Shown: positions 1 to 64,000 of the stretch, one piece after another
Layout: the number at the start of each line of letters is the position of its first letter
Numbering within the stretch: the first letter of the stretch is position 1
NCBI GenBank assembly: GCA_020353515.1
Contig: CP070695.1
Location: 1,367,637-1,431,636, forward strand
Source of the DNA: Candidatus Heimdallarchaeota archaeon
GTDB taxonomy: Archaea; Asgardarchaeota; Heimdallarchaeia; Hodarchaeales; Hodarchaeaceae
Length of the DNA stretch: 64,000 nucleotides
Reading direction: 5' to 3'
Notes under the pieces: model-generated
Databases searched by the model: none
Told to the model about the DNA's origin: nothing
The model's input: the letters and a program-made list of their open reading frames with translations, nothing else
Program-made: the position numbers and the translations under genes

Positions 1-189
1 TAGATGATCAGATTCATTTTCTCTATTTAAGACCTTTAAAATCCGATTCCAATCAGTTATCCACGTTTTATTTCCTTCTTTAAATACATCAGCTTTGGGA
101 ATTTGAAATCGTGATTTCTCAAACACATGAGCTGGAAGATTTTTTCGGGCACGTTTAAGCGCTGCGATGTAATCCTTTTCTGCTGTCAT
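1..189 (-). CDS. eif2b: Translation initiation factor aIF-2 beta subunit, N-terminal part (runs off window start)
   Basis: Not in ORF track. Manual translation from ATG at 189: MTAEKDYIAALKRARKNLPAHVFEKSRFQIPKADVFKEGNKTWITDWNRILKVLNRENESDHL, matching the aIF-2beta N-terminal pattern Y..LL.RA...LP....EKSRF.IP......EGN.T. Confidence 0.85.
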   Translation of the reverse strand, partial: MTAEKDYIAALKRARKNLPAHVFEKSRFQIPKADVFKEGNKTWITDWNRILKVLNRENESDHL

Positions 190-323
190 AAAGTTTCAGA
201 TTCCTTGGAGATTAAATTGTTAGAGTCACTCAGAGATGAATTTCCATACATTTTCTCTTGACAGGAGCGGATCCAACTACCTTTTTAATCCTCTCCCTAT
301 GAAGTCTTAATACGCTGGTTGAC

Positions 324-1127
324 ATGAAACGCCGAAAAGAACACCGGAAAGTGTTTGAATTAATTAAAAATTGTGATTTAGTCCTAGAAGTAGTTGATGG
401 TAGGTTTCCTTTGCTTAGTCGGGTGTCAGTACTTGAAAAAAATCTTCAAAAAACAGGTATTCCTCTTATTATTGTTCTAAATAAGTGCGACTTAGTTCCT
501 CATCATATTTGTGAATATACAAAAAAGATTTTTAGCCAAGAGTATCCAACGGTTTACATCTCTGCTCGAAAGCGTCAGGGTACAAAAATTCTGCGACAAG
601 AGATAGCGAAACACGCTTTGAAGAAGAAAGAAATCCTTATTTCAGCTGTAGGAATCCCTAATACAGGAAAAAGTAGTCTTTTGAATATTCTAAGGGGTAA
701 ACACGTTGCTCCTACAGGACTGAAACCTGGTGTTACAAGACATCTACAAATCATACGCATCTCACAGAAAATCCTGATGTATGACACTCCAGGAGTTATC
801 CCTTTTGATCACCCCAACGAAGAACTCCAAGTCTTTATGGGAGCTGTTTCTATTGATAATTTAGAAGATCCAGTAAAAACATCATTTTATTTTCTTGATC
901 GAATTCGAAACCATTATACAGAGGGTTTTATTCAACGATTTAATATTCCCTCTCTTACAATGGACAATGAAGCAATACTCACTCATATTGCACAGGAGCG
1001 GCGAATGATTCTAAAAGGCGCTCAACCAAATATTACAGAAGCAGCAAAGGTTTTAATGCGTGAGCTAACTGGGGGGATTTTTCCATATTGGGAAGAATTA
1101 AGCGAGAGTATTAAACAGGACAACTAA
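324..1127 (+). CDS. Circularly permuted YlqF/RbgA/YawG-family GTPase (ribosome biogenesis)
   Basis: G4 NKCD precedes G1 GIPNTGKSS, G2 PGVT and G3 DTPG; N-terminal DLVLEVVDGRFP. Confidence 0.9.
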   Translation: MKRRKEHRKVFELIKNCDLVLEVVDGRFPLLSRVSVLEKNLQKTGIPLIIVLNKCDLVPHHICEYTKKIFSQEYPTVYISARKRQGTKILRQEIAKHALKKKEILISAVGIPNTGKSSLLNILRGKHVAPTGLKPGVTRHLQIIRISQKILMYDTPGVIPFDHPNEELQVFMGAVSIDNLEDPVKTSFYFLDRIRNHYTEGFIQRFNIPSLTMDNEAILTHIAQERRMILKGAQPNITEAAKVLMRELTGGIFPYWEELSESIKQDN

Positions 1128-1224
1128 AGAACTCTGAACTTTTCTTACGTAAGAACGAAACAATTTTGAGAAAATTGTATTAAACGTTTTAAATAATTAA
1201 AAGGTGCCTTTTCGGTGTGAAATC

Positions 1225-2658
1225 ATGACAGACGAATCCTATTCTTCGATAATAACATATTCCACTGTTTCAGCAATCGCAGGGCCGTTGGTTTTTGTCA
1301 GAGACATTAAAGGAATTTCTTACGGTGAAATCGTTAATGTCATTGCTCCCAATGAGGAGAAACGTACGGGCCAGGTTTTAGAAGTCTCTGAAGATATCGC
1401 AGTGGTTCAAGTTTTTGAAGGAACCCAGGGACTCGATACCACGAAAACATCCGTTAGGTTTCTTGGTGAAACTATTAAGATTGCAGTATCCCAAGACATG
1501 CTTGGCCGAATCTTTTCTGGAAGTGGAAAAATTATCGATGCTGGTCCTCAAATTTTCGCTGAAGAACATCTAGATATAACAGGAGCACCCATTAATCCTT
1601 ACGCGCGAGAATTCCCACGGGAATTCATCCAGACGGGGATTTCATCTATTGATGGATTAAATACACTTATTCGGGGGCAAAAATTGCCTATTTTTTCTGG
1701 GAGTGGTCTGCCCCATAACAATATTGCTGCCCAAATAGCCAGGCAAGCAAAAGTGTTAGGTAAAGAAGAAGAATTTGCTGTAATCTTTGCTGCAATGGGA
1801 ATAACAACAGAAGAGGCGCGTTTCTTTCGCTCTGATTTCGAAACTACTGGTGCCTTGGAACGAGTTATATTATTCTTGAATCTTGCAGATTCCCCAGCAG
1901 CTGAAAGGTTGATAACACCTCGTATTGCTCTTTCCGTTGCTGAGTATTTAGCTTTTGAATATGATTATCATTGTTTAGTTATTCTTACAGATATGACCAA
2001 TTATGCAGAGGCTCTTCGAGAAATTTCAGCAGCACGAGAAGAAGTTCCTGGACGTCGAGGATATCCAGGATACCTTTATACAGATCTAGCTACCATCTAT
2101 GAGCGTGCTGGCAGAATAAAAGGTAAAAAAGGGACGATTACTCAACTTCCAATTTTATCTATGCCATCTGATGACATCACTCACCCTATTCCTGATCTTT
2201 CTGGTTATATTACAGAGGGACAGTTGATTATTGATAGGGATCTGAATCGTAGGGGTATTTATCCACCTATTGATCCAATGCCTAGTCTTAGTCGCTTGAT
2301 GCGTGAGGGAATAGGTCGAAATAGAACACATGTTACCCATAAACCTGTAGCAGATCAGATGTTTGCTGGATATTCCATGGGAAGGAATTTACGTGATCTT
2401 GTGGCTGTAGTGGGTGAAGAAAGTTTAACTAGTGTTGATAAGAAATATCTAGATTTTGCTGATCGGTTTGAAAAGGAATTTTTACAACAAGGATACTATG
2501 AAGCAAGAGAGATTTTTTACACACTAGAATTAGCATGGGAACTATTATCGGATCTCCCAGAAGATGAATTGAAGCGTATTCCTCCAAAAATGTTACAAAA
2601 GTATCATCCACAGTACCGTGGAGATAAAAAGCTCTCTATTGATGATCCAGAGCCATGA
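1225..2658 (+). CDS. atpB: A/V-type ATP synthase subunit B
   Basis: Motifs [43 protein letters not shown] and [15 protein letters not shown]; ATG at 1225 preferred over GTG at 1204. Confidence 0.95.
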
Positions 2659-2877
2659 GATACACATTTGATGTTTCTTTCAGTTACATTGTTAATATTA
2701 AAAGGGATAATAACGTTGAATGGAAAATACCAAAATTAAATCTTTGCTTGATCTCATTATATTAACCAAAATGAATTAAACGATAAAGCTAGAATATGAA
2801 TTGGTATATTTTTTAGAAAAAAGAGAAAAATATTTGGCATAATTTAATAATTAACTAATAAAGTTTATACATGTCTC

Positions 2878-4155
2878 TTGTTAGATAAAAGGATGACATC
2901 GGTTATGGTTAGTTGGAAGGTTAACTTTGCTTTAGGCGGAGTTGACGAGCAAATCGATCTGTTTGACACTGAAACACTCGTTGACTGGGATCCTGAATTC
3001 AAGGGTGAATTGATCGCTGGGTTTTTCAAGACAGATTATACTTGGATCCAAGGACTTAAAGGAGTAACCCGGGATAGTCTGACCGTTCAGCCTATAAATT
3101 GTTTTGTAGTTGTTGGCCGTAAGTGGAGAGATGCTAGAACGAAAAGTATCCCGTTAGGAGTACTTTTTGAGTTTACAGAAGGTGATTTAAGGCTCCGAGG
3201 TGTAGGGCCCAAAAGTCTGTCTGATAAAGCAGGTGGGGATAGTAATATTTTATTGAATCTTGTCTCTGATCTGTTTGATAAACCTGATTTATGGAAAAGC
3301 AAAATAATAATTTCAGCTAAACCTAAAAGCGAATGGAAAATTATTAGTGACATCATTGGAGAAGAACCATGGCTTTTAATTGAACAAGGCCGAAAAGTAA
3401 TGAAAACAGATCCAAGGAAAGCCATGGAGAATTTCACAAAAGCTTACAAGATATTCGACATTTTAGCAGATATAAATGGAAAATTTCATGCCGTATTCGC
3501 TCAAGCTGAGCTTTCACTTGATTCCATGAACTTTGATCTCACTAAAAATCGTTTGGAGGCACTCTGGGAATTTACTAGTCAATTAGGGGATCCAATGCTA
3601 GAAGAAAATATCCTATCATCTGAAGGGATTCTTCTATACGAAAATAGTCTTTTTGAACAAGCCATTACGAAATTTGAACAAGCACTTGAACGTGCTAAAC
3701 GAGCTAATATTCACAGAGCTGTTGTTAACGCATATTGTAATATCGGAGAGTGTTACTTCCGCGTGGGGAAATTTGATGAAGCAATGAAGAATTTCGATAA
3801 ATCTCGCTCATTAGCTGAATCAAGACAGGATCGAAATTCTCTTGCAATTTCACAGGTTAATATGGCTAAGGTATTAGGCCAATACATAAGACAGGGAGAT
3901 AGCTCAAGTGTTGCTCAAGCGGCGTATTATCTCGAAGAAGCGATCCAACATTTTGAGGGACTTGAGGATATGAAAGGACTAGTAATTGCAAATGGTATGT
4001 TTGGTGAGATTGAAGCTTTACAGGGAGGATTTGAAAAAGCGCTAATGCATTTTGAATTTGCTGCTGAAAAAGCTCAAGCGATAAATGAACATCAATTTCA
4101 TGAATTTTACCGACAGAAAGCACAAGAAATGAAAGATCGACTTTATGAGCTTTAA
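2878..4155 (+). CDS. TPR-repeat protein with uncharacterised N-terminal domain
   Basis: C-terminal helical repeats such as AYCNIGECYFRVGKFDEAMKNFDKS. Confidence 0.75.
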   Translation: MLDKRMTSVMVSWKVNFALGGVDEQIDLFDTETLVDWDPEFKGELIAGFFKTDYTWIQGLKGVTRDSLTVQPINCFVVVGRKWRDARTKSIPLGVLFEFTEGDLRLRGVGPKSLSDKAGGDSNILLNLVSDLFDKPDLWKSKIIISAKPKSEWKIISDIIGEEPWLLIEQGRKVMKTDPRKAMENFTKAYKIFDILADINGKFHAVFAQAELSLDSMNFDLTKNRLEALWEFTSQLGDPMLEENILSSEGILLYENSLFEQAITKFEQALERAKRANIHRAVVNAYCNIGECYFRVGKFDEAMKNFDKSRSLAESRQDRNSLAISQVNMAKVLGQYIRQGDSSSVAQAAYYLEEAIQHFEGLEDMKGLVIANGMFGEIEALQGGFEKALMHFEFAAEKAQAINEHQFHEFYRQKAQEMKDRLYEL

Positions 4156-4202
4156 ACATCTATTATTGCCACTTCTCTCCCCAGTTTTAGCAAAATCTGT
4201 TT

Positions 4203-4607
4203 TTATCCGAGAATTTCAGCAATTTTTTTGGCAGATTGTTTCATATCGAGAAATATCAATCCCAGTTTAACTGACCGACTTGCTGAAGTTGTCAATACAG
4301 CTTTAGAACCAGCTTGTACAGAAATCAAGTATCCACTATCCCCCTCCACTAAAATACGAGTCATTTCACCCTTTCCTATCTCCATCACAGCTCTTTCACC
4401 TAAGCTTAAAATTGCAGCAGTCATAGCTGCAACTCGTACGTCATCTAGCCCTGATGGTAATGCTGGTGGCCAGGATGAAATTGGTAATCCCTCCAATGAC
4501 ACCACTGCAGCAAAATCTATGGCTGGTAACTTACTCACGAAAGCTTCGAGTACTTCCGCTATTTCTTTATGCACCTGGGTATCTGTTTCACTATCGGGAA
4601 TGTACAT
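4203..4607 (-). CDS. Roadblock/LC7 (MglB-like) protein
   Basis: AAVVSLEGLPISS, VAAMTAAILSLGERA and KLGLIFLDMK follow the roadblock consensus. Confidence 0.9.
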   Translation of the reverse strand: MYIPDSETDTQVHKEIAEVLEAFVSKLPAIDFAAVVSLEGLPISSWPPALPSGLDDVRVAAMTAAILSLGERAVMEIGKGEMTRILVEGDSGYLISVQAGSKAVLTTSASRSVKLGLIFLDMKQSAKKIAEILG

Positions 4608-5126
4608 TTGGTATACTCCTGTTACTTGTCATTCCTGTACCGTTTCTTTTAAATTTTGTCTTGATGGAAAGATAATTGTGGTTTTACGTAGTTTCTGTAA
4701 AGAATTTATCTATTTTAATCCTTACTTTTAACGACTTATGTGAACTTATGTGATTTTTATTGTTATTATATATAAGAATATCTTATTCCCTAAATTTTAA
4801 CTTGATCCAATATTTGACATTCACTTATTATGAAAGTAGATCAAAGTTAAAAAAAACATGAAGAAAAAAATAGGTTCCTAACACGTAGATAATATGTCAT
4901 ACACATCAAAATTACATTTTAGATAGAGTTGGTATTAATAAAGCTTAGATTCTCTATGCTGTGACTTTGTGATAACATGTTGGAAATAGTAAGTGTTTTC
5001 GTCGGGAAATAATCTAGAAACTGGATAAGAAATACACACACACAAAGTTCAAGTCTATAAACAAAGATCGTTTGTAGCAGAATATGAGTTTATGAGTTTC
5101 TTAGTATTGTAAGAAGTGATCTTATA

Positions 5127-5753
5127 TTAAATCCTAGCTATTTGAGATTCTTTCGTTCCATAAAGCTGAATCATGATGATTTCACGAGCTAATGATTGAA
5201 ATGCTCTCTTCACGCCGAGACCCGTGGTTGCTACAGTTTCATATATAGGGTAAGCTTGGATTTGTAATTTCTGGATTAATTCTGATCTGGGTAATGCGTC
5301 TTCGACATCACGTTTGTTTAGGGTAATCACAAGAGGTATTGATGTTCCTATCTGATCACCTAAATGCGTTTTCAATTCATTAAACGATTCCACATTCTCT
5401 TGATATTGAGATGCACTAGAATCAACAACAAAAATAAGACCATCTACTCCTTGAAGCACAATTTTTCGCTGGTGTTTGTGACGCTCTTGCCCTGCAGTGG
5501 TGTAAACATCAAACACAACTCCAGTAGTAGCTTGCATTGGAACAAAATCAAAAAATAATGTTCGTCCTGTTGGATCAGCTAATTGCGTGAACTTACCTTT
5601 CTCTAGGCCCTCTACTTTGTTATATAACCAAGCTAATGTTGATGTTTTTCCGCCTAAAGATGGTCCGTAGAAAACAATTTTAAATCGGTGACGACCTTCT
5701 GCGTCCTTTCTCAAGTAGTACGTCTCCTCCTTAGGAGGATTAGAATTTTTCAA
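5127..5753 (-). CDS. MglA-like small GTPase
   Basis: KIVFYGPSLGGKTS, RTLFFDF (MglA signature), TAGQ, NKRD; overlaps the upstream roadblock gene. Confidence 0.85.
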   Translation of the reverse strand: MKNSNPPKEETYYLRKDAEGRHRFKIVFYGPSLGGKTSTLAWLYNKVEGLEKGKFTQLADPTGRTLFFDFVPMQATTGVVFDVYTTAGQERHKHQRKIVLQGVDGLIFVVDSSASQYQENVESFNELKTHLGDQIGTSIPLVITLNKRDVEDALPRSELIQKLQIQAYPIYETVATTGLGVKRAFQSLAREIIMIQLYGTKESQIARI

Positions 5754-6234
5754 GTTCTCGTAGTGCTGCTTCTAATTCATCTTTCTCAAGACTAGTACGT
5801 ACCTCAGGAGCCGCAGATGCCACCCCTCCTATCGGCCGTGTTGGTTTTCCTGCTAAAAATTCGTCCAGAATGCTACTGAGCTCTTCATTAGCTTTTCTCA
5901 TGAGTAGACGAATCATTCCAATATTGACTTCAGCATCAGAAATAATTGTCAGAATCCCACGACCACAAGTACTTGCAAAGATTTTACCAGTATCAAATTC
6001 AGAGGTAACGATATCTAATCCACCAATTGTCAGATTTAGTCCCTGTTCAGCTGAAGCCATGAACACAGCTGAAGCAATAGCCCCTATCCCATCCACATCA
6101 ACACTGACATAGCTGAATTTTGAAACATGCGCAATAGTGAGACCAGTTCTATCAACAAGAATCACTTTTTTGATACCTGGTTCGCTTTTAATGATTTTAC
6201 TGAGTACAGTGTCAAATCTTCTGGGGTCTATCAT
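5740..6234 (-). CDS. Roadblock/LC7 (MglB-like) protein with C-terminal extension
   Basis: ILVDRTGLTIA, GAIASAVF, VNIGMIRL; coupled to the MglA-like gene. Confidence 0.85.
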   Translation of the reverse strand: MIDPRRFDTVLSKIIKSEPGIKKVILVDRTGLTIAHVSKFSYVSVDVDGIGAIASAVFMASAEQGLNLTIGGLDIVTSEFDTGKIFASTCGRGILTIISDAEVNIGMIRLLMRKANEELSSILDEFLAGKPTRPIGGVASAAPEVRTSLEKDELEAALRELEKF

Positions 6235-6372
6235 TTAATGTCACCCTAGTTGTCCACAATTCAAAATCATTATTGATTATTAATAAATTTAGCTCATTGC
6301 ATAAAGAGGATCAGATCATGAAAAGGTAACATCTCGAGAAGCAAATGATCATTTTTTTCTGTTTATTGATAA

Positions 6373-7200
6373 TTAGAACAGAATCATCATGAGTAATAAT
6401 AGAAGATTTCCTATAAGAACATCGGTAACGAATCCTAGCAACAAAATAAATACAAATGGAAGGGAAGGTTGAACCCAGATAGAGGTTTTATTTTTGGATT
6501 GAATTGAAGAAATAATTTCCTGTTTTCTCGTAAAATCCGCCTCTGGAGTATCAAGACGTGCTCGAAACTCTACACACCAACCAGTTTCCTCACTGTATTT
6601 TTCTAAAAAATCAAAATGCCACGGTTTCTCTGCAAGTTTTTTTTCAAGATTTAGAGTTTGGTGGGGATAACCAATAAAGCGAATGAAAATTCTTGTCCAA
6701 ACAGATTCGTTTGAAAGAGCATATAGAGTTGGATGCAAACGCTGATAAACAAGATTATAGCAAAATATCAATATTGGGGCAGGGAAAGCAATTAAATAGG
6801 CATTGAAGAATACATTAAGGATTTTTGGAGTAATCTTTACAAGAATTTCGTATGATGGATTTTGGAAAATAAAAAATGGGGGAGAGATTGGAGAAGCTAC
6901 CCCAATTGCAATATAAGCTATCCTATCAGCCTCCCCTCCTAAACCTGAGAAAGTTAGAAACATGGCCAAAGTGATTGCAAAAATGATATTAAAAAATACG
7001 GGTACAAAGTAATTAATGGGTGGTTCATTTTCCAAAATTCGTAAGATTATTTGTATTATGTGGATTATAATTCCTCCTCCTATCATAGTCAACCAAATCC
7101 AATCAGCTACTTCACGAGTCTTGAGATCTTGCCAAGATCCAATTATCAACAAAAAAAAGGTAAGAATAAGAAGAATCAAATTTAACTCTGATCCAATCAT
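6373..7200 (-). CDS. Prepilin peptidase (A24 family, PibD/FlaK-like)
   Basis: Polytopic membrane protein with SWQDLKTREV, GGEAD (GxxD-type) and C-terminal WVQPSLPFV. Confidence 0.85.
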   Translation of the reverse strand: MIGSELNLILLILTFFLLIIGSWQDLKTREVADWIWLTMIGGGIIIHIIQIILRILENEPPINYFVPVFFNIIFAITLAMFLTFSGLGGEADRIAYIAIGVASPISPPFFIFQNPSYEILVKITPKILNVFFNAYLIAFPAPILIFCYNLVYQRLHPTLYALSNESVWTRIFIRFIGYPHQTLNLEKKLAEKPWHFDFLEKYSEETGWCVEFRARLDTPEADFTRKQEIISSIQSKNKTSIWVQPSLPFVFILLLGFVTDVLIGNLLLLLMMILF

Positions 7201-7383
7201 TCCAAGTCAAACCTTTTCCTAATTATTTTGAAGTTATTATTTATATTGATCCTTTCTAATAGAATTATTGGACTACTTTAGGATTTTATCACTTACTACT
7301 AAAGAAGTAATCCTCTAGGAATGGCATAATTTTATTAATCTAAACTCTTTTGAGCGCCTTATTGTAAAGCGCCTTTTTCAATA

Positions 7384-7537
7384 GCCACTGTGGCTTAGTT
7401 TTTGGTTAGATGGCATAATTAAATAGCGTCTACCAGATAGAGTAGCCGGGTTATAGCGCCTCCTTGGTATTTTTCGTTCCAATTTCAGGAGAAAAACGGA
7501 TAGGAGGATGTCGTGGGTTCAAATCCCACCAGTGGCT
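7384..7537 (+). tRNA. tRNA-Thr(GGU) with two introns (7399-7445 at position 15/16; 7470-7501 at 37/38)
   Basis: Acceptor stem GCCACTG/CAGTGGC, anticodon stem CCTCC/GGAGG with loop TT-GGT-A^A, T-arm GTGGG-TTCAAAT-CCCAC. Removing both inserts restores a standard cloverleaf, and both junctions fold into bulge-helix-bulge-like motifs. Confidence 0.9.
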
Positions 7538-7610
7538 TTTTTACTTATTAGATAGAATATCCACATAATAACTTAACAGTTTCGATCGTAACTGTAGAAG
7601 GGACAATTAT

Positions 7611-8225
7611 TTGGATTATAGGAGTCTTTACGAATTATGGCAAGCGGAAAAAGCCAGCTTATCGCTTCTAGAAATACCAGCTGATTTTTATATCTCTATG
7701 GACGGGAAGTTAACCAAGCTCTATCAAAAAACACAAGATCTTGAGTGGGAAGAGCTAGCAGATGAAATAATCGAACGGATGGAGTTTCTTAGAAAAGATA
7801 TCGCACAATTAAGATTAACTAAAATACTGAATTCGGTCATTTACAATATACCCATTGAATTAGATCATACAACGTGGGGAGAACGACGATTAATCAAAGA
7901 ATTAAGAAATTCTATCGAAATGCTTGGCATGGAGAAACCAAACATTTTAGATACTCAGGAAAATCATGCAATCACGAATCTTCAGAACGATTCAGATGAA
8001 GAATCTAGTCAAATTGAGGAGAATAGAGATGCTATTCCCCTATCCCCAAGTAATCTGACAATAAGGATTCTCGATAATGTTGAAGCCTTTATTGGGCTGG
8101 ATATGAAGCGATATGGCCCCTTAGTAAGGCATGATGTCGTACATCTGCCCGTAGAGAACGCTAAAGCGCTAATAAGCAAAGGAATGGCAAGATTGATAGA
8201 AACAGAGATAGAAGAAAATAGGTGA
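7611..8225 (+). CDS. GINS complex subunit (Gins51/Gins15-type)
   Basis: Helical A domain followed by C-terminal B domain IRILDNVEAFIGLDMKRYGPL..HDVVHLPVENAKALI; conserved archaeal context with rps27e-aIF2alpha-nop10. Confidence 0.8.
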   Translation: MDYRSLYELWQAEKASLSLLEIPADFYISMDGKLTKLYQKTQDLEWEELADEIIERMEFLRKDIAQLRLTKILNSVIYNIPIELDHTTWGERRLIKELRNSIEMLGMEKPNILDTQENHAITNLQNDSDEESSQIEENRDAIPLSPSNLTIRILDNVEAFIGLDMKRYGPLVRHDVVHLPVENAKALISKGMARLIETEIEENR

Positions 8226-8231
8226 GAATTA

Positions 8232-8420
8232 GTGAGAAGACGTTATATACCCCAACCTCGTTCAAAATTCTTGAAAATTACCTGTGAATGTGGTAATGTT
8301 CAAGAGGTCTTTTCTCATGCCACATCTCGTGTTACTTGTCGTGTATGTGGAAAAACACTAGCAGAACCTAGTGGTGGAATATCAAAATTATATGGGGAAG
8401 TAATAGAAGTATTAGACTGA
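8232..8420 (+). CDS. rps27e: 30S ribosomal protein S27e
   Basis: PRSKFLKITCECGNVQEVFSHA..VTCRVCGKTLAEPSGG. Confidence 0.95.
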   Translation: MRRRYIPQPRSKFLKITCECGNVQEVFSHATSRVTCRVCGKTLAEPSGGISKLYGEVIEVLD

Positions 8421-8434
8421 AAAGGCGATAGTAA

Positions 8435-9220
8435 ATGGAAACTGGCTTCCCAAGTGTTGGAGAATTGGTAATTGGTACATGTACCAAGCTTACTCCCCAT
8501 GGTGCTTATTTTGAGATTTTTGATTACGAAAAGCTTGGATTAGAAGCTGGATTCGTACATATCTCAGAATTGAGCCGAACTTGGGTAAGAAATATTCGTA
8601 GTCACATTCGGGAAGGCCAAAGAGCAGTAGCGAAAATTCTTCGTGTTGATACCAGTCGGGGGGAGATAGATATGTCCATTCGTCGCGTATCGGAGCCGCA
8701 GCGAAGAACAAAACTCACTGAATTCAAACAGGAAAATCGAGCAAGAGGATTAGTTTCAGTTGCCTGCGAGAAAGTTGAAGGTTCTCTAGATGGTGTTGAA
8801 GAATCCATCTTAGGAAAATTTGGATCTATCTATGAAGGTTTAATACAAGCAAGAGAAAAAGGAGAGAGTATTCTCATAGAAATTGGAATTCCTGAAGTAG
8901 TTGCTCAAGAAATTTATCAACTTGCAATGAAAGAATTACAACCTCCAACTGTACGATTAACTGGCCTATTAAACATAACATGTTATGAACCTGAAGGTGT
9001 GATTATTTTAAAGAATTTTTTCAAATCTTTTAATAAAAGCTTCAATAAGAAGTATAAAGGTTCAGAACTTAATATAAAAGTCATATCTCCACCAGATTAT
9101 CGGTTTGTAGTCGAAAGTGGGGATTGGAGAACTGCAGAAGGTATTTGGAAGGATGTGCAAAAGGAAGCCGAAAAATTTTTTGCTTCTTATGATGCTGAGT
9201 ATTCATTTGAAAGACAATAA
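8435..9220 (+). CDS. eif2a: Translation initiation factor aIF-2 alpha
   Basis: S1 domain PSVGELVIGT..GFVHISELSRTWVRNIR..KILRVD; gene context. Confidence 0.93.
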   Translation: METGFPSVGELVIGTCTKLTPHGAYFEIFDYEKLGLEAGFVHISELSRTWVRNIRSHIREGQRAVAKILRVDTSRGEIDMSIRRVSEPQRRTKLTEFKQENRARGLVSVACEKVEGSLDGVEESILGKFGSIYEGLIQAREKGESILIEIGIPEVVAQEIYQLAMKELQPPTVRLTGLLNITCYEPEGVIILKNFFKSFNKSFNKKYKGSELNIKVISPPDYRFVVESGDWRTAEGIWKDVQKEAEKFFASYDAEYSFERQ

Positions 9221-9237
9221 TACTGTCGGAGATACGA

Positions 9238-9414
9238 ATGCGCCTGTTGAGAAAATGTACATGTAGCTATACTATTGACGAATCAAAGGAAATATGTGAT
9301 AAATGCGGGGAAAGATTTCATAGTGCGTATCCACCAAAATTTTCTCCTTATGATAAATATGCTGATTATAGACGAAAAATGAAAGAACTTGCTAAACAGC
9401 GGGGATCATTTTGA
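9238..9414 (+). CDS. nop10: H/ACA RNP protein Nop10 (58 aa)
   Basis: Below ORF-track cutoff. Manual translation MRLLRKCTCSYTIDESKEICDKCGERFHSAYPPKFSPYDKYADYRRKMKELAKQRGSF carries the PPKFSP.DKY..YR signature; directly after aIF-2alpha. Confidence 0.92.
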   Translation: MRLLRKCTCSYTIDESKEICDKCGERFHSAYPPKFSPYDKYADYRRKMKELAKQRGSF

Positions 9415-9917
9415 CTGAACAATCATCTGTAATCATCCGAAAATTCGAATTAAAAGATTTAGATCAAGTAATGGAGATTAATAAACAGACATTACCAGAA
9501 AATTATCCAGAAAGTTTTTTTCGGACAATCTATGCAGAATTGCCCTCTGCATTTTTAATTGCAGAATTAAACGGAGAGTTGATTGGCTATACAATGGCTC
9601 GGATTGAGAGAGGATTAAGTCATTATTCTATTTTTCATCGCTCAAAAAAGGGACATACTGTAAGTATCGCAATAAAGCCAGAATATAGAAGAAAAGGGTT
9701 TGCGTCGGAATTATTGAAGAAATCTATGGAAGCCATGATCAAACAAGGCGCAAATGAACTTTATTTAGAAGTTCGGGTCTCAAATACTGCAGCTGTATGT
9801 CTCTATAAATCACTAGGTTATGAAATCTTAAAGGAAATTCGTCATTATTATCGGGACTTTGAATCTGCATATTTAATGGTTCAAAAAGTTCCTAAAACCT
9901 CATTAAATACTTCGTGA
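9411..9917 (+). CDS. RimI/Ard1-family N-terminal acetyltransferase (GNAT)
   Basis: LPENYP, GHTVSIAIKPEYRRKGFA, LEVRVSN..A..LY, YYRD.E.AY. Confidence 0.9.
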   Translation: MTEQSSVIIRKFELKDLDQVMEINKQTLPENYPESFFRTIYAELPSAFLIAELNGELIGYTMARIERGLSHYSIFHRSKKGHTVSIAIKPEYRRKGFASELLKKSMEAMIKQGANELYLEVRVSNTAAVCLYKSLGYEILKEIRHYYRDFESAYLMVQKVPKTSLNTS

Positions 9918-9938
9918 GATTTTTATCTTTTAGAGATG

Positions 9939-10263
9939 GGTTATTATAGAATAATAGCCTACCTCGTTAGGGTGAGGTATAGTAGAGCCAAAAAAATAAT
10001 CTATCTCCTTCAGTTAAGAAGTAATCTTAGGAATAGTGAAGATTAAGCGCGGGGTAAACCAACTAATCGTAAAGAAGATTCTACTCTCTATAACAACATC
10101 AGTGCCAAGGATTTCACAGTCAGAAAACCTTGAATAGCCAAGTTACATGTCAGAAAACGCCCTAACATAAAGCTTTAAAAAGATTGAAAACGTGACTAAT
10201 GCAAATACAAGTGGAATATCTGATTCAGAGTGCCTGTTATGGTTGAGCTGAAAGCTCCTTTTT
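9939..10263 (+). ncRNA. Candidate ~320-nt structured non-coding RNA (unassigned)
   Basis: No ORF of 60 aa or more; at least seven complementary helices including a 9-bp loop-to-distal pairing; ends in hairpin GAGC-TGAAA-GCTC plus a T run. Confidence 0.4.
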
Positions 10264-10300
10264 GAAATCAGCAATATATCAAAATATGGTGATTTAATTC

Positions 10301-11287
10301 ATGAAAGAAAACTTTATTAAAGCTAGTAACGCCCTTACACGATTAAATACTAGCGTATCAACCAATGCTCGAAGTGCTGCTGATATTACGATTAAAATTT
10401 ATACAAGATTCGAAGAAATCCGATATGTAAGTGAAACCATACCTGATTTTATTCTTCATCCTGACCAATCAATGTCCAATCTCAAATCGAGCGGTGAAAT
10501 TAGGGTTGCACAGCTACTTGCATCCATTCTCTGTGAACGAATAGCAGAGCAATCAATACGATTAGCAGAGGATCTTGATTTTGGTGAAGAGGGCCTAGAC
10601 ATTCGTGAAGAGATTCGTGAAATTAGAGAACAAATAACCAGATTGAATGAAGTTATCCAAGTTCAGAAGAAATTAGCTGATGGAGCTCCTGTTTCAACAG
10701 AAAACATTAAGAACTTGCAGAAAAAGTACGACGTACGAATTAAACAACTAGAACAAGAATTACTTAGAAAAGAAGGTCGTGCGTTGACTGTAACAGCTTT
10801 AGATGCTACAAAGAAACCCAAACTATTTGGAAAGGGAAAATTTGAGCAAACACTTGATGATTTAATTCTTGAATATGGAAAAAATCTTCGTGCAAGTTCT
10901 GGTGGTTATATTTCACTCGCAAACCTCTATACAGCATTAAAAAATCAAGTTCCTGATGTAAAATTTTCTACAAAAGACCTCGAAAAATCCTGTAAACGGT
11001 TAAAAAAACAGGCACTTATAGAAGGAGTCTCGAAAAGAGCAGGAGTAAAAATCATAGAATTTGTCCCTGTTGCTCTAGGGAGTGACGCGAGAAAAGTTTT
11101 CGATTTAGCAGTTAATAAGGGATATGTAACCTTGGAGGATGTTATATTGGGAACAAAATGGGATCAACAGCGTGTTGTTAGAGTTCTTGAGAGTCTAGTT
11201 GAGCAAAAAATAGCACGAAAAGTCTCGTCTCTTGATACAGGGGATCAATATTATTTTCCTGGATTATATGGAGATAATGATTGGTAG
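10301..11287 (+). CDS. ESCRT-II Vps22/Vps36-like (EAP30-domain) protein with N-terminal coiled coil
   Basis: Tandem winged helices GGYISLANLY..STKDLEKSCKRL..VPVALGSDARKVFDLA..KGYVT....GTKWDQQRVVRVLESLV..YYFPGL parallel the Snf8/Vps22 C-terminus; GGTGA SD-like site before ATG. Confidence 0.8.
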   Translation: MKENFIKASNALTRLNTSVSTNARSAADITIKIYTRFEEIRYVSETIPDFILHPDQSMSNLKSSGEIRVAQLLASILCERIAEQSIRLAEDLDFGEEGLDIREEIREIREQITRLNEVIQVQKKLADGAPVSTENIKNLQKKYDVRIKQLEQELLRKEGRALTVTALDATKKPKLFGKGKFEQTLDDLILEYGKNLRASSGGYISLANLYTALKNQVPDVKFSTKDLEKSCKRLKKQALIEGVSKRAGVKIIEFVPVALGSDARKVFDLAVNKGYVTLEDVILGTKWDQQRVVRVLESLVEQKIARKVSSLDTGDQYYFPGLYGDNDW

Positions 11288-11297
11288 GTGAAAACTG

Positions 11298-12188
11298 ATG
11301 GCAGAAGTAGAGAAGTATGGTGGACTATTCCGCAGAATAGGCGATGCAGTGCATATTGGCACAAAAAAATTTAAAGGAAAAGCAATCTTGAGTTCAGATT
11401 TTGGATCAGAAATAGAAAGTTCTTTGATAAGTCGAATAAAATCAGAAGATTATGACAGTTTTAGGAAACATGATGGATTTATTGTGAAAGATCCGGAGAA
11501 CGCAATATTATTACAGTCAGGATCACTAGTGGGGGTTGCAGGAAGTGGCATCTATCAACTCGAGAAGAGTGCTAAACGACCTGGAAGCGAAATTATCTGG
11601 GTAACAAAGCGTGAGTTCATCGTCAAATGGGGATCACCTGGGGTATATACTTCTGATAATATTATAATAGGCTGTTATGGAATATCTCGTATGAGAGTTG
11701 TTAATCCCCGTAATTTTATTATGAATGTAGTTTCACATAAACAGTATTATTCAGGGAACGAACTAAAAAATTGGGTTAAACAAACAATTATTGCTGCAGT
11801 AAAACATGTTATGTCTCGCTATACCGTACCCGAATTACTTAAGGAACGTCGAAGCTTAGAAATCCAAACCAGATCAGAACTTGGACCTGAAACCTCTCGA
11901 TGGGGGCTAGAACTAGTTGGATTGGACATTGGGGGTTTTAAAGTTCCTGATGAATATCAGGCTCTATTATCTTATGAAATCGAAAAGCAAGTTCTGGAAC
12001 AACAACAGGAGTTAGCAGAGCAAAGAAAAGAGCTTGATGTTGTTGCGGAGAAAGTGAAGAAATACGAACAAATGCTTGAACAAGCAGATGAAATGTTTCT
12101 AAATGGGAAAATATCAGAGGAAAAGTATAAAGAACTAACAGATAAATACTCCAAGAAATTAGCTCAAATCAAAGCTCAAATGCAATAA
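11298..12188 (+). CDS. SPFH/band-7 domain protein with C-terminal coiled coil and SHOCT-like tail
   Basis: ENAILLQSG, KWGSP, YG...MRVVNP..F and WGLELVGLDI fit the YdjI-type SPFH pattern; tail GKISEEKYKEL. Confidence 0.7.
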   Translation: MAEVEKYGGLFRRIGDAVHIGTKKFKGKAILSSDFGSEIESSLISRIKSEDYDSFRKHDGFIVKDPENAILLQSGSLVGVAGSGIYQLEKSAKRPGSEIIWVTKREFIVKWGSPGVYTSDNIIIGCYGISRMRVVNPRNFIMNVVSHKQYYSGNELKNWVKQTIIAAVKHVMSRYTVPELLKERRSLEIQTRSELGPETSRWGLELVGLDIGGFKVPDEYQALLSYEIEKQVLEQQQELAEQRKELDVVAEKVKKYEQMLEQADEMFLNGKISEEKYKELTDKYSKKLAQIKAQMQ

Positions 12189-12212
12189 TTTCAGAAACGA
12201 GTTAAATCTTTT

Positions 12213-13970
12213 TTATTGATGTTCTTCCAGATCTCCACCACATTCGGGGCAGAATACCATACCTACAGAGATCATTTCTTTGAAACAGTCTACACAGACG
12301 TTTACATCACATGATGGACACAAATATTTTGTTGTTTCTTCATGTGTGACTTCGCAGACACCACAGAGAAATTCTTCTTTCTGTTTAGCTATATGTAAAG
12401 TCATTTTTTGAATATTAATCCAGCCCTGAATCTTTCCATGAAGGATATGATTCTCCAATAAGGCTACAGTCTCTCTATCAGACCGATTTAATTTTTGAAT
12501 GATTTCTTGTAAGGGAATTTCTGCTTTAGGGGTCTGTTCAAGGTATTCAAGGAGAGTAGAGTCCAAATCAGGTTTTTTTGAATTGAAAATCTCGTATTCA
12601 GTCCATCCTAGTTTCAATGGACCTTTTTTACAGAAATGACACTCTTCTGTATCAAGTAAATTAAACGAATGAGTATAATTAACCATACAGTCAGGACAAT
12701 GCCTCGGGAGGTCAATAATAAAGGCAGAAATGTTTCCACAAAAAGGACATACATGTGTACTTCCTGTAGAACGGCAATTTGAGCACATAATTCGTCTACA
12801 GTTTTGACATTCGAAATAAAGATTAGGATCTGTATAAGAAGAAGTATCTACCTGACAAAAAATGTCAAAATGTTTCATTCCTTTAACTAAAAAAGGATCA
12901 GCAGTTTCTCCAGCTGTAAGTCGAAGTCCAAAAAGTCTTCCCAACTTGTGAAGACGATTTAAGAGCTTCAATGGGTCTAGATTCAGTGATGAAGCGAGGT
13001 TCTCAACCGCAATTCCTGTTTCAAACCAGTCTTTTAATGAGGGAGCTTGGAACTCCACTTCATTCAAAGTTCCCTTTAAGCTTCGATTTAAAAGCTGTAG
13101 TATATTTAAAAACTCAATCCTGTCTACATCAAGTCGATGAAGCCAGAATTCAATAGGAATATCTCGAAAGACGAATATATCTTTCAATACTTGGCTTATT
13201 ATGTCCATAGTGGGATATAAGTACTCATAATTGGCAGAAAAAATAATTTTCAGGTCTTCACGATTATTTTCTAGTAACTGAAGACAATTTTCTTTTGTTA
13301 GTCGTGTTAATTTGCTAATGTGCTTAAGTGAAACTTCTGATTCCAACAGAAAACTTGTATCTATATAGCGATTAAGTCTTTTGATATTTCTTTGTAAACC
13401 TGATGAAGAAGAGAAGTCTAAACTTGTAAAGTTGTGCAATCGCTGAGTTATGGGATCTATGTATCCAACAAAATGACCATCTTGGGCTAGAACCTCTAAG
13501 ATACCTTCAAAGTGATCCTCGGTCCAATACAATTTGTTTAAGAGAAATTTTAAGTTTAATGAGGTGACTGTACTTAGAATCTGTTTTAATTCAGCTTTGG
13601 CTCCTTGGAGTGTGTAGAATTTACGATGAATCTGATCAAAAAAACCATCAGTATTTTGAACATTGACTTTGATCAGGGTTTCTAGTAACTCACCAGGTAA
13701 GTTTGTTCTATCAATGACATCACAGATGTCTACATAACCCTTTGCTAATTTACGAGTAATATATTGCTGAATAAATATTAGAGGAATGAATTCCTTGTCA
13801 TCAAAACTAACAAAGCCATTTAATTCCTTTGAACCGATTTTTTTTCGCAGGAATGAAGCAACTTCACTTGGATTTTCTTTTGGAGCCATTTCACGCAATT
13901 TAATAGGAGTTTGTGCCATTTGAGCTTCTGTTAACCATTTTTGTCTCTTTCTCCCAAACATTAGTCTCAC
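12213..13970 (-). CDS. Winged-helix/PCI-like repeat protein with RING-like zinc fingers (candidate E3 ligase)
   Basis: Repeated WH-like units (e.g. KGYVDICDVIDRTNLP, AEIPLQEIIQKLNRS..IQGWIN); Cys clusters CQVD..CQNC..CSNC..CPFC, CPDC..CHFC and C-terminal CGVC..CPSC..CVDC..CPEC. Confidence 0.6.
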   Translation of the reverse strand: MRLMFGRKRQKWLTEAQMAQTPIKLREMAPKENPSEVASFLRKKIGSKELNGFVSFDDKEFIPLIFIQQYITRKLAKGYVDICDVIDRTNLPGELLETLIKVNVQNTDGFFDQIHRKFYTLQGAKAELKQILSTVTSLNLKFLLNKLYWTEDHFEGILEVLAQDGHFVGYIDPITQRLHNFTSLDFSSSSGLQRNIKRLNRYIDTSFLLESEVSLKHISKLTRLTKENCLQLLENNREDLKIIFSANYEYLYPTMDIISQVLKDIFVFRDIPIEFWLHRLDVDRIEFLNILQLLNRSLKGTLNEVEFQAPSLKDWFETGIAVENLASSLNLDPLKLLNRLHKLGRLFGLRLTAGETADPFLVKGMKHFDIFCQVDTSSYTDPNLYFECQNCRRIMCSNCRSTGSTHVCPFCGNISAFIIDLPRHCPDCMVNYTHSFNLLDTEECHFCKKGPLKLGWTEYEIFNSKKPDLDSTLLEYLEQTPKAEIPLQEIIQKLNRSDRETVALLENHILHGKIQGWINIQKMTLHIAKQKEEFLCGVCEVTHEETTKYLCPSCDVNVCVDCFKEMISVGMVFCPECGGDLEEHQ

Positions 13971-14105
13971 TCAAATCTCTTGCTGGAAGAATACAATAGC
14001 AAGGAATATTAGTCCTCTTATTGAAAATTAGAAATATATTTTTATAAAATCTTTACTCTCTTACAGGATAGAAAAAAAGTGAGAATAACTTAAGGAATCA
14101 TTACA

Positions 14106-14420
14106 TTGGCTCTGAATAAGATTAAGTGTTCAAACTGCGGATATATTCCACGAGATCTCCCCGTTTCTGGGAGTTGGTATTGCCCTAAGTGTGGAAAACG
14201 CACGGTTATTCCCCAACACCGTCCACGACCTACTCGGAAATATTACAAAAAACCTACAACCACTCCCAAATCACGAGACCGAATAAGCACAAGCCTTTAT
14301 GATAAATTGACTTATGATAAACCCACAGATCATGGTTTCAAAGAACCTTATATTAACCCGAAAATCAATCCAATAATCCCGAAAAGGAGAGACAAAATCC
14401 GACTGTTCTTCAAAAAGTAA
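14106..14420 (+). CDS. Small Zn-ribbon protein with basic tail
   Basis: CSNC..CPKC followed by a Lys/Arg/Pro-rich region. Confidence 0.55.
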   Translation: MALNKIKCSNCGYIPRDLPVSGSWYCPKCGKRTVIPQHRPRPTRKYYKKPTTTPKSRDRISTSLYDKLTYDKPTDHGFKEPYINPKINPIIPKRRDKIRLFFKK

Positions 14421-14434
14421 TTTGTTTTCTTCTT

Positions 14435-15661
14435 TCAATCTCGAAATTTTATTTCTAGCCTGATTTCCTCATCATCAGCTATAGAACTTAGAGTGATCCT
14501 ATCACCATCAGAAATGATCTTTTGGACAGATTCATCTTCAGGTAGAAGGAAATTTCCTCGGAACCCAATATATTCTTTTTTATATTCTTGGCGAATGATA
14601 TCAATAACAGATTTAAAAAGTAACTCACGATCTACAGTTATAGTTCGTTCAACGTGCTTTACGGTATTGGATTGACCACATACCAAGCAATTTGGATCAG
14701 GAACCAGATCAAACGTATTTAAAGTTCCTGTTAAAGCTGAATAAACTGTAAAATGCGGGATACGAAATCTATGAGCTTCAATTAAATTATTCAGTGTGAC
14801 TGTTTCTTTGAGGAATTCTTTTTTCTCTAAAAAGAGAGCTTTCACGATTTCTTGTGATTGTATACCACTTGTCACCGCATTGACAGTGATTAAACTAGGT
14901 ACATGAAAAAGAATCAATTGTAAAAGCTCTTTCTTTTTAAAATCTCCAAAATTATGTTTTTTGGCACAAGTATTGGCTAATTTTGTGAGCTCAACAATAT
15001 CTTCAGGTGAGGTTTCGACAGGCTCCCTTTCATACTTTGCGTTAAATTCATAAAGAGCTTTCCAAGCACAGTGTTCTCTCACACGAGGAACTCCTACTAA
15101 AGTACAAGGAGCTGTTAAAACTCGAGTCTCATCTGGTGGTGGAGGTGTTTCGCATGCTAAACATGCTGTTTTGCTTGTTTTTATGTATTGGATTTGACCA
15201 AAATACCCATCAGTTGCTGAATCAATCAATGGAATCTTCAATTCTATTGCCATTGCGTTGAGATATTGTCGTGCCAGAAAGTTATCGACACAGCCAGCAA
15301 TTATGTCTACTTCTTGGAAAATTTTCTGGGGAATATTTTGTAATTTATCTGCGTATTCTTTAATCATGATGTCAGGATTAAATTGTTCTTTTATCCTTTT
15401 TTTGGCAATTTTTGCCTTTTTCTGACCAACATCTTCCTCCCTGAATAACATCTGCCGATTTAAATTTGAAAATTCAACAGTGTCATCATCGACTAGAATC
15501 AGACTACCAATACCTAAAAGAGCTAGATTTTTGGCTAGTTCACTGCCTGTTCCTCCCACGCCTGCAATTAAAATTGTACTTTTTTCAATGATATGTTGAT
15601 CCCAAAGAGCTAGTCGTTCCTGCCGATCATATTTAGAAGAAGAAGGAAGATCTCGTGTCAT
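14435..15661 (-). CDS. Ubiquitin-activating E1-like enzyme (ThiF/UBA family with catalytic-Cys domain)
   Basis: KYDRQ, GVGGTG, DDDTVEFSNLNRQ, CLAC..CLVC zinc pair and UBA3-like PCTLVGVPRVREHC. Confidence 0.9.
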   Translation of the reverse strand: MTRDLPSSSKYDRQERLALWDQHIIEKSTILIAGVGGTGSELAKNLALLGIGSLILVDDDTVEFSNLNRQMLFREEDVGQKKAKIAKKRIKEQFNPDIMIKEYADKLQNIPQKIFQEVDIIAGCVDNFLARQYLNAMAIELKIPLIDSATDGYFGQIQYIKTSKTACLACETPPPPDETRVLTAPCTLVGVPRVREHCAWKALYEFNAKYEREPVETSPEDIVELTKLANTCAKKHNFGDFKKKELLQLILFHVPSLITVNAVTSGIQSQEIVKALFLEKKEFLKETVTLNNLIEAHRFRIPHFTVYSALTGTLNTFDLVPDPNCLVCGQSNTVKHVERTITVDRELLFKSVIDIIRQEYKKEYIGFRGNFLLPEDESVQKIISDGDRITLSSIADDEEIRLEIKFRD

Positions 15662-15699
15662 AGCATGAAATTTTCCTTTGAAATTAATGGGGGAGGGTA

Positions 15700-16020
15700 T
15701 TATCCTCCTTTAATTTGATCTGGAACTATCATAAGAATTGCATTTTGTTCTATTCCATAGGAAGCGAGGTTATTTGAAGGATTCATTCTTCTTCCTTTGA
15801 ATAATAAAGCGATTGGGACAACCTCTGGGATATTAAAGGCATCACGAGCCGCTGTGATAGCCTGGAAAACAGTTCCATTAATATTAATATATTTCTCCCG
15901 AATATTCTGATCTGGAGGAAGCTGTGGATCTTTAAAACGAACCTTAATCATTTTCTCAATGCCATCGTCAGGACCTTTACCTGTAGAACTAGAATCCCAA
16001 ACAACATCCTTTTTACTCAT
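15700..16020 (-). CDS. Ubiquitin-like protein ending in di-glycine
   Basis: ALLFKGRRM...NLASYGIEQNAILMIV..IKGG-stop; directly upstream of E1. Confidence 0.88.
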   Translation of the reverse strand: MSKKDVVWDSSSTGKGPDDGIEKMIKVRFKDPQLPPDQNIREKYININGTVFQAITAARDAFNIPEVVPIALLFKGRRMNPSNNLASYGIEQNAILMIVPDQIKGG

Positions 16021-16040
16021 TTTTTCACCTTCTGTTTGAC

Positions 16041-16829
16041 TTAAGTATAAAACTTTCGTTCAATTTCTGAGAGTGTAGTAAGAATATCAATTCTTCCTTT
16101 AGCATAATCTTCTAAAGATCCTCGAATAAGCGGATATTTTGTAAGAATTTCATTTTCAAGACCTATGGGGAGATTCTTCTTTCTTTTAATAGTAAAGATT
16201 ATTACTTCGCCATCTTGGGCATAAAACCTTACAGTAATCTCTTTCTTCGACGCTGATGCGTCATAATTAGAAAGAATTTGACGTATGAGAGGATCACGTT
16301 CTTCTTGAGTAGCAGGAACCTCTGCTATGGAAACGGGCTCTCCCATAACTTGGGGCATTCTTTCAGCAGTTTTTTGATGAATCTCTTCTAAAACATCTAA
16401 AATTGTACTAGAACCAGGTGACCAGTTTCTCATATTATCTAAATCATTGATTTCACAATCTAAAACTTCTCGGAGCTTAGCAGGGCCATCAATATAGGGT
16501 CGGTCAGGTAAATCATCTAACACAATTAAAAGAGGGAATGCATATTCATTGACTTGCATCTTGATTCGTATTTTCCCTACTTCATCCCCAATAAATTCCC
16601 CTGGAAAGTTTTCAAGTAATTTTTGTGATTCTTGATAGATGAGATAGTAACTCTCCGCTTCTTCCGCTTCATCCAGTGCTTTAGCTTCTGTTGGTGTAAT
16701 AGCTGTTCGTTTTAAGTAATTTGAAAGATCACAGTATTCACACTTTACAGGATGTTGGAATGTTGGGCGTACTTGAAGTGGAGCTCCACAACCGCTACAT
16801 TGGGAAACATCGGTTTGGGTATCAGCCAT
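16041..16829 (-). CDS. Zn-ribbon plus UEV/RWD-like (BRE-like) domain protein
   Basis: CSGCGAP..CEYC at the N-terminus; FPLLIVLDDLPDRPYI..LDNMRNWSPGSSTILDVLEEI resembles a catalytically inactive UBC fold. Confidence 0.55.
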   Translation of the reverse strand: MADTQTDVSQCSGCGAPLQVRPTFQHPVKCEYCDLSNYLKRTAITPTEAKALDEAEEAESYYLIYQESQKLLENFPGEFIGDEVGKIRIKMQVNEYAFPLLIVLDDLPDRPYIDGPAKLREVLDCEINDLDNMRNWSPGSSTILDVLEEIHQKTAERMPQVMGEPVSIAEVPATQEERDPLIRQILSNYDASASKKEITVRFYAQDGEVIIFTIKRKKNLPIGLENEILTKYPLIRGSLEDYAKGRIDILTTLSEIERKFYT

Positions 16830-16907
16830 TTTTTTTCGATCACCCTTATTAGAAGAATATGTGTGCAGGATAAGTCAGTCTCTTGACCTTAAAAAGGTAA
16901 CGATTCG

Positions 16908-17216
16908 TCGCCCACAATATCCCTTAAGTGGGTTCTACTGGGCGAGAGGAGGGTTCCAGAAAATATTCGTAACAATCTGGACAATGTTACACCTTCTAAT
17001 CCATTTTCTTCCGTCGCTCTCGCTCTCATTGGTGATTAGGAGCCTCTCTGATTGATAGATGGTGGCCCCGTTGTCAACAAAAAGGCGCTTCCATTACTTA
17101 AAGCAAAGGATTTCGACAAGTGCAAAGAGTTGAGAGTTCATCAGACATTGCATAATACTTATTAAAATAGTTTGCATTGGATCCACAAGAACAACATCTG
17201 AGTGAGAGAGAGGAAT
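16908..17216. other. Structured intergenic element (hairpin, H-type pseudoknot, long-range helix) between the divergent ubiquitin operons
   Basis: TCGCCCA/TGGGCGA; interleaved TCCAGA/TCTGGA and GTAACA/TGTTAC; CTCTCGCTC/GAGTGAGAG; visibly more GC-rich than neighbouring intergenic DNA. Confidence 0.35.
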
Positions 17217-17467
17217 TCACTTCACTACAGTCTAGACAGATTTTAACAAATAGAGATTTCCAACCCACGTATGTAGATGTAGTAATTATATGAAAAAGGG
17301 GTAATGTTAAACTCCAAATCTATACCTAAAGTTATAATTCAAGTTAAGAATATTGGAAATGTAGATAACGAGGGAAATAAGTATTAATTGCTGTTTTCAA
17401 ATTTCGTATTTTTAAATGTAAATTATTATATTGATATGTATTTCATGAGTATAAAGGTGAGAAAACC

Positions 17468-18019
17468 TTGCAGGATCTTCACTCAAGACGATTACGAGAA
17501 GAATTTAAGAGAATGCTAAAGACATATCCTCCGAAAACAAGTCATATCAAGTGGGTTATTGTTAACAATGATCTACATCATTATAAAGCTACAATTAAGG
17601 GAAAAAAAGACACTCCTTATGACGGGGGTGAGTTCGAGATCACTATCGATCTCCCTCCTGAATATCCCTTTAAACCACCGATTTGCAACTTTATAACCCC
17701 TATCTATCACCCCAATATTGCAATTGGTAAAACACAATGGAAATGGGGCTCCAATGTCTGTTTAAGTCTTGTTAATTGGAATAATCTAGGAAAACCTGGT
17801 GGATGGAAGGAAACAATCACCTTACCTAGTGTATTTGAACATATTGAAATGATGCTGGATGTGTATCAGGCAACTGGAGATGTTGATTTTCCAGAATATC
17901 TTGTTGATCCCAATGATCCTTTTAATCCTGAAGCTGGAGAGGCTATGAGACAAAATTTTGATAATTTCTGGGACACAGCTGAAGAATGGACTAAAAAGCA
18001 CGCACTTCTTATCGAATAG
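17468..18019 (+). CDS. Ubiquitin-conjugating enzyme E2
   Basis: RRLREE, GKKDTPYDGGEF, PEYPFKPP..F.TPIYHPNI, catalytic VCLS and DPFNPEA. Confidence 0.93.
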   Translation: MQDLHSRRLREEFKRMLKTYPPKTSHIKWVIVNNDLHHYKATIKGKKDTPYDGGEFEITIDLPPEYPFKPPICNFITPIYHPNIAIGKTQWKWGSNVCLSLVNWNNLGKPGGWKETITLPSVFEHIEMMLDVYQATGDVDFPEYLVDPNDPFNPEAGEAMRQNFDNFWDTAEEWTKKHALLIE

Positions 18020-18035
18020 GCATTGTGAGTGCACT

Positions 18036-18536
18036 ATGTCTGAAATTGAAGATCTATCTATCCCTTCATCCCCTAAAGTCAAATCAGTTACTCTTATGGG
18101 AGCACTACTTGATGAAATGACCAAATATTCGAAGGAGGCTATGCCTAAGGAAGCCATTGGCCTTCTAGGCGGAAAAGAACTCCGGACTGATGAACTAATA
18201 TTATCTAGTATTCTCTTTGTTACGGAGGGTGACGAAGTTTCTGTTTCCTTTTCTGATGAGGATTTTAAAGCTTTTGAAGACATCTTAGAGAATGATTGTT
18301 ATTGTTTGGGATGGTGGCATTCTCACCCTGGATACGGCTTGTTTTTATCTCAAACGGATATTAAGACTCATATATACTCTTTTCAGCTACATAATGAACT
18401 TTCTGTTGCGTTAGTAGTTGAACCTACAAAGATCGATATGAATGGCCGCGCATCTTTCCAATTTTATCAAGTTATTCGTGAAAAAGGGAGTAATTCCTTC
18501 AAATATCAGGAAATTGCAAGTTATATTCAACCTTAA
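18036..18536 (+). CDS. JAB/MPN+ (JAMM) metalloprotease, Rpn11-like deubiquitinase
   Basis: PKEAIGLL..GWWHSHPGYGLFLSQTD (E...HxH..S..D); ATG at 18036 preferred. Confidence 0.92.
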   Translation: MSEIEDLSIPSSPKVKSVTLMGALLDEMTKYSKEAMPKEAIGLLGGKELRTDELILSSILFVTEGDEVSVSFSDEDFKAFEDILENDCYCLGWWHSHPGYGLFLSQTDIKTHIYSFQLHNELSVALVVEPTKIDMNGRASFQFYQVIREKGSNSFKYQEIASYIQP

Positions 18537-18706
18537 AGAAAAATGTATAGTTTAAACCATTTTGGGGGGGGGAAAATAGGTTTATTTCCAAATTAATTTG
18601 AATTGATGTTTCATACATTTTTGAAAAGGCCACTATAATGAATAGGAATTAATAACAATAAATATCCGAAGAAAAACAATTTAAATTGCTTAGCAAATTG
18701 TAAAAT

Positions 18707-19507
18707 ATGAGTTCGATGATGTCAGCCTTGGATCTTTTCAGACTTCCTCTCAAATATTCCACTCGTATTTTTCTCCAAAATGGATATGGGATAATAGATT
18801 ATATCGTGTTGTTTTTGGGTCCAGGGACTGTTTTATTCTTTACTTTCTACCTATTATGGTCTGGACGACGAAAAAATCAAAAAATTATGGATTTAGCGAG
18901 AGAGGCTTTACTCGAAGTCTTTGCAGAGGAATTTGATGATCTCGTTATGGAAGAGAAGAGTTCAAATGGAGGTTTACTCATTCCAAAGTATAAGAAATCA
19001 CAAACCTTATCATTCAAGGATTTTCGAGTGGTTTTTGCTTTGGAAGAAAGACATCTTATGCTTTCAGTCATCATTTCTTGGTTTGCAGGGGTAAATGATT
19101 ACATTGCCTTGGAAGCTAACGCTAAGAAAGGAAAAATCCCTACAAAAATTCAGATTATTCCGAAAAATGAAGAAGGCCAAATCAAGAAACATCAAGAACT
19201 CTTATTTAAACTCGAGGAAATTGAACTCGGTATAAAACAATTAGATGAGTTTTTCTTATTGAAAGCAACTTCTCAACGAGCGGGGACATATTTTCTCGGG
19301 GATAAGAATCTATTGAGATTGCTTCACAATATACGAAAAGTTGTCGTCCGAATATCAATCAATTCTGCTGAAGATCCCTCCATTCGTATCTATGCAAGGA
19401 TCAACGAAGATCTAAGTCTTGAAAAGGTGCAAGAATTCTTCCTTGCATTATGTGAGCGCGTAAATGAGGTCTCTGAGAAAGTAGTCATGAAGAAGAAACG
19501 GCCTTAG
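18707..19507 (+). CDS. CCDC47/DUF1682-like single-pass membrane protein
   Basis: N-terminal TM followed by GRRKNQKI..L...F and LEERHLMLS..ND, resembling the CCDC47 G..KN..A / L..RQD pattern. Confidence 0.55.
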   Translation: MSSMMSALDLFRLPLKYSTRIFLQNGYGIIDYIVLFLGPGTVLFFTFYLLWSGRRKNQKIMDLAREALLEVFAEEFDDLVMEEKSSNGGLLIPKYKKSQTLSFKDFRVVFALEERHLMLSVIISWFAGVNDYIALEANAKKGKIPTKIQIIPKNEEGQIKKHQELLFKLEEIELGIKQLDEFFLLKATSQRAGTYFLGDKNLLRLLHNIRKVVVRISINSAEDPSIRIYARINEDLSLEKVQEFFLALCERVNEVSEKVVMKKKRP

Positions 19508-19528
19508 AACGTTCTATTCTTGAACCTG

Positions 19529-20092
19529 TTACAAGAGCTCGATTTTCTCAGTCACTCTCTGACGAAGCCACTCAAGTCCTTCCTCTACATTGAACCCAGT
19601 TTTAGCAGATGTTGGTACAATGGCATATGAATGCGTGGTGACTTTGTGGAGGTTTAGTCCTCGGGCAACTTCCCCCGCAGATGCTGCGGAAGGTAAATCT
19701 TGTTTATTTGCAAGAACTAGAATAGGAATGTTTTCAACTTTGTCATTGTCAAGAACATATTTCCATAATTCTATCTTTGCTTCATCTATTCGTGATCTAT
19801 CAGCACTATCGACTACATATACGATTCCCATACTACCTGACATGTAACTTTCCCATAAAGACTCACGAAATGCTTCTTGGCCTCCAATGTCCCACGAAAT
19901 AAAACGAACGTTTCCTGAACTAAATTCATCAACATTCATGCCCAATGTTCGAAAAGTACTACTATCAAATTCCCCAGAAGTAATTCTTTTGACAAGAGTA
20001 GTTTTTCCAGCTTGGTCAAGACCAAGCCAAGCAATCTTGACAGTCAATTTTTCTTTAGCAAATTTTGCTCGTAACTTTGAAAGGAAACTCAT
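19529..20092 (-). CDS. Arf/Arl-family small GTPase
   Basis: GLDQAGKTT, TLGMN, WDIGGQ, VDSAD, NKQD, TSAK; N-terminal amphipathic helix MSFLSKLRAKF. Confidence 0.92.
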   Translation of the reverse strand: MSFLSKLRAKFAKEKLTVKIAWLGLDQAGKTTLVKRITSGEFDSSTFRTLGMNVDEFSSGNVRFISWDIGGQEAFRESLWESYMSGSMGIVYVVDSADRSRIDEAKIELWKYVLDNDKVENIPILVLANKQDLPSAASAGEVARGLNLHKVTTHSYAIVPTSAKTGFNVEEGLEWLRQRVTEKIELL

Positions 20093-20107
20093 TTAGGGCA
20101 CCTATCT

Positions 20108-20653
20108 TTATTTCCGCATCATTTTACTCCGGAATCTATCACTCATCCACTGCCATGGTTCATCAACACCATCACCAGTTAAAGCTGAGCAAGGGTAAAC
20201 TGCAAAGGTTCTGGGTCTTGTAGCCATTTCTGTTTCGAGCTTTAGTGTATGGATAATATTCTCTAAGGACATTGCTTCTGTTAAATCTTGTTTATTTGCC
20301 AAAAAAAGAAATGCAGAGTCTTCTGGTGCCCATTGGATAACGTTTTTTAACCATACTCCCGCATTCTCCACTTTAGACCTGTCTGCAGAGTCAAAAACGA
20401 AAACAATGCCAGATGCCTCTGAAACGAATGGCTCCCACAAGCTTGTAGGATATGTGGGTTGTCCTCCGAGATCTACTGCCATTACTTCAATATCTCCAAT
20501 TTTTAGAGTCTCAATATTCATTCCCATGGTGGGAACGGTCTCTAGATTGTCGTCGCCCTTAAGACGCTTAACTAATGTAGTTTTTCCTGCATTGGCTAAG
20601 CCTACAAATGCGATTTGATTCTCAATTTCACGACCAAACAATTTCGTCGGCAT
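20108..20653 (-). CDS. Arf/Arl-family small GTPase (second, tandem)
   Basis: GLANAGKTT, PTMGMN, DLGGQ, NKQD, CSALTGDG. Confidence 0.9.
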   Translation of the reverse strand: MPTKLFGREIENQIAFVGLANAGKTTLVKRLKGDDNLETVPTMGMNIETLKIGDIEVMAVDLGGQPTYPTSLWEPFVSEASGIVFVFDSADRSKVENAGVWLKNVIQWAPEDSAFLFLANKQDLTEAMSLENIIHTLKLETEMATRPRTFAVYPCSALTGDGVDEPWQWMSDRFRSKMMRK

Positions 20654-20850
20654 TCTATTTCCCTTTCAAATGTTATATGGATTTAAAGCACTTAGAAGGC
20701 AAAATTCAAACTTTTCCAGACTAAATAATCGTCTTGAAAGTCTATCTAATATATTCTCCTCTGTAGGTTTTCTAACAATCACTTTTTAGAACAGATTATA
20801 TGATAATACATTTTCTATGATATTTTATATGGGTTTTTAATTACTGTTTC

Positions 20851-22749
20851 TTAAACCTCACGTGTGAAAATTGGTTGCATAGACACCAACCTTGGAATAG
20901 CTCTTAAAAAAGTTGGTTTTTTCGCAGTATGCTTTTTGATATATGTTATAACTTCTTCTAAAGTTTGAAATTGTTGTATTTTCTCTTTTCTATAACGAAT
21001 AGTAATTTTTTCTTGATTTATTTCCTTTTCACCAATTACGAAAATCAATGGAGTCCAAAGTTTTTCTGCAGCACGAATTTTCTTAGCTAGCGAGAGATCA
21101 CGGTCATCAATTTCTACTCGAATGTTAATTTGTTCCAGTTTGTCAGCTATCTCTTCAGAATAGGGAACGAATTCCCCAGTGACTGGTAAAATCCTGACTT
21201 GAGTGGGGGATAACCATAGTGGTATTTGAGGTTTGAGTCCTTTTTTCATTTGTCTGAGTTGTTCCTCCAGGATACCATAAATTACACGTTCAGTAGATCC
21301 TGATAAAGAGCAATGTAATAAAAGAGGATAGACTACTTCTCCTTTGTCATTAGTAAATTTTATGTCAAATCGCTCGGAGTTTTCTACATCTATTTGGACT
21401 GTAGATAAGGCTGCAGCTTTTTTCTGAGAATCTACAATATTAAATTCAAATTTTAATATGAAATAAGCATATCTTGAATCGAATAACTCAATTAAAATCG
21501 GTTTTTCTATCTTATTTATCATTGATACGATCCAATCTTTGTTCTCCTCATAGAAACTGGTTGTCATTCGAAATGCCGTTTCAAAATTAACCTCAATATC
21601 ATTCATGTATTGAAGAGCAAGTAGAAATTGAGATTCAAATTCTCTCTTAGCCATTGGCATATCTATAGCTACAGTGTGCAAATCAGGCATTGTGAAAGCA
21701 CGGAGACGACGGATACCAGCTAATTCACCTCGTTGTTCACGTCTGAAAGAGGCCGATAATTCAAATATTTTCAAAGGAAGCTGACGATAGCTAATTATTG
21801 AGTCAGATAATGCGAGAAATTGGCCAAAACAGGCTGAAAATCTAAGGAAATAATCTTTCTGACCAGATTTTACAATATATTGGCGAGCTGGAAAACGTGC
21901 TAAATATTTCTTCAGCGAGGGATGCTCATATGAATACATAAGTGGAGTTTGAACAACCATTGCGCCATATTTAATTGCCATCTCAAGAACATGACTTTCA
22001 ATTAAACGTTTGACAATATATCCTCTGGGAAGAATGCGAAAATTGCCAGCATCACTACCTTCTTCGTAATCAACTAATTCTAATTGCTTCATGAGCTCAA
22101 CATGCTTTGGAGGAGAACTTACACTCCTGTCCTTAGCTGTTTCATAATTAACAAATATTTGAAGGTCTTTCAAATCTCCATAGTTATAGTTCTCAAACGG
22201 AATTAAATCACCAGTTTGAGTGAGAATATAGAATTGGGATTTTACTTCATCTTCGGCTGTAATCGCAGCTGTTACTTCAATTGATTCTGAAATCCTGTCT
22301 CCACTGATAATCTCTTTAGAGCGTTCTGCAAGAGCATGGCCCTTACACTTTAGAGAAAATCCCTTATAATAACCAAAAGGAGCACGGAGGATGTAAAAAT
22401 TAGGAGAATCATCCTTCAATTGGCTATGTAATGCCTGGAGAATGTTTAAGGCATCAGTTGGTTTGGCTGGTGCCATTTTTACTAAATGTACCCAAGGATA
22501 AAGTATAATATTCGTTTCTTTGACATCATGGAGGGCTCGTTGAAGTTCTAATACAGTTTTTTCAATTAAAAACGATGTATTTTCGATATCGCTGATCTCC
22601 ACACCAATAAAAACTATCATTACAGATTCTTTTGTAGTATACTCGCCTAAAATCTGATCTGATATCGGTTCTGGATTACTCACAGCTTTTTCATTAATTT
22701 TCCAACTAAAACCATCTGAGTGGATTAATAATAACTGCATCCTATTCAC
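20851..22749 (-). CDS. thrS: Threonyl-tRNA synthetase, archaeal type with N-terminal editing domain
   Basis: LLIHSD..YPWVHL..APFGYYKGF.LKCKGH.LAE editing domain; RFSACFG, FRREQRGEL.G.RRLRAFTMPD, LHCS.SGS.ER. Confidence 0.95.
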   Translation of the reverse strand: MNRMQLLLIHSDGFSWKINEKAVSNPEPISDQILGEYTTKESVMIVFIGVEISDIENTSFLIEKTVLELQRALHDVKETNIILYPWVHLVKMAPAKPTDALNILQALHSQLKDDSPNFYILRAPFGYYKGFSLKCKGHALAERSKEIISGDRISESIEVTAAITAEDEVKSQFYILTQTGDLIPFENYNYGDLKDLQIFVNYETAKDRSVSSPPKHVELMKQLELVDYEEGSDAGNFRILPRGYIVKRLIESHVLEMAIKYGAMVVQTPLMYSYEHPSLKKYLARFPARQYIVKSGQKDYFLRFSACFGQFLALSDSIISYRQLPLKIFELSASFRREQRGELAGIRRLRAFTMPDLHTVAIDMPMAKREFESQFLLALQYMNDIEVNFETAFRMTTSFYEENKDWIVSMINKIEKPILIELFDSRYAYFILKFEFNIVDSQKKAAALSTVQIDVENSERFDIKFTNDKGEVVYPLLLHCSLSGSTERVIYGILEEQLRQMKKGLKPQIPLWLSPTQVRILPVTGEFVPYSEEIADKLEQINIRVEIDDRDLSLAKKIRAAEKLWTPLIFVIGEKEINQEKITIRYRKEKIQQFQTLEEVITYIKKHTAKKPTFLRAIPRLVSMQPIFTREV

Positions 22750-22839
22750 GGGGTTTAATTCAACGTTTTTTAAGACATTGGAATCAAAATTTTCAACAAC
22801 AAAAGTACTTTTTCTATGAGAAAAGATTTTGTTAATTGA

Positions 22840-23442
22840 TTAAGATAGAAAATTCTCAACAAAGAAAGAGACGGATGAGTCAGGGATACCTAATTTCAGA
22901 AAGGTTGCCCATGCTTCTGCTTTATCATATCCTTCTGAAATGGTTCGTTCGGTCATGAATTCATAATATTCATGGGGAAATACTACCCATTCCGTCGCTT
23001 CTTCAACGTAGTAATCTGGAGTGACCTTGGACCAAGGTTTATGGAGAAGAGCAGCAATTTTTATTTCTTTAGGATTTTTTAAATTGAGATAATCTAGGGC
23101 GCATTGAATACTTTCCCCACTATCTACTAGATCATCTACCAATAAAATTTTCTTTTGTTGGATTTCAACCGTTACATCTTGCGCTACTACTGGTCGTGTA
23201 TGAGTTTCTGCTATTGCTGTATAGAATTTAATCTGCATACTAGCTAATATTGATGTGTTTCCTCCCTCTTTGAATGGTATTACTGCTTCAAACATATCGC
23301 TCAATAATCTAGCTGGAATTGTCCCTCCTCTACTTATACCTAGTATAATATCAGGCTCAAATTCATCTTTTTTAATTAGATGAAAAAGTTTACGTGCTAA
23401 AAGGTCTATTTCTTGCCAGCTGACTATTTTAAATTTAACCAT
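22840..23442 (-). CDS. Purine phosphoribosyltransferase (HGXPRT-like)
   Basis: GISRGG, LLVDDLVDSGES (PRPP-binding), PDYY..WVVFP. Confidence 0.88.
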   Translation of the reverse strand: MVKFKIVSWQEIDLLARKLFHLIKKDEFEPDIILGISRGGTIPARLLSDMFEAVIPFKEGGNTSILASMQIKFYTAIAETHTRPVVAQDVTVEIQQKKILLVDDLVDSGESIQCALDYLNLKNPKEIKIAALLHKPWSKVTPDYYVEEATEWVVFPHEYYEFMTERTISEGYDKAEAWATFLKLGIPDSSVSFFVENFLS

Positions 23443-23608
23443 CTCGCCATATCAACACTTTAAACTTTACTACAGTAATATTACTACTAAATAGGAACAC
23501 AATAAATAAAGACCTACTTATGTAAACCTTCCCTATTATAGATGGAGAGTCATTTAAATCCCCCAAGATAAACCATATATCATCAAAAATCTTAATGGAT
23601 TCTTATTA

Positions 23609-24127
23609 TTGGTATTTACTGGATCTATTGAGTCTAAAATAACACATTTGGACATAGGAATGATTTTAAGTAGAAATAGAATCAAATACGACATAAAAGC
23701 CTCACAAATATTTGATAATCTGTATATATGGGGTTATCGTCATCTATACTCTGCTGTTTGGCATGCAATAAAGGCAAAAAAGAATAATCGGATGATATCA
23801 AAAACTCTCTCTATTGAAGTTCTTCTTTATGCAGCTGCCCAAAGACAGATAAAAAAAGCATTTGCTCTCTTGGGAGTAAAAGAAACCACAAAAGATATTG
23901 CAGGAATAGTATTAGGTGAAACATCTCAACAATTAATTGATGCCAGCTATCAACTTCAAGAGGAACTAAATTTGAAAGCAAACATCAAACTTTTGGGTGA
24001 TTTTACATCTAAAAACGAACTTTTTATCAAACTGTTAAGAAATGATGGATACAAAACAACTGATTTTACGTTTAGTGATATTGAAAAAGCCGTTCTTCAA
24101 AAAATAGCACTTTTAGCGTTAGAGTAA
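23609..24127 (+). CDS. cgi121: KEOPS complex subunit Cgi121
   Basis: HLYSAV.HA..A....MISKTLSIEVLLYAAAQRQIKKA...GVK. Confidence 0.85.
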   Translation: MVFTGSIESKITHLDIGMILSRNRIKYDIKASQIFDNLYIWGYRHLYSAVWHAIKAKKNNRMISKTLSIEVLLYAAAQRQIKKAFALLGVKETTKDIAGIVLGETSQQLIDASYQLQEELNLKANIKLLGDFTSKNELFIKLLRNDGYKTTDFTFSDIEKAVLQKIALLALE

Positions 24128-24133
24128 TTTTGA

Positions 24134-24673
24134 TCAATAGCCTCTTGACTCTTCTTTCATCAAATACGCTAAACTAAATTCTAAATTTGGTTCCATAACA
24201 GAAACTCCTGTTAGATCTCTTATGATTTCAATTCGAATCTCAAAATCTGGTGAAGTTAAGTTCACTACTCCCCAATTAATCTCTTCAGCAATTTTTTCGA
24301 TAACTTGAAGCGTCCTAAGGGTAGTTTGTCGTTTTCGAACATGAATCTTCCATGTATTAGTCGGAGTGATTCTTAATTTTGCGAGGGACACTGCATTTTC
24401 GACAATCTTAGGGAGATTAGTCTTTATTAATCGTTCCAAAGGTACTATTTTTAAACAGGCTACTAAGGGGCCTTTTTCTTGAGTATATTGCTTTATTTCT
24501 TTGATGACGCGAAATGGGTCGGTTTCATCAATTAATCGCAAAATTGCTAATCCAGGAACCCGAGATTTTAAAGGGCGAGTTTTATATCCAAGAACATCAG
24601 AAATTACATAATAGGCTTCAGAAAGAGCGTCACGTTCAAAAGACCGCTGTGAGCTGATCAAGAAGCTCATCAC
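24134..24673 (-). CDS. Stand-alone THUMP-domain protein (tRNA modification, Tan1-like)
   Basis: KIVPLE, TWKIHVRKR, VNLTSPDFEIRIEII. Confidence 0.8.
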   Translation of the reverse strand: MMSFLISSQRSFERDALSEAYYVISDVLGYKTRPLKSRVPGLAILRLIDETDPFRVIKEIKQYTQEKGPLVACLKIVPLERLIKTNLPKIVENAVSLAKLRITPTNTWKIHVRKRQTTLRTLQVIEKIAEEINWGVVNLTSPDFEIRIEIIRDLTGVSVMEPNLEFSLAYLMKEESRGY

Positions 24674-24697
24674 AAGGTGACCTCGCTAGTAGCAGTA

Positions 24698-24883
24698 CTA
24701 TTCTTCTTTTAACAACCAAGCAGAAGAGATTATATCTGTTGTACCACACTTCGGACAACTGGGTTTTGTTAAATAGATTCCATCTTCGTCTTCAACAGTT
24801 ATAAATTTCGCTTTTTGAAAACGATGTTCACATTCTTTATTTTGACAAATATAGACATCAGGTTTTTCAACCAAATATGTCAA
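24698..24883 (-). CDS. Small Zn-ribbon protein
   Basis: CQNKEC..CPKCG; GGAG SD-like site upstream; co-oriented with flanking genes. Confidence 0.6.
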   Translation of the reverse strand: MTYLVEKPDVYICQNKECEHRFQKAKFITVEDEDGIYLTKPSCPKCGTTDIISSAWLLKEE

Positions 24884-24915
24884 CTCCTTTCTTCAATGAA
24901 ATATTGGTTAATTGC

Positions 24916-25620
24916 TTAAATTTGTTTGTGCCCAAATTCGAGAATGTCGGTGATCTGTCTAACACCTTTTGTTAATGTGAATCGCTGAGTATCCCAATCA
25001 GCGATTATAAGACGTCTCCAAGAAGCAAATTGAAGTTGAGAAAAAACAATTTCTTCGGATTCGTTCATGTTTTTTGCAATCTGTGCAAGTTCACCATTCG
25101 ATTTCTTTACAGCGATAAGAATTTCATAATATTGTTTGATTGCATTAAGCACAATAAGACCTAAAACATGCTCAAGTTTTTCTCCAGTCTTAGCTGAAGT
25201 TCCTATGACGGATATATTTCTTTTATCCTTTCCTAGGACTGCATCTGCTACTTCTTGGGGGCTTTTTGCCCCCTTAATATCTTGCTTATTTGCGCAGAGT
25301 ACAATAGGAACACCAGGTAGAATGTCATAAACCTCTGTTAGGAGTTTTTTAGCTTCATCAAACGAGGCGACGTTCACTGAATCAACAATGAAAAGTATGC
25401 CATCTGCTCCTTTGCTTAATATCTTTCGAATTATCTCGAATCGTTGAAGCCCAGGAGTTCCAAATAAGAAGATTTCAACCCCATAGATTTGTGTTCGACA
25501 ATGATCCAAAGCCACAGTAGTTCCACCATAATCAATAGAAATCGCAGAACCACTACATATCTTTTGGACAGTTGTTGATTTTCCACTATTATAAGGGCCT
25601 AACAGGACTATCTTCAACAC
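24916..25620 (-). CDS. Ras-superfamily small GTPase with C-terminal winged-helix-like extension
   Basis: GPYNSGKST, TTVALD, GTPG..RF, NKQD, TSAKTG; helical tail ending RFTLTKG. Confidence 0.8.
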   Translation of the reverse strand: MLKIVLLGPYNSGKSTTVQKICSGSAISIDYGGTTVALDHCRTQIYGVEIFLFGTPGLQRFEIIRKILSKGADGILFIVDSVNVASFDEAKKLLTEVYDILPGVPIVLCANKQDIKGAKSPQEVADAVLGKDKRNISVIGTSAKTGEKLEHVLGLIVLNAIKQYYEILIAVKKSNGELAQIAKNMNESEEIVFSQLQFASWRRLIIADWDTQRFTLTKGVRQITDILEFGHKQI

Positions 25621-26158
25621 TCTGACCTCTTTGATCGAACAAACCTTTTGTTCTCAAGAGTAATAGTTTTGATTATAACATTATCCTAGCTGAAACTGGC
25701 ATTTATTAGGCTCACAATCCTATTTGAACAGTCTAATCATCGTAAAGCGCTGATTTTAAAGATAGGATAAGCCTTCTTCAATACCTTCATTATCTTCCTC
25801 CTATTTCCTTAGCTTATAAATATTAGCTTTTATTTCCACTTTTGCTTCCCTAAATCAGTAAGTATTTTATTAGTCGGAATTATCAAAGATTTACTTCTTA
25901 ATAGGTTGGTTAGATTAAAAAAAACCAATTTTAAGGTTAGCATTTCAATTAACTGAATTTGTTATGGCTTCTAAATTATTCGTATGCACTAATATTCAGT
26001 TTGAATGTGTGATTTTACAATCATCGTCATGGAAATACTGATCTTCCTTTTTAAACAATTGAGGATTCATTTTGAGAACCCTGTAAAAAAAACAAAAAAA
26101 TAAAAACTGAACTTAAAGTGGCAACCTCTTGAGAACTCTGAAAGGAGTTGGAAGAGTT

Positions 26159-26584
26159 ATGGCTCAAACGCTTTATCGAAATCTGTGGGTCTCAAAAGAA
26201 GTACGAACATTAATTCTAGGAACATTAATATTTTCTATATGCGCCTTATTAGAGCTCCTATTTCTCTTCTTCCCAGTTGTATTGGAGGAATCATTTCTAG
26301 AATTCTTATTCTGGGAGTTTGAATTATTTGGAGGAACTTTTACACCTCTTCTAACAGTCTTTCATTTGATAGTGTGGGGCATAATGTTTTTTTCCACTCT
26401 CATGGTTTATACAATGATTCGTGAATACGCAGGAGGAAGAACAGGGCTACTTGAAATTGCTGGGATCATTGTGATTTTTGCATTTTCAAGTTTGATAATA
26501 TACGAAGTATGGTTCGCCTTGTTTCTTGTAGGAGTCTCAGGATTAATCTTAGGGTATCTATATCTTAGTTTAGCTGAACAATAG
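26159..26584 (+). CDS. Hypothetical four-TM membrane protein
   Basis: Four hydrophobic segments; ATG at 26159 follows GGAG. Confidence 0.65.
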   Translation: MAQTLYRNLWVSKEVRTLILGTLIFSICALLELLFLFFPVVLEESFLEFLFWEFELFGGTFTPLLTVFHLIVWGIMFFSTLMVYTMIREYAGGRTGLLEIAGIIVIFAFSSLIIYEVWFALFLVGVSGLILGYLYLSLAEQ

Positions 26585-26881
26585 CTAAATATCTCCGCTG
26601 ACTTAGCTGTTGTTTAATAACAATTGATGTTGAAGTTTCAAATTCTTGATAAATGGTTAATCGGAAAGAAGACATTTGAACCTCACTTTTCTATGAATAA
26701 GTGAAAAATTCGAGTTTCAAATAGTTGATAAATGCTAGGAAAAAGTTTCAAAAAGATGATAAATGAGTGGGATGGTTTCAATTAAGCAAAATTTTTGAGA
26801 AGCAGGCAAAATAAAAAAATTAGCAATTTGACACTTTTTCTCTATTGAAAATATTCAGATCAAAAAAAAGGGATTTTAATA

Positions 26882-27727
26882 ATGATTGAACGCAAAGTTA
26901 GTTACCAAGGGAATTTTTATAATCCTAAGCAAGAAACAGCTATTGCATTAGGTCTTGCAGCATAGGTAAGCCTAGTCTTTGGTTTGATCTTTTTTATTGG
27001 AAATACTAATCCAACTCCTATTGAGACATGGACTATTGATATAGTCATCAATTATCTTCTTATCTATGGCTCAATTCTTATTTTACCAGTTCTAATTCTA
27101 TTATTTGTTAGAAAACATGGCTTTAAAACCATCAGCGTACAATTGAAGGGACTTGATTCAAATTTAGTAGCTACATCATTTTTAATCCTTTTATACCTCT
27201 TCTTTCCTAGATTTTCTCTTTGTTTATTCGTGCTAACGCCAGCCATTTTAGGTGTCTGGTATTTTAAAGAAAGATTAGTTAATTCCACTAAGACGAGAAG
27301 GATCTTGAATCTTTTTATGAGTTATCAAGTAAAGTCGATAATATTTCTCATCTCAATTTTTGGTATTACTGCTTATTTCATCTTTGGTGGGACTATTGAC
27401 ACTGGTGAAACAGCCCTAAGTATAAGCGCTTTTATTGGTATTTGTGCAACAATCATTCAAGCTGGATCAGAGGAAGTTGTTTTTCATGGGTATTTTCAAT
27501 TTAGAGCCATTGATTGGTTAAATGAGAAAAAAGGGATTCTATTAACATCAGCAATTTTCTCTGTCATTCATTTTCCAATGTTACTTGCTGTTGGCATGGA
27601 CATTCCAAGTATATTGTTTTTCTTTGTAATGGTGTTCATTACAGATATTCCTGTTGGATACTTAACTCATAAAACACATAATCTGACTGGTGCAATTCTT
27701 TTACATACTGTGGCAAACGTTTTTTAG
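26882..27727 (+). pseudogene. CPBP/Abi (CAAX protease-like) intramembrane metalloprotease with in-frame TAG at 26963-26965 (or an intact shorter gene from 26984)
   Basis: EEVVFHG, FSVIH and HTVAN motifs; the upstream ATG at 26882 is in frame and the hydrophobic helix continues across the TAG. Confidence 0.6.
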
Positions 27728-27967
27728 ATTCATTTTACTGTGAAAATTGTCGACATCCCAGATGGTAAATCAGACGTTGGTACCAGATGGTTGCTACCAT
27801 AAAAACGATTTTTATTCTTAATGGAATTATTTCGACATTTTCTGTATTTTGAAACTCATTCATCATTTATTCAAAACTTCCACAATTGAATCTAGAGGGA
27901 AAGTGGGTTCATTTTCCATTGGATATTCAATAAAACCTCTCAGACTGGGACGGTTTCCACATTAAAT

Positions 27968-28369
27968 TCAGCTTAGTATTTTATCATCATCGAGGTTTTG
28001 ATCCCAGCTACTATAAAGCAATTCTCGGAGGGAATGATAACGATCTATATGCTTTTTAATATTTAAAAGTTTTTTCGCTTTTTTCAAAGAACCACTGATA
28101 TTTTCTGAAAAGATAAGAAGAGGAACATTGTATCTCGAGTGAATAAAACAGATAGCAGCCCTAACACGGTAAACATAATTGTGTGCAGCTCTGAAAATTC
28201 CTCCCTGATTGCTTTGGTCAAAATAGGAGAGAAATAACCCAACTTCAGCAGCACCTTGTATTCCAAAAAGTCGCTTAACTTCAGAGGAAATCGTAAACCA
28301 AGCATCTTTTTCTTGGAGTTTTATAGGACTAATGAATCGAATATTGATATATCGAATACGTTCATCCAT
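27968..28369 (-). CDS. RNase P protein Pop5/Rpp14
   Basis: ERIRYI, RLFGIQG, ISGSLKKA; follows Rpp30 and rpl15e as in the conserved archaeal cluster. Confidence 0.8.
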   Translation of the reverse strand: MDERIRYINIRFISPIKLQEKDAWFTISSEVKRLFGIQGAAEVGLFLSYFDQSNQGGIFRAAHNYVYRVRAAICFIHSRYNVPLLIFSENISGSLKKAKKLLNIKKHIDRYHSLRELLYSSWDQNLDDDKILS

Positions 28370-28374
28370 TTGTT

Positions 28375-29130
28375 TTATTCCTCCTCGTCAAATCTATTCA
28401 ATTCGGATGTAAGTCTTGAAGAAATCCTAAATACACCTGGAGCGATATAATCAGGACTAGTTTTTAGTAAATTTCTTTCAAGAAGAAGTCTGGGAATAGT
28501 ACTAATAGAATTAAGAGATAATATTGAATTCTTTAATAGCATTTCACCCAACGATGCAAGTTCTCGCGGAGATCGCATTTGATCTGGTCTCGTACTTCCA
28601 GATGAGAAGAGAATCGGAACATTCTTACGAATGGCAATTTTCACTGCGGAACGAATCTGTCTTAAAGCAGGTATCTGTTGTCGTTCAGGAAGAGAGTATA
28701 ATTCACAGAGTTGAATCTCTAAACATTTTTCAAATTTAACCATAAGCTTTGCAATGGATCGGGTCATCAGTTTTCCAGTCTGGAATACTGGGAATTTTAA
28801 AATATCAACACGGTTATCCTGTGCCGCCCATGCAGTAAGATCAGGGCTTAAACATGTTACTGCAATTATCGGGATTTCTCGTCTTTTGTGGCTAAGTAAT
28901 GAAGTCATTTGTGTTTTAGATTCGTTGTTTAATCCAATATCCAACCGTTCGTGGATATTTATTAGAGAAGCAAAGGTAGATTGGGTCATTTGTACCTTTT
29001 TTTCTTTTGTTGGGTTGCTAATCCATATTTCTGTGAAACCCAGCTGGAAAGCAGTGCGGAGAAATGTCGAAAATTGGGATTCTTGGCTAGGAAGAAGCGA
29101 ATCCACGAAATTCCGAGGCATTATCTTCAC
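28375..29130 (-). CDS. RNase P protein Rpp30
   Basis: WAAQDNRVDIL, PILFSSG...MRSPREL. Confidence 0.82.
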   Translation of the reverse strand: MKIMPRNFVDSLLPSQESQFSTFLRTAFQLGFTEIWISNPTKEKKVQMTQSTFASLINIHERLDIGLNNESKTQMTSLLSHKRREIPIIAVTCLSPDLTAWAAQDNRVDILKFPVFQTGKLMTRSIAKLMVKFEKCLEIQLCELYSLPERQQIPALRQIRSAVKIAIRKNVPILFSSGSTRPDQMRSPRELASLGEMLLKNSILSLNSISTIPRLLLERNLLKTSPDYIAPGVFRISSRLTSELNRFDEEE

Positions 29131-29236
29131 TTCTAGAAATTTCTACAGCACTTTTTGCTTTCTACTTTAAAATGTAATTTGTCGTTTACTGAAAGGAGGG
29201 GAAATGTTTTCAAAGGAAAAAAGTAGGAAAAATTGA

Positions 29237-29803
29237 TCAACGATCATATGAAGGCCTGATGTGTTCTGCTCCCTTTCCTCGTCGGCGTAATCCCCGACTT
29301 TTCTGACCAGCTGAAGTTTTTCCACGAGTTACTCGAGCACGATTACTTCTATTACAAATCCAATTGATTTTCGGATCTGTTATGATTTCTGGGGCATGAG
29401 GATCAACTAAGATCACTTCAAACCATCGATGTCGTCCATCATTTAATACAGGGTAGCTATTCAACACCTCAAGATTTGGAAAACGACGCCAACACCGTTC
29501 TTCTGCAATCCATTGTCTAGATTTCTTGGGAGTGATACGCTTAACGCCCATTCGTTTTGAACGTCTTCCACTTTTGGGCCGTGATTTCCTACGTCCCCCT
29601 CGGGGAACACGAACTCTCGCCACAATATAACCCTTTTTACGACGATATCCGAGCGAACGAGCTCTGTCAATCCTTGTGGGGTTTTCAATTCGAATGATAG
29701 CTGGTTCTCGCCTCCATCTAACCAAACGTGAGATACGCAACTGTTTAAAATCTTGATTTCTTTCTTTCCAGAATTTAGACATATATTTATAAGCACTCGT
29801 CAA
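29237..29803 (-). CDS. rpl15e: 50S ribosomal protein L15e
   Basis: SAYKY, PTRIDRARSLGY, NLEVLNSY, FEVILVDP, RGKTSAG; TTG start at 29803 after AGGAGG. Confidence 0.95.
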   Translation of the reverse strand: MTSAYKYMSKFWKERNQDFKQLRISRLVRWRREPAIIRIENPTRIDRARSLGYRRKKGYIVARVRVPRGGRRKSRPKSGRRSKRMGVKRITPKKSRQWIAEERCWRRFPNLEVLNSYPVLNDGRHRWFEVILVDPHAPEIITDPKINWICNRSNRARVTRGKTSAGQKSRGLRRRGKGAEHIRPSYDR

Positions 29804-29980
29804 GATTACCTCCTTTAGGTTCTGCGGATATGAGTTTATCACTCACTCAGCAACATTCCAGCACGGAGATACTTGAGGAAGATGTTTTCAACTAGGTATA
29901 AAATGATTGTCAAAAGCTGTTTAATTCCTATTCTTGAAAAAAAAGATAAAGGAAACGTGTACAATCCTTTTGATTCGTGA

Positions 29981-30931
29981 TTAATTCCTAAAATAGGATT
30001 TTTCCACGATGAAATCAGGCGTGTGACCTTTTAAAGCCTTTTTAATCTGGTCAACAATAACGTGCCCAACTCGTTTTTGGGCTTCAGTAGTAGAGGCTCC
30101 AATGTGAGGGGAAACATAGATATTTTCAAGCTCAAACAGCTTGTTATTTCGTACAGGTTCGTCAGTAAACACATCGAGTGCTGCTCCTGCGATTTTGTTA
30201 TCCTTTAGGGCAACATAAAGGGCGTTTTCATCAACAATACCTCCTCGAGCACAGTTAATCAGGTAAGCTGTAGATTTCATGAGTTCCAATTCTCGTCGAC
30301 TAATCAAACCTTGAGTCTCTGCTTTTAATTTAGTATGAATTGTGACAAAATCCGATACTTGAAGTAGATAATCGAGATCATCAGTTCTTTCGACTCCCAT
30401 TCTTTCTGTGACTTCAGAAGGAGTGTTTGGGGAGTAAATCAGACATTTCATACCAAATACTTTTGCTCTTGTGATTACTTCAGAACCAATTTTACCACAT
30501 CCAATGCATCCAAGAATTTTGTCATGTAATTCTGTCCGCCTTAACCATTTTTTCGGATTCATATTGGACTTGGTTTCATTTGTTACATTGACTAGACGAC
30601 AACTAAGTGCAAGCATGTATGTTAACGTTAGTTCTGCAACCGAAATTACAGAAGATCGTGGCGCGTTCACAACTAAGATGCCTCGTTCTGTAGCTGCTTG
30701 GACATCAATGTTATCGACACCAATTCCTGCACGGCCAATTACTTTTAACTGGGTTCCTTTCTCGATGACCTCCCGAGGCAGCTTTGTGGCACTACGGACA
30801 ATAACCGCATGGTATTTCCCTATTTCTGTTAACAATTCCGCGGGGGAGTAGTGCTGGTTCGTTACCTCAAACTCTTTTTGTAATTCTGCTAAAGCAGCAG
30901 GGTCTAATGGATCATTTACTAAAACTTTCAA
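29981..30931 (-). CDS. D-3-phosphoglycerate/D-2-hydroxyacid dehydrogenase (SerA-like, no ACT domain), copy A
   Basis: VRSATK, GRAGIGVDNID, GCGKIG, INCARGG, PHIGAST. Confidence 0.9.
   Translation of the reverse strand: MKVLVNDPLDPAALAELQKEFEVTNQHYSPAELLTEIGKYHAVIVRSATKLPREVIEKGTQLKVIGRAGIGVDNIDVQAATERGILVVNAPRSSVISVAELTLTYMLALSCRLVNVTNETKSNMNPKKWLRRTELHDKILGCIGCGKIGSEVITRAKVFGMKCLIYSPNTPSEVTERMGVERTDDLDYLLQVSDFVTIHTKLKAETQGLISRRELELMKSTAYLINCARGGIVDENALYVALKDNKIAGAALDVFTDEPVRNNKLFELENIYVSPHIGASTTEAQKRVGHVIVDQIKKALKGHTPDFIVEKSYFRN
30820..30891 (-). repeat. 72-bp exact inverted repeat shared with 34144-34215
   Basis: Reverse complement is identical to TAGCAGAATTACAAAAAGAG...TTAACAGAAATAG in the second dehydrogenase gene. 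Confidence 0.9.
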
Positions 30932-31152
30932 GTTTTGTTCAGAATCAAAAATTGTAGTTCACCTCAATCTCTAATAATAATACTGTTCTAGCTCGCTTGA
31001 ACTAGAAATCTCACGCAATTAATCTGGAGGTGAAATCGTTATTAAGAACAGATTATCCTACGAATTCTCGAAATAGTTTTTGAGAACAAAAAGTTCAAAA
31101 AATAATAGAGGTTAATTAGTTTGCTGAATCAACAGATAATGACCAATTAGGT

Positions 31153-33627
31153 TTAAACGAACTTCTCTTTTTCTTTAGCGCGTCGTATTGAAAGTTCTAA
31201 CGCGCTTTTCAAGATTTTTAAAAAGGAAATTCCTTTAGCTGTAATTATGTAGTGTCGATACCGCCCATCATGAAGAACTTGTGGGGTTACATGGAAATCA
31301 AGGTAGTTAAGTTTTATCAGTTTTTTTAATTCATCAGAGAGAGTTGAGGTAGGGATATCTAGGGCTCGAGCCAGCGTAGTAAGGTTTGTATCCTCTGAAT
31401 ACTGGAAGGCGATTTCTATCAATGTTAGGATAGTTCTTCCTTTTAATTTTGTTTTTAATTCTCTACGATAATCATCTGGAAACCATGTAACCAAACTTGT
31501 GGGCATCGTTGGCTCTTCTAAAAGTGAAGTTACGACTGTTTCAGACATAATCGCGGTTTGTATGCTTTCCAGCCCAATAATCAGCTTATGATATATTGGT
31601 TTTAGAAATTCAATTTTATCTGATTGGAAAAATTCGATGAAACTTGGAGTTCTAAACTTTGTATTAATAAGGTAGTATCCTGCAGCTATGGCGCACAAAG
31701 AAAATATAAAAGCAAATATTATTTGAGTTGGAAAAAAATTTGGATCTTCTACCTTATTTTCAGTATTAACAATACTAAACATTCCATCGGAGATGTCTTC
31801 AGTTGTTAAAATTCCATAACAACTAGCAATGATTTTGAGTAGGCAAGTAGATTCATTAATTACATTACTACTTGTATTCCACATGAAATTGTTTTCAATA
31901 AGGTTAAAAGCTATTTGATTCCATAAATTACCACCATCAAATGAATAATACACTGAATAAGTAATTGAATGGTTGAATGAATCGAAAGACTGTAACCATT
32001 GAATATTGACTAGTCCATTGAGAGTTTCTCCACCATTAGGAAACTTTATTATTGGTTTTGAGAACCAATGAATTCGAGATGGATAGGGAAAAGCCAAAGG
32101 ATAGTAATCTTGATTATCTGAAGAACCATCAATAGAATATGGTTCATCAACGAAATTATCACTATTTATATCTGGCTCTATCCAGTCATTCCAGAAATTT
32201 TTTATGAAAGTATTATCTGATCCACTGTCACTAGCCTGAGATATCTCATTATCGTTATTAATAAAATTATTCTGGTCAATTATATTAAAACTCGACGAAG
32301 AATGAATTATTATACCAAAGTCAGAACTATTTAAGATAATATTACCAGTGATGAGATTACTACTAGAGTTTGTTATAGAAATTCCGTATAAATTTTGGTT
32401 GATAACATTTTCAGTAATACTATTATAATTTGCTTCCTCGAATAAGAATATACCAGCTTGTTTGTTTTTGAAGATGGTATTATTTATAATAAAATTTTGA
32501 TCCCATGAAGTTTCTATAGAGATTCCATTTATTCCATTATTAGATACATTATTGGATTTGATGGTATTGTTTCTCGATGGTAAGTAATTTCCTAGATCAA
32601 ATACTAAGGTAATACCAGATCCAGTGTTGTTGCAGACAATATTATTTGTAATGGTATTATCATTCGCTCCCTCAACAGTAATTCCATCTTGGAGATTATT
32701 GAAAACAAAATTCTCTGAAATCTTATTTTCATATGAGTACCTAACCGAAATTCCCCAGTTCTTATTTCTAAAGAAAGTGTTGCTAGTTATGGTATTATTA
32801 TAACAATAATTTTCTATGCAAATCCCGTGACTATTATTGGAAGCTATGTTATTAACAATTAAATTATTATGAGCTGAACTCCATAAAAAGATTCCGTGCC
32901 AATTTGAACTGATTAATGTATTATTGATGATCTCATTATCATAAGCTTCATAACTGATTAAGATTGCACTCCACTTGATAGAATTAAAAACCGTATTGTT
33001 AATAACTTGGTTTTTATAAGCTGATCTTGAAATTCCAATGCCAGCTGCATTATCGTATAACTTATTATTGATGATCGTGAGATCATTAGAAGAATATCTG
33101 ACAAAGATTCCGTAGCCATCATTATTGTAAATAGTATTTTTCGATATAATCCCATGAGTGACATTATCGAGATAAATACCACCCAAGGATTCATTCAAAC
33201 CATTTAATATATTGTTAGTAATGATGAACCAATCTATTGTATTTTTAATTTCAATTAAGTAACCCATTCTACTGGTGATATTTAATCCCTCAATTACGAA
33301 CGGGTTATTCAAGGTTCCTGATCCATTAAATCCTAGGGAGTTAAAATCACTATTCTCATCAATGATAATTGGGCTAGATGGTTTATATTGGTTTGAGATT
33401 AGTGGTTTATAGAATGAAGTGTGTCTTTGGAAAATAGGGTTATCGTTATTAGAAATATGTTCTTGATGGGTCAATCCCTTTTTGATGATATGCGAATCTG
33501 AATAATGAATGTCCACTTGTTCGAATGTATGCTGTGATTTAGAGACCTTTTCACAAGAAAAATTAAAGGTTATGGTAAGCACAATCAGGCCTACAGAAAT
33601 GAGTTTCCAAACCACTTTGACCATCAT
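31153..33627 (-). CDS. Cell-surface parallel beta-helix (NosD/CASH-like) protein with Ig-like domain, TM helix and cytoplasmic winged HTH
   Basis: Signal peptide; many N.I.NN..GI repeats; PNGGE beta-domain; TM IIFAFIFSLCAIAAGYYLI; C-terminal LTTLARALDIPTSTLSDELKKL..Y.IT.KG. Confidence 0.85.
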   Translation of the reverse strand: MMVKVVWKLISVGLIVLTITFNFSCEKVSKSQHTFEQVDIHYSDSHIIKKGLTHQEHISNNDNPIFQRHTSFYKPLISNQYKPSSPIIIDENSDFNSLGFNGSGTLNNPFVIEGLNITSRMGYLIEIKNTIDWFIITNNILNGLNESLGGIYLDNVTHGIISKNTIYNNDGYGIFVRYSSNDLTIINNKLYDNAAGIGISRSAYKNQVINNTVFNSIKWSAILISYEAYDNEIINNTLISSNWHGIFLWSSAHNNLIVNNIASNNSHGICIENYCYNNTITSNTFFRNKNWGISVRYSYENKISENFVFNNLQDGITVEGANDNTITNNIVCNNTGSGITLVFDLGNYLPSRNNTIKSNNVSNNGINGISIETSWDQNFIINNTIFKNKQAGIFLFEEANYNSITENVINQNLYGISITNSSSNLITGNIILNSSDFGIIIHSSSSFNIIDQNNFINNDNEISQASDSGSDNTFIKNFWNDWIEPDINSDNFVDEPYSIDGSSDNQDYYPLAFPYPSRIHWFSKPIIKFPNGGETLNGLVNIQWLQSFDSFNHSITYSVYYSFDGGNLWNQIAFNLIENNFMWNTSSNVINESTCLLKIIASCYGILTTEDISDGMFSIVNTENKVEDPNFFPTQIIFAFIFSLCAIAAGYYLINTKFRTPSFIEFFQSDKIEFLKPIYHKLIIGLESIQTAIMSETVVTSLLEEPTMPTSLVTWFPDDYRRELKTKLKGRTILTLIEIAFQYSEDTNLTTLARALDIPTSTLSDELKKLIKLNYLDFHVTPQVLHDGRYRHYIITAKGISFLKILKSALELSIRRAKEKEKFV

Positions 33628-34103
33628 CCATACTTTTTCAATTCTCTTTTCAATTTATCTTATAACAAATCAGGTTGAATAGGGATATAAGATTATTCAG
33701 TTTTTTATAAAATTTTTTATTTCTTAAATTCTTTATTTGTACCTCAAAGTATGAATTTAAAAGATCTTACTTTTCGCAGTTCTTTATATCCTGTCTCACA
33801 ATAATCCGTCAATTAAGTTAATGTATCTCTTCTTATGTTCTATATCAATTCTAAGAGCCGGAATTTAGAAATTTAGAGTATACACAGTAGGTTCCACACT
33901 TGATGGGTTGATGGTTTTGATTTGGTATATAAGAACTAAACTTCGTGCTATTCCAGATAAATATTCAAAAAACGGAAGTTTAATACTAGTCATTGTAAAT
34001 ATCCCTAATCACCATTATAGTCATTTGTGATATGTCGAATCTAATCTATAGAGACCTGAAGATTATCAAATGCCATTTTAGCATCGAGATGATAGGAAAA
34101 ATG

Positions 34104-35051
34104 ATGAAAATTCTTATAGCGGATTCAATCGCAGCTTCAGCAATAGCAGAATTACAAAAAGAGTTTGAGGTAACGAACCAGCACTACTCCCCCGCGGAAT
34201 TGTTAACAGAAATAGACAAATATCACGCAATCATCGTCCGTAGTGCCACAAAGCTGCCTCGGGAGGTCATTGAGAAAGGAACCCAGCTGAAAGTGATTGG
34301 TCGAGCTGGAATTGGTGTCGATAACATTGATGTCCAAGCAGCTACAGAGAAAGGGATATATGTTGTAAACTCCCCGCGTGCTTCTACAATATCTGTTGCG
34401 GAAATGACAATAGCATTTATTCTCGCTCTGAGTAGAAAAATTATCCAAGCTTCCAGTCGAACTAAAAGAGGTGAATGGCCAAAAAATCAGCTTATGGGGA
34501 TGGAATTATTTGACAAAACATTGGGTTTTGTTGGTTGTGGGCGTATAGGAGCCGAGGTTGTGAAAAGAGCGAAAGCTTTTGGGATGAAATGTCTGGTTTA
34601 TGACCCGTATCTTCCTGGTGAAGTTTTTCAGAAGATAGGAGCGGAAAAAACAGAAGATCTTAACCGAGTATTGCAGGATTCTGATTTTGTCACTATCCAC
34701 GCCTTGTTAACTGATGAAACTCGTGGTATGATTAGTAAGGAGGAATTGGATCAAATGAAGCCATCTGCATTCATCATAAATTGTGCACGGGGAGGCATTA
34801 TCGATGAAGAAGCCCTCTATAACGCGCTAAAGGAAAATAAGATAGCAGGCGCGGCTCTCGATGTCTTTGCTGTAGAACCAATGAAAAATAATAAATTGTT
34901 TGAGCTCGAAAATGTATATGTCTCTCCTCACATAAGCGCCTCAACAAAGGAAGCACAAGAAAGAGCAGGGCAAATAACAGCTCAACAGGTTAAATTAGTA
35001 CTGAATGGTCAAAAACCTGAATTCTCTGTTAATGCTAACCAGTTGGAATGA
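34104..35051 (+). CDS. D-3-phosphoglycerate dehydrogenase-like (SerA-like), copy B
   Basis: MKILIAD, VRSATK, GRAGIGVDNID, GCGRIG, INCARGG, PHISAST. Confidence 0.9.
   Translation: MKILIADSIAASAIAELQKEFEVTNQHYSPAELLTEIDKYHAIIVRSATKLPREVIEKGTQLKVIGRAGIGVDNIDVQAATEKGIYVVNSPRASTISVAEMTIAFILALSRKIIQASSRTKRGEWPKNQLMGMELFDKTLGFVGCGRIGAEVVKRAKAFGMKCLVYDPYLPGEVFQKIGAEKTEDLNRVLQDSDFVTIHALLTDETRGMISKEELDQMKPSAFIINCARGGIIDEEALYNALKENKIAGAALDVFAVEPMKNNKLFELENVYVSPHISASTKEAQERAGQITAQQVKLVLNGQKPEFSVNANQLE
34144..34215 (+). repeat. 72-bp exact inverted repeat shared with 30820-30891
   Basis: Direct sequence comparison. Confidence 0.9.
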
Positions 35052-35557
35052 AATTCGGAAGCATATCTATGGTTGACAGATCCACTAAAGAACCGAAAAA
35101 GAAATCACGGAAGAAATCCTCTTTAGAGACATTTGCGATAAATCAGAACATATCGGTTGATGAAATCCGAGAAAAATTTCCAGCGTTATACTCTGAGCTT
35201 ACCAATAAGAAGATGAGTATGAGGATAGATGAAGTTGAGGATGAATCAGAATCTCATTCATCAAGAGAGGATGAGAGACAATCTTTCGATCCTTTTAGTA
35301 ATTATGAACCCAATATTTTTGATTTTCTCGCAAGGGCACGAACCAATAAGGAAGGTCTAGATGTCGTTGACTTTTTATCTAAACAAGGTCAAATTTCAGC
35401 GAAAACCGCAAAAGAGCTAACCGAAAAAATCAAAACTTTAGGTATACGATGTTTTGGCCCTGAACGGCCTGCTGATTACTACTACAGAAAATCTGAAGAA
35501 ATTAGAACAAAGAAAATTATTCAAAAAAGGTATCCCTCTCATAAAGATGATGAATGA
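35048..35557 (+). CDS. DUF2095-like archaeal protein
   Basis: FPALYSEL..YEPNIFDFLARA.T..E...V.FL...G.IS...G.R.FG...YY. Confidence 0.7.
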   Translation: MKFGSISMVDRSTKEPKKKSRKKSSLETFAINQNISVDEIREKFPALYSELTNKKMSMRIDEVEDESESHSSREDERQSFDPFSNYEPNIFDFLARARTNKEGLDVVDFLSKQGQISAKTAKELTEKIKTLGIRCFGPERPADYYYRKSEEIRTKKIIQKRYPSHKDDE

Positions 35558-35567
35558 GACACTACTT

Positions 35568-36767
35568 TTAAGCAGCAGCTACTATCTTAACTACATCACC
35601 AAATTGGAGCTCGTGTTTTTCAGAAATCCGACGATTCGTACGAGCATCAATACCATGAATAAAGTTCTTAAAGAGATCCTGATGGATTAATCCAGCAAAT
35701 TCTTTAATTGTTGTCCCTTTTTTAACAAGAAATACATCAGGGAGAACTTTCCCTTCATTATCACTAAAATGACTCACATCGGCCACAGGATAAATTGGTT
35801 GCAGCTGTAAAACAGTAAAAACAGCTTTATTTAATGTTTCAAAAATACCAGTAGTTCTGTACGGCTTTAAAATCTCTGTTTGTATTTGAGTTACAATGGA
35901 TTCCTCTTTTGAGGAAAGATTCCCAATGAGATTCAAACGGCCACTGGCTGAGACATATTCTACTTTCTCTTGTTTAACAAGATTTCGGAGTACAATATCA
36001 GTGAGCGCCGAGGTAGGTACAATTATTTCTCCGAATTCATGTTTTAAACGTTCATAATTATCCTTTGAAGTAGGACGATCAATTTTGTTTGCTGCAATGA
36101 TTATTGGTTTTCCAATTTTGCGTATTTCGTGACATAGCTTTAATAAATCGTCTTCGGTCCAATTTTTTACTATAGAAGGGTCTAAATTGGCTGCATTTAT
36201 AGCTTTCATTATACTAATTCTTGAAATTTTCAATCCTGTCATTTTTTCGGTAATAAAATCGACAATGTTCCTTTTCTCTGTGTCTGCTTTCCGTACAGCG
36301 CGTTCCCAATCCTTTTTTAAGATTCCACGCATCCATGCAGCAATTTCATTCTCTAGAAACACTATATCTTTCGTTGGATCGTGAGTTCCAGGATCAACGG
36401 TTTCCCCTTCCTCATTCAGAGATCCTGAGATATCAACCACATGAATAAGAATATCAGCTTGAGCAAGATCGGATAAGAACTGATTTCCCATTCCTTTTCC
36501 TTCATGAGCTCCTGGAACCAATCCAGCTACATCAATTATCTTGATAGGTATTTTCCGAACTCTATCAATACATTCTGAATTTCGTGGATTACAAGTTACA
36601 TTAAGTTCTTGACAGATACATGGTGTGGTGACATACCCCACTCCTTGGTTTGCTTGAATTGTGGTAAAAGGATAATCAGCAGTCTTTGCTGATGTACCAC
36701 AGAGAGCATTTAGAAAAGTAGTTTTACCCGATGATGGTTTTCCAACAATGCCTATTAGAATAGACAT
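35568..36767 (-). CDS. ychF: YchF/OLA1-family Obg-like ATPase with TGS domain
   Basis: GKPSSGKTT, YPFTTI, DVAGLVPGAHEGKGMGNQFL, NKID and C-terminal TGS. Confidence 0.92.
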   Translation of the reverse strand: MSILIGIVGKPSSGKTTFLNALCGTSAKTADYPFTTIQANQGVGYVTTPCICQELNVTCNPRNSECIDRVRKIPIKIIDVAGLVPGAHEGKGMGNQFLSDLAQADILIHVVDISGSLNEEGETVDPGTHDPTKDIVFLENEIAAWMRGILKKDWERAVRKADTEKRNIVDFITEKMTGLKISRISIMKAINAANLDPSIVKNWTEDDLLKLCHEIRKIGKPIIIAANKIDRPTSKDNYERLKHEFGEIIVPTSALTDIVLRNLVKQEKVEYVSASGRLNLIGNLSSKEESIVTQIQTEILKPYRTTGIFETLNKAVFTVLQLQPIYPVADVSHFSDNEGKVLPDVFLVKKGTTIKEFAGLIHQDLFKNFIHGIDARTNRRISEKHELQFGDVVKIVAAA

Positions 36768-36973
36768 ATTCCAAACTCCAATAATCCGAATATTTCTTAT
36801 TTCAAGTATTGAAAATCTGTTTAACCTTAAAACTTGACACAGTGAATTATCATTTTAATATTTCTAATTATATTAAAAAATATCTTTCTATCATCTTTTG
36901 TCTAAACATGAAACTTTTTATTCTTTCAATAAAAGTTAAATTCAAGTAGTATTATCCGACCGTAGCTACATTT

Positions 36974-38722
36974 GTGTTTGAAATGAAAAGAATAGAATTT
37001 CCCGCTGAGCTGGCGATTTTTGCTGATCGCATTAGTGATCATTGGATCAATTTAATAACAACTGCTATTGTAAAAATTCAGGAGAAAGATTCTATTCCGA
37101 AGCTCGATGACTGGTATTTTGTTATTCGTAATCTTCTTGAAAAAGAAGAAAAACCTCCAAGCATACTTTGGGCTTTATGCTCGAAAATAGCCTGGATTCA
37201 GGCCGATATAGAATTTTTCATTAATAAATCCGATTTCCTAATCAAAGAAGCTGATACTCAATCTGATTCCCTATTACTTTCGTATACTGGAGCAGGAATA
37301 ACAGAGTTTGTCAATTCTGATCATGGCATCACAATTATTGGGAAGGGGTTTTCTCAATTAGAAGCTTCTAAAGATTGGCCTGCATTATTTGACGTTGTTA
37401 CGCCATATATGCTTTTACTAAGTAATTTAAATAGAATAACTACTCTTAAAGATGTCTACTCCACAATTAAGCGAATTTTTGAGGATGTTCTCGACTCTAA
37501 TTCGAATTATCAACACCTTTTTCTCCCCGCACAATCTTTTGCATTCAAAAAAAGCATCGAAGAAGCCCAAATTGATCTTTCAGACTCTATCAAAATAGTG
37601 GAGCAATCGCAACATCATCTGAATACAGGCCTCTTATACACTTTAGTGTCGCATAAAGAAGAAGGAGATGTTTTTAAGCGCCATTTAGAAGCCGCTATTC
37701 GAGAATATCAGCTAATCAATGCTAATAACCGCTTGATCATAGCCTATACAAATTTTGCATCTTATTATGCATCTAAGGCAAAACATGATGAGGCTTCTGA
37801 ATATTTATCTAAAGCTTTTTCCTTAACAGCATTACTGAGTAAAAAATTCGATGGTGGACTGTCTGTCTATCCATTAATTCAAAAAGCCTGGTTACTTGTT
37901 GAACAAGGTCAATTGCAAGAGGCAAAAAAAAGTTTTAAACTCGTTCTTGAGAAAGCTAAAACCTTTTGCTGCTCTCTTTACCAGATTAAAGTAGAATTTG
38001 GGCTTGCTTATGTTTTATTCCTTGAGTCACAGGATGATCTCGCGTTAACTCACGCAAAAACAGCTCTTTCAATTGTTGAGGAATCAGAATCAAAAGATCC
38101 CCAATTCCAAAATGATTTTCATCTGAAATATGCTGAATTGCTTATTGATCTGAATAAAGTGGATGAAATACCTAGTATTTTCGAGACTATAGATTCTAAT
38201 AATCTGAGGAGCTGTTCAAAAGCTTATTATCATTATATCAAAGGGAAATACGAGTTCCACATTCATAATATTGGTATTGCAAAGACTTCTCTGGAAGATG
38301 CAATGAAGTTTATAGATGATTGTCCTGATTTTCGATCAACTCTTCTTTACACTCAAGCTGAAATTTATCTGAATGAGTATAGGCTTTCTGAGGATCCTAA
38401 AGTACTTCTGGAAGCACAAAATATGATAAATGAAAGTTTAGAGAAGCTCAAAGGGGTTCCTGAGCGTACTAAAGGCCAATGTCTTTTAGCAATCATGCTT
38501 TCAGCTCAAGGACGGAATGAAGAAGCTGAAGAACTTCTTGAGACCCTTACAACTGATTCCTCGAAGTCTATCCCACGATTTCGAATCTTAGCAGAGAAGT
38601 TGTTGGATAATATTCATAAAAGCCGTGTTGGAAGTACACCTCTTTCTCCCATTACAAATATTAGAGATGCACTCAGATATCTTCGGGACGCAAAAACATT
38701 AATTGACTCTCAATCCCGATGA
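36974..38722 (+). CDS. TPR-like helical repeat protein
   Basis: Repeated TPR-like helices (AWLLVEQGQLQEAKKSF, AIMLSAQGRNEEAEELL). Confidence 0.7.
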   Translation: MFEMKRIEFPAELAIFADRISDHWINLITTAIVKIQEKDSIPKLDDWYFVIRNLLEKEEKPPSILWALCSKIAWIQADIEFFINKSDFLIKEADTQSDSLLLSYTGAGITEFVNSDHGITIIGKGFSQLEASKDWPALFDVVTPYMLLLSNLNRITTLKDVYSTIKRIFEDVLDSNSNYQHLFLPAQSFAFKKSIEEAQIDLSDSIKIVEQSQHHLNTGLLYTLVSHKEEGDVFKRHLEAAIREYQLINANNRLIIAYTNFASYYASKAKHDEASEYLSKAFSLTALLSKKFDGGLSVYPLIQKAWLLVEQGQLQEAKKSFKLVLEKAKTFCCSLYQIKVEFGLAYVLFLESQDDLALTHAKTALSIVEESESKDPQFQNDFHLKYAELLIDLNKVDEIPSIFETIDSNNLRSCSKAYYHYIKGKYEFHIHNIGIAKTSLEDAMKFIDDCPDFRSTLLYTQAEIYLNEYRLSEDPKVLLEAQNMINESLEKLKGVPERTKGQCLLAIMLSAQGRNEEAEELLETLTTDSSKSIPRFRILAEKLLDNIHKSRVGSTPLSPITNIRDALRYLRDAKTLIDSQSR

Positions 38723-38769
38723 TCCAAAGGTTTTAGATTCTTCCTCTCCCTCTATAAAGGTAATGATCC

Positions 38770-40230
38770 CTAACGGCAATAATATGCAAGATAGTAGTCT
38801 ATTGGTTCCATGTCAAAGTTTTTTTTCCAGCTCTGATAAGACCCTCCATCATTTGCAATATCAGTCATGATTGGCGTTAATTCTCGACCCCCAATTGAGA
38901 GAATAGCTTGTATTGCTGCCCAATGAACCGGAAATGATTTAAAACGAATTGTTTTGCCTAAATTCTTTTTCAAGATATTGAATCCTTCTTGGATTTCTTT
39001 GTAATTGACACATTTGTCTACCAGCTTTGTACCACGCTTAGGAATGAGAGGTGTTACTGACATTGTTAATTTTATAGGATAAAAATCAGCTAAGTTGTTA
39101 ACAAGATTCACTATTTCTTGCGATTCTGAGACAATTCCAGAGGTCAAACCAAGAATAAAATAGAGTCTTATCTCTTGGATATTATATAGATCAGCTTTAT
39201 GGAGAAACTCAGAGATTTGGGAGTTGCTTATTTTTTTCCCAATTTTGAATCGGACATCTTCTAATGCTGTCTCTGGAGCAATACTAAGACTTCTTAATCC
39301 AGTTTGTTTGATTGAATCGAGAACATCAATTCCTGAATCAATTCTGATACTTGGAAGGGTGAACTTCAGTTTTTTCTTAATAAAATAATCCAGTAACCCC
39401 TTAAGTTGACTATAATCAGCGACGCTTGAACCAATGAGAGAAAAAAATTCTGTTTTTGTATCTAGAGTTCCTCTATCTATCAAATTCTTCAGCATTGGAA
39501 GAGATCTTTCCCTTTGTGGACGAAAGTACTTTCCAATTAAACAAAAGTGACATCCATGAGTACATCCTCTTGAAATTTGAAGAAAATAACCGTCTAATAC
39601 CCCTTTTTTCAGAGGCTTTATAGGCCGAACTTGAGCTGTAGGATAGTTAACCTCGTCAAGATTTGATGTTATTCCTGGCGACAGTTGATAAAATGTGTCA
39701 GGAGTATAAAAACCTGGAACTGATAGAATAGAATCCGATAATATACCATTTTTACTTGAGATAACCGCCTCAAGAAAAATTTCCGCGACTGATTCAAATT
39801 CACCAGAGAAAAAAACATCAAATATATCAAATAACGGTTCAGGATTAGCAGTAACCGTGGGTCCTCCAGCTAATAGTAAAGGATGATCTTCCATCCGATC
39901 TTCTGCAAATACAGGGATGCCAGATCGGAGTAACATCTTGATGGCATTAATGTAATCTAGCTCAAATTGAAAAGTAAAAGCTAGAAGATCAAATTGCGAG
40001 AGGATCTTTCCAGTTTCTATTGATTTTGGAGGCCCAGGAAGGGTTTCTGAGAAGAAAACTCGTTCTACAAAGATATTTTGATGCTGATTAAGGAGATGAT
40101 ACAACAGTTTAATTGTTAATCCTGACATTCCTACGGAATATGAGTTTGGGTACACTAATCCAATACGCCACTGTACATCCCGAGTCGGTTTTTCTATCAC
40201 ATTTATTTCTTTGAGACGACTCTTTCTCAT
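38770..40230 (-). CDS. Radical SAM protein with N-terminal B12-binding-like domain
   Basis: YPNSY.VGMS.L, AGGP...NPEP, RGCTHGCHFC (CxxxCxxC), APET. Confidence 0.88.
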   Translation of the reverse strand: MRKSRLKEINVIEKPTRDVQWRIGLVYPNSYSVGMSGLTIKLLYHLLNQHQNIFVERVFFSETLPGPPKSIETGKILSQFDLLAFTFQFELDYINAIKMLLRSGIPVFAEDRMEDHPLLLAGGPTVTANPEPLFDIFDVFFSGEFESVAEIFLEAVISSKNGILSDSILSVPGFYTPDTFYQLSPGITSNLDEVNYPTAQVRPIKPLKKGVLDGYFLQISRGCTHGCHFCLIGKYFRPQRERSLPMLKNLIDRGTLDTKTEFFSLIGSSVADYSQLKGLLDYFIKKKLKFTLPSIRIDSGIDVLDSIKQTGLRSLSIAPETALEDVRFKIGKKISNSQISEFLHKADLYNIQEIRLYFILGLTSGIVSESQEIVNLVNNLADFYPIKLTMSVTPLIPKRGTKLVDKCVNYKEIQEGFNILKKNLGKTIRFKSFPVHWAAIQAILSIGGRELTPIMTDIANDGGSYQSWKKNFDMEPIDYYLAYYCR

Positions 40231-40248
40231 ACTCCTTCGTACCTTAAA

Positions 40249-41517
40249 TTACTTAAGAGATTTTTGAACAAGTCCTTTCTGGGGGTCATAATAAAGTAAA
40301 GTGTTGGGAGGAACGTCTTGATTGAGTAAAGTATGAGCTCCAATTTGTGAATTTTCTCCTATAGTGATTCCAGGCATTAAAGACACGTTGATTCCAGTTT
40401 TGACATTATCCCCCATAAAAATACCAAGTTTCTGTTTTCCAGAAGAGATTCGTTCACCTTTGATTGTCATAAAAATGCTTTTCTTATCAATTCTTAGATT
40501 CGCTACTTTGGTTCCAGCACCAAAATTACAATCTCTTCCAATAACTGAGTCTCCTACGTAGGAAAGATGACCGATTATTGTATTTTCAAGTATGATACTA
40601 TTCTTAATCTCAACAGCATTTCCTATACGAACATTTTCCCCCAAGTATGTACCTGATCGGAGAAAGCAATTAGGTCCTACGGTGACATTTTCCTCAATAA
40701 CAACTGGGCCTTGAATGAATGTACCTGGGCGTAGTATCACATTTTCTGCGATTTTGCATACCCCTTCTACTGTTACAGATGAAGGAGGAGTAATTTTAGG
40801 GAAATCTTGTATTTTCATTCCAATCTCATTTGCAGTTAACAGATCCCAAGGATACCCAATATCAATCCAGTGATCTTTGATGTAGTATAGAGCAAAAATA
40901 TAGCCATTCTGAATAAGCTGATTTATACTATCTGTAAGTTCGATCTCTCCCCGACTTGATTTTGGAGTATGGGTTAAATAATCAAAAACTGTTGAAGGTA
41001 AAACCATCATTCCTGCATTAATGTAAGAGCTTGGAGGTTGGGGATGTTTCTCAAGGATCTTAACTAAATAATCTTTTTTAATTTCAAGACACCCATATTT
41101 TTCAGGGTTTATTACCTTTTTTGCTGAAAAAATTCCCTTTCTTTGATCATTTGTTTGTCCTAATTGTATAATTTCGTTGATTACCTGTTGACTCGTAAAA
41201 ATATCACCATACATCATGAAAAACGAGTCAGAATCAATATATTGTTCACAGAGTTTCACTGCGTGGCCAGTTCCCTGCTGCTCCTCTTGGGTAACCCAAT
41301 CAATTGTGAAGGGGTAGTTTATTTGATTAATTGTATCCTTAACTAAATCCGCTTCATGACCAATAACAATGACTACGTGATCTATTTTTCTCGATAATGC
41401 GCCCAGAATATGACAGATTAAAGGGGAACCTGCTATCGGCATTAAAGGTTTAGGAATACTTTTTGTAACTGGATGAAGACGGGTAGCTTTACCAGCCGTG
41501 AGGATTATTGCGTCCAT
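40249..41517 (-). CDS. Bifunctional sugar-1-phosphate nucleotidylyltransferase/acetyltransferase (archaeal GlmU-like)
   Basis: ILTAGKATRL.P....PKPL, RGEIELTD, WIDIGYPWDLL, hexapeptide repeats and HLSYVGDS. Confidence 0.9.
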   Translation of the reverse strand: MDAIILTAGKATRLHPVTKSIPKPLMPIAGSPLICHILGALSRKIDHVVIVIGHEADLVKDTINQINYPFTIDWVTQEEQQGTGHAVKLCEQYIDSDSFFMMYGDIFTSQQVINEIIQLGQTNDQRKGIFSAKKVINPEKYGCLEIKKDYLVKILEKHPQPPSSYINAGMMVLPSTVFDYLTHTPKSSRGEIELTDSINQLIQNGYIFALYYIKDHWIDIGYPWDLLTANEIGMKIQDFPKITPPSSVTVEGVCKIAENVILRPGTFIQGPVVIEENVTVGPNCFLRSGTYLGENVRIGNAVEIKNSIILENTIIGHLSYVGDSVIGRDCNFGAGTKVANLRIDKKSIFMTIKGERISSGKQKLGIFMGDNVKTGINVSLMPGITIGENSQIGAHTLLNQDVPPNTLLYYDPQKGLVQKSLK

Positions 41518-41772
41518 TCAATTTCCCTCAATAATGTCCTGTAACGAAGTTTCTAGTCAAAAAATCTAGGAAATAAAACCCAAATTAAAAATTTTTACCT
41601 TTTTACAGCTTTGTTAGTATAGAAATTAGAAACTTTCATAATGGTACTCAAATGATTTATTTGGATTTATTTTATATCTTGACAGAGATAAAGAATTCTT
41701 CCATCAATCCAATAAGTTCCTCTTTCTTAATCATTCAGATAAATCTTGTTAATCAGTCGGATGCGACCGATT

Positions 41773-43719
41773 ATGGTGAAGAAAGCTTTTGATTACAAGA
41801 AATTAGGGTTTAAAGCGGGGATAGAAATTCATGCTCAGCTTTCTACCAAAAAAAAATTGTTTTGTCACTGTCCAGCAAGTTTAACAAATGAAGAGGCACA
41901 GGCTGTTGTACAACGTAGGTTTCGTCCTGTTCTAGGTGAGATGGGAAAATATGATCCAGCACTACTTATTGAATTTGAAAAAGGCCATACGATCTTCTAC
42001 GAAGTCTTCGATAGTATTTGTACTTATGAATTAGATGAAACACCACCTTTTCCTATCAATACTGAAGCTCTTTATGATGGTATCAAATTAGCAAGGATGG
42101 TGAATTGTCAGATTGTTACCGAAACAAATGTATGTAGGAAAAATTATTTAGATGGATCTGTTACCTCTGGATTCCAAAGAACAGCTCTTATTGGTTATGA
42201 TGGATATATTTCGCTGAAGAAAGAATTTTCTAGCCTTGAAGGAAAGAAATTACCAATTACTTGGATCTATATTGAAGAAGATGCTGCTCGTAAAGATAAT
42301 GAGCGAAGTGGGGACAAGGAAATCTTTTTTAAGTTAGATCGGCTTGGAATACCATTAATTGAGATCGTAACCGATCATAATTTATATTCTCCAACAGAAG
42401 TGGTTTCTGCAGCAAGATCACTAGGAATGTTAATCAAATCATCAGGTTTAGCACGGAAAGGTTTGGGTACTATACGTCAAGATATTAATGTTAGTATATC
42501 AAAAGGAGATAGAGTTGAGCTAAAGGGGATTCAATTACTTAAATTGATCCCAGATGCTATTGATCTTGAAATCCAAAGGCAATTGGGATTAATATCTATT
42601 CAAGAGGAACTACAAAAACGAAACATCCATCCCAAGGATATTCCCCTTCAAATTTTGAATATTACAGAGATTTTTTTTAAAACTTCCTCAAAGATAGTTC
42701 AATCAGCCCTTAAAAGAAAAGAAGAAGTATTTCTATTCCCTATTACAGGATTCAAGGGACTGTTGGGTCGGGAATTACAACCAAATAAGCGCTTTGGAAC
42801 AGAACTCTCTGAACGCGTTAAATCATTCACTGATCTAAAAGGGATCATTCATTCTGATGAAGATTTAACCAGATATAATTTCTCTGTGAGTGAAATTCAT
42901 GAATTATCAGAATTTTGTCGTGAAGATAACTTAGCATATGTCATCGCAATTGGAAAGAAAGATAAGGCACATAAAGCTCTTAATTTTGTCCACGAAAGAA
43001 TAATTGCCGCTTTTCAAGGAGTTCATCCAGAAACCCGACATGTAGATGAAGAAGGAATTTCTACTTTTACTAGAGATTTACATGGTAGAAGTAGGTTATA
43101 TCCTGATACCGATCTCCTCCCTATTGTAGTTGACTCAGATCGAGTAAAGGAGATTGACAAGAATCTACCGCCAAATCTATGGGATAAAATACAGCAATTA
43201 AGCAAAGAATATTCTATTTCTCGTAAATTAGCTGAGAATTTGATCTATGATAATAAAGATCAAATTTTTGTAGAGTTAATGCAAAAAGGAGCTCCAATCA
43301 AAGTGGTTGTGACTACATTAACACAAACATTAACTACAATTTCAAGAGAGGGAGTTGATATAGACAATATAACAAAATTCCATTTAATAGATATATTTGA
43401 GGCATTAAAGTCGAAACAAATAGCCAAGGAAGCAATTCCTGAGATTTTAGTCCAATTAGGGACTGACCCAACTAAATCTACAGCAAAAATAATTTCAAAA
43501 TTTGGGTATCTATCTCTTAAGGAATTAGACGAATTAATTATTACTGTTCTACAACGCACCCAAAATCTAATTAAGGAGCGAAAGATGGATGCTTTCTCTC
43601 CTCTAATGGGAATAATAATGAAAGAAGTCCGAGGGAAAATTGATGGGAAAATAATTAGCGAAAGATTGCGAAAATACTTGGAGGAACAGATTTCACAAAA
43701 CGTAAGAGGAGAAAATTGA
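41773..43719 (+). CDS. gatE: Glu-tRNA(Gln) amidotransferase subunit E
   Basis: GIEIHAQL..KKLFC.C, DGSVTSGFQRT, EEDAAR, LDRLGIPLIEI, GLGTIRQDINVSI, RLYPDTD; start uncertain (41746-41773). Confidence 0.95.
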   Translation: MVKKAFDYKKLGFKAGIEIHAQLSTKKKLFCHCPASLTNEEAQAVVQRRFRPVLGEMGKYDPALLIEFEKGHTIFYEVFDSICTYELDETPPFPINTEALYDGIKLARMVNCQIVTETNVCRKNYLDGSVTSGFQRTALIGYDGYISLKKEFSSLEGKKLPITWIYIEEDAARKDNERSGDKEIFFKLDRLGIPLIEIVTDHNLYSPTEVVSAARSLGMLIKSSGLARKGLGTIRQDINVSISKGDRVELKGIQLLKLIPDAIDLEIQRQLGLISIQEELQKRNIHPKDIPLQILNITEIFFKTSSKIVQSALKRKEEVFLFPITGFKGLLGRELQPNKRFGTELSERVKSFTDLKGIIHSDEDLTRYNFSVSEIHELSEFCREDNLAYVIAIGKKDKAHKALNFVHERIIAAFQGVHPETRHVDEEGISTFTRDLHGRSRLYPDTDLLPIVVDSDRVKEIDKNLPPNLWDKIQQLSKEYSISRKLAENLIYDNKDQIFVELMQKGAPIKVVVTTLTQTLTTISREGVDIDNITKFHLIDIFEALKSKQIAKEAIPEILVQLGTDPTKSTAKIISKFGYLSLKELDELIITVLQRTQNLIKERKMDAFSPLMGIIMKEVRGKIDGKIISERLRKYLEEQISQNVRGEN

Positions 43720-45069
43720 ATGCCCGACAAACAATATGCTGGATATAAAAAATCAACATTATTTTGGTTGAAAAATCATAATTTGGAAGTTTGGGACGAG
43801 ATCGAGATAATAAAAGATAATTCAGTAATAAGAGGGGTAATCCTTCCTCGGAGTGAACTAGCTGATCCAAGATTTATTAGTTTAAAGCTACCTACTGGTT
43901 ATAATATTGGATTAAATCCAGAGGAAGTTCAATCAGTCAGAAAAATTAACCATATTAGGGGTGAATATCGAATCCCTAAACCTGATATTATCCAAAGACC
44001 TAATCTACCTTTTATCCCAATTTTAGGTTGTGGAGGCACAATTGCTTCCCGTTTAGACTATCAGACGGGAGGAACCATACCCGCACTGACTCCAGAGGAG
44101 CTTTTTTCCTCGTTTCCTGAAATTGCGGATTTGGCTAGAATTGAAACCCAGCTTCTCTTTGATATTTTCTCAGAAAATGTCAATTTCACGCATTATGAGA
44201 AAATATTAAGAGCTATTGAGGCCACTATCAAAAATAAGGAACCTCAAGGGATTGTTCTTACTCACGGTACAGATACAATGGCTTATACTGCAGCCGCCCT
44301 GTCTTTTGCTATTACTAATTCTCCAGTCCCTATTGTTATAACAGGGTCACAACGATCTTCTGACCGTCCCTCGTCTGATGCATTCTTCAATCTATATCAT
44401 TCTGTATTATATGCAACATCACCACAAGCTAAGAAAGAAGTTGTAGTCATTATGCACGAAGAATCATCAGACACTTCAACTGCTATCCATAAGGGTACAC
44501 GTCTTCGTAAAATGCATAGTAGCCGAAGAGATACTTTTAAAACGATCGGAGGAAATCCAATAGGACGTATTGTGGATAGTAAAATACAATATTTTGATGA
44601 TGATAATAAATACGCAGAACAAATTGAATCGAATGAAGATAAAGAATTTATCATCAGTAAGAAGTTTGAAAAAAGGATTGGACTGATTTATCATTACCCA
44701 GGTATTCAACCTGGATTAATAGAGCATTTTATAGAAACAGGATATAAAGGACTAGTGTTTGCGGGAACAGGACTTGGTCATGTTTCAACCGAACTGGTTC
44801 CAATGATAAAAAAAGCTATTGAAAACGAAATAATTGTTGTAATGACGACACAATGTTTACATGGGTTTACAGGACTGTCCGTTTATGAAAGCGGAAGGCA
44901 GCTCCAAGCAATCGGAGTAATTCCTGTAAATATCCTTCCAGAAACAGCATATATCAAACTCTCTTCTCTTCTAGGAAATTATAAGAAAACCAATAAGATC
45001 AAAGAACTTATGAAAACCGATCTAAAGGGAGAATTTTTATACCGAGAGAAGTTTCGTGAGTTCACCTAA
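43720..45069 (+). CDS. gatD: Glu-tRNA(Gln) amidotransferase subunit D
   Basis: KLPTGYNIG, GGTIASRLDY.TG, HGTDTM, SQRSSDRPSSD, KMHSSRRD. Confidence 0.95.
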   Translation: MPDKQYAGYKKSTLFWLKNHNLEVWDEIEIIKDNSVIRGVILPRSELADPRFISLKLPTGYNIGLNPEEVQSVRKINHIRGEYRIPKPDIIQRPNLPFIPILGCGGTIASRLDYQTGGTIPALTPEELFSSFPEIADLARIETQLLFDIFSENVNFTHYEKILRAIEATIKNKEPQGIVLTHGTDTMAYTAAALSFAITNSPVPIVITGSQRSSDRPSSDAFFNLYHSVLYATSPQAKKEVVVIMHEESSDTSTAIHKGTRLRKMHSSRRDTFKTIGGNPIGRIVDSKIQYFDDDNKYAEQIESNEDKEFIISKKFEKRIGLIYHYPGIQPGLIEHFIETGYKGLVFAGTGLGHVSTELVPMIKKAIENEIIVVMTTQCLHGFTGLSVYESGRQLQAIGVIPVNILPETAYIKLSSLLGNYKKTNKIKELMKTDLKGEFLYREKFREFT

Positions 45070-45261
45070 TTGGATTCTAAATTTTTAGGATTATCTTATC
45101 TGCTGATTACGAAAAGTTTTTTATTCAGAAAATGAAGTGGTATAATTGGAATCTTACGGTGTTTTCGTGCCAACGAGAACTTTACCAATTATCTTGTAAA
45201 AACAAGGTTCTCTTCCCTCTCCCAATCTACTTTTGGCTAAAACATAAGGAGATATTAAGAG

Positions 45262-45789
45262 TTGAACAACACCGAGTTTCGGACATCTACTTCTGTTGCC
45301 TCCGAGATATCTCGGTTGCTACGTGAAATCGAAAATCATCGTGCTGTTGCCTCGGATTTTTATGAGGAATTAAAAGCACATGTTTCCTACTTGAAGACCA
45401 CCATTGATGGATCTGAGAGTGTGGATGAAAGAAAACGTCGATTCAAAAGAATTGGTGTTCTTCTTGAAGAATTAAAAGAGCAATATTGGGATCTTGTGGA
45501 TTTATTAACAGACTTGAGTGGAATTGAAATCTTGGAAAGCAATTTACCAGCACAAGGGACTCAATTGTCTCAGGATCTTGTTAAAAGCCTTAATCAGATG
45601 GAATCAACAGTTCGGAACACATATAAGTCACTCCATTCGAACGAACTCGGTACCGTCGGCAATGATCTCCATTCGATTGCTAAAAATAAGAAATTTTCTG
45701 AACTAAATGAGGTGTTGACGGAATTAATTACTGAAATTAGTCAAAGATCAAGTCAACTTGAAGATTTACGACAAAAAAGAATATTATAA
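45262..45789 (+). CDS. Hypothetical helical/coiled-coil protein
   Basis: 175-aa ORF after a GGAG SD-like site; heptad-rich. Confidence 0.6.
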   Translation: MNNTEFRTSTSVASEISRLLREIENHRAVASDFYEELKAHVSYLKTTIDGSESVDERKRRFKRIGVLLEELKEQYWDLVDLLTDLSGIEILESNLPAQGTQLSQDLVKSLNQMESTVRNTYKSLHSNELGTVGNDLHSIAKNKKFSELNEVLTELITEISQRSSQLEDLRQKRIL

Positions 45790-45856
45790 GGTATTTTTGC
45801 TTGTTACAAGCAAAAATACAGCCTTTTTTCCCTTTAAACCCTATCTCATACTTTCT

Positions 45857-46453
45857 TCATTCGATTACTGGTTCACCACATGTTGGGCAGGTAAATGCAC
45901 CTGGTGGGATACTAGTACCACATTTCTTGCAGGTCCATACTTCCTTGGTTTTTGATGCAGCCCATGCTTTTCTTGTTGGTTTGGCTTTCGCTGCTTTAGG
46001 TTTTTCTTTTGTCACATTGCCCGTGGCGTATGCAGCTATGCAACAGGCTAGAGTACATGCTGCAGTTCCTAAGATGAAAGGAGCAAGAGCGGTTGAATCT
46101 TGTAATGCGTCAATATTAAGAACAGCTAAGAACCCTGCTCCAAGAATTGTTCCAAAAAAACCTGCCACAACACCCCAGAAACCATGTTTAGCTCTAACTC
46201 CAGCAATCATACCTGAGATTATCCACGCTACCCATACCGCTATAAATGAAACTAATGTATCAGCAGAAAGGAACATTCCTTCAAACATGCTTTCGATGAT
46301 GGGATTCAGTTCTAAAGATGTTAAAGAGGCAGCATTTCTAGGATCAAAGAATAATTGAGAAATCTCTAGAGCTGATAAACCTACAGTAATCACAAGAATA
46401 GTATTGAATATAGGATTAGTTGTTTTAGTAGTACTTCTCGTAGCTGTCATCAA
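45857..46453 (-). CDS. Membrane protein with C-terminal Zn ribbon
   Basis: Four hydrophobic helices, Lys-rich linker, CKKC..CPTC. Confidence 0.7.
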   Translation of the reverse strand: MMTATRSTTKTTNPIFNTILVITVGLSALEISQLFFDPRNAASLTSLELNPIIESMFEGMFLSADTLVSFIAVWVAWIISGMIAGVRAKHGFWGVVAGFFGTILGAGFLAVLNIDALQDSTALAPFILGTAACTLACCIAAYATGNVTKEKPKAAKAKPTRKAWAASKTKEVWTCKKCGTSIPPGAFTCPTCGEPVIE

Positions 46454-46692
46454 AATTCATCCTTTTTATTATAATAAAAATATTTACGATTTAAGATTTT
46501 TAGTGTTAATTAATTGATTCTCTCTTTCAGAATTACATATAATTTTTATATGTCAGATGTTGCATCCCAAGAGACTCACATTTAACAAAGATTACGATCA
46601 TTAATAAATATACCTAGATTGCCTTGATACTTGATAATAAAGTTTATTTTAGATAATATCTCGATTTTTGAGAAAGGAGTCGAATGTAAGGC

Positions 46693-48729
46693 ATGAAAAG
46701 GATGTCTAGCTTAGATATTTATGCTATTACTAAGGAATTACAAGGATTAGTAGGATATCGTGTTGATAACATCTATCGTGACATAACAGATACATTCTAC
46801 CTTTTCAAATTCAAAGGTAAAGGCCATTTAAAGAACCCATTTCTCTTAATTGAACCGGGAATACGGATCCATTTGACCGAGATGCAACATTCAGTTTCAA
46901 AACCTCCTTCTGACAAAATTTTAGCAATGAGGCAGCATCTAAAGGGAACTGATTTACTAAGTATTCAACAAATCGATTTTGATCGTTTGGTAGTATTAAC
47001 CCTGAAAGGAAAACAAGAATATAGGATTTATATTGAAATTTTTGGTAACCGACCAAATTTCATTGTTGTAGGCGACCAAAATCGTGTAATATTAGCAACT
47101 TGGTACAGAAAAATGCGTCATCGAGATGTACTCCCAGGAAAGGAGTTTGAATTTCCACCTAGTAGAGGGAAATCAATATTAGATATATCTTACGAAGAAA
47201 TACAACAAATAATTGAAGAAAATAATTCGGAAGATGAGCAGATTGTGAGAATGTTAGCTAAGAAAACGGGAGGAGGGGGTCCCCTAATGGAGGAAATCTT
47301 AGCTAGGTCAGATATAATTAAAACAACAAAAACCCAAGAAATAAGTGACAAAGAAGTCAATCAAATCTTTAATTCCATTAAGGAAATAAAAAAGGATCTA
47401 GAAAATCCAAAACCAACATTAATTGTTGACTCAGATGATACACCGTTATCATTTCAACCTATTGAGTTTAAATCAATAACAGGAATATCTAAAAAATACA
47501 ACAACTTTTCTTCAGCAGTAGATTCTTATTATTCCAATATTACTCCAAAAAGGTCTGTTGATCTAAAACAACACGATCGGGAAAAGAAGAAACTTCTCAA
47601 AGTTTTAGATTCACAGAAGAAAGCAATTATTGATTTTGAAACTAAGAAAAAGAAGTATAAGGACTTAGGAGACAAGATTTTTCTCCATTTAAATGAGATT
47701 GAAGAACTATTAACTACAATTGTGGCTGCTAGAAGAAATAACATTTCATGGTCAGAAATTCAGATAAAATTAGTGCAAGCGAAAAACGAAGGTAGGCCTT
47801 CGGCAAGGATATTCGATAAAATCATCCCTGATCGAGGACTAATTCACTTAACACTCGAAACAGAATCGATTGAGGTAGACTTCAGAAAATCAGCAACTGA
47901 AATAGCAAATGAATATTATGAGCGGGCAAAAAAAGCAACCAGGAAAATTTTGCCCGCTAAGGAAGCCATACTTGAAACTGAGAAAAGAATTAGTGTTCTT
48001 GAAAAAGATATTTCCGAACAACAGTTTGCTGAGAGTTTTACTCTAAAAAGAAGAAAGAGAAAATGGTATGAAAAATACCACTGGACAAAAACTGTTAATG
48101 GATTTTTAATTATTGGTGGTAAGGATATCCGAAGTAACGAGGAAATAGCTAAACGTCGAATGAAAAAAGATGACCTCTTCTTTCATGCAGAGTTACGTGG
48201 GGCACCTTATACCATTTTGATTCGCGATTCTAGTAGTGAAAACGTCACAGATAGTGATATTGCCTCAGCTGGGCTCTTGGCAGCTGCTTTTTCAAGTGGT
48301 TGGAAAGCTGGATATGGTGCTGTGGATGTCTATCATGTACCTGCAGAGAGTGCCAGTTTTACCGCGCCTAGTGGTGAGTATATCCCTAAGGGTGGAATAA
48401 TGGTTCGAGGAACGCGTAATTATCTTAGAGGTGTTAAAATGGCCCTAGCAATTGGAGTTAAAATAGGGGAATCCAATGCTTTGGTAATATATGGTTCAGA
48501 AGAAGATGTTGAATCAGAGAGTCCGATTTCCATAATTATTAAACCTGGGGCGGTATCAAAAGGAAAGATCGCCAAACAGATCCAAAAAATCCTAATTGAA
48601 AAAACAGAAAATCTTGAAGATAAAGCCAAAATACGTGGCATTGATTTTAATGATTTAGTCAGAGCCATTCCACACGATTCAGTTATCACTGAAGTGAGGT
48701 ATAGTGATTTGGGTGAGAAAAGAGATTAG
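46693..48729 (+). CDS. rqcH: Ribosome quality control NFACT protein (RqcH/Rqc2/NEMF family)
   Basis: MSSLDI, FDRLV, EIFG..N, KWYEKYHW, GGKD..SNE, FFHAE..GAP, APSGEYIPKG. Confidence 0.9.
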   Translation: MKRMSSLDIYAITKELQGLVGYRVDNIYRDITDTFYLFKFKGKGHLKNPFLLIEPGIRIHLTEMQHSVSKPPSDKILAMRQHLKGTDLLSIQQIDFDRLVVLTLKGKQEYRIYIEIFGNRPNFIVVGDQNRVILATWYRKMRHRDVLPGKEFEFPPSRGKSILDISYEEIQQIIEENNSEDEQIVRMLAKKTGGGGPLMEEILARSDIIKTTKTQEISDKEVNQIFNSIKEIKKDLENPKPTLIVDSDDTPLSFQPIEFKSITGISKKYNNFSSAVDSYYSNITPKRSVDLKQHDREKKKLLKVLDSQKKAIIDFETKKKKYKDLGDKIFLHLNEIEELLTTIVAARRNNISWSEIQIKLVQAKNEGRPSARIFDKIIPDRGLIHLTLETESIEVDFRKSATEIANEYYERAKKATRKILPAKEAILETEKRISVLEKDISEQQFAESFTLKRRKRKWYEKYHWTKTVNGFLIIGGKDIRSNEEIAKRRMKKDDLFFHAELRGAPYTILIRDSSSENVTDSDIASAGLLAAAFSSGWKAGYGAVDVYHVPAESASFTAPSGEYIPKGGIMVRGTRNYLRGVKMALAIGVKIGESNALVIYGSEEDVESESPISIIIKPGAVSKGKIAKQIQKILIEKTENLEDKAKIRGIDFNDLVRAIPHDSVITEVRYSDLGEKRD

Positions 48730-48753
48730 ATTGCTTGATATTAAAGTCTCAAC

Positions 48754-49395
48754 TTAAAAAATATCTGGGTCAGAGGATTGATCTTCTTCTGGTTGAGATC
48801 CTATACATGTTGGACATAATGTATAACCATTTGCACTTTTAAGGCAATCTGAATAATTACTACAATCATCACAAAATCCTTCAAACTCAATCAATACTCT
48901 TTCATTGTCATCAACAGACTTTTGAATAGTTTCCAACAACAAACGCTCTCTATGAATTCGAAGTAATCCTGGGGCAAATTTAAGGATATCATTAGTTGAA
49001 ACGATACCTAAGGGCTGGGAATAATCATTACCTTCAACAACTAAAATTCGTTCTATATTCTCTTGTGCCATCATTAACATTGTATTCTCTAAGGTTTCAT
49101 CCGCCGAAACAAAAGAAACAGGTTTACTCATGACGTCATCTACTAGAACAATACCAGGATCTAACGCACGACCCACAACTCGTTGAATAATATCTCCCTT
49201 TGTTATGATTCCTTCTATTTGGTTGTTTTTAATAATGATTGAACCAACCTGATTTTCAACCATTAATTTGGCCGCTTCAGTTACAGGTTGATTACTTGGC
49301 ATTGATATAATCCCTTTAGTTTTCTTTGATACTTCGCCTACTGACTGTGATTTTAGCAGGTTACCTATTAAAACCTCTCTTTCGTTATCAATCAA
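48754..49395 (-). CDS. CBS-domain pair protein with C-terminal Zn finger
   Basis: EAAKLM...VGS, GIITKGDI, VMSKP, GIVSTNDI; GFCDDC..LCPTC. Confidence 0.85.
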   Translation of the reverse strand: MIDNEREVLIGNLLKSQSVGEVSKKTKGIISMPSNQPVTEAAKLMVENQVGSIIIKNNQIEGIITKGDIIQRVVGRALDPGIVLVDDVMSKPVSFVSADETLENTMLMMAQENIERILVVEGNDYSQPLGIVSTNDILKFAPGLLRIHRERLLLETIQKSVDDNERVLIEFEGFCDDCSNYSDCLKSANGYTLCPTCIGSQPEEDQSSDPDIF

Positions 49396-49639
49396 CCCTT
49401 AAATCACCTGTGGATTCAGATTTTTGTTTAGATGTATTCTTCTATTTCATGAACAAGTAGTAATCTAAGCTCTATGGTCTTAACAACTAAAAAAACCTTT
49501 GCATAAGTACTTCTTTTTTTCTAAAAGATAGATTAGAAAATCGCTTCCATTTTGCCCTATCTCAGATCTTCGATAGGTATTACTGGATTTTTGTTCTCCT
49601 TAACGAACCAATTGCGCCTTAATGAATAGAATAACTTAT

Positions 49640-52600
49640 TTAGATTAGTGTAGTAGGACGAGGCCCCTTTTCAAATAATAAACGTTTATTTAATTCAACC
49701 AATTCAACCCAAGAATGACAATACTCGGAAATATCTGAGTTGTATTGGTCTTTTAGTTGATTAACAATTTGTAAATATCTAAGAACCCATCCTTCGGATA
49801 ATGTTAATCCGATAGTCCGACGATGGCAAACGGGACAATTTGAGAGAGGAACACGTCGGAAGGTTGTATTACATGTATTACACCGTACTGGCTGTAGAAA
49901 GAAACGTGTCATAGAGGTTGTTATCTTTGGTAGGAAATCATTTACCAATATATCGTCAACAAACTCTCCTTCCTTCACCCCCCGAATACGACTGAGAACT
50001 CGTAATTCTGTCTCTATTTTAGAAACAATTTTACTTTCACGAAAGAGATTTTCGAAATTATAACGAGAAACATTGTCAATGTTGTGGGAAATTGGTAAAG
50101 GAGGCTTAAGAAATGACATTTTATAGGATAATAACTCCTCTTTTAAGGGATTTTCGATTAGATTGTTAAAAAATGAAAGATTCATTAATATTGAATCATA
50201 ACTGGCATAAACAGATGTTTCTTCCCATTCATCAGATAGATTGATGATAGCAGGCACATCCATTGTTCCTCCACGTAATGTAGGAACAAACTCCATTGAA
50301 AAATTAAGTAAGACATCTAGAAGGAGTGTTATTGAATCAATATCTCCATTACAATTTCGTGTTTTGAGTATATGCCACAAGGGATGAGCATAAATGACAT
50401 TATTTTCAGTATACCCGATAATTCTTCCAATGACTGCAACCATTGAAAATGGAGACAATCCAACGATTAAAAAGCCGGTAATGTCATTCAAAGAATTGAT
50501 TCTATAATAAGGAGGTAGTTCATATAAAAATGTTAATTCATCATCAATAAACTTAGATAAATCGACAAGAAATTCGCCCGCTGTTTTACTTACTATTACA
50601 TCAAAAGGATTGATTTCTATGAGTTGATCATCTTGTATCAAGTCATTACCAAATACATCATGAGTATAACCAAGTCTTAGGAGATCCTCGACCGAGCTAT
50701 GAACTTCACTAGGTGTGAAATAGGTAAGAGGTGCATTAGTTTGGTCAAAACGGCTCGTTCCATCTTTGTAAACAAAAAGATTGTGTTTTGCTCGTAATAT
50801 TCCTTTGATGATGTGTTCTGGTATTCGATTCTTACTGTTTAGAAAAGATACTCCCTTAATTTTTGTTAAATCATCTATTCCTGTTTTTTGAACACCAGAT
50901 TTTATTATTCCTGCAACATTAATCGGTTTAATTCTTGCAGGAAAGGCATATTGACCACACTCTCTACAGTTTCTTGTGTCAGATATATGTCCAGTCTTAC
51001 ATACAAATTGCTGTTTTGTTTCTTCTAAACATTTTGGACAAAAGGTAACGTATGTAGATTCCCCGCATGTTGTACAAAATCTTTCTGATATTTGAATATC
51101 GACATTAGCTCCCTTTTTTACCTTCAAAAGATTTCTTTGGGTGCCCCCATGAGAACCGATGGGAAAAAGAATATGCGAAGGCGGATTAATATGTCGAGGT
51201 TCTGATTTTTCGACTCTTATTATTTTTAGTCCAATTCTTCTATGACATAGTGATCTTATAGGGATTTTAGTAAGCTCTTGAACTACTTTCTCAATTCCTA
51301 CAGCTGAATCCTCTGATAAAATCTGTGTAATTTCCTCCTCTTTTCCTCTCAATGAATGGATAAAGGGCTGAAATCGTTCTGATTGAATATTACTACCGTG
51401 AATTATAAAAGGGGCACCTAACTGTCTAAGTATTACCTTTAAATCATCATCATCGGGGAGTAAGTCTTCGTTAGTGCTATCTATTTTTTGAATTAATCGT
51501 ATGAGATCACTAATAGCAATTTCATTCCAGTTAAAAGAATAAAATGGGTGGATTGGGACTTCAGTTATCCTGCTTAAGTTAAGAGCAATTTCTGGTGATG
51601 GTTGAAAACGTGTTGGCTCACTCAATAATTTCTCTAGCTCAATAGGAGAAATCCGTATAATATTTGCTAAATATTCAATCGATCTGAATTTTGAGGAAAT
51701 CATACGCTTAACTTCTTGACTCCACCATTCCTCAGTCCAAGCAGACAATTCAATAGTTTCTGTAGCTGGAATATCATCTGGAGAAAGTAAAATGTCTCCC
51801 ATTTCCCAGATCTGAGTTACATCACTTTCTACTTCAATGATTCTGGTTAAGGATTCAATCCTCTCACTAGAACCATCTTTAAATTCAACTAGAGGACCTG
51901 TTAGGGTTGAAACTGGGAAAACTGTAAGGGGTCGTTCCATGAAATCAATTTTAATGCTCGTGCCTGGAGACATCATTTCTGAAAGATACATTGTCACTGG
52001 ATGAACTCCCGCGGCACCTTGGCCCGTGTTACGTGAATAGCCATATCTTAATCTAAATCCTCCAGGTTTTCCTGATCTTGAGAGTAAAGGCTGTGTCCCA
52101 CGAACCTCGTTTCTTCCAAATTCATGTTTTTTCCTTCTTATCCCTTCAAAAGGGGGTACAAGCCATTCCCACTCAGGAATACCTGAAGCTAGACGAAGAT
52201 GAGCGATTGAGTTGATATTATCAATTATTTTATCAAAAGCAACACACATACCCATTCGCAATCTATTTGTCATATTTGGTAAATTTCGATATTTCTTAAC
52301 TTCAATTCGTTCATACGCTTCCCCAGAAATCTCAACACCGATATTTTGTACTAAAAAGTTGATTAAGTCTTTTCGTAAATCCCAAGAACGATCATTCATT
52401 TTAAAGTAAATTTCTATTTCTTCAACATATCTATTTATCAGTTCTGGGGACGGATTATACCGATTAAGATGTAAAACATGTCGTATATAATCAGCAATTA
52501 GAACTACTAGTCCAACAGTCTCTCCAGTTACATAACGTACTGTATTGGAAAAATATATGGTTAAGTGGTTTGATTTAGAACCAATTGAAATCTTTGGAAT

Positions 52601-52960
52601 GCTTTCATGAGGAACTGAGATCAATCCTTGACTTAAAATCACTAAAGAGCTGTGTAGCGCCATTAGTATAAGATTCTCACGAGTATCTTTTACAAATCGT
52701 CCATTAACAATCTGTTTGGCAATATCTGCAGCTAAAAGAAGAGGACTTTCATGCCAAGAGAGATTTGAAGGGAGATATTCTTCTAATTTCGGAATATTTA
52801 GAATTGCTCCTATCTTCGCTTTTGAAGTAAAAGTAAGTTTGGATTCTATTTTGGATTGAGGGTCGAGCTTTCGGGCTCTTGCTTGTGTTGCTAATTGAAC
52901 TTGAGTTTTAAGGACGTTTTTTATATTTTGAAGATATTCTAGAAACTCTTTTTCTATCAT
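49640..52960 (-). CDS. polC: DNA polymerase D large subunit (DP2) homologue, strongly diverged
   Basis: ARARKLDP, GGFRLRYGYSRNTG, KGILRAKH..VYKDGT.RFD.TN.PLT.F, RNCNGDID..LLLD.LLNFS, GG.MD.P and C-terminal CNTC..RRVPL..CPVC. Confidence 0.85.
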   Translation of the reverse strand: MIEKEFLEYLQNIKNVLKTQVQLATQARARKLDPQSKIESKLTFTSKAKIGAILNIPKLEEYLPSNLSWHESPLLLAADIAKQIVNGRFVKDTRENLILMALHSSLVILSQGLISVPHESIPKISIGSKSNHLTIYFSNTVRYVTGETVGLVVLIADYIRHVLHLNRYNPSPELINRYVEEIEIYFKMNDRSWDLRKDLINFLVQNIGVEISGEAYERIEVKKYRNLPNMTNRLRMGMCVAFDKIIDNINSIAHLRLASGIPEWEWLVPPFEGIRRKKHEFGRNEVRGTQPLLSRSGKPGGFRLRYGYSRNTGQGAAGVHPVTMYLSEMMSPGTSIKIDFMERPLTVFPVSTLTGPLVEFKDGSSERIESLTRIIEVESDVTQIWEMGDILLSPDDIPATETIELSAWTEEWWSQEVKRMISSKFRSIEYLANIIRISPIELEKLLSEPTRFQPSPEIALNLSRITEVPIHPFYSFNWNEIAISDLIRLIQKIDSTNEDLLPDDDDLKVILRQLGAPFIIHGSNIQSERFQPFIHSLRGKEEEITQILSEDSAVGIEKVVQELTKIPIRSLCHRRIGLKIIRVEKSEPRHINPPSHILFPIGSHGGTQRNLLKVKKGANVDIQISERFCTTCGESTYVTFCPKCLEETKQQFVCKTGHISDTRNCRECGQYAFPARIKPINVAGIIKSGVQKTGIDDLTKIKGVSFLNSKNRIPEHIIKGILRAKHNLFVYKDGTSRFDQTNAPLTYFTPSEVHSSVEDLLRLGYTHDVFGNDLIQDDQLIEINPFDVIVSKTAGEFLVDLSKFIDDELTFLYELPPYYRINSLNDITGFLIVGLSPFSMVAVIGRIIGYTENNVIYAHPLWHILKTRNCNGDIDSITLLLDVLLNFSMEFVPTLRGGTMDVPAIINLSDEWEETSVYASYDSILMNLSFFNNLIENPLKEELLSYKMSFLKPPLPISHNIDNVSRYNFENLFRESKIVSKIETELRVLSRIRGVKEGEFVDDILVNDFLPKITTSMTRFFLQPVRCNTCNTTFRRVPLSNCPVCHRRTIGLTLSEGWVLRYLQIVNQLKDQYNSDISEYCHSWVELVELNKRLLFEKGPRPTTLI

Positions 52961-52966
52961 TTCCTC

Positions 52967-53689
52967 TCACGATAAAATATGAACACCATTCATCAAGGTT
53001 ACATTAAGTATGCCCAGATTATCTAGGTTGTTTTCCCCCTCAAAGTAATATATGCCAGTATAGTCTGAACTGGAAGAGGGAATAAGATAGTGAGTAGTAT
53101 TAAAGATATAGATTGAAGAAGCATCTACGTTTTCGAGCTGTTTTCCTCTTGATTGTTGAATGATAACTTTATTACCCTGAATTTCAACACGTCCAATAAA
53201 AACAATAGAAAAGGCTTCATCAATGGTGAACGTAGACGAGACAGCACTCATCCTCAAATGCAGTTCTGCTTGAATCTGACTAGAATAAACAGTTCCGAAG
53301 CTGTCTGATACATTCCCATAAGGAGCTAATTGTGCGCTAAGATTGAAGTTGTGATTAGATAATTGGAATTCTGAAGTAACCCCTCTCGCAGAGTAGAGTG
53401 TTTCGATTCCATTTAAAAAATCATTTATTCTAGTGATGGCTGTACTGGGAGTCAATGTTGTACCATTCTCAGAGTATTCAGTTAAAATTAGTTCCAAGTA
53501 ATTCTGAATTTCACGTTTTGAGTCCAAGTATGGTTCTCGTAAGGTTTCCCGATCAAATTCGATTCTTTCGGCTCCAAGATTCATCAAAGCAGAGGTCATC
53601 ATTACAACATAAACAGCTATTAACATCGTTGCTAAGATGAACATCTGACCTCTATGTTTTTTCGAGTATTTGAATCCTGGAATTCCCAT
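52967..53689 (-). CDS. Pilin-like protein with class III signal peptide
   Basis: KKHRG^QMFILATMLIAVYVVMM. Confidence 0.7.
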   Translation of the reverse strand: MGIPGFKYSKKHRGQMFILATMLIAVYVVMMTSALMNLGAERIEFDRETLREPYLDSKREIQNYLELILTEYSENGTTLTPSTAITRINDFLNGIETLYSARGVTSEFQLSNHNFNLSAQLAPYGNVSDSFGTVYSSQIQAELHLRMSAVSSTFTIDEAFSIVFIGRVEIQGNKVIIQQSRGKQLENVDASSIYIFNTTHYLIPSSSSDYTGIYYFEGENNLDNLGILNVTLMNGVHILS

Positions 53690-54205
53690 CTAGAATTTCT
53701 CCCATAAATATAGTTGTACCAGATATTGCGTAGTATATTGCCCAAACGTGGCTGAAGTAAACGAACCTAAATGGTAATTCGCCACAACTCCTTTTCCTCC
53801 TTGTTGGAGTGCAACAAGGGCTGTTGAAGACCCAATAACGCTAAAAAAATCTTCATTAATTGTACCATTAACTATTTCATGAGCAATTAGGGCATAGTCA
53901 ATATTTTTAGACACTATAGTAGTAATATATTCATTCAGTAGATTTTTGTAACTTAAAAATTCCTGTTCATATCTAGTGTCTCCATAAAGATATATAACAG
54001 GTCTTAATAATCCTGCTTCATCTGAAGCTGCAAGAATATCTGTTGCTGTTTGATCCAAACCAGTAAGATTTGAATAAGACGATAAGGTCTGATTTGTTGC
54101 CCCTATCAATAGAAGAGCAAGAACAAGCATTAATGCTACTGAAACAAGTGTTTCTGCAATCTGTAGTTGTCCTCTATGTTTATTCATTTGTTCTATTTGC
54201 TCCAT
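53690..54205 (-). CDS. Pilin-like protein with class III signal peptide
   Basis: KHRG^QLQIAETLVSVALMLVLALLL. Confidence 0.75.
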   Translation of the reverse strand: MEQIEQMNKHRGQLQIAETLVSVALMLVLALLLIGATNQTLSSYSNLTGLDQTATDILAASDEAGLLRPVIYLYGDTRYEQEFLSYKNLLNEYITTIVSKNIDYALIAHEIVNGTINEDFFSVIGSSTALVALQQGGKGVVANYHLGSFTSATFGQYTTQYLVQLYLWEKF

Positions 54206-55353
54206 AAGGTTAATTGACAGCTCATTAACGTACCTCTGACAATAATGGGATAGAATTTTGATAACATTGATTTTGTTCTGGTACCAGGAATTTCTTCTCC
54301 AAATACCTGGTTAAATATCCCACCAGTCGAAACACGATCAAGAATCACAGGATATGATCCTATTTTTACTTGATACTGGTTATCAGTTATAGCAATACTG
54401 AGAAAGGCAACCAAACCTTCATTCGGAATTGAAACTGTCTCATTGCCATACGAGGCTGTTTCTAAATTTATAGTTTTTTTCGAGTAGCCCGATGTGGTAT
54501 TTTGATATATGATAGAGAGAAAATGCGAATCAGGACTTATTGGTAAATTATCTGATGCTAAAAAACTAGTAGAATTGATACCTCCTCCCCAAATAGTTGT
54601 ACTTGAAGATGGACCAATGAAAACTACTTCAGAAGTTGGATCATTGAAACTCCAGTTCATACACCAAAGAGGACCTTTTTCTACAATGATAAATACTATA
54701 TGTTCTCCCCCTGGGACATTTTCAGTGGGATTTGATAGCTGGAGAGAAGTTTCTCCGTTGGAATTAGTTAATGTTGCTCCTTCAGGAATCACATTGCCAT
54801 TAGTCAGATCAATGGTAAAGAAATTAACTAAAGCATCTGCAATAGATATATTATAAAGATTTTTTACATTTACTTGAGCGAAATTTGTAGAAGAAGCATT
54901 TACTTCTGCATTTAATAAAGGATAGAATCCTAATCGGAAATTAAAATCCCTATCTAAACCGATTGTCTCCTTAAGAGTGTCATAATCAAACATTGTGTAT
55001 CCTGATACACCAGATGAATCCTTAAACGTTAATCGCGCTATTTTTGCACTATCTAAAACAAGATATGACTGTGCATTACTATCCGCTAGGCCAAAAGATG
55101 CTGGAAGTGATTGATGATAGCCCCAATCAAGATCTCCATCCTCAAAAAGTAATTGACGACCTAAGATATCTAACTCCTCATAGGTTATGATTTCCCTTGA
55201 ACTGGTATTTATACCTGTTTGTACATTAATAACAAGTAAAATTAACTGCGATAACATAAGTAAGAAGAGAAAAAGACTCACAACAAAGTCGACAGCTCTA
55301 ATCTGTCCACGGCGTCGTTTTTTAAGTCTTGGAAAGTTCATCTTGTTACCCAT
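54193..55353 (-). CDS. Large minor-pilin-like protein with class III signal peptide
   Basis: KKRRRG^QIRAVDFVVSLFLFLLML; G...W....FGLA segment typical of archaeal minor pilins. Confidence 0.75.
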   Translation of the reverse strand: MGNKMNFPRLKKRRRGQIRAVDFVVSLFLFLLMLSQLILLVINVQTGINTSSREIITYEELDILGRQLLFEDGDLDWGYHQSLPASFGLADSNAQSYLVLDSAKIARLTFKDSSGVSGYTMFDYDTLKETIGLDRDFNFRLGFYPLLNAEVNASSTNFAQVNVKNLYNISIADALVNFFTIDLTNGNVIPEGATLTNSNGETSLQLSNPTENVPGGEHIVFIIVEKGPLWCMNWSFNDPTSEVVFIGPSSSTTIWGGGINSTSFLASDNLPISPDSHFLSIIYQNTTSGYSKKTINLETASYGNETVSIPNEGLVAFLSIAITDNQYQVKIGSYPVILDRVSTGGIFNQVFGEEIPGTRTKSMLSKFYPIIVRGTLMSCQLTLWSK

Positions 55354-55383
55354 TTATCGATGTAAATAATCCATTTAAACTCG

Positions 55384-55839
55384 CTAAGATATGACATCCT
55401 CGGTAGAAGAACCAACATTCGCGACCTCAAGTTGAATAACTATCTCTTGGATACGATCTTTTAATTCTAACATTGTTGTTTCCAATTCTGTCAATTGTAA
55501 TCCCTTCTCTAAGAGAGAGGTGGCTTGTGAAATTAGTTCATCAGCTTTCTGGGTTTTATCTGTCTTCATTGTTGAGGTTAGCTCTGTTAAATTATTCATT
55601 TTTTTCATAATTTCGGAGATATTGTTTTCAATTTCAGAGATTCTTTTTTCCAGAGGGGCTAGATCAACTTCAACAGGACCAGCTTGAGGAGCAGATACAG
55701 ATTTTAAGGCTGGAGATTTGGGTGTTGCTCCACCTGTTCCCATCCCCTGAACCATCAAAAACTCCATATTGGTTAGTTTATCTTCTAGAGCTGAAACTTT
55801 ATCTAGTAATTCTGTGAGCATTTTTTCTTCTTTTCCCAT
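55384..55839 (-). CDS. Cytoplasmic coiled-coil protein within the pilus cluster
   Basis: Heptad repeats around a Pro/Gly/Ala linker. Confidence 0.65.
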   Translation of the reverse strand: MGKEEKMLTELLDKVSALEDKLTNMEFLMVQGMGTGGATPKSPALKSVSAPQAGPVEVDLAPLEKRISEIENNISEIMKKMNNLTELTSTMKTDKTQKADELISQATSLLEKGLQLTELETTMLELKDRIQEIVIQLEVANVGSSTEDVIS

Positions 55840-55862
55840 GAAAATCGACCTCGAATTACATA

Positions 55863-56861
55863 TTATACCAGACCAAATAGTGAGAAAATCTGTGAGATAA
55901 TATCTGCTATTAGGATCTTAAAGATCACGTAGCAAATTATTAAAAGAATACAGGAATATTTTAGTCCAAGATTTGCATTTCCTTGCCCCATCTTACCTGC
56001 TATGAGACCTGCAAATATTGCTTCAACAACCATTAAATGGAAGAAGATTAATTGCATTCCTGCAACATTAAATGGCAATGCTGCTGTTAATGGTTGTTCT
56101 TCTGATACTGCTTCTACCATGTTAAGAGCTAAGGTTTGGAAGAAGGAAATGAGTAAAATGATCATCACTAACGAGAAGACGATATATGAAACAAAAATTA
56201 TCCAAGTGAATGGTTTCATCGACCCAAGACGTTCCCTTTTTAATCCAAGAACTTCTGATACGTGTCTATGAGCAGAATCGAATACATCCTCAATGGCTCC
56301 TCCTGAACGTTCAGCCTCTAAGATTAATAGTGATGTTCTTCTCATCAGGGGAGTATCTGTAATTTCCGTTAAACTTCGAAGTGTTTTACTAAAAGGGATT
56401 CCCCAACTGATCTTGGCTGCCATTTTTTTCAATTCAGGAGTAAGAGCTCCGTAATTGTGCTTACTTGCTGACATGATTGCCCTTGGCAATGGAAGACCAG
56501 TCTTTTGAGCGTCAGAAACCTCACGTAACAAGGATGGGATATTTTCATCAATGTTGTCACGCCATTTTTGGTCGGAATGATATGCCCAAGCTGGAATAAC
56601 AATTAAGACAAGAATAGCTACAACAGTTATGTCAATAACATCAAAGAAATTGACAATTGGATCTCTGATAACCTCACTTACTTTGTCAAGATAACTGTTA
56701 TCCATTGGATCTCCCTCTTCTTTTATGGGAGGTTCTACTGGAAAAATGTGATTTAAAACTGGGATATAAAAGTAGAAAAAGGCTGTTCCAGATGCTATTA
56801 TGAAGAAAAGTATCGATATAATCCAGATCCACCGTTCACGTTTTTTTGTTAATTTTCCCAT
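55863..56861 (-). CDS. Type II/IV secretion system F-family membrane platform protein (TadC/ArlJ-like)
   Basis: IPSLLREVSD...GLPL..A....YGALTPEL....SWG, EAERSGG, GLIAGKM. Confidence 0.9.
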   Translation of the reverse strand: MGKLTKKRERWIWIISILFFIIASGTAFFYFYIPVLNHIFPVEPPIKEEGDPMDNSYLDKVSEVIRDPIVNFFDVIDITVVAILVLIVIPAWAYHSDQKWRDNIDENIPSLLREVSDAQKTGLPLPRAIMSASKHNYGALTPELKKMAAKISWGIPFSKTLRSLTEITDTPLMRRTSLLILEAERSGGAIEDVFDSAHRHVSEVLGLKRERLGSMKPFTWIIFVSYIVFSLVMIILLISFFQTLALNMVEAVSEEQPLTAALPFNVAGMQLIFFHLMVVEAIFAGLIAGKMGQGNANLGLKYSCILLIICYVIFKILIADIISQIFSLFGLV

Positions 56862-56882
56862 TGCTTGTAACCTCTTTTTCTA

Positions 56883-57791
56883 CTAAACCTCTCGTGAAAT
56901 CGTAGAGATCAACAAAATCATTACAACTAGCAAAATAGGCATTATTAAGTAAGTTAATAGCAACATTATGACAGTTAAAATTTCTATCTCTGGTGAAATA
57001 ACAGCAAGAATTGCGATAATAACAACAAAAAACAAAGGAGCAACCACTCCTAAAATCATAAATATTTCCGCTAATATTCCTAACTGCTCAATGAACTCCT
57101 TAGTTTCCTCTTCCTTCATTTTCATTAAAGCTTTTGCTTCAGCAGAGAGATAAAAGGTTAAATCTCCTCCACTTGTGACCGTTGCTGACATTCCATCTAA
57201 AAATTTAGAAAATCGTTCGGAAGGGGATCTTTCACTTGCAGTACGTAACGCCTTTAGAATGTCATATCCAAAGATTTCGATATCCCTTGTAATTCGCTTA
57301 CTCTCTTTAGAGATTTCTGGAGCAACTGAGGCTTCTCCTGCGAGTGAATAAAACAATCTGTTTGGAGGGACTCCTGAACTCGACATAGCGGAAAGATATG
57401 AAGCAGTAGAAGGTAATCCTGACTCTATCAATATTTTACGATCAGCGGCCTTCATCTGTGGCCAATAGAGGAATGGTAGATATGCAACAATGCTTATTAT
57501 TACCCCAATGACTATTCCAAGTAAGATGGACGGAAAAAGCTGATTTTGAATATTTGCAGCTTGAAGCAATAGTATACTGGTTGTTATAATGATAAAAGAC
57601 AAAATTCCCACAAGAATCGAACTAAAAATGGCACTTCCTAGATAAGCACGAACAGAAATATCCATACCTGCTTTTTTTAGACTTGTATTTAGTCTTTCAA
57701 AGCGTCCTTTTTCAATCCAGGGTTCAAGAAATCTGCCAAATCTGAGATAACCGACTCTTCTAATGACCTTACTCACAAGTAAACACTCCAA
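56883..57791 (-). CDS. Type II/IV secretion system F-family membrane platform protein (TadB/C-like)
   Basis: LKKAGM, LP....YLSAMSSSG, G.DIL.AL....RSPS..F..FL.G......SGG. Confidence 0.9.
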   Translation of the reverse strand: MECLLVSKVIRRVGYLRFGRFLEPWIEKGRFERLNTSLKKAGMDISVRAYLGSAIFSSILVGILSFIIITTSILLLQAANIQNQLFPSILLGIVIGVIISIVAYLPFLYWPQMKAADRKILIESGLPSTASYLSAMSSSGVPPNRLFYSLAGEASVAPEISKESKRITRDIEIFGYDILKALRTASERSPSERFSKFLDGMSATVTSGGDLTFYLSAEAKALMKMKEEETKEFIEQLGILAEIFMILGVVAPLFFVVIIAILAVISPEIEILTVIMLLLTYLIMPILLVVMILLISTISREV

Positions 57792-57797
57792 ATGATC

Positions 57798-59306
57798 TTA
57801 AATTGCTTTTAACTCTCTTTTTGCACGATCAACTGTTTCAAGAGCACTCTGGTAATAACTGTTAATTACTTCAGACACCTGAGAAAAATGGGCTAACTTC
57901 TTTTTAACCATCCACCTTAAGATGGTTTTTCTGCGCTCAAGTTCATCGAAAACTTGGGCCTCAGTCAAACCTTGAGCTTCTTGAATACCTTCTAAGGCGT
58001 AGGATCGGCCATAGTTGATAAATGCATCCTCACGAGCATTCCATCCAAAAACTTTGTTCGTTATCAATTCTGTCGTTACAGGATCTATTCCTACGATTTC
58101 AGTGCATTCGATCACTCGTCGTACTTGTTTGTCACCACGACGGACCTTTCGAAGGACGAGAAGGATATTTAAGGTTTGAATTAAAGTTCTTGGAATATTC
58201 ATTGGTTCATTCTCTAGACGTCTAATAGTTCCAGTTACGCTATCACCGTGAATTGTCCCCATTCCAGTGTGACCAGTAGCCATTGCTTGAAAGAGATTAT
58301 ACGCTTCTGCTCCTCGTACTTCTCCAACAAAAAGGTAATCTGGTCTTTGGCGAAGTGCTGCACGTAGAAGGTCATACATTGAGACTTCTCCTCGACGAGT
58401 TCCATCAGCTTCACGCCCTCCATAACCTTCTCGTGCCACAGCAGGAATCCAGTTTTCATGGGGAATATGAAGTTCTGCTGTGTCTTCAATCGAAACGATT
58501 TTCATTCCAGGTCTGATATACATAGCGAGACTATTGAGGAGCGATGTTTTTCCTGCTGCTGTACCTCCTGCAATAACAATGGAATTTCTATTTTCTAAGA
58601 TATACCATAAGAACGCAGCCAAATCCTCATCAATGGTGTTAAAAATTACCATATCTGTTATTGTTAATGGATCAGATCGAAATTTTCTGATAGTAAAAGT
58701 ACTCCCTCGCTGGGTTACCTCACGACCATAGGTAAGCTGAAGTCGGCTGCCATCTGGTAATGCAGCATCTAGTAAAGGTCTCGCTACACTGATATGGCGT
58801 CCAGCTCGTTGAGCTAATTTGATGATAAATGCATCCAAGTTGTCCTCCTCCTCAAATTTAACATTTGTTTGGATACTTTCAAATTTCCGGTGCCAAATAT
58901 AAACAGGAATTCCTACTCCATCACAAGATATATCTTCGACATTGTGGTCCTTTAGCATTGCATCAATCGGACCGAATCCGACGAAATCACGAGTAATATG
59001 ATAATTAATCTTATCGAAGGTTTTCTCATCTAATTTTAGTCCATAATCTTTAGCAATTCTAATTACCTTAGATCTAAGGTAATCACGTGCAACCTCAGGA
59101 TTTTTAAGGACATTGAAATCTACATCCAATTCTTCTTCGAGAATATTTTTAATCATATCTAAGATTTCTTTCTCTTTAGTGCTTAAAGGAACTTCAACAA
59201 CAGTATATTTAGTCTGTTTGGTTTCAGGGTCGGTTGCAACCAACGCATAACTGAAGGGGGGGATTAATGGATATGTCTCTCGAATTAGACTACTTGATTC
59301 TGCCAT
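57798..59306 (-). CDS. Type IV pilus assembly ATPase (ArlI/TadA/VirB11 family)
   Basis: EDISCDG, LPDGSR, TIRKF, Walker A GGTAAGKT, SIEDTAEL, RQRPDY..VGEVRG.EA, TGH. Confidence 0.95.
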   Translation of the reverse strand: MAESSSLIRETYPLIPPFSYALVATDPETKQTKYTVVEVPLSTKEKEILDMIKNILEEELDVDFNVLKNPEVARDYLRSKVIRIAKDYGLKLDEKTFDKINYHITRDFVGFGPIDAMLKDHNVEDISCDGVGIPVYIWHRKFESIQTNVKFEEEDNLDAFIIKLAQRAGRHISVARPLLDAALPDGSRLQLTYGREVTQRGSTFTIRKFRSDPLTITDMVIFNTIDEDLAAFLWYILENRNSIVIAGGTAAGKTSLLNSLAMYIRPGMKIVSIEDTAELHIPHENWIPAVAREGYGGREADGTRRGEVSMYDLLRAALRQRPDYLFVGEVRGAEAYNLFQAMATGHTGMGTIHGDSVTGTIRRLENEPMNIPRTLIQTLNILLVLRKVRRGDKQVRRVIECTEIVGIDPVTTELITNKVFGWNAREDAFINYGRSYALEGIQEAQGLTEAQVFDELERRKTILRWMVKKKLAHFSQVSEVINSYYQSALETVDRAKRELKAI

Positions 59307-59449
59307 TTATTTGTAGCTCCTACTTTTTTTCTCTTCTAGATCCAAGAGTGATGTTTTTTTTTAGATTATTTTTTCCTAGGTAAATATTTCCTACTGATAA
59401 TATTTTTTTGATTTGGATAAAGGTAATCATAACTTTTAGTTTAATCTAC

Positions 59450-59902
59450 TCAAGAAATGGTTATTACGATATTATTTCCGTTTTTTTCTATATGTAAGGC
59501 CAATAGAGTATTTACACTTTCAAATATTGAATCTGATGTTTCAATAATGTATTTTGGGGCCACTGTAAAGATTTTTATCTGATCAACGTCTCCATTCGAG
59601 GAAAAACCGTGTAAAATGATCTGATTGTCAGAGGAGTTATAGATCTCAATAGAATACGGAGACATTTCCCCTATGACAGCTGGTAGTTCTAGTTGTTGTT
59701 CGATCAACTGACTACCGTCTGTTGAAAGAAGTAGTGATTGCTGAATTTGTTTTTGAATTAAATCAAGAATTCGTGTCATTTCCACATCTGCAATATTCTC
59801 CCGAAATTGGTCGCTTAATGTTAAGAACATGAGATTTGTGATAATAACCATGTTCAAACCAAGAATAAAGATAACAATAAATGTGATATATTGAGATGCC
59901 AT
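59450..59902 (-). CDS. Pilin-like membrane-anchored protein
   Basis: N-terminal hydrophobic helix; ELPAVIG..PY.I segment seen in archaeal pilus-associated proteins. Confidence 0.55.
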   Translation of the reverse strand: MASQYITFIVIFILGLNMVIITNLMFLTLSDQFRENIADVEMTRILDLIQKQIQQSLLLSTDGSQLIEQQLELPAVIGEMSPYSIEIYNSSDNQIILHGFSSNGDVDQIKIFTVAPKYIIETSDSIFESVNTLLALHIEKNGNNIVITIS

Positions 59903-59928
59903 ATATTATTCCACGATTTTTGTATTAT

Positions 59929-60870
59929 TTAAGATGTTGAGAGACCTACTTCATATACTAATGTTTGAACCACAATATTGAAGTATTGAAGATTAAGCCC
60001 TTGTATGGTTTGTGTACTCCAAATGGATGTAGTTAATGTTCCTGATGGTTGAGCATTATCCCAAACTAATTCTAAAGCTCCAATTGAGCTGTCTTCTGGT
60101 AAAGTATATGGAGTAGAATAGCTATTATAAGAATGAATTGTAATATGTTGATATTGGCTTCGAATAGCTTCAAAATCCGCCGAAAGCAGGATCAAAAAGA
60201 CCTCAAAGCGTATTTCGGGATCTGGTTGGGTTGAAATAGTTAAATAAATAGATATTCGATAGTTCAATGTTACATGGTGTCTTCTATCATCGAGATGGCT
60301 TAAAGTAAGGTTAGTTAGATCGAGATAATCAGTTGAGGAAAAAGTACCTGAAACAAAAATTGGATCACGAATTTTATAGGGGTCTGGTCCTGTTAAATAT
60401 TTCGTGGTTCCACGAGGAATGACAGCTCTCGGACTGTTATAGGTCCAATCTAGCACTCCGATCGTTAGAAATCCAGTGATATCATCAGTTAAATCTTCAA
60501 ATAGGTTATATACGAGGTTTTCATCTTGATCAAGCAACCTTAATCGATAAGAATATCGTGCAGGATCAAATTCAACCCGGCCAGCAGGTTTATTAAAGAG
60601 AACAGTCCGAAAACCTCCAGGAGCACCACTTTCACTTATCAAGGATTTTATTGTTGTATCCAACTCTAAGAAACTATTACTAGTTGTTGCTATCGCTTCT
60701 TCACTCTGAGCCTGTTGTATATATGGGACAACTTGAACGAAAGTGATCATGACTCCTGTAATGATTAGACCGAATATGATAACTGTCGCTAGAACAGGAG
60801 AAACACCACGTGTTGTCCGAAAAATTGGGTTAGTTTTTAGTTTCAGGTTAGTGATAATAGCTTTATTCAA
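59929..60870 (-). CDS. Archaeal type IV pilin-like protein
   Basis: TTRG^VSPVLATVIIFGLII, the canonical archaeal pilin/archaellin N-terminus. Confidence 0.85.
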   Translation of the reverse strand: MNKAIITNLKLKTNPIFRTTRGVSPVLATVIIFGLIITGVMITFVQVVPYIQQAQSEEAIATTSNSFLELDTTIKSLISESGAPGGFRTVLFNKPAGRVEFDPARYSYRLRLLDQDENLVYNLFEDLTDDITGFLTIGVLDWTYNSPRAVIPRGTTKYLTGPDPYKIRDPIFVSGTFSSTDYLDLTNLTLSHLDDRRHHVTLNYRISIYLTISTQPDPEIRFEVFLILLSADFEAIRSQYQHITIHSYNSYSTPYTLPEDSSIGALELVWDNAQPSGTLTTSIWSTQTIQGLNLQYFNIVVQTLVYEVGLSTS

Positions 60871-61208
60871 GTTCGATCCCTTTCTATCGTTTTAAATGCA
60901 TAATCACTATAAACAAGTCATTCTTCACGGATATATTATCAAAGATGTAATGATTTAAGGATTTTTGTATTCCCCAGAAAATTACTACACATTCTAAATT
61001 AACTCTTCTAAAGGGCAAAAAAATTCTTGTAAAGAATTAAGGGGAAGCCATAAAGAATTTACTCCAAAGAATAGAAAAGTCTTTCATAAAATTTCCTATT
61101 TTGTTTTATTCCTCAAAAGCAGAAAAGATTTAAGGAGTTCATAGGTTCAAAAAAATGACTTTTCTCAATAATCCTATGAGAGAATCTCCCTCTAAAACTG
61201 GTATGATA

Positions 61209-62243
61209 ATGGCACCGAAGAAAAAAACTGAAACTATTGAAGCAACAAAAACAACAAAAGTTGATAAAACGACTAAAGCTGTGACATCCATTACGGATTT
61301 ACCTGGAATAGGCCCCTCCACAGCTGCAAAATTAGTAGAGGCTGGTTTCTCAACCTTAGAATCCATTGCAACTGTTTCAGTTGGTGAGTTGACCTCAATC
61401 GCAAGTATGGGTGAGAAAACGGTAAAAAAGATAATCGAAGCAGCACGAGAAGCACTTGATATCGATTTTGAAACTGCCAAAACTGTGTTGGCTCGTCGTA
61501 AGGATTTGGCTAAAGTTACGACTGGTAGTCAAAAACTAGATGAACTATTTGGTGGTGGAATTGAAACTGGATCCGTAACGGAGCTTTTTGGCGAGTTTCG
61601 GACAGGAAAAACCCAAATTGCCCACCAACTCTGTGTGACCGTTCAGTTGCCCCGTGAAAAAGGTGGATTACGAGAAAGTGACAATTATCCAAAGGTAGTG
61701 TATATCGATAGCGAAAGCACGTTTCGTCCAGAAAGAATACTCTCAATGGCAAGTCGTTGGCAGGATGAATTAGATGAAGATTTGTTGTTAGAAAACATTT
61801 TACACGGACGTGCTCACAATTCCGATCACCAAATGGTATTAGTAGAAAAAATGATTAAGGATTATTTGCCTACTGAGAATGTTAAATTATTAGTAGTTGA
61901 TTCTTTAATTTCACATTTTCGTGCTGAATATGTTGGAAGAGGGACTTTAGCAACACGGCAACAAAAGCTTAACCAACACATCCACACCATTCTCCGAGCT
62001 GCAGAAATTGGGAATCTAGCTGTCATTGTCACAAATCAAGTCCATGCCAAACCTGACCAATTTTTCGGAGATCCCACCCATCCAGTAGGAGGACATATCG
62101 TTGCTCATGCAGCGCAAACGCGGGTATACCTTCGTAAATCAAAAGGTGAACGTAGAATAGCCCGAATAGTTGATAGTCCTCTCCTTCCTGAAAACGAAGC
62201 AGTCTTTGGATTAGCGGAAAATGGGATTATAGATGTAACATAA
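61209..62243 (+). CDS. radA: DNA repair and recombination protein RadA
   Basis: Hh[33 protein letters not shown]...HFRAEY.GRG.LA.RQQ, GGHIVAH. Confidence 0.96.
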
Positions 62244-62308
62244 TCAAATTTTTATATTTAAATTGTAAAAAAAAGACGATAGATCAAATATAGTATGTAT
62301 CCACATAC

Positions 62309-62527
62309 ATGCAGGATACAACAAAAGAGCATCTCAGATATTATCCGATATATTATGAGGAAGGCGAAACATGGATATTTAATGAAACATATGAATTATA
62401 TGGGCACAATAATAGTGATCCTGACGCAGGGTATATTATGATAGGGAGCACTCCTCACAATTGGTATTTACATCCTGACACAGAGAATAGAGTGACAACC
62501 TATATTGATATTTACGATGGATTCTAA
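62309..62527 (+). CDS. Short hypothetical ORF, possibly a gene fragment
   Basis: 72-aa aromatic-rich ORF with no recognisable motif. Confidence 0.25.
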   Translation: MQDTTKEHLRYYPIYYEEGETWIFNETYELYGHNNSDPDAGYIMIGSTPHNWYLHPDTENRVTTYIDIYDGF

Positions 62528-62615
62528 GATGAGAACTATATCCCTGACTTTTTTTTCTAAACAATTTTGTACCAAGAGATATGATAAATATGAGAAAATA
62601 GAAAGGAGAAATATT

Positions 62616-63275
62616 ATGTAATCACTTCAAGAAAAGAGTAACAATAGGTCAAGAATCTTTCTGGAGATCTGTTTAATTTTTGTCATAATTCTACTTTTTT
62701 TTAGTACTCCCCTACAAGTTGGTTCAACACAAAATAGAGTTTTATTGATTGATGAAGAGGGGATATTTAGCTTATCAAACACTTCAGATCGGTATATCTT
62801 ATTCAAGGAGACAATATATGCAAATGAAAGACATATTGGTACCACTTGGAACCTAACTATTGAGATTTCGAGTAATTCTAGTACTGGAGTGAAGTTCTCA
62901 TTTGAGAGTCAAGCTACAGACTGGTTTGAAGGCATTAAGGAATTCCAAGTGGACCCCAACAAGGCTCGTTCGGAGGTATATATTGCGCATTGCACATCTG
63001 ATGAAACACCAGGCTTTAATTTCCTATATTCTTTACTTAGTCCTGAAAAAAATGCTAGTGGAATATATAAAATCGAGAGAATTCATCCTGGGTATCTTTT
63101 GGATGAGGGGTCGGATCAATCATGTGTTTGGGATATTTCTGCGTGGTTAAAGCGAACTATTTCTACTTCATACTCATCTATTGGATCTAGTCAAGCTGTA
63201 CCAAGTTTAACTTTCATTCTTTGTCTTATTACACTAGTCTATGTAGACTTAATTACTGGTAAAAAAAAGGCGTAA
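62616..63275 (+). pseudogene. Secreted, C-terminally anchored protein with a nonsense codon at position 2
   Basis: GGAG SD-like site then ATG-TAA at 62616-62621, in frame with a signal-peptide-like segment and the 62745 ORF; C-terminal VPSLTFILCLITLVYV..GKKKA anchor. Confidence 0.55.
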
Positions 63276-63434
63276 AAATGCTGGTAGATAAAGAATTCTC
63301 CTATTCTGAATGCAAACTTCTACAAAAATGTTCGTTTCATTCATTAAATGATCCAAGCATGTGAACTGCTGAAATACGTGATGATCGAATTTCTGAATGG
63401 CGAGTTTACTGGTTAGATCAGAGGGATTGAAAAA

Positions 63435-64000
63435 TTGTTTGAATATTGTTGTCACTACCTTAGTATAAATACGAAGAAGATTTTTATTGTTCTTCTTTGC
63501 TCTTTTCTACTCTGTAGAAGCTCCCCCAACATAAATTTTGCGTTAGGTCACTCCCCAGAGCCTACATCAGAAACTTATCCAGTCATTGATCCAGATTACT
63601 ACACCGTTAATGTCAGATCAGGAGAAAAAAGGAGTTATAATATCACTCGATTCATTAAGCTGCAGTCTAATGGAACATATATTCGAGAGGGTAAGATAAA
63701 TGTATTGGAATTTGACCAAGTTAAAGAAGGACAGACCTTAGTCGTAAAAGTTACGAAATCGTCAAATGAGATCATCCAATATGAGATCTCAATCCAATTC
63801 GATAATAATACTCTTTTAACTGGTCCTAAATCTACAATCTATAGAAGTAACGGCATGAAGAATGATTTTCGTTTCATAACGACTACCAACCAGACGCTAA
63901 TTGAACAATGGGTCGAGAAAGATTCAAATACTCAATATAACATCACATCAGATTTTTTCTCTATTAAATTTAGTAATAAATTCAATACCTATGAATATGC
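63435..64000 (+). CDS. Secreted hypothetical protein, partial (runs off window end)
   Basis: Open frame from TTG 63435 to the end; KKIFIVLLCSFLLC signal-like segment; several N-x-S/T sequons. Confidence 0.6.
   Translation, partial: MFEYCCHYLSINTKKIFIVLLCSFLLCRSSPNINFALGHSPEPTSETYPVIDPDYYTVNVRSGEKRSYNITRFIKLQSNGTYIREGKINVLEFDQVKEGQTLVVKVTKSSNEIIQYEISIQFDNNTLLTGPKSTIYRSNGMKNDFRFITTTNQTLIEQWVEKDSNTQYNITSDFFSIKFSNKFNTYEY

Follow-up and report, generated by a model that had tools for sequence, protein, structure and literature searches.

A sole PolD large subunit with a degenerate active site in a Hodarchaeales archaeon, probably retained as a non-catalytic DP1-binding scaffold

Most archaea that possess PolD depend on it as their essential replicase. 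The 64,000-nt stretch of DNA analysed here (the window) carries a gene for its large subunit, DP2, in which motifs of the polymerase active site depart from the canonical sequence. This raises the question whether the gene is a spare copy beside a normal DP2 or the only one of its host, and, in the latter case, what a PolD subunit with such an active site is kept for.

Identity and copy number of the DP2 gene

49640..52960, minus strand: DP2 gene (PolD large subunit homologue), 1106 aa, the only DP2 of the genome (translation, Pfam, genome searches)

The open reading frame contains no internal stops, and the N-terminal, central and catalytic domains of DP2 are all present and in order (PF03833, 2e-42; PF24844, 3.6e-70; PF24846, 8.6e-80). 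The solved subunit 6HMS_B matches it over nearly the full length (E 9e-164). An earlier reading, made from the sequence alone, had described a near-full-length DP2, and the gene indeed encodes a full-length protein with the three Pfam domains. It misses both NCBIfam equivalog cut-offs, which denote functional equivalence (782 vs 1269 bits for NF003103 and 688 vs 702 for TIGR00354).

That sequence-only reading took the gene for a second DP2 paralogue and proposed a search of the genome for a canonical copy. The genome is a single contig of 4.94 Mb, 96% complete, and searches that took as queries the protein itself, Pfam PF24846 or, by tblastn, six canonical DP2s detected one locus only, with neither a second nor a canonical DP2. 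Exactly one DP2 is present in 23 of 24 Hodarchaeales genomes, a canonical one in none, and each of the 22 other genomes with a DP2 holds a single catalytic-domain match. Since the Hodarchaeales DP2s form one monophyletic clade on the tree, the protein is the orthologue of the lineage and not an extra copy. A diverged paralogue accompanying a canonical DP2 elsewhere in the genome thus has a practically negligible probability; it is refuted for this genome unless the assembly misses a replicon. We conclude that this DP2 is the single orthologous PolD large subunit of a Hodarchaeales archaeon.

Active-site motifs and their decay across the order

50336..50365, minus strand: degenerate acidic a-motif KTRNCNGDID (canonical KRRNCDGDED), from the alignment, coordinates verified
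50438..50461, minus strand: degenerate nucleotide-selectivity s-motif GLSPFSMV (canonical GLAPHTS), from the alignment
51932..51952, minus strand: degenerate basic b-motif KIDFMER (canonical K-T-E-R-P-G-K), from the alignment
52520..52546, minus strand: degenerate KH-like template-guiding motif NTVRYVTGE (canonical GPIRxAGGT), from the alignment

The canonical reference set consisted of 65 DP2 cluster representatives. The RNCNGDID form of the a-motif, the change of IRSAGGT to VRYVTGE and the loss of ERPGK had all been pointed out from the sequence, and they occur in the open reading frame as quoted, as does HPLWHILKTRNCNGDID. Within the a-motif, R960 (9N numbering) is replaced by T867 and the essential aspartate D956 (Pab; D964 in 9N) by N871, while D958 is kept as D873. 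The first Asp and the preceding Arg are each found in 65/65 canonical DP2s, and where a canonical a-motif requires NxDGD this protein reads N-C-N871-G-D873. The steric-gate His of the s-motif, present in 100% of the 65, is Phe838 here and F, T or I within the genus. At the critical Lys of the b-motif (K398, 9N numbering) there is an Arg, and R, Q, G, D, N or A occur across the genus. The altered positions (D956 to N871, R to T867, H to F838, PGK to MER and PIRxxGGT to TVRYVTGE) are 94-100% conserved in the reference set. All four mapped polymerase motifs, the acidic a-motif, the basic b-motif, the steric-gate s-motif and the KH-like motif, have thus lost key residues.

The consequences of such changes can be gauged from the enzymes studied biochemically. 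Among the DGDED aspartates, D956 and D958 of Pab alone are both invariant and essential (PMC6355029, PMC4996933), and D964A and D966A abolish polymerisation (PMC7708050, PMC4996933). Primer extension is nearly abolished by K398A, mutants of R960 or R961 make products limited to ~10 nt, and H931A continues synthesis with ribonucleotide discrimination abolished (all PMC7708050); the KH-like motif adjoins the first template nucleotide (PMC6355029). The earlier description of DGDED as the metal-binding acidic motif, taken as three ligands, therefore stands for D956 and D958 only. We rejected its third Asp as a catalytic ligand because this position varies (A/L/T/N/C/S/I/M) in canonical DP2s and the literature names D956 and D958 alone.

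The active-site substitutions are common to the 22 other genomes which, given the invariance of these positions in the canonical set, rules out chance or sequencing error. With the first catalytic Asp changed to Asn and the Arg that contacts the nucleotide phosphate, the Lys at the primer 3′-end, the steric-gate His and the KH-like guide lost, this DP2 is most likely unable to carry out processive DNA synthesis. The losses in all four motifs thereby support the original suspicion of an eroded active site, probably inactive or repurposed.

NCDGDED is kept in the other Heimdallarchaeia families, and decay has gone further in several Hodarchaeales, which have also lost the second catalytic Asp (NGATD, NGVSD, NGAND, SGNID). 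NG[AV]xD is found in five species of the genus and in the metagenomic clusters P0002, P0007 and P0133, SGNID in G010, and G022 is without any acidic residue. The sequence-only reading would have been contradicted by a sole DP2 whose NGDID was shared by active orthologues. The DP2 is the only one in its genome and NGDID is common to orthologues, but several of these have decayed further.

The a-motif loop retains two acidic residues, D873 and D875, which opens another reading: a DP2 that is still active through a register-shifted acidic motif, with D873 and D875 as the two metal ligands, and that works as a DNA or RNA polymerase of lower activity or with a specialised task. N871-G-D873-I-D875 does reproduce the canonical N-x-D-x-D pattern (N-C-D-G-D) moved by two residues. 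In the genus N871 is conserved in 13/14 and D875 and S876 in 14/14 sequences, all above D873, while the position of D875 is Asp in only 56/65 canonical DP2s; the loop is thus still constrained and might bind metal. P0004 and, from the other Hodarchaeales family, G023 likewise have NGD[IV]D, and its conservation between families of only ~25% identity exceeds what decay alone would predict. Losing the steric-gate His would in itself relax sugar selectivity and not kill catalysis, as H931A is active (PMC7708050). However, the NG[AV]xD variants, SGNID (G010) and the acid-free G022 are intact and, where tested, evolve with a dN/dS of ~0.1, so the conserved function can do without D873. The Lys of the b-motif varies, R960 and the GG loop of the KH-like motif are lost, and a shift by two residues in a β-hairpin catalytic loop, with Ile in place of Gly, would be structurally demanding. 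On balance we consider residual polymerase activity of this kind unlikely.

Retained domains, DP1 and gene neighbourhood

51029..51076, minus strand: Zn-I finger CTTC...CPKC, retained (C629/632/641/644), all four Cys invariant in the canonical set and the genus
49826..49882, minus strand: Zn-III finger CNTC...CPVC in the C-terminal (clamp-1, DP1-binding) domain, retained (C1027/1030/1042/1045)
49643..49666 (49640-49666 with the stop codon), minus strand: conserved C-terminal tail GPRPTTLI at the canonical PIP-box site, from the tail alignment
52967..60870, minus strand: type IV pilus-like cluster upstream and co-oriented, with a PilB-like ATPase, two T2SSF platform genes and pilin-like DUF7261/7288/7266/7289 ORFs (Pfam)

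Both Zn fingers are kept with their eight cysteines, as had been noticed from the sequence. The protein ends in GPRPTTLI followed by the stop, which bears out the earlier remark on a RPTTLI terminus lacking the aromatic pair of a PIP box. This tail contains neither a Gln nor the aromatic pair of the canonical Qxx[LIM]xx[FYW][FYWLM], and it is itself conserved, with G170, T174 and L176 invariant and P171 and P173 nearly so in 19 sequences of the genus. Compared with congeners the dN/dS is ~0.1 in all domains, and the same in the clade without both Asp; the lowest values (0.04-0.09) belong to the DP2 C-terminal domain. The dN/dS comparison that had been suggested therefore indicates purifying selection. 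There was no clear difference from canonical Heimdall DP2s by pairwise Nei-Gojobori estimates, a comparison blurred by inteins and saturated dS. We make no claim of relaxed selection relative to canonical DP2s, for which saturated dS and intein artefacts yield values such as an implausible 0.58 for L030/L033.

These observations bear on the idea that the gene is a functionless relic decaying toward loss. Such a fate would agree with the loss of 34 of 122 invariant positions, with the very long branches on the tree, most pronounced in the second Hodarchaeales family at 22-27% identity, and with scores below the NCBIfam equivalog cut-offs, relatives being called 'hypothetical protein' by NCBI. 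Yet the open frames are full-length in nearly all species, the sole stop seen being one TGA in G015, and dN/dS stays at ~0.1 over dS values that reach saturation. A new residue has become fixed genus-wide at about half of the changed positions, and the C-terminal tail is newly conserved. A relic is accordingly very improbable.

As the sequence-only reading had stated for its surroundings, no DP1 gene accompanies DP2: none was found in the 64,000-nt window, and the genome's single DP1 lies ~1.3 Mb away, adjoining cdc6. This DP1 has ~29% identity to canonical Heimdall DP1; nuclease motifs I, II, IV and V do not vary, and at motif III 18/19 genomes of the genus share GEHD. The DP1 of LC3 was described as extremely divergent (Kazlauskas 2020, PMC7544198). 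In the second Hodarchaeales family no DP1 was found in two MAGs of 80-85% completeness with protein and PF04042 queries, and a role in holding DP1 may therefore not be universal. A model of the complex between the C-terminal domain of DP2 and the OB+PDE domains of DP1 scored 0.88, against 0.00 for the best control, but since solved complexes of this kind exist (6HMS, 6T8H) likeness alone may explain the score. Among solved complexes 58 of 80 attained that mark, among mismatched pairs 2 of 110. The runs share at least 78% of their contacts, with a partner pLDDT of at least 61. The residues around Zn-III form the predicted DP1 interface, and these residues of DP2 are invariant in the genus.

The gene has the orientation of the pilus-like cluster upstream, and 6 nt separate its ATG from the stop at which the last pilin-like ORF ends. 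It might thus have been recruited to DNA uptake or DNA processing together with this cluster, co-transcribed with the pilins and with radA divergent, all the more as every locus of the genus with an upstream flank, down to a DP2 identity of 49%, preserves the succession of pilin-like genes, DP2 and CBS gene. Synteny extends equally to the convergent NFACT gene and to the CBS gene, however, which looks like a general regional synteny within one genus. In the two genomes of the other Hodarchaeales family DP2 has unrelated neighbours: one carries a beta-eliminating lyase and an SMC-like ATPase there, the second a GTPase and a tRNA synthetase. Moreover cdc6 is still the neighbour of DP1, and constraint on DP2 is strongest in the DP1-binding domain. 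With the synteny limited to the genus, including unrelated neighbours and absent from the other family, we rejected a functional link and regard it as highly improbable; the pilus-like cluster is given as context only.

We therefore favour the interpretation that this sole, polymerase-dead and constrained DP2 is probably kept as a non-catalytic, DP1-binding scaffold of the replisome. Purifying selection preserves the DP2 fold, the Zn fingers and the C-terminal domain despite the dead active site, and DP2 would most likely serve to hold DP1 in the replisome. DP1, with its largely intact nuclease site, may still act as a nuclease, and its N-terminal domain could provide a tether to GINS/CMG and primase. 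DNA synthesis would be left to B-family polymerases, including the Pol-epsilon-N-like enzyme found across Hodarchaeales.

Relation to known systems

In the host, two PolBs have an intact motif C and PIP-like tails, and one of them has all three polymerase motifs A-C. The best PDB matches of a 1432-aa PolB are Pol epsilon (1e-56), and its C-terminus contains CSEC...CTFC. Of 23 other Hodarchaeales 22 carry the Pol-epsilon-like PolB, as against 0 of 17 other Heimdallarchaeia searched. Its co-occurrence with the altered DP2 represents one phylogenetic event and hence no independent replication.

That Heimdall LC3 and B3 "lack active DP2" has been noted before (Kazlauskas, Krupovic, Guglielmini, Forterre and Venclovas 2020, NAR 48:10142, PMC7544198, Suppl. 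Fig. S16), in one sentence and a supplementary alignment covering two MAGs; the present analysis arrives at an equal verdict from different Hodarchaeales genomes. Those DP2s resemble the present one in belonging to the same lineage (Hodarchaeales, formerly Heimdall LC-3), in their substituted active site, and in occurring alongside a B10/Pol-epsilon-N-like PolB ending in a Zn-binding C-terminus and a DP1 that may likewise count as divergent. The DP1 of this genus keeps 4/5 motifs as in B3, whereas that of LC3 is clearly inactive. Beyond the earlier report (PMC7544198), we find a sole copy in a closed genome, its occurrence in 23/24 genomes of the order, progressive decay and the degeneration, beside the a-motif, of the b-, s- and KH-like motifs, together with a missing PIP box. 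Also new are the purifying selection, the conserved replacement tail GPRPTTL and a second, unrelated lineage, represented by P0087, P0141 and P0145, with the same four-motif decay and the same change of DP1 motif III, GNHD to GE[HC]D. This lineage might mean that the conversion is a route evolution can repeat and not an accident.

Compared with the canonical PolD DP2 (P. abyssi 6HMS/6T8H/8PPT, T. kodakarensis 6KNB, Thermococcus 9N; PMC7708050), the protein shares the three domains and the C-terminal domain, the Zn-I and Zn-III cysteines, most core residues of the double-psi β-barrel (DPBB) and the predicted DP1 interface. It differs by an identity of only ~30-35%, by the absence of the a, b, s and KH-like key residues and of a PIP box, and by its place below the NCBIfam equivalogs. 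In the lineages that keep DP1 and are devoid of DP2 (Aenigmatarchaeota, Baldrarchaeia; PMC7544198, PMC12680538) the polymerase function of PolD has likewise been abandoned and the DP1-family subunit and PolBs remain. There, however, DP2 has been deleted and its C-terminal domain moved onto PolB, whereas the DP2 of Hodarchaeales is full-length and constrained. In a yeast two-hybrid assay the C-terminal domain of the Hodarchaeal Pol-epsilon-like enzyme did not bind DP1 (PMC12680538).

A further parallel, to be taken as a working analogy only, may be drawn with eukaryotic Pol epsilon, whose dead C-terminal PolB module would likewise be an inactivated polymerase module kept for binding a DP1-family subunit and organising the replisome beside an active Pol-epsilon-N-type polymerase. 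Dpb2/POLE2, the subunit concerned, is an inactivated DP1 homologue. Unlike the dead DP2, that module has a PolB fold and not a two-barrel one, and in Hodarchaeales the dead module is a separate protein. It is tempting, though quite tentative, to imagine the PolD of Hodarchaeales as a living counterpart of the non-catalytic half of Pol epsilon: the dead DP2 with DP1 would form a hub tethering GINS/CMG and primase, the Pol-epsilon-N-like PolB would carry out synthesis and GPRPTTL would be a new docking peptide replacing the PIP box.

The names assigned by annotation pipelines, 'hypothetical' or 'DNA polymerase II large subunit', suit neither this protein nor its relatives. Eukaryotes have lost the catalytic core of PolD and kept DP1-family B-subunits and a DP2-type C-terminal domain, and Hodarchaeales are among their closest archaeal relatives. 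Hodarchaeales appear to be in-between, with a dead core but the whole DP2 preserved beside a Pol-epsilon-like polymerase. With the genome closed and selection on the gene clear, the question is tractable by expression and binding assays, and the role left to the dead DP2 bears on scenarios for the assembly of the eukaryotic replisome.

The only DP2 gene in the genome

49640-52960, minus strand: DP2 gene, translated without stops into 1106 amino acids

The Pfam matches of this protein follow one another in the expected order (N-terminal 2e-42, central 3.6e-70, catalytic 8.6e-80), and residues 3-1098 align with P. abyssi DP2 (6HMS_B; E 9e-164). Its NCBIfam scores of 782 and 688 bits stay below the respective equivalog cut-offs of 1269 and 702 bits, in line with the name 'hypothetical protein' that its relatives carry in NCBI records; close relatives occur in named Hodarchaeota / Hodarchaeales MAGs. 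The sequence-only reading, whose quoted motifs were all found as written and whose coordinates were verified, had taken the gene for a second DP2 paralogue. This is refuted: the genome is one contig of 4,943,496 bp (96% complete), searches of all of it with the protein itself and with the Pfam PF24846 profile (E<=1) each return this single locus, and so does tblastn with six canonical DP2s.

Decay of the active-site motifs

This sole copy has lost catalytic and substrate-handling residues. Four functional motifs have been defined in DP2 (PMC7708050, PMC6355029); all are canonical in other families of the class Heimdallarchaeia, while key residues are gone from each of them here and in the whole genus.

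a-motif: canonical KRRNCDGD, here KTRNCNGD; R960 and D964 lost
b-motif: canonical KTERPGK, here KIDFMER; K398 equivalent R, Q, G, D, N or A in the genus
s-motif: canonical GLAPHT, here GLSPFS; steric-gate His replaced by F, T or I
KH-like template guide: canonical PIRxxGGT, here TVRYVTGE; GG loop lost

When R960/R961 are mutated, products reach only about 10 nt, and with K398A fewer than 15% of primers are extended by 1 nt (PMC7708050). In the HMMER alignment to 6HMS_B, P. abyssi D956, D958, E959 and D960 correspond to N871, D873, I874 and D875. Strict conservation within the acidic motif is limited to D956 and D958 (PMC6355029), both essential by alanine scan (PMC4996933; Shen 2001 cited there), and in Thermococcus 9N either D964A or D966A abolishes polymerisation (PMC7708050). 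Our survey of 150 cluster representatives agrees that only the first two Asp are strictly conserved: both are present in about 135, and the third position varies (A/L/T/N/C/S/I/M). Of 122 columns with at least 93% conservation across an alignment of 65 canonical DP2s, the protein keeps 88, among them those of every Zn-I and Zn-III cysteine and of most of the double-psi beta-barrel core; at the C-terminus, GPRPTTLI stands in place of the canonical PIP box. Canonical Heimdallarchaeia DP2s commonly carry an intein exactly between RRNC and DGDED (loci L032, L033, L035, L036, L037); none was seen at this site in the Hodarchaeales DP2s examined.

A single DP2 catalytic-domain match was found in 23 of the 24 Hodarchaeales genomes of a species-level library, none of them canonical; the remaining genome is a 1.4-Mb record, 71% complete. 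Most read NCNGD[IV]D in the a-motif, others TCNGDID, NCSGNID, SCNGATD, SCNGAND, SCNGVTD or SCNGVSD. In the second family of the order, one genome (G023) has TANGDID and another (G022) a loop without any acidic residue. It follows from these variants that the change of the first Asp to Asn is ancestral to the Hodarchaeales; loss of the second Asp then occurred at least three more times. In a FastTree phylogeny of 85 intein-free DP2s, the Hodarchaeales form one long-branched clade.

Inactive DP2s of this kind are already known, so that the present protein is a further member: Kazlauskas et al. 2020 (PMC7544198; active-site alignment in their Suppl. Fig. S16) described a Heimdall_B3/LC3-like group that 'lack active DP2', with a divergent or inactive DP1 and a B10 (Pol-epsilon-N-like) PolB bearing a Zn C-terminal domain. 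The same decay is seen in a second, unrelated metagenomic clade (clusters P0087, P0141 and P0145), which may be the Nitrososphaeria group that these authors list as without active DP2.

L104:6001-9441 and L104:362-1783, plus strand: loci of the metagenomic clade (DP2 and DP1)

Its a-motifs read GGEVD, ASADD and EGNTD, losses extend to the b-, s- and KH-like motifs, and in the tree it lies among canonical DP2s, far from the Hodarchaeales. On the P0145 contig a DP1 gene, convergent with cdc6, lies about 4 kb from DP2. Its motif III, PGECD, has the same Asn-to-Glu change as Hodarchaeales DP1, to which it is no closer than to canonical DP1s.

Selection, the DP1 partner and neighbouring genes

Selection maintains DP2, most of all its DP1-binding end, and the gene is not a pseudogene. 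Congener comparisons give dN/dS of 0.08-0.14 at dS 0.35-1.8 (Nei-Gojobori), with the strongest constraint by domain in the DP1-binding C-terminal domain (0.04-0.09); inteins and saturation made a comparison with the dN/dS of canonical Heimdall DP2s uninformative. Of the canonical-invariant positions that have changed, about half are fixed genus-wide to a new residue (N139, M236, N871, D1008, K1012, S1016 and R1061, for example) and the others vary, while the tail G-P-x-P-T-T-L is nearly invariant. These selection data contradict a decaying relic. One congener's DP2 match (L015, G015:C1:2667766-2671077) contains a single in-frame TGA, for which sequencing error, a recent break and recoding are possible causes.

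N871, D875 and S876 are invariant, which would suit an active site shifted in register, with N871-G-D873-I-D875 mimicking N-x-D-x-D. We regard this as improbable, since lineages without D873 remain under constraint (dN/dS 0.105 for the pair L023/L025, from a clade in which both Asp are missing) and the b-, s- and KH-like motifs were lost in parallel.

L003:1345-2964 (G000:C1 about 2720728-2722344), minus strand: DP1 gene, 539 aa, single copy, ~1.3 Mb from DP2

The DP1 gene is convergent with an orc1/cdc6 gene. Its product aligns with P. abyssi DP1 at 4e-47 and retains motifs I (DxH), II (GDxxDG), IV (H) and V (GHxH), motif III being GEHD where the canonical form is GNHD. Of the 19 DP1s from the genus, 18 show this pattern; the remaining one has GERD and comes from the genome with NCSGNID in its DP2. 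DP1 residues 135-539 were modelled in complex with DP2 residues 930-1106, using genus alignments. The model scored 0.88 (best of three controls, 0.00); among reference pairs, 58 of 80 solved complexes and 2 of 110 mismatched ones attain that mark. Because P. abyssi DP1-DP2 is already solved, the pass may reflect likeness and not binding. Between runs, at least 78% of contacts agree, with partner pLDDT of at least 61, and residues of the predicted interface, located around Zn-III and in the helices after it, do not vary within the genus.

46693-48729, plus strand: NFACT-family (ribosome quality control) gene
48754-49395, minus strand: CBS-domain gene
52967-60870, minus strand: type IV pilus-like cluster (PilB-like ATPase, two T2SSF platform genes, pilin-like DUF7261/7288/7266/7289 ORFs)
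61155-62243, plus strand: radA, divergent from the pilus-like cluster

The last pilin-like ORF ends 6 nt before the DP2 ATG, and the order pilins-DP2-CBS is kept in all same-genus loci with upstream flank. A pilus-linked role of DP2 in DNA uptake is nonetheless very unlikely: the unrelated NFACT and CBS genes downstream are just as syntenic throughout the genus, and in the second family DP2 has different neighbours and the pilin order is absent.

Other polymerases and a role for DP2

Active PolBs are present among the four PolB genes of the genome. An 843-aa PolB has motifs A, B and C intact and a PIP-box tail, and an 861-aa PolB shows motif C together with the Exo motifs.

G000:C1:4311192-4313510 (L006), minus strand: 773-aa PolB homologue
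L078:3106-7404 (G000:C1:4569108-4573403), minus strand: 1432-aa PolB, best PDB matches Pol epsilon

Pattern search found no Exo I-III or polymerase A/B/C motif in the 773-aa protein, probably an inactivated PolB of a type already described from archaea. The best solved relatives of the 1432-aa PolB are Pol epsilon catalytic halves/subunits (about 1e-56), and its C-terminus carries a CxxC...CxxC motif (CSEC...CTFC). Orthologues in several congeners have inserts, probably inteins, in ORFs of 1900-2020 aa. Of the other Hodarchaeales genomes, 22 of 23 carry this Pol-epsilon-like PolB, against 0 of 17 other Heimdallarchaeia searched (E<=1e-20); its co-occurrence with DP2 decay is confined to one clade and thus counts as one event. 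Its identity across the two Hodarchaeales families is 42-45%, whereas that of DP2 falls to 22-27%. The enzyme is treated in a 2025 study (PMC12680538), in which its C-terminal domain showed no DP1 interaction by Y2H and DP2 inactivation is not a topic.

New here are the finding of a sole DP2 copy in a closed genome, the census of the order and its stepwise decay, the map of four decayed motifs, the selection profile, the conserved replacement C-terminal tail and a second, unrelated lineage with a putatively dead DP2. We think it fairly likely that DP2 is dead as a polymerase but retained: polymerisation would have been lost and the protein would persist as a structural partner of DP1. With less confidence we propose a specific scaffold role, in which DP2 may hold a nuclease or serve as a hub joining DP1, primase, GINS and possibly PCNA; this would follow the contacts known for PolD in Thermococcales and Heimdallarchaeia (PMC12680538).
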